Assembly (NCBI GenBank): GCA_964652635.1
Contig: CAZZBY010000001.1
Span: forward strand, 1-27,676
DNA from: an uncultured Candidatus Marinamargulisbacteria bacterium
GTDB lineage: Bacteria > Margulisbacteria > Marinamargulisbacteria > SXXA01 > SICP01
Direction: 5' to 3'
DNA length: 27,676 bases
Shown: one piece after another, positions 1 to 27,676 of the stretch
How positions within the stretch are numbered: the stretch's first letter is position 1
Layout: every line of letters begins with the position of its first letter
Program-made: the position numbers and the translations under genes
Notes under the pieces: generated by a model
Told to the model about the DNA's origin: nothing
The model's database searches: none
The model's input: only the letters and a program-made list of their open reading frames with translations

Positions 1-100
1 AGCAAAAGAGTGCATTTTGACACTCCATGCCATACCTATTTTGATGGCTAAGTTACCATCAATCCCTTAATTTTTTAATGGGCATAGTAGACATGATGTA

Positions 101-1009
101 TTAGGGAAGATTCTGCATATAAGCCATTAAAGGTTCTTCCGACTTGTTATATTGAAACGTATTCTCAAAAATCAAATACAATTCGCGAGTACTAACTGCA
201 TCAGCCAAGGCACGATGAGCATTATGATGGCGAATGGAATATTTTTTTGTAAGTGCCCCCAAAGAAGCTCGAGCCTCACCATTTTTCCTAGCCCACTTCA
301 AGGTGCAAATCACCGGATTATTAGAAAATACCAGCTGATGTCGCTTTAATGCCGTTAACAGCCAAGGAATATCAAACTCTGCATTATGGACCACAATTTT
401 GCCATCCCCAATAAAATCCATTAGTTTCGTCAATGCATCGACAATAGTGCATGAATGAGCCACCATTTCGTTGGTAATTCCCGTAATTTTAGTAATTCGT
501 TCATCGATATCAACGGGAGGTTTAACCAAGACCTGAAACGGCTGATCATAGCCTTCATGATCAATTTTTAAAGCTCCAATTTCAATAATGTGATCTCGAA
601 CTGGATCAAGCCCAGTCGTTTCAAAATCCAAAAAGATAATCGACTCCTGCTTTTTAGCAAATAAATCTGCTTGTCCAGAACACTTTGGAAAAAAGAAACA
701 CCGATGCGTCAAATTAGAATCCTGACGATGAATCGTAGGCCCATTGCACCATTGGCAAGTATGAACCCGATCCACTACCATACTATTAGACAGTAAATAA
801 TGGATTTTTTTCACTGTATATACTCGAAGACATCCAGCACAAGTCACCACTTCATTCAGCACCATCGCCTCAGAAAGTGGAGCATCACATAATGGACAAC
901 AATAGTGAACAGCAAAGGTACAAGTTCCAGAGTGACATTTAAGTAAATGCCCCTCTAAGGACACAGTCCCAAGTGACTGGCATTGAGGACAAATGCGATC
1001 AATGAGCAT
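101..1009 (-). CDS. DEDDh 3'-5' exonuclease (Pol III epsilon/PolC-exo-like) with three N-terminal C4 Zn-finger-like modules
   Basis: ExoI FLDFETTG, ExoII HNAEFD, ExoIII HRALADA. 13 Cys in residues 7-110, groupable as three C4 sets. QADLF at residues 113-117. Start overlaps the dcd stop by 11 bp. Confidence 0.88.
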   Translation of the reverse strand: MLIDRICPQCQSLGTVSLEGHLLKCHSGTCTFAVHYCCPLCDAPLSEAMVLNEVVTCAGCLRVYTVKKIHYLLSNSMVVDRVHTCQWCNGPTIHRQDSNLTHRCFFFPKCSGQADLFAKKQESIIFLDFETTGLDPVRDHIIEIGALKIDHEGYDQPFQVLVKPPVDIDERITKITGITNEMVAHSCTIVDALTKLMDFIGDGKIVVHNAEFDIPWLLTALKRHQLVFSNNPVICTLKWARKNGEARASLGALTKKYSIRHHNAHRALADAVSTRELYLIFENTFQYNKSEEPLMAYMQNLP

Positions 1010-1529
1010 CTAAAAATATCCGGCTACCAACCGAATTGCGTTGTTGAAAATATTTACCCCGATAGGGAGTTAGTGCGGGTTTGTCCATCTGACAAAACAC
1101 CAACTGACACACGCGATGCCCAGACTCTAGCCGAATCGGAAGCGAATTTGCATTATACAATTCAAGAGTAATTTGCCCTTCAAATCCCGCATCAACCCAG
1201 CCCGCATTTTGGATAAAAAGCCCCATGCGCCCAATCGAACTTCGCCCTTCAACAAATGCCGTAATATGATCAGGAAGTGCCACATATTCCATCGTCGTCG
1301 CAAGCAAAAATGACCGAGGGGGAATGACAATATTATCACCTTCAAGTTCACGATACACAATCGGATTATTAAAGGTAATTAAGCCTGTATTGGTGTCATC
1401 AACCACCAAATAGTGAGTTCCAATCCGGCAATCCACCGATGCCGGTTGAATGGCATTTTCAGACAAAGGATCAATTTTCAGCTCGCCGCTATCGATCAGT
1501 CGTCTTAAAGTGCCATCAGATAAAATCAT
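999..1529 (-). CDS. dcd: dCTP deaminase
   Basis: MILSD start, IQPASVDCRIG, VEGRSSIGRMG, AGWVDAGFEGQITLEL and YRGKY motifs. Start moved from the ORF-track 1586 to the ATG at 1529. Confidence 0.93.
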   Translation of the reverse strand: MILSDGTLRRLIDSGELKIDPLSENAIQPASVDCRIGTHYLVVDDTNTGLITFNNPIVYRELEGDNIVIPPRSFLLATTMEYVALPDHITAFVEGRSSIGRMGLFIQNAGWVDAGFEGQITLELYNANSLPIRLESGHRVCQLVFCQMDKPALTPYRGKYFQQRNSVGSRIFLDAH

Positions 1530-1536
1530 AAAGCGT

Positions 1537-1565
1537 ATTCTAGGAGAGAGTCGCAAAATAGCCAA
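1537..1565 (-). promoter_or_regulatory. Putative sigma70 promoter of dcd (leaderless geometry)
   Basis: On the minus strand: TTGGCT, 17 bp, TAGAAT, 7 nt, then ATG at 1529. No SD. Confidence 0.55.
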
Positions 1566-1633
1566 GAAAAAGATTAAATCGGCCAAAATAAAGCTTCTAC
1601 AAATGAGGTCAAAAATAAGTTACACTCTCACTC

Positions 1634-3025
1634 ATGGATATTAAACAGTACGATGTCATCGTCATTGGTTCTGGAGGAGGGTCAAAAATTACCCGTCCTG
1701 CCGCTAATCTGGGCAACAAAGTCGCCATTATCGAAAAAGGAGCATTAGGCGGAACTTGCCTCAATCACGGCTGCATCCCCTCCAAAATGCTCATCCATCC
1801 CGCAGATATTGTAAGTCATATTAAGTCTGCCAGAAAATTTGAAATCGACATCGACACCCACTTCTCAGTCCGCTTCAACGACCTCGTCTCCAGAGTCACT
1901 CACACCGTTACTGCTGAATCTGAATCCATCCCCGCAATCTACAACAACCACCCCAATATCGACCTCTATCGGGGAGAAGCACGTTTTATTGGTCACAAAA
2001 CCATTGAAGTAGACGGTCAACAGATCAAAGCTGATAAAATTTTTATCATTACCGGAGTTAGAGCCAAAATCCCTCAAATCCCGGGTCTCAGCAAAACCCC
2101 CTATTTTACCTATAAAGAAGCCATTAGAAACACCACTCAACCCAAAAAAATGATCGTGATTGGCGGGGGATATATCGCTGTAGAACTCGGCTATTTCTAC
2201 GCCAGCATGGGCACTGAAGTAACTTTCCTCGTCCGATCCTCTATGGTCAAAGGCGAAGATCAAGACGTCCAAAAGGAATTTGAAAATAGCTTTTCAAAAC
2301 ACAACGATATCCGTCTCAAAGCCATCCCCACCCATGTTGCCCATGATGGTCAACAATTTACCGTCACATATACTCAAAACGACACCACACACACCATCGT
2401 AGCCGACAGCTTATTCGTCGCAACCGGTGTCACCCCCAATACTGATATGCTTAACCTAAACAGCACCGGCGTCATGATCGATGACAACGGTTACATCAAA
2501 GTCAATGATTACCTCGAAACTAGCACGGAAGGAATCTATGCATTCGGAGATGTTATCGGCCGCAATTTATTTAGACACACCGCCAATTTCGAAGGAGAAT
2601 ATGCCTTTGACAGCATCTTCATGGATATGTTTGCTAAACCGATCCAGTATCCTCCCATACCTCATGCCATTTTCTCCAATCCTCAAATCGGTGGAGTAGG
2701 GGCTACCGAACAGGATCTCATTACCGCAGGCATCCCATATCTGGTCGGTCTCAACCACTATAAAAATAGTGCCATGGGAATGGCTCTCCTTTCCGAACAC
2801 GGTTTCGCCAAGCTTCTCTTTCATAAACAAACTCAAAAACTTCTAGGTGCTCACATTATTGGAGATGAGGCCTCTACCATGATCCACACACTCATCGCCT
2901 TTATGAAAATGGATGCCACACTAGACGACATTTTAGGTACCATCTATATCCATCCTGCACTCCCTGAAATTATCCGAAATGCCGCGCGAAAGGCCAAAGC
3001 TGCTATTGACACACAGTCGCAATAA
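1634..3025 (+). CDS. Class I pyridine nucleotide-disulfide oxidoreductase (dihydrolipoyl dehydrogenase/mycothione reductase family)
   Basis: FAD motif IGSGGG, redox GGTCLNHGCIPSK, NAD(P) motif IGGGYIA...VRS, AFGDVIG, C-terminal IHPALPE. Confidence 0.9.
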   Translation: MDIKQYDVIVIGSGGGSKITRPAANLGNKVAIIEKGALGGTCLNHGCIPSKMLIHPADIVSHIKSARKFEIDIDTHFSVRFNDLVSRVTHTVTAESESIPAIYNNHPNIDLYRGEARFIGHKTIEVDGQQIKADKIFIITGVRAKIPQIPGLSKTPYFTYKEAIRNTTQPKKMIVIGGGYIAVELGYFYASMGTEVTFLVRSSMVKGEDQDVQKEFENSFSKHNDIRLKAIPTHVAHDGQQFTVTYTQNDTTHTIVADSLFVATGVTPNTDMLNLNSTGVMIDDNGYIKVNDYLETSTEGIYAFGDVIGRNLFRHTANFEGEYAFDSIFMDMFAKPIQYPPIPHAIFSNPQIGGVGATEQDLITAGIPYLVGLNHYKNSAMGMALLSEHGFAKLLFHKQTQKLLGAHIIGDEASTMIHTLIAFMKMDATLDDILGTIYIHPALPEIIRNAARKAKAAIDTQSQ

Positions 3026-3034
3026 ACATATCAT
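3006..3034 (+). promoter_or_regulatory. Sigma70 promoter of feoAB
   Basis: TTGACA (3006-3011), 17 bp, TATCAT (3029-3034). Confidence 0.7.
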
Positions 3035-3042
3035 TAGTTTAT

Positions 3043-3057
3043 TGATACTCAGTATCA
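3043..3057. promoter_or_regulatory. Fur-box-like 7-1-7 operator
   Basis: Perfect palindrome TGATACT-C-AGTATCA just after the predicted TSS, upstream of feoAB. One change per half-site from TGATAAT-N-ATTATCA. Confidence 0.6.
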
Positions 3058-3080
3058 TAGATGAGCATAAAAGGGTCATA

Positions 3081-3311
3081 ATGAGCTGTCAAACACTTCA
3101 ACAATGTCATAACAATACAGAGGCAGTAATTTTCGATATTTCTGCAGAGTGGGAGGGTCGCCTCAGATTCATGGAAATTGGAGGTATCCAAGGCACTCCC
3201 ATTAAAATTCACAACCGAATTGGGAAAACGGGCTCAATCATTCTTTCATTACGGAACGCCAAATTTGCGATTCGATACCAAGACGCCGAATACATTTGGG
3301 TCAACCAATAG
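3081..3311 (+). CDS. feoA: Ferrous iron transport protein A
   Basis: 76 aa with RFMEIGGIQGTPIKI and SH3-like FeoA pattern, 3 bp upstream of feoB. Start reassigned to the ATG at 3081. Confidence 0.8.
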   Translation: MSCQTLQQCHNNTEAVIFDISAEWEGRLRFMEIGGIQGTPIKIHNRIGKTGSIILSLRNAKFAIRYQDAEYIWVNQ

Positions 3312-3314
3312 AAA

Positions 3315-5117
3315 ATGGGCGACTCCATACGCCAGATCATTCTGATCGGCGCACCAAACAGCGGAAAAACCAGTTTATTCAACCACTTCACTCAACTTAA
3401 ATACAAAACCGTTAACTACCCGGGATCCACTGTAGAATCTGCAATAGGAGCACTCAAATACAGCCAGGAAAAACAATATCCCATTACAATTACCGACACC
3501 CCCGGCGTTATTTCCCTAGACCCAAAATCCGAAGACGAAAAAGTCACCCTTAATCTCTTAAATACAACCAAAAACAGTATGGTCGTTCTCGTGATTAATG
3601 CGACCCAACTCCAACGCCAGTTAGCCTTATTTAAACAATTAGCCCATATGAAACTCATCCCCACTATCGTCCTAAGCATGGAAGACGTTAACCATGACAA
3701 AATTGACCAAAAAACGCTCTCCGCCATACTAGGAACCCAAGTATTTTCAGTCAATGCCACACATTCAAAAGACGTTAAAATCATCGGAGAATTTCTAGGA
3801 AAACTCGCCCAAGATCTACCAGAAAAACACCAAAAACCAATGCCCGTACTAAATGAAACTGAAATCAAAGACACGATAGTCTGGGCTGAAAATATTGCAA
3901 AATCGGTTACCAAAGCAAGCAGCAATATTACCACTTATGATCCTGATCAATTACTCCTTCACACCATATGGGGCCCTCTTATTTTTTGTGGGTTTTTGTT
4001 TACCGGATTTTGGAGTGTTTTTTCTATTGCAGAACCAATGATGAATAATATTGACGCTCTAAGCCTCAGCATCCAGGCTGGGGTAACGACCTTACTCCCT
4101 CCAGGGATAGTCACCACCATCCTTGCCAAAGGAATCATCCCTAGCATTGGGGGAATCCTGATCTTTGTACCACAAATCGCATTACTCTTTTTACTGATTG
4201 GAATACTCGAAAGCAGTGGATATCTCGCAAGAGGAGCCGCATTATTAGATCATCCATTATCTAAAATTGGACTCAATGGTCGTAGTTTCGCACCACTCCT
4301 TTCTGGATTCGTCTGCGCCATACCAGCCATTCTTTCCGCACGAACCATCCCTAATAAAAAAGAAAGACTCATCACTCAACTGGTCATTCCACTGATGAGT
4401 TGCTCGGCTAGGCTTCCTGTCTATGGCCTTCTACTGACATTATTGGCTATTCGCTATTCCCCAGCAGTCGCAAGCATCGGCATGATTAGCATCTATGGAA
4501 TAAGCATCCTCATCGGCGCAGGGATATCCACACTTCTCAACAGTTGGATCCCTAAAACCGAAAATACTGGGTTTTACATCGAACTCCCCAAACTACAAAA
4601 ACCCGACTTCAAAGTCATTATCGTCCAAAGCATGCATCAAACCATACAATTTATTAAAAAAGCAGGTCCCATCATTTTCATAGTCGGCCTCACCTTATGG
4701 GCCCTATCAGCATACCCAACCCCACAGCACTCTTATGCCAAATGGATAGGAAAATATCTCAACCCCATCTGGACCCCGATGGGAGTAGACTGGAGAGTAG
4801 GTGTGGCTCTCATCCTTTCATTTGCCGCACGTGAAATATTTGTATCAGCAATCGCCGTCATCTTTGCAATTGAAAGCAGCAGAATTTCCATAATCAATAC
4901 ACTTGGAAACGCAACACTATCCAATGGCACCCCACTGTTTAGCAAAGCCTCCATAATCGGACTCATCATATTTTTTATGATTTCAATGCAATGCATGTCC
5001 ACCATGGCCGTCCTTAAACAAGAAACCGGTCAATGGAAATGGCCAATCATCATCACAATCATGTACACATTTTTAGGATATCTCGCAGCAGTTGTTGCAT
5101 ATCAAGTACTTAGCTAA
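3315..5117 (+). CDS. feoB: Ferrous iron transporter B
   Basis: G1 GAPNSGKT, G2 NYPGSTVE, G3 DTPG. Membrane motifs LESSGYLARGA, GFVCAIPA, MSCSARLPVY, FAAREIFV, QCMST. Confidence 0.95.
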   Translation: MGDSIRQIILIGAPNSGKTSLFNHFTQLKYKTVNYPGSTVESAIGALKYSQEKQYPITITDTPGVISLDPKSEDEKVTLNLLNTTKNSMVVLVINATQLQRQLALFKQLAHMKLIPTIVLSMEDVNHDKIDQKTLSAILGTQVFSVNATHSKDVKIIGEFLGKLAQDLPEKHQKPMPVLNETEIKDTIVWAENIAKSVTKASSNITTYDPDQLLLHTIWGPLIFCGFLFTGFWSVFSIAEPMMNNIDALSLSIQAGVTTLLPPGIVTTILAKGIIPSIGGILIFVPQIALLFLLIGILESSGYLARGAALLDHPLSKIGLNGRSFAPLLSGFVCAIPAILSARTIPNKKERLITQLVIPLMSCSARLPVYGLLLTLLAIRYSPAVASIGMISIYGISILIGAGISTLLNSWIPKTENTGFYIELPKLQKPDFKVIIVQSMHQTIQFIKKAGPIIFIVGLTLWALSAYPTPQHSYAKWIGKYLNPIWTPMGVDWRVGVALILSFAAREIFVSAIAVIFAIESSRISIINTLGNATLSNGTPLFSKASIIGLIIFFMISMQCMSTMAVLKQETGQWKWPIIITIMYTFLGYLAAVVAYQVLS

Positions 5118-5131
5118 AACGTAGAAAGTGA

Positions 5132-5815
5132 CTAATACAAGCGAATCGAATCAATTAAAAAATCGACTTTACCCTTTTCCTGATTTCCAAACGCCACAAA
5201 TTGCAATTGTAAAAGCCCGCCCGATCCATCCTTGCGAGAAGGATTAAGCACATTATCCCCCACATCGGGATTATCATCTCGAAAGTTAGATAAAGGAAGA
5301 ATCACCACACGCCAACCCACCCAGGTAACATCCATCGTATAAATAAACTTATCATCATACAAAGTATGAGAAGGAGAAGCACTATTACGCTCTAAAACTT
5401 GGTTTTGGTTATCATCATCATAAAGTTCAATCTGCAAACTTCCAGACTGAGACCCATTGCCACGAATCAATAATTTCATAAACTGATATTGAGACGCATC
5501 AATCCCAAGATAAGTACCCACTCCACCCACATACCAAGATGAAGTTGACCCATAGAGATGTAAACTATTCACTCCCAAATGCTGAAACTCGGTTAAATCA
5601 TTCTGTCGAATATTGGCCGAAAGCCCGCCAAATAAAAACCACTTAGGGCCATCCACTAAATTCGCATCCTCAAAATCATCTATAATCAAAGGTCGGACAG
5701 CCATAAGGGAAGTTGAAGGCAAGCAAAAACAAAGCATCAAAACAATCAAAAAAAGATTAGTTCTGAATGGGAGCAATACCAATGGTAAAATCTTCAAATA
5801 CTGTTTTATCATCAA
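5132..5815 (-). CDS. Exported single-domain CBM11/CIA30-like carbohydrate-binding protein (start uncertain)
   Basis: Hydrophobic signal-like segment, then IIDDFED, WYVGGVG, DASQY..MKLLIRG, IELYD and GWRVVILPLSNF, typical of the galactose-binding-like beta sandwich. Confidence 0.6.
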   Translation of the reverse strand: MMIKQYLKILPLVLLPFRTNLFLIVLMLCFCLPSTSLMAVRPLIIDDFEDANLVDGPKWFLFGGLSANIRQNDLTEFQHLGVNSLHLYGSTSSWYVGGVGTYLGIDASQYQFMKLLIRGNGSQSGSLQIELYDDDNQNQVLERNSASPSHTLYDDKFIYTMDVTWVGWRVVILPLSNFRDDNPDVGDNVLNPSRKDGSGGLLQLQFVAFGNQEKGKVDFLIDSIRLY

Positions 5816-7136
5816 ATTTCAGCACCCCTTCTGCTACAGACACTAAACCTAACCCCCATAATAATTGATGCTTATAAAAAAATAAAGGTAAACAGCTTCT
5901 CAGAAAAGGTAAAATATGACGAGTCTTCATCAATTTCCAGACACATCGATCGACAAGACTCCCTTTCGGCGTATAGCGATCCCCATGTAAATAAGGTCGA
6001 AGCGTCAAAAAAGTCGTATCTGACGGTAATCGAATATGAATTCCATGAGCACCAGATGGAGAAGATCTGCGAGTCAAGATCACCTCAATTCCAAAAGAGG
6101 ATAAGCGAAGCGGAGTATCCAAAACAAGACGTTGCTCCACACATCGTAACGGGTAATGAGGGTCAAGAATAGCAAAAGAGGCCTGAGTCCACTCCGCAAG
6201 CATGTCATCAGGAAGGCTAAATCGCCCAAAAACACGACTTTTTAACCCTTCCCGCAACTTAGTAACATGAATACAGGAAATCCCCCAATATGGAGGCAAA
6301 ATACGGTCATGACGATGAAAATGGGCCCAAGACACTTCCAACAACCTCAAAACAAGATTAGAAATTAAATAGGATGGGAGCAACTTCAATGCTGACTTTG
6401 GGAACTCAACAAACCCATCCGCAAAGCGACAATACCGCTCAATCACAGAATCAATTTCAGAAGTAATCTCAATCGCTTGCTGACGCTGAATTTCAAAAAA
6501 ATTAAAAAGTGCAGACTGATAATTTTCGTTAATACGACTAACTTGAGGTAAAAACAGATGCCTCATCCAATTGCGAGAATACTCTAAGTTCGTATTACTA
6601 CTGTCCACCGAATAGGTAATATGGTGCTCATCTAAATAAGCCATAATATCGGCCTTTTTGATATTCAACAAAGGTCGACACCATGTCACTCCATACGCCG
6701 TCATCCGATGCAAAAAAGGACGCCAATGAGTACCAGTCCCCCGAAACAACTTCAGGATCATCGTTTCAATATCATCATCTAAATGATGCGCCAAAATCAC
6801 ATCAGATATCTGAAATAAGCGAGAGAAATGAATTAAAAAACTCTTTCGAAGTCGATGCGCTGCCGCTTCAAAGGACACTCCAAAGCGGGATTGATAGGCC
6901 GTCACAGGGAGACGCCGAATACAACACTTCACCCCAAGCTCTTGCGATAATCGACGAATAGCCATAATTTCATACTTGGCTTCAGGACGAGTTCCATGGT
7001 CAAAATACACTAAAATAATTTGATTTGGAGGAGTCTGCCTGAGCAAAACATCCAATAAGTACCGACTATCAGGTCCGTGAGAATACGATACAATCACATT
7101 GATTGAGGGGCAGAAATCCCTAAGATACCAAAACAC
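5757..7136 (-). CDS. tilS: tRNA(Ile)-lysidine synthetase
   Basis: PP-loop SHGPDS, YFDHGTR, EAAAHRLR, LAHHLDDDIET, RPLL, DSSN...YSRNWMRH, and C-terminal TilS-C-like region. TTG start. Confidence 0.9.
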   Translation of the reverse strand: MFWYLRDFCPSINVIVSYSHGPDSRYLLDVLLRQTPPNQIILVYFDHGTRPEAKYEIMAIRRLSQELGVKCCIRRLPVTAYQSRFGVSFEAAAHRLRKSFLIHFSRLFQISDVILAHHLDDDIETMILKLFRGTGTHWRPFLHRMTAYGVTWCRPLLNIKKADIMAYLDEHHITYSVDSSNTNLEYSRNWMRHLFLPQVSRINENYQSALFNFFEIQRQQAIEITSEIDSVIERYCRFADGFVEFPKSALKLLPSYLISNLVLRLLEVSWAHFHRHDRILPPYWGISCIHVTKLREGLKSRVFGRFSLPDDMLAEWTQASFAILDPHYPLRCVEQRLVLDTPLRLSSFGIEVILTRRSSPSGAHGIHIRLPSDTTFLTLRPYLHGDRYTPKGSLVDRCVWKLMKTRHILPFLRSCLPLFFYKHQLLWGLGLVSVAEGVLKFDDKTVFEDFTIGIAPIQN

Positions 7137-8656
7137 TCACCGAAAGCCACTTGAAGTTTTTTCAAAATAGCCACACGTACCGCCTGCGTCTGAGGCTCAG
7201 CTTTTAAAATAGGGGAGGTTTCATAAAATAAGTGAAACAATCTCGCCAAATGAGCCGTATAGTGCACCACTTTATACGGAGCAAGAAGCATGGCAGAATG
7301 CCATAAAACATCTTCAAGACGCAGTATTTCAATCACCAAACAACGTTCTGGAAATGATAATGTCACTGCAGACTCATCAACGGATGGTAAAGAATGGATA
7401 TCCACTTTAGATAAAATAGTACAAATCCGAGCATAAGCATACTGTACATAAAACACGGGGTTTTCAGATGATTTTTTGACCGCCAATGAAAGATCAAAAT
7501 CCAAATGAGTATCCGGGCTTTTTTCAAGCAAAAAATACCGAGTTGCATCCACGCCAATCTCATCAATGACATCTTCTAGCATAATCATGTCCCCAGTCCG
7601 CTTTGACATACGAACAGGGTGGCCATCCCGAAATAAATTCACCAACTGTCCAATAATGATGGTAAAAGTAACATCATCAATGTACTGAGCTCCCATAAAC
7701 GCTTTAACGCAAGCCTTAATTCGGCGAACGTATCCATGGTGATCCGCACCAAATAAATTAATTAATCGGGTATAGCCCCGAGACAATTTATGAAAGTGAT
7801 ATGAAATATCTGATGCAAAATAGGTATAACTACCATCCGCTTTAATCACAACACGGTCCTTATCATCTCCAAAATAAGTCGATTTAAACCAGACCGCCCC
7901 CTTCGAATCATAAATAAACCCAAGCTCTCTTAAGCGAGAAATTGCCGCATCCACCAGCTTCTGCTGAGTTAAAGTCGATTCGGAAAACCAGCAATCAAAG
8001 TTAACACCAAGGGTGGACAATACATACCGCTGAGACGCAAGCATAGCCTGTAAAGGGTTCTGAGTTGAGTTCGCCAAGTCCGTAATATATGCCCCATGAT
8101 AGCCATTTTCAGGAATCCCCTGACCATTTTTGACTCCATTCACACTGGCATAAAACAAATTCACCTGATTTCCGGCATCATTGATATAAAACTCAGAGTG
8201 AACATCAGCTCCTACCCGCTTTAAAAGGGTCACCAGTGAGCTCCCAATCACCGCCCACCGACCATGACCAATATGTAAAGGCCCCGTCGGATTTGCAGAG
8301 ACATATTCCACTAAAAAACGATCTTCAAGCTTAGGAAACTGAAATGAAGCCACATCAAATCGATTTAACCTAGACCATAATCCACGATCATGAAGTTGAA
8401 TATTCACAAAACCATTGAGAGGAGATGCAAACGCAAAGGTCAAAAAAGAAGAATCCGCATTCAAAACAGTCGCCACCCGCTCTGAAATCTGCATCGGAGA
8501 CTGACGCAATTGCTTAGCCAACTGAAAAGCAACATTAGTCGAATAATCTCCATGATTTTCATGACGAGGAGCTTCTAAAATAATTTCAGAGGAAAATCCA
8601 ATATCAGACTGAGTCAAGGCCTCTGTAATGCAACATTCAATGTCACGCTTCAGCAT
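7094..8656 (-). CDS. argS: Arginyl-tRNA synthetase
   Basis: HGDYSTN, VEYVSANPTGPLHIGHGR (HIGH), GADHHGY, MSKRTG, YVQYAYARI. Start placed at the ATG at 8656; the ORF-track 8758 would run through the tRNA promoter. Confidence 0.96.
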   Translation of the reverse strand: MLKRDIECCITEALTQSDIGFSSEIILEAPRHENHGDYSTNVAFQLAKQLRQSPMQISERVATVLNADSSFLTFAFASPLNGFVNIQLHDRGLWSRLNRFDVASFQFPKLEDRFLVEYVSANPTGPLHIGHGRWAVIGSSLVTLLKRVGADVHSEFYINDAGNQVNLFYASVNGVKNGQGIPENGYHGAYITDLANSTQNPLQAMLASQRYVLSTLGVNFDCWFSESTLTQQKLVDAAISRLRELGFIYDSKGAVWFKSTYFGDDKDRVVIKADGSYTYFASDISYHFHKLSRGYTRLINLFGADHHGYVRRIKACVKAFMGAQYIDDVTFTIIIGQLVNLFRDGHPVRMSKRTGDMIMLEDVIDEIGVDATRYFLLEKSPDTHLDFDLSLAVKKSSENPVFYVQYAYARICTILSKVDIHSLPSVDESAVTLSFPERCLVIEILRLEDVLWHSAMLLAPYKVVHYTAHLARLFHLFYETSPILKAEPQTQAVRVAILKKLQVAFGECFGILGISAPQSM

Positions 8657-8726
8657 AATGTAGGTAATGTACATCATCACAGATAACGAGTACAGATGAC
8701 TGTAAAGAGGATCAAAAATAAGAAGG

Positions 8727-8755
8727 TTGCTCCAAGACATTTTTTTTAATACAAT
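8727..8755 (+). promoter_or_regulatory. Sigma70 promoter of the tRNA-Thr/tRNA-Phe unit
   Basis: TTGCTC (8727-8732), 17 bp, TACAAT (8750-8755), 13 bp before tRNA-Thr. Confidence 0.6.
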
Positions 8756-8768
8756 CAAGCCTTTATAG

Positions 8769-8844
<76 letters not shown>

Positions 8845-8857
8845 GAGAAAATAGACC

Positions 8858-9212
8858 AGGTTAAAGTGCCCTAGATATGCAATTTTCGACAGGTGCGGAC
8901 TATCATGGAGGTGAAGCCAAAGGCGTAACCAACAATAGTCCAGAAACCGAAAAATCGCATAAGCGAAAATGTAGGTTAAAGTGCCCTAGATATGCAATTT
9001 TCGACAGGCGCAGACTATCATGGAGGTGAAGCCAAAGGCGTAACCAACAATAGTCCAGAAACCGAAAAATCGCATAAGCGAAAATGTAGGTTAAAGTGCC
9101 CTAGATATGCAATTTTCGACAGGCGCAGACTATCATGGAGGTGAAGCCAAAGGCGTAACCGGTATAGTTAAGCCTGGCGAAAATTGCGTAGATAGGGTAC
9201 TTTAACCTACAT
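8858..9212. repeat. 115-bp tandem array (2.6 copies) ending in a 41-bp inverted repeat (palindromic REP/RPE-like element)
   Basis: Units start at 8858, 8973 and 9088. Copies 1 and 2 differ at 2 nt. Arms 9084-9124 and 9172-9212 are reverse complements at 36/41. Confidence 0.95.
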
Positions 9213-9215
9213 ATT

Positions 9216-9291
<76 letters not shown>

Positions 9292-9322
9292 CCTCAAAAA
9301 AATCCTAAAGAGTGACAGAATC

Positions 9323-10348
9323 ATGAAAAAAAATCCTGAAAAAGACCTCTTGCCCAATCCCACCAATACCGGAATATTTGGGCTCACCTGCACTCAAGAC
9401 GAAGCAGATTTCATCATTATTCCAGTCCCATGGGATGTCACGGTCAGCTACCGAGAAGGAACATCAACAGGCCCTGTAGCTGTCATTAAAGCCTCCCCTC
9501 AGCTCGACTTATTTAACCCTTCCATCATCGATAAAAACATCAATATCATCTCAGCACTACCAGTCAACCCTCAGTGGAAATCTGAAAATAATCGCTTAAG
9601 GACTATTTCAAAAAGACTCATAAAAAAAATGGAAAATGGAGAAATATTTTCTACACAAGACCACGCTGAGTTAGACGATATCAATCATGGATGCGAAACA
9701 CTACACCAAGAAATCGAAGCCTTATCCAGTATCTACCTCAATCAAGGAAAAATCGTAGGATTATTGGGAGGAGACCATAGCGTGAGTTTAGGAAATATCC
9801 GAGCCGTCTCCAAAAAACACCCAGGCCTAGGAGTACTTCAAGTCGATGCTCACATGGACCTCAGAAAATGCTTCGAGCGTTTTCCGTATTCCCACGCGTC
9901 GATTATTTATAACTCACTCAGTAATACCAATATTTCAAAAATTGTCCAAGTCGGTATCCGGGATTACTGCGAATACGAGTACAATCAAGTCCAAGAGAGT
10001 AACGACAAAGTCATAACATTTTTTGACATTGATCTTAAAAAACAACTCTTTAACGGTATAACTTGGCATTCATTATGCCAAGACATCATCAACACGCTGC
10101 CAAAGGAAGTCTATGTGACATTTGACATCGACGGCCTCAACCCCTGCGAATGCCCAGATACTGGAACTCCAGTCCCTGGTGGATTGACATTTTCAGAAGC
10201 CGCATACTTGCTTCAAAGCATCAAAGCCAGTAATCGAAAAGTTGTCGGATTTGACTTGGTAGAAGTTACCCCAAGTCAAAATGAAATCAATGTCATCAAT
10301 GGAGCACGCATGCTATACGAACTCATCAAATCCAGCATGAGTGTATGA
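9323..10348 (+). CDS. speB: Agmatinase family ureohydrolase
   Basis: GGDHS, DAHMD, TFDIDG and TGTPVPGG Mn-binding motifs; polyamine gene neighbourhood. Start at ATG 9323 because the ORF-track start lies inside tRNA-Phe. Confidence 0.88.
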   Translation: MKKNPEKDLLPNPTNTGIFGLTCTQDEADFIIIPVPWDVTVSYREGTSTGPVAVIKASPQLDLFNPSIIDKNINIISALPVNPQWKSENNRLRTISKRLIKKMENGEIFSTQDHAELDDINHGCETLHQEIEALSSIYLNQGKIVGLLGGDHSVSLGNIRAVSKKHPGLGVLQVDAHMDLRKCFERFPYSHASIIYNSLSNTNISKIVQVGIRDYCEYEYNQVQESNDKVITFFDIDLKKQLFNGITWHSLCQDIINTLPKEVYVTFDIDGLNPCECPDTGTPVPGGLTFSEAAYLLQSIKASNRKVVGFDLVEVTPSQNEINVINGARMLYELIKSSMSV

Positions 10349-10734
10349 AGCAACGACGATTTCACCACCTCAGCATTATCGGATTATCACTTCTGTTTTT
10401 ACTATCGCATGCAGGAATATCATCATTAGTAATTTCAAGTAAGCAAACTCAGAAGCACAATGATACCTGCCAAGAAAGCTGTTGCTGTGCCCCTGGAAAT
10501 TGCAACTGTGATCATCATAGAAGCAAATCAGGAACAACCTTAGTATTTGAATCACCAGACTGTAGCCCAATTAAAAAGTCAGCATCGTTGTCATCCCATA
10601 TAAAAGAAATTCCCATACCAATAGTAGTAGCTGCCATATCTCCTGTCATCAAAGAGTCTAGTGAAATTTCTGAGCAAATCCAATTGCAGATCACGATATC
10701 ATCACAAGCGTTATTTAGGCCTCCGATGAGTTAG
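10345..10734 (+). CDS. Small membrane-anchored Cys/His-rich protein with C-terminal FRPP (DUF2946-like architecture)
   Basis: N-terminal hydrophobic segment, CQESCCCAPGNCNCDHH, ends LFRPPMS. ATGA overlap with the agmatinase stop. Confidence 0.6.
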   Translation: MKQRRFHHLSIIGLSLLFLLSHAGISSLVISSKQTQKHNDTCQESCCCAPGNCNCDHHRSKSGTTLVFESPDCSPIKKSASLSSHIKEIPIPIVVAAISPVIKESSEISEQIQLQITISSQALFRPPMS

Positions 10735-10744
10735 ATTTGAAATA

Positions 10745-10859
10745 ATCACCCCCCATCACTTCGTGCCCCCTCTCCAAGAGGGAAATCAGCAGATGACAAC
10801 AGTCTCACAAAAAAATTCTCTTCTTAGAAGGGGTGGCAGGTAAAGCCTGACGGGGTAGT
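10745..10859. repeat. Degenerate inverted pair of REP-like elements
   Basis: Left arm atcaccccccatcacttcgtgccccctctccaagagggaa resembles the reverse complement of the right arm (actaccccgtcaggctttacctgccaccccttctaagaagagaa), with about 30 bp between them. Confidence 0.65.
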
Positions 10860-10884
10860 CACTTAAACTTCACGGGAGACATAA

Positions 10885-11850
10885 ATGAAAATCAGCCAAA
10901 TTCTAGCAATAGGCCTAGCCTGCATCGTCACAATATCCAGCCTAAACGCAAGCTGCGGATGCGCAAACTGCCCAATAATCAACTACAGCCCAAGCACCGA
11001 TAAAAGAGTAGAAATCGGGCTAAGCTACGAATACATCAATCAAGACCAAATCTATATCGGTAACAATCGATCCACGGTAGGCGCAATCCCAGAGCATCAC
11101 GATGAAAAGGAAACCCTCAACATGTTGTACATCGTAAACGCAAAATACGCCATAACCCCGGAGTGGAGACTACGGGCAGCGCTCCCTTACACTCACCGAG
11201 TCCATGAACACATCCACAATCATCACGGAGAGCAAGAGATAGAAAAATGGGACATCAGTGGATTTGGAGATATCGAAATCGTGAGCGATCACACGCTCTA
11301 TCGCAGTGGGGACTCAGAGTTGGGGATAACCGCAGGGGTCAAACTACCAACAGGCAAAACCCACCTCAAAAATAACAAGGAGGAAGAAGCCGAGGTCTCA
11401 ATACAACCCGGATCAGGATCAACCGATTATTGCGTAGGTCTTTTTTATCAACATGGGCTCATCACAGTCCCCAATACAGATAGGCAGTATATGCGTTTAC
11501 CCATCATACTTGGCACCACCTACACCATAAGTGGACGAGGCACCGAACAATGGCAATTTGGAAACAAACTACTCGCCAACATCGGCACCAGCTATCTGGT
11601 GTCTAAAAAAATATCTACAGGGCTAGATATAACCTACAAATCTCAGAAAAAGGCACTCAGCGGCAGTACAGGTGAGCCATCAGATAACACTGGAGGAGAA
11701 TGGGTATATATCGCACCAAACATCGTAGTAGCACTAAGCCATGTCATATCACTCAAAACAGTGGCTCAAATCCCAGTATGGCAAGATGTCAATGGACTCC
11801 AAACCGTCTCTCCATGGAATCTCCGAGTCGATCTAGGACTTCACTTCTAG
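10885..11850 (+). CDS. Outer-membrane beta-barrel ('transporter' family) with Cys/His metal-binding motifs
   Basis: Signal peptide ending LNA, mature N-terminus SCGCANC, PEHHDE and HEHIHNHH loops, SGFGDI, GVKLPTG, QPGSGSTD, alternating strands, terminal Phe (LGLHF). Confidence 0.75.
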   Translation: MKISQILAIGLACIVTISSLNASCGCANCPIINYSPSTDKRVEIGLSYEYINQDQIYIGNNRSTVGAIPEHHDEKETLNMLYIVNAKYAITPEWRLRAALPYTHRVHEHIHNHHGEQEIEKWDISGFGDIEIVSDHTLYRSGDSELGITAGVKLPTGKTHLKNNKEEEAEVSIQPGSGSTDYCVGLFYQHGLITVPNTDRQYMRLPIILGTTYTISGRGTEQWQFGNKLLANIGTSYLVSKKISTGLDITYKSQKKALSGSTGEPSDNTGGEWVYIAPNIVVALSHVISLKTVAQIPVWQDVNGLQTVSPWNLRVDLGLHF

Positions 11851-11887
11851 CTGAGACCCTACTAAGGGCAACTATCCATGGTTGCCC

Positions 11888-13057
11888 TTAATGTACCATA
11901 TCCAACTTAAAGGCAACGTTCCCCAACCGAGCCTTAAAATCCTCATAGGTAAAGGTACGGTCCAAATGAAATATACCATCCTGATCTACGCGACCAATCG
12001 AGGGGAGGGGAATTCCATTAAAAAACGTACTTTTAACCATCGTATAGTGCGCCATATCTTTAAAAATTAATTTTTGACCAATTTGAAGAGGTTTATCAAA
12101 GGAATAATTTCCAATCACATCCCCAGACAAACAAGTCGTCCCACCCAAGCGATAGGTATACTCCTTTTCATTAGGTTGAGCCGCCCCTTCAATTTCAGGA
12201 CGATAGGGCATTTCAATCACATCCGGCATATGTGCACTAGCTGAGGAATCAATAATCGCCAAATTCATATCGTTGTACATCAAATCCACAACCGATGCGA
12301 CTAGAAACCCAGTCCCAAAGACAACACCTTCACCAGGCTCCATAATAAACTGAACATCAAACTCATTACGAACTACTTTAATCAATCGGATCAAGCGATC
12401 AATATCATAATTAGGGTAAGTCAATCCATGGCCTCCACCACAATTCACCCACTTCATATGGTGCAACAAATCCGAAAATTTTTCCCGAACCACTTCAATC
12501 GTCCGCTCAAGCGAATCCACATGCTTTCCACATAGAGTATGAAAATGAATGCCATCCAACTTAGTAAAATCGAATTTAGATTTATCCATTTCTTCTCGAG
12601 TCACACCTAGGCGAGAAAAAGTACAGCATGGGTCATAAAGGGGATAATTCACTTCCGAATGCTCTGGATTAACCCGAAGCCCAATATCAATATGCGGATA
12701 TTGATCACGAACAAAATAGTAATATCGCTCCAACTGAGACAAGGAATTAAAAACAATATGGTGAGAATACTGACAAATATCATCAATTTCATCGGGTTTA
12801 TAGGCCGGAGAATACACATGGATCTCCTTTCCAAATGTCTCATGGGCCAACCGTGCCTCATTCACCGAACTGGCCGTTGTCCCACTCAAATACTGAGAAA
12901 TCAATGGAAATACCGAAAAAGTTGAAAATGCCTTCAATGCCAAAATAACTTTAGCACCCGTTTCGGTTTGAATACGATTCAGTCGTTCCAAATTTGACTT
13001 TAATCGTCTCTCATCAATCACGTAGCAGGGGGATGGGATATCAGCTAAGGGCAACAT
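11888..13057 (-). CDS. nspC: Carboxy(nor)spermidine decarboxylase
   Basis: PSPCYVIDE, ILALKAFS (PLP Lys), HFHTLC, GGGH, EPGE, HMPDVIEMPY, CLSGD. SD AAGGAG before the ATG at 13057. Confidence 0.94.
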   Translation of the reverse strand: MLPLADIPSPCYVIDERRLKSNLERLNRIQTETGAKVILALKAFSTFSVFPLISQYLSGTTASSVNEARLAHETFGKEIHVYSPAYKPDEIDDICQYSHHIVFNSLSQLERYYYFVRDQYPHIDIGLRVNPEHSEVNYPLYDPCCTFSRLGVTREEMDKSKFDFTKLDGIHFHTLCGKHVDSLERTIEVVREKFSDLLHHMKWVNCGGGHGLTYPNYDIDRLIRLIKVVRNEFDVQFIMEPGEGVVFGTGFLVASVVDLMYNDMNLAIIDSSASAHMPDVIEMPYRPEIEGAAQPNEKEYTYRLGGTTCLSGDVIGNYSFDKPLQIGQKLIFKDMAHYTMVKSTFFNGIPLPSIGRVDQDGIFHLDRTFTYEDFKARLGNVAFKLDMVH

Positions 13058-14246
13058 GGGCAATCTCCTTGTAAGGTAATCCAAATTTTTCGACACGCGC
13101 CATAAATGGGTCTGGGTCAAGTTCTTCCAGGTTAACCACACCTGGCGTCATCCACACCCCTTCTATCATCAGCACCGCCCCCAACAAAGCCGGCACACCA
13201 GTAGTATACGAAATTGCCTGAGCCCCAACCTCACGATAGCATTCATGATGATCACATACATTGCAAATAAAAAGAGTGTGAGGCTGTCCGCTTTGGACCC
13301 CTGAAATTAAACATCCAATCGATGTTTTACCTGTATATTTTTCAGACAAAGAATTTGGATCCGGAAGAAGTGTTTTTAAAAATTGAATCGGAACAATTTC
13401 AACACCGTTATGGACAACCGGATCAATTCGCGTCATCCCAACATTTTCTAAAACTTTAAGGTGATTTAAATAGGACTCTGAAAAGGTCATCCAAAACCGA
13501 AGTCGTTTTACCCCAGGGATATTGACCGCTAAAGATTCCAGTTCTTCATGATACATAAGGTAAGCCTGACGAACGCCAACACCAGGAAAATCAAAGTCAA
13601 TTTTAACCGACAAAGGATCCGTTTCTTTCCACTGGCCATTTTCAAAATAACGACCACGTTGGGTAATTTCTCTAATATTAATTTCGGGATTAAAGTTGGT
13701 AGCAAAGGGAAGTCCATGACTTCCACCGTTGCAATCTAAAATATCAATCGTATCAATTGCGTCAAAATAATGTTTAAGCGCATAAGAACAGTACACATTC
13801 GTCACCCCAGGATCAAAACCGCAACCTAAAGTGGCCATCAGACCAGCACACTTAAATCGATCACGATAAGCCCACTGCCAATGGTACTCAAATTTAGCGA
13901 TATCTGGAGGCTCATAATTGGCCGTATCCAGGTAATGCGCACCTGCTTCTAAGCAGGCATCCATAATCGAAAGGTCTTGATAGGGAAGGGCAAGATTCAC
14001 AACCAGGGCAGCATGAGTCTGTTTAATCAGCTGACCAAGAGAGGGCACATCGTTAGCATCGACCTGATAAGTTTCAAAAGAAGATCGGCATTTTGCACGA
14101 AGATCATCACACACTGATTTTCGACGGCTTGCCACATGAAGGGAAAAAGGCTTAGGATCAAGCAAATCCCATTTGCGGACAAAAACCTGGCCGACTCCGC
14201 CAACACCGATCAACAGGACATTTTTGATTATGACTACCTCCTTCAA
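13041..14246 (-). CDS. Carboxy(nor)spermidine dehydrogenase/synthase (saccharopine dehydrogenase family); start uncertain (TTG 14246, ATA 14231 or ATC 14228)
   Basis: Rossmann IGVGGVG, HYLDTANYEP, GCGFDPGVTN, DILDCNGG, FATNFNPEINIREI. Directly upstream of and overlapping nspC. Confidence 0.92.
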   Translation of the reverse strand: MKEVVIIKNVLLIGVGGVGQVFVRKWDLLDPKPFSLHVASRRKSVCDDLRAKCRSSFETYQVDANDVPSLGQLIKQTHAALVVNLALPYQDLSIMDACLEAGAHYLDTANYEPPDIAKFEYHWQWAYRDRFKCAGLMATLGCGFDPGVTNVYCSYALKHYFDAIDTIDILDCNGGSHGLPFATNFNPEINIREITQRGRYFENGQWKETDPLSVKIDFDFPGVGVRQAYLMYHEELESLAVNIPGVKRLRFWMTFSESYLNHLKVLENVGMTRIDPVVHNGVEIVPIQFLKTLLPDPNSLSEKYTGKTSIGCLISGVQSGQPHTLFICNVCDHHECYREVGAQAISYTTGVPALLGAVLMIEGVWMTPGVVNLEELDPDPFMARVEKFGLPYKEIAHVALS

Positions 14247-14337
14247 AAAATCAGATGCGTACTATAGCTAAAAAAAATCTCGTTGTGTAGTAGAAAAAAT
14301 AATTTAATTATACAAAAATAAAAGAAAGATTTAAGCA

Positions 14338-14988
14338 ATGAAAAATAACTTCTTAGGCTGGCTCATTTCAGTATTTTTCCCTCAACAGTGTATTGAGTGC
14401 AAAACGATTCAAAAAACCTCAATTTGCATAAGCTGCATAAGGCAAGTTATAAAATCAGCATCTTGCCAAAACATTATCCAAAAAATTCCAGTTACTTATT
14501 ATTTCTCGTATGAAACCCTTATTAAGGAAATTCTCCATCAGATTAAATTTAAAAAATCACGAGAATTAGCGATCTTATTTGCAGATCAAATTGCAACCCT
14601 ACCGCTCCCAAACAGAGTAGATCAAAACAGCCTCATTATCCCCATTCCAAGTCACCCTAAGCGGGTTAAAGAACGCGGCTTTAACCATGTTAACCTTCTA
14701 TTTGAACAATGGGCAAAATACCATCACCTCACACTCATCCCCATACTTAGGCGAAAAACAAATACACAATCTCTCTTTAATCTCACCAAAAAACAGCGAG
14801 AATGTGAACTCAAAAATGTCTTTGAATTAAGTCATTATGACTGCATCCAAGGCAAAAAAATCATATTAATTGACGACATCACCACTTCTGGTAGCACCTT
14901 AGCCGAAGCCGCACAATTACTCACAGCCCATGGAGCCTCCCAAGTAATGGCCATCACCCTTGCATTTACCCCACTAGAAAGCCCATGA
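14338..14988 (+). CDS. comF: ComF family protein (Zn finger plus PRTase)
   Basis: CIEC...CISC, IPIP...RVKERGFNH, IILIDDITTSGSTL. Confidence 0.88.
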   Translation: MKNNFLGWLISVFFPQQCIECKTIQKTSICISCIRQVIKSASCQNIIQKIPVTYYFSYETLIKEILHQIKFKKSRELAILFADQIATLPLPNRVDQNSLIIPIPSHPKRVKERGFNHVNLLFEQWAKYHHLTLIPILRRKTNTQSLFNLTKKQRECELKNVFELSHYDCIQGKKIILIDDITTSGSTLAEAAQLLTAHGASQVMAITLAFTPLESP

Positions 14989-17078
14989 GCACCTACAAAC
15001 TCACCCTCAACCAAACATTAATAACACCGCAAAAAATTGCCACTCACTTGATTTCACTAGGCTATAACCGCAGCAACATCGTCATCGAACGAGGTCAGAT
15101 GACCATTCGAGGAAGTATCATCGATATCTTCCCAGTCAATCATTCTCACCCTATTCGGGTCGAAATCGACTTCGACAAAATCGATAGAATCACCTCATTT
15201 GATCCTCAGACTCAGCGCAGCCTAAGTAAAATTAAAAGTACCAATATAAACCCGAATGTCCATACCAAAAAAAATCCATTTCCAGACATCATTCACAGCG
15301 AAATACCACCCATCCTAACCGATTTTAAGGAGGGGGACTATGTTGTTCACGAAAACTACGGTATCGGACAATTCAAAGGTCTCATTCGACTTATTCAAAA
15401 TGGATACGAAGGCGACTACGTCGATCTTCAGTACAAGGGAAAAGACAAAGTCTATGTCCCCATGAATCAACTCCACTTACTTCACCGCTATTCAAGTCAA
15501 GAGGGAAGTCCCAAACTAAATAGCCTCAATGACGGCATCTGGAAGCGAACCAAGGAACGTGCCCAACGAGCCATCATCCTCATGGTTGAAGAAATCTATC
15601 AACTTAGTAAAGAACGTTTAGGAAAAATCGGATTTCAATTCAAAGAAGACACGGAACATCAGATTGAATTTGAATCCCAATTCCCACACCCACTCACTTC
15701 CGATCAAACCAATGCCATCCTGGACATTAAACACGATATGGAAAGCCCATACCCCATGGACAGACTCCTCTGCGGAGATGTCGGATTTGGAAAAACAGAA
15801 GTCCTCCTCCGAGCAGCATTCAAAGCCGTTGAAAACGAAAAGCAAGTCGCCATCTTAGTACCTACCACCATTTTAGCCGATCAACATTTCAAAACATTTA
15901 AAAAACGGTTTAAAAATTTTCCATATCGCATCGAGTTTCTCTCCAGATTTACCGACGATGTCACCGAAAAAAAAATCATTCAGGACATAAAAAAGCATAG
16001 AGTCGATATTCTCATCGGCACCCATCGAATCATCCAAGAAGACATCCAATTTGCAGACTTAGGCCTCCTCGTCATTGACGAAGAACATCGATTCGGCGTC
16101 ACCAACAAAGAAAGACTTAAACAACTCACCCCAAATGTCGACATAATTACGGTCAGTGCGACACCCATTCCACGCACACTTTATACCGCACTAACCGGAG
16201 GGCGACATATTTCAAATATCCTTACTCCACCATTTAAACGAAAACCAATCACCACCTATGTCTGCGAATACTCCAATGACATCGTAAAAGAAGCCATCGC
16301 CATCGAAACTCAACGCCACGGAAAAGTATTTTATCTCTATAATTCCGTCCAACATATCGATACAAAATATCATGCATTACAGACCATATTCCCTGGGATC
16401 AACATTACCATTGTTCACGGACAAATGACCAAAAGCCAACTCCAAAAATCAATGGAAGAATTTCTAGGGCAAAAGGGCCAAATTCTCTTATGTACCACCA
16501 TCATTGAAAATGGACTCGACATCCCTGAAGCCAACACCATCATCATCGAAAACGCCCATGAATTTGGCCTCTCTCAAATTCACCAATTACGAGGGAGGGT
16601 AGGGCGTACAGAGACACAAGGCTACGCCTACATGCTGACACCTCCACAACACAATATCAGTCAAGACGCACTCAAACGTATCCAAGCCATTAAGGAATAT
16701 ACTGCATTAGGTGCCGGCTACAAACTCGCCTTGAAAGATCTCGAAATCAGAGGTGCCGGCACCCTCCTAGGGAATGCCCAATCCGGCCAGATGACCGCCG
16801 TTGGATTTGAAATGTACTGCCAATTATTAGAAGACGCACTACAACTCTCCAAAGAAGGCCAAATTAAGCGAGAAATCCCCCTTCTCAAAGAGGAATACTG
16901 TGCTATCCCCGAAGATTATATCCCCAATCAAAACGAACGCCTCGCTATCTACCAAAAACTCAATAAAATTAAAACTTACCCACAACTTGTTGACATCGAA
17001 GCCGAGCTCAAAGACCGTTACGGAAACATCCCCAAAATCGTCATCGCGATTCTAGACAGCCTCGAACGCAGCTTATAG
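14985..17078 (+). CDS. mfd: Transcription-repair coupling factor, compact 697-aa form
   Basis: UvrB-interaction segment (RGSIIDIFP), RID (GDYVVHENYGIG), Walker A GDVGFGKT, DEEH, SATPIPRT, QLRGRVGR, TRG DLEIRGAG, partial TRCF domain. Confidence 0.9.
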   Translation: MSTYKLTLNQTLITPQKIATHLISLGYNRSNIVIERGQMTIRGSIIDIFPVNHSHPIRVEIDFDKIDRITSFDPQTQRSLSKIKSTNINPNVHTKKNPFPDIIHSEIPPILTDFKEGDYVVHENYGIGQFKGLIRLIQNGYEGDYVDLQYKGKDKVYVPMNQLHLLHRYSSQEGSPKLNSLNDGIWKRTKERAQRAIILMVEEIYQLSKERLGKIGFQFKEDTEHQIEFESQFPHPLTSDQTNAILDIKHDMESPYPMDRLLCGDVGFGKTEVLLRAAFKAVENEKQVAILVPTTILADQHFKTFKKRFKNFPYRIEFLSRFTDDVTEKKIIQDIKKHRVDILIGTHRIIQEDIQFADLGLLVIDEEHRFGVTNKERLKQLTPNVDIITVSATPIPRTLYTALTGGRHISNILTPPFKRKPITTYVCEYSNDIVKEAIAIETQRHGKVFYLYNSVQHIDTKYHALQTIFPGINITIVHGQMTKSQLQKSMEEFLGQKGQILLCTTIIENGLDIPEANTIIIENAHEFGLSQIHQLRGRVGRTETQGYAYMLTPPQHNISQDALKRIQAIKEYTALGAGYKLALKDLEIRGAGTLLGNAQSGQMTAVGFEMYCQLLEDALQLSKEGQIKREIPLLKEEYCAIPEDYIPNQNERLAIYQKLNKIKTYPQLVDIEAELKDRYGNIPKIVIAILDSLERSL

Positions 17079-17175
17079 TCTGATCCTGATACACCATGCA
17101 TTAGCAAAATTTGGACCGGAACAAGATAATACAACAAATTTAGCCCCCTTCTCATCTTTTAAATAGAGTAAAAAA

Positions 17176-17184
17176 TGCTATACT
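17176..17184 (+). promoter_or_regulatory. Extended -10 promoter (leaderless geometry)
   Basis: TG-C-TATACT, 6 nt before the ATG at 17191. No SD. Confidence 0.55.
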
Positions 17185-17190
17185 TCCTTC

Positions 17191-17466
17191 ATGGAAATCA
17201 AGCGAGTGAATATATCAAACCCAAATTGGGACTCCGGCAGTGGAAAAAGCATTGCCGAAAACGTGGCAGTCGTTCTTGATTTAAACAAAAGAAAAATTGC
17301 AGTAAAACGTAAAAGTATTCAAGAAGTCGCAAAAGGCCTTGCCGAAATTGCATACTCGATGGGAGACACTAACGACATCGATTTCCTCTCCGAATGGATT
17401 ACAGAAAACATCGAAGAAGGCCTAAGCCTCGCTGAAAAAAGACGCCGAAAAAAAGCCAAAAAATAA
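17191..17466 (+). CDS. Hypothetical 91-aa protein with basic C-terminal tail
   Basis: ORF fills the gap, ends 3 bp before pdxJ, and has a promoter directly upstream. Ends EKRRRKKAKK. Confidence 0.7.
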   Translation: MEIKRVNISNPNWDSGSGKSIAENVAVVLDLNKRKIAVKRKSIQEVAKGLAEIAYSMGDTNDIDFLSEWITENIEEGLSLAEKRRRKKAKK

Positions 17467-17469
17467 ACA

Positions 17470-18165
17470 ATGCACCTAGGAATTAATATCGATCACATTG
17501 CCACCCTTAGGGAGGCGCGAAGAGAAAAGTTCCCAAGTATCCCCCAAGCAGCTCAAGTTGCACTTACTTCCGGCGCAGATAGCATTACCATTCATCTCCG
17601 TGAAGATCGCCGCCACATCCAAGATTACGACCTTATAGATCTCCAATTCGTACCCAAACTTAATCTCGAAATTGCCTCCGAAGATAACATGATCGACATC
17701 GCCACCAAATTCGCACCATGGGCAGTCTGCATTGTTCCCGAGAAACGGCAAGAAATCACCACCGAAGGTGGACTCAATATCGTCGATCGATTTGAAAAAA
17801 TCAGAGGTCATATCGATAAACTCAAAAGCAAGCCCATCATTGTTTCTGTGTTCCTCGAAGCCGACAAAGCCCAAATCGAAGCAGCCAAATCCGCAGGTGC
17901 ACATGCCATCGAAATTCACACAGGATCCTATGCCAGAGCGATCGATAAAACCTACGATCTCCAAAAAATCCAAAAAGCCGCCGAATTTGCTCACTCCATC
18001 GGACTCAAAGTTCACGCCGGCCATGGATTAGACCTTCAAAACGTCCTGCCAATTGCAGCAATCCCACAAATCACCGAACTTAACATTGGCTTTAGCATCG
18101 TGGCAAATGCACTCTTTATCGGCCTCGGTCCCGCAGTGTCCGAAATGAAAACACTGATTACATAA
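17470..18165 (+). CDS. pdxJ: Pyridoxine 5'-phosphate synthase
   Basis: LGINIDHIATLREAR, HLREDRRHI, VPEKRQEITTEGG, IEIHTG, HAGHGL, ELNIG. Confidence 0.96.
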   Translation: MHLGINIDHIATLREARREKFPSIPQAAQVALTSGADSITIHLREDRRHIQDYDLIDLQFVPKLNLEIASEDNMIDIATKFAPWAVCIVPEKRQEITTEGGLNIVDRFEKIRGHIDKLKSKPIIVSVFLEADKAQIEAAKSAGAHAIEIHTGSYARAIDKTYDLQKIQKAAEFAHSIGLKVHAGHGLDLQNVLPIAAIPQITELNIGFSIVANALFIGLGPAVSEMKTLIT

Positions 18166-18211
18166 AGGGACTGTTGCGAAATACCCCAGATGTACAATTG
18201 ATCGCAATGCA

Positions 18212-27676: not shown

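Follow-up and report, generated by a model that had tools for sequence, protein, structure and literature searches.

A Cys-rich leader ORF with a Pro-Pro tail, a probable metal-sensing arrest leader, precedes a His/Cys-rich outer-membrane barrel gene in Marinamargulisbacteria

Regulation through metal sensing by an exported peptide that is still being synthesised was described only recently, for CruR (PMC9426467) and CutF (PMC9973294), and has so far been tied to DUF2946. The prototype of DUF2946 (PF11162) is CruR (Bp2923) of Bordetella pertussis, in which regulation depends on the spacing between Cys and PP (PMC9426467) and arrest was demonstrated in vitro (PMC12992588); a cis-regulatory role was demonstrated for DUF2946 leaders (PMC9426467). 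CutF, from cutFOG of Rhodobacter capsulatus, induces a detoxifying multicopper oxidase of the periplasm by unmasking the ribosome-binding site of the next gene (PMC9973294; bioRxiv 10.1101/2025.02.05.636593). ApdA, ApdP, ApcA and SecM are small secreted or membrane proteins with an arrest-type motif close to the C-terminus, and their genes lie upstream of those that they regulate (PMC7897499, PMC10951233, PMC12992588). Here, a leader-like ORF and the barrel gene behind it were analysed in a window of 27,676 nt from an uncultured Candidatus Marinamargulisbacteria bacterium. A sequence-only reading of this DNA had proposed a CruR-like metal-sensing arrest leader. Comparative analysis lends that proposal strong support through the conserved tail, the Cys cluster, the spacing, the gene order and the DUF2946 genes found before the same barrels; the parts concerning DUF2946 membership, the spacer and agmatinase were not sustained. 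The leader was interpreted as a cis-acting, metal-sensing arrest leader of the CruR/CutF type placed before a metal channel, the metal probably being copper (probability about 0.6).

Features of the locus are listed in Table 1. Both ORFs, the N-terminal transmembrane (TM) segment, the Cys cluster and the SCGCANC, HHDE and HEHIHNHH motifs of the barrel were all where the sequence-only reading had put them. The FRPP that it had called C-terminal is present but lies near the end rather than at it, being followed by Met-Ser-stop.

Table 1. Coordinates of the leader, the barrel and associated features within the window
Feature	Position	Strand	Remarks
Agmatinase gene	9323..10348	+	Context only; PF00491 at 1e-54, TIGR01230
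Leader ORF, 129 aa	10345..10734	+	Stop included; Cys-rich protein, predicted to be exported and mostly unstructured
N-terminal signal or membrane-anchor segment, residues ~4-33	10354..10443	+	Hydrophobic stretch kept in the leader alignment
Cys/His cluster C-x3-CCC-x-P-x2-C-x-C-x-HH, residues 42-58	10468..10518	+	Candidate metal-binding sensor
DCSP motif, residues 72-75	10558..10569	+	Third conserved Cys is C73, ≥90% conserved
FRPP, residues 124-127	10714..10725	+	Candidate ribosome-arrest core, two codons ahead of the stop
Spacer, 150 nt	10735..10884	+	Between leader and barrel; C-rich, with inverted repeats
Shine-Dalgarno GGGAG of barrel gene	10874..10878	+	Predicted pairing with CCUCC of the leader Pro-Pro codons (MFE, pair probabilities)
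Outer-membrane beta-barrel, 321 aa	10885..11850	+	Divergent PF13557/COG4313-type channel
SCGCANC, barrel residues 23-29	10951..10971	+	Cys-x4-Cys pair directly after the signal peptide; low-pLDDT segment in the model
HHDE, barrel residues 71-74	11095..11106	+	Invariant in the 14-homolog alignment
HEHIHNHH, barrel residues 107-114	11203..11226	+	His at alternate positions, end of a beta-strand

The leader N-terminus consists of a basic n-region and a hydrophobic stretch, both conserved in the family alignment, and a conserved (S/T)H(A/G)G motif closes the hydrophobic segment. The Cys/His cluster reads CQESCCCAPGNCNCDHH. The AF2 model contained helices at residues 4-22 and 26-33, with a pLDDT of 50-65 over the remainder and a pTM of 0.26. 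As modelled, the leader is helical near its N-terminus and otherwise disordered, as CruR reportedly is.

Relatives of the leader were obtained by a six-frame genome search and a full HMM search; a word-based protein search detected no leader homolog. The family is rare, with 20 clusters at E ≤ 1e-3 in an HMM search of 1.84 billion representatives, and a metagenome pattern scan for leader loci yielded one true (L111) and one false (L112) locus. Outside the motifs, identity is about 20-25% (average column identity 26% over 22 leaders), and the family-wide motif set comprises the TM segment, CCCxPxxCxC, a third Cys, [FL][RHK]PP and a short tail. These motifs are not due to chance, since they are conserved among relatives. 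C46, C48 and P126 were invariant in the alignment of 22 leaders and C53, C55, C73 and P127 were at least 90% conserved; within the closer set of leaders, C42, C46, C47, C48, P50, C53 and C55 were invariant. The third Cys lies in a conserved DCSPIKK motif, giving seven conserved Cys and two His in all. The Cys cluster and the C-terminal xPP, picked out of a single sequence by the earlier reading, thus proved to be family traits, the latter as an [FL][RHK]PP tail in nearly all members (exceptions, one RPQ and one IPPP). Two to five residues follow PP in most leaders, and up to 20 in three members. One relative, from G006, retains the TM segment and the Cys cluster and is missing the PP tail, and the cluster may therefore have a role of its own.

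The distance between the third Cys and the first Pro of PP was 51-54 residues in 18/19 scorable leaders, with a mode of 52, and is 53 residues in the window leader. The stretch between Cys73 and PP is unconserved in the alignment and predicted to be disordered by AF2. In the proposed mechanism, the leader would be exported co-translationally via its N-terminal signal. With a ribosome positioned at FRPP, about 35 residues would fill the tunnel and about 20 would span SecYEG; Cys73 would then sit at the periplasmic mouth, with the six-Cys/two-His cluster just outside. A thiophilic metal bound by this cluster, most likely copper, would alter the force that pulls on the growing chain and thereby, in whichever direction, the Pro-Pro pause, whose length would set expression of the downstream barrel gene. 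The output may be exposure of the barrel ribosome-binding site, which is predicted to pair with the last codons of the leader, or a block of Rho. The barrel would have 12 to 14 strands and, independently of TonB, would let this metal through the outer membrane; conserved Cys and His would line or plug the channel.

The leader does not belong to DUF2946 by profile, as the sequence-only reading had left to be checked with an HMM. The PF11162 HMM gave no match to the window leader at E ≤ 1 and none to the 22 family members at E ≤ 10, while 8/10 proteobacterial upstream ORFs used as a positive control matched. Alignment of the leader profile with the DUF2946 profile (hhalign) gave a probability of 8.4% over 12 columns, confined to the signal region. 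The leader and its 21 relatives had zero Pfam or NCBIfam matches, HYC_CC_PP/DUF8199 included. Protein language-model neighbours of the leader include DUF2946/CzcI clusters at 0.93, which was taken as a lead only. What the leader has in common with DUF2946 proteins is an N-terminal export signal or TM segment (AF2, alignment), a conserved Cys-to-PP spacing and a place before a His/Cys-rich barrel; in the DUF2946 genes that precede homologous barrels, 45-51 residues separate CxxC from PP and tails are mostly 3 residues long.

Compared with CruR, the window leader has the same layout: a small gene at the head of the unit encodes an export signal, a Cys motif, some 50 residues with little conservation or structure, and a basic Pro-Pro core about 3 residues before the stop (basic-x-Pro-Pro in CruR); a gene for an outer-membrane transporter comes next, and the carrier genomes have Rho. 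The spacers are also similar in length (162 nt for CruR, 150 nt here). The two differ in that no sequence or profile similarity is detectable; in the sensor, which is CXXC in CruR and, in the window, a CCCxPxxCxC cluster of six Cys together with the separate Cys of DCSP; in the core (RAPP versus [FL][RHK]PP); in the cargo, a TonB-dependent transporter versus a TonB-independent PF13557-like barrel; and in phylum (Proteobacteria versus Margulisbacteria). CutF resembles the leader in its Sec signal, its CxxxC motif (C42-x3-C46 in the window) and a C-terminal Pro-rich motif that lies about 45 residues from the sensor and alone does not stall strongly. It shares no homology with the leader, and its detoxifying oxidase contrasts with the outer-membrane channel here. 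Relative to both the CXXC of CruR and the CxxxC of CutF, the Cys motif of the leader is conserved but of another form, C-x3-CCC-x-P-x2-C-x-C with a separate Cys73. As interpreted here, the leader is either convergent with CruR and CutF or diverged from them beyond recognition.

The stall core also departs from described types. No RAPP-like core stands some 3 residues from the stop; the family has instead [FL][RHK]PP with a tail of 2-5 residues and without Ala, Gly or Ser between the basic residue and Pro-Pro. The R-[A/G]-P-P or R-A-G-P core of ApdA/ApdP/ApcA/SecM-like peptides is likewise missing: in the FRPP of the window the Arg adjoins Pro-Pro directly, the downstream gene encodes no Sec or YidC component, and arrest is predicted. 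In long ORFs of the genome of the window, RPP was observed 33 times against 33 expected, and RAPP and RGPP were each observed 0 times against about 2 expected. The RPP motif alone is probably a weak staller, since it is not depleted in these ORFs. Observations counting against an arrest leader are the lack of DUF2946 homology, the x-R-P-P core in place of R-[AG]-P-P, the undepleted RPP, the marginal signal for Shine-Dalgarno masking, spacer hairpins that belong to a dispersed repeat, barrels without leaders, and the loss of the tail in G006.

A barrel gene follows the leader wherever the order could be read. Leaders were found directly upstream of barrel genes in G001, G004, G027, G009, G006, G023, G051 and G038, and a co-oriented PF13557-like barrel came right after the leader in every resolvable case (G000, G001, G004, G027, G006, G023, G051, Elusimicrobia L023, metagenome L111 and Marinamargulisbacteria tags 000416/000417), so that the expectation of the sequence-only reading that the leader generally precedes transporter genes was confirmed for a single barrel superfamily. 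In several relatives (G002, G008, G005 and G010) the barrel is present and the leader is lacking. The genes downstream of barrel homologs are heterogeneous, and the unit therefore consists essentially of two genes. Upstream, the leader is the second gene in the window, and the agmatinase TGA overlaps its ATG (ATGA at 10345-10348). The translational coupling to agmatinase that had been pointed out earlier is real as an overlap but not meaningful, because it is confined to the genus (G000 and G001) and other genes lie upstream of the leader elsewhere. A link to agmatinase or manganese was ruled out on the same ground.

The strict pairing of the two genes would be expected of a protein complex no less than of regulation. 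The leader could instead be a stable metal-binding protein, periplasmic or anchored in the membrane, that partners the barrel as a chaperone or metallothionein-like shuttle and takes metal from the channel, with [FL]RPP as a docking motif on a 52-residue linker. The seven conserved Cys, two His and DCSPIKK would suit real metal binding, G006 keeps the TM segment and cluster without the tail, and a true chaperone, PCuAC, stands upstream at other barrel loci. Such a partner is nevertheless unlikely, as the chain from Cys73 to PP lacks conservation and is predicted to be disordered, the order of signal, Cys motif, about 50 residues, basic-Pro-Pro and a tail of about 3 residues copies that of the cis-regulatory DUF2946 leaders, and DUF2946 leaders hold the same position ahead of the same barrel family.

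The barrel itself had no Pfam match. Among the 106 homologs found, relatives at 34-43% identity (P0004, P0007, P0036) and others scored 25-32 bits against PF13557 (cut-off 22). The AF2 model of the barrel had a pLDDT of 87.8 and a pTM of 0.83, and its best Foldseek matches were FapF (5o65) and a COG4313 channel (Pput2725, 4rl8), at E-values of 3e-12 to 9e-12 and TM scores of 0.64-0.76. C24 and C29 were invariant across 14 homologs, and their conservation was still at least 90% across 35; RxHxHxHxH (R105, H107, H109, H111, H113) was invariant in the 14 homologs, and HEHIHNHH lies at the end of a strand modelled at residues 94-113. A second barrel subtype has a Met/His-rich N-terminus. The subfamily differs from COG4313 channels and FapF in its invariant N-terminal Cys-x4-Cys, HHDE and HxHxHxH, and its associations are with DUF2946 and PCuAC, not with aromatic catabolism (PF13557 Phenol_MetA_deg) or amyloid genes. 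It is a candidate small outer-membrane copper channel.

Across the barrel family, at least 26/77 loci from other phyla have an upstream ORF of the type CxxC...R[AGS]PP. Matches to PF11162 among proteobacterial upstream ORFs numbered 15 in a wider tally than the 10 tested, and the next most frequent upstream family after DUF2946 is PCuAC, a copper chaperone. Heme-copper oxidase was found in G001, G004, G009 and G027, a correlation that is uninformative given that almost the whole class has COX1 (33/41). A search of carrier genomes for a nickel sink found no NiFe hydrogenase. Context, namely the PCuAC and DUF2946 neighbours with heme-copper oxidase in carrier genomes, favours copper over Ni, Co, Zn or Mn as the sensed metal.

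The same neighbourhoods bear on a sensor of another kind, in which the leader would report the thiol-redox or secretion state of the envelope, the stall being released by disulfide formation or Sec pulling force to tune barrel synthesis. Small ORFs of the RAPP type are likewise over-represented ahead of genes for DsbA and thioredoxin-like proteins (PMC12992588), AhpC-TSA/thioredoxin-like genes recur beside barrel homologs, and both the many adjacent Cys of the leader cluster and the Cys pair of the barrel would be compatible with thiol chemistry. It is nonetheless quite improbable, given that the commonest partners of the barrel family, DUF2946 and PCuAC, are both copper-linked and that the His-rich motifs of the barrel and the Met/His-rich N-terminus of its second subtype point to metal binding. 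Plain translational coupling without sensing, with the PP tail and Cys kept for a structural reason and a barrel carrying a non-metal substrate like COG4313 channels or FapF, draws on a fold that matches hydrophobic-substrate and amyloid-export channels, on a metal role assigned to the barrel from sequence and context, and on the lack of RPP avoidance in the proteome, but is very improbable in view of barrel Cys/His motifs that are invariant here and missing from distant PF13557 relatives, the DUF2946 and PCuAC association, and the fixed Cys-to-PP ruler.

The 12-mer GACGGGGTAGTC of the spacer has 13 genomic copies with flanks that align over ~50 nt; it belongs to a palindromic repeat ~50 nt long with at least 13 copies in this genome, one of which lies inside the spacer at about 10815-10860. 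The inverted repeats to which the sequence-only reading had drawn attention are therefore not locus-specific, since they are mostly part of this dispersed repeat. The spacer fold had a z-score of only -1.4, no Rfam match and no terminator or promoter match on the + strand were found in the spacer, and spacer length is not conserved among relatives (150, 88, 66, 58, 51, 44, 43, 28 and 24 nt, the window included). On the fold score, the dispersed repeat, the lack of an Rfam match and of + strand terminator or promoter matches, and the variable length, a specific hairpin or riboswitch was ruled out. In predicted folds, the barrel Shine-Dalgarno sequence paired with the stall footprint in 5/7 loci (absent in G001 and G051), an output that would be of the CutF type. 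Resampling of synonymous codons over the 7 loci gave marginal significance (Fisher p=0.048), and masking of the Shine-Dalgarno sequence by the leader stall site is suggestive but marginal.

If the metal-sensing arrest leader is real, the locus suggests that the CruR/CutF architecture exists outside DUF2946, in an uncultivated phylum and with another sensor and another stall core, and surveys based on the DUF2946 HMM or on RAPP/RGPP would undercount such leaders. A bolder form, which we hold only tentatively and consider rather doubtful, is an independently evolved, convergent arrest class in which an [FL]RPP stall tuned by a six-Cys periplasmic sensor at a ruler distance of 52 residues gates a Cys/His-lined copper channel of the outer membrane that works without TonB, has gone unrecognised so far and is widespread in Proteobacteria, Margulisbacteria, Elusimicrobia and Ignavibacteria. 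Copper uptake across the outer membrane is a poorly understood step outside TonB-dependent receptors, for which the barrel subfamily is a candidate; the barrel is testable in culturable carriers (Massilia, Thiobacillus, Noviherbaspirillum and Thermithiobacillus). Rho was present in all four carrier genomes searched and EF-P in three; the search of G000, a genome that is 65% complete, did not detect EF-P.

The leader and barrel genes are separated by 150 nt in the window, whose source genome (G000) is 1.25 Mb in 244 contigs and 65% complete. ORFs and motifs were as described in the sequence-only reading, except that FRPP lies two residues from the C-terminus and is not terminal. The TGA of the agmatinase gene (PF00491, TIGR01230) overlaps the leader ATG.

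Features of the leader-barrel locus (nucleotide positions are those of the window, residues those of each protein)
Feature	Position	Strand	Remark
tRNA-Phe	9216-9291		just 5' of agmatinase, as is tRNA-Thr; tandem repeat between the two
Agmatinase, longest ORF	9257-10348		TTG start at 9257; overlaps tRNA-Phe
Leader ORF, 129 aa	10345-10734	+	ORF call
Leader N-terminus			basic and hydrophobic
Leader Cys/His cluster	residues 42-58		CQESCCCAPGNCNCDHH
Leader DCSP	residues 72-75
Leader FRPP	residues 124-127		then Met-Ser-stop
Stretch related to repeat	10750-10790
Palindromic repeat copy	~10815-10860		roughly 50 nt
Barrel ORF, 321 aa	10885-11850	+	ORF call
Barrel signal peptide
Barrel SCGCANC	residues 23-29
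Barrel HHDE	residues 71-74
Barrel HEHIHNHH	residues 107-114
Carboxynorspermidine decarboxylase-like and saccharopine/carboxynorspermidine dehydrogenase-like genes	11888-14246	-	downstream of barrel, converging on it

A word-based search returned no leader homologs. Six-frame searches of related genomes located leaders immediately 5' of the barrel gene: full-length in G001 (same genus), G027 (same class) and G004, truncated in G006. An HMM of five leaders, searched against 1.84 billion cluster representatives, yielded only 20 proteins at E<=1e-3. Almost all members begin with a hydrophobic helix, continue with CCCxPxxCxC and one more Cys (usually in DCSP), and close with [FL][RHK]PP plus 2-5 residues; tails were longer in three members, and the motif was RPQ in one and IPPP in one from Elusimicrobia. 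Across 22 sequences (26% mean column identity), invariance or near-invariance was confined to the columns of five Cys and two Pro. The Cys cluster and C-terminal xPP are kept in homologs, a check set out with the sequence-only reading. Of 19 leaders that could be scored, 18 had 51-54 residues from the third Cys (usually that of DCSP) to the first Pro (mode 52), and the sequence between these points was unconserved. The AF2 model of the leader contained a helix at residues 4-22, the remainder being a low-confidence, unstructured chain. The leaders form a genuine family, and a rare one. The G006 leader (L010:2257-2442, 24 nt before the barrel) has the TM segment and Cys cluster without DCSP or a PP tail; in the predicted fold, pairing between its final codons and the barrel Shine-Dalgarno is kept, and its barrel is shortened, with the HHDE region missing.

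Wherever the neighbourhood of a leader could be read, the next gene, in the same orientation, encoded a PF13557-like barrel (G000, G001, G004, G006 and G027; G023 and G051, with a second barrel subtype; Elusimicrobia locus L023; metagenome contig L111), in agreement with the proposal that the ORF generally precedes a transporter-type gene. The pair is also adjacent on a Marinamargulisbacteria contig (tags 000416, barrel, and 000417, leader). Contig breaks end the leader loci of G009 and G038; in G009 a barrel starts another contig. Barrels without a leader were found in G002, G008, G005 and G010. The gene 5' of the leader was agmatinase in G000 and G001 only, adhesin-like in G004 and others elsewhere; the proposed coupling to agmatinase is therefore local.

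Barrel homologs numbered 106. The window barrel had no Pfam match; relatives at 34-43% identity and proteobacterial homologs exceeded the PF13557 (Phenol_MetA_deg) cut-off. Its AF2 model (35 sequences; pLDDT 87.8, pTM 0.83) was all-beta and barrel-shaped, the Cys pair falling in an N-terminal segment of low confidence. Foldseek placed it closest to FapF (5o65) and to Pput2725 (4rl8), a COG4313 channel (E about 1e-11 to 1e-12, TM 0.64-0.76). Residues C24, C29, H71-H72-D73-E74, R105, H107, H109, H111 and H113 were invariant in 14 homologs from several phyla. Since these motifs fade only among the most distant PF13557 relatives, the barrel was assigned to a subfamily of its own, marked by Cys and His, within a known superfamily of channels. 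The second subtype (L109:2014-3009 in G023 and L106:1-613 in G051) lacks the N-terminal Cys pair, begins with a stretch rich in His and Met (DSHAPIGVMADHTH...MFSYRYMSMSM) and matches PF13557 at 1.4e-6.

Scanning 185,579 species genomes for the barrel motif RxHxHIH[NH]H[HE] gave 80 loci, mostly in Beta- and Gammaproteobacteria. Among the 77 loci with a placeable barrel, at least 26 had a preceding ORF with CxxC or CxxxC and a C-terminal Pro-Pro tail, mostly R[AGS]PP. PF11162 was matched by 8 of 10 tested ORFs preceding barrel homologs, and DUF2946 was by far the top family among 117 upstream ORFs (15 members), followed by the copper chaperone PCuAC (3) and AhpC-TSA/thioredoxin-like proteins (3). 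In some Burkholderiales, PCuAC replaces the DUF2946 leader directly upstream of a barrel homolog (L038:2223-2924, L083:2087-2881). DUF2946 genes before barrels had 45-51 residues from CxxC to PP and mostly three-residue tails. CruR of this family stalls on RAPP and senses copper via CXXC at a required spacing; by way of Rho it controls the outer-membrane transporter encoded downstream (PMC9426467), with arrest seen in vitro (PMC12992588). CutF responds to copper in the periplasm while it is being exported, and frees the ribosome-binding site of the gene that follows (PMC9973294; bioRxiv 10.1101/2025.02.05.636593). The main texts of these papers name as partners TonB-dependent transporters, PepSY_TM, PCuAC, Sco, YcnI, CopC, MbnPH, AhpC_TSA, RND efflux components and HupE/UreJ; no mention of PF13557 came up in the texts and supplements searched.

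The window leader and 21 relatives had no match in Pfam at E<=10 or NCBIfam at E<=1, hhalign gave 8% probability against 18 DUF2946 leaders, and the proposed stall core is basic-Pro-Pro in place of Arg-Ala/Gly-Pro-Pro; for these reasons the leader was not filed as DUF2946. Protein-language-model neighbours included DUF2946/CzcI clusters (0.93) and two Bacteroidota DUFs, used as a lead only. On present comparisons the leader is DUF2946-like in architecture and unrelated by sequence. The CruR-like reading proposed earlier keeps support from the architecture, the fixed Cys-to-PP spacing and the barrel that follows.

The window spacer folded no better than shuffles (z = -1.4) and had no Rfam match; spacers in relatives were 24-88 nt. 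The inverted repeat taken as a locus feature is mostly a dispersed element with at least 13 copies in G000, comprising two short hairpins ending in GACGGGGTAGTC, and looks REP- or MITE-like. Its 12-mer also occurs in the G001 spacer, and the 5' part of the window spacer has a 12-mer common to two other sites. In predicted folds of 5 of 7 full-length loci, the barrel Shine-Dalgarno pairs with the stretch that would lie under a ribosome paused on Pro-Pro (in the window, GGGAG with CCUCC of the Pro codons); because synonymous-codon resampling gave a combined p of only 0.048, masking by the leader 3' end is suggestive and not established. Rho was found in 4 of 4 carrier genomes searched and EF-P in 3 of 4, the exception being the 65% complete G000. 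Given the predicted pairing and the presence of Rho, the output could be CutF-like or CruR-like. RPP was undepleted in long ORFs of G000 (33 observed, 33 expected), where RAPP and RGPP were absent, so FRPP alone is unlikely to be a strong staller; the CutF motif is likewise not strong by itself (PMC9973294).

Copper is the favoured metal, given that the barrels are partnered by DUF2946 and PCuAC, that the putative sensor is rich in Cys and that the second barrel subtype is rich in Met and His, and the barrel is probably a COG4313-type, Cys/His-bearing copper channel; Zn, Ni and Co are possible alternatives. Heme-copper oxidase, found in G001, G004, G009 and G027, also speaks for copper; it does not discriminate, since almost the whole class has COX1 (33 of 41). 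NiFe hydrogenase was not found. A serious rival to the leader reading is that the small protein is a stable metal-binding partner of the barrel; less weight is given to the idea that it senses thiol-redox state. Overall, the original observation holds and its reading is supported in part; DUF2946 membership, a specific spacer hairpin and an agmatinase coupling beyond the genus are not supported.

The agmatinase gene more likely starts at the ATG at 9323 than at the upstream TTG. In this genus, the leader-barrel pair interrupts a polyamine neighbourhood formed by agmatinase and the two carboxynorspermidine-type genes.
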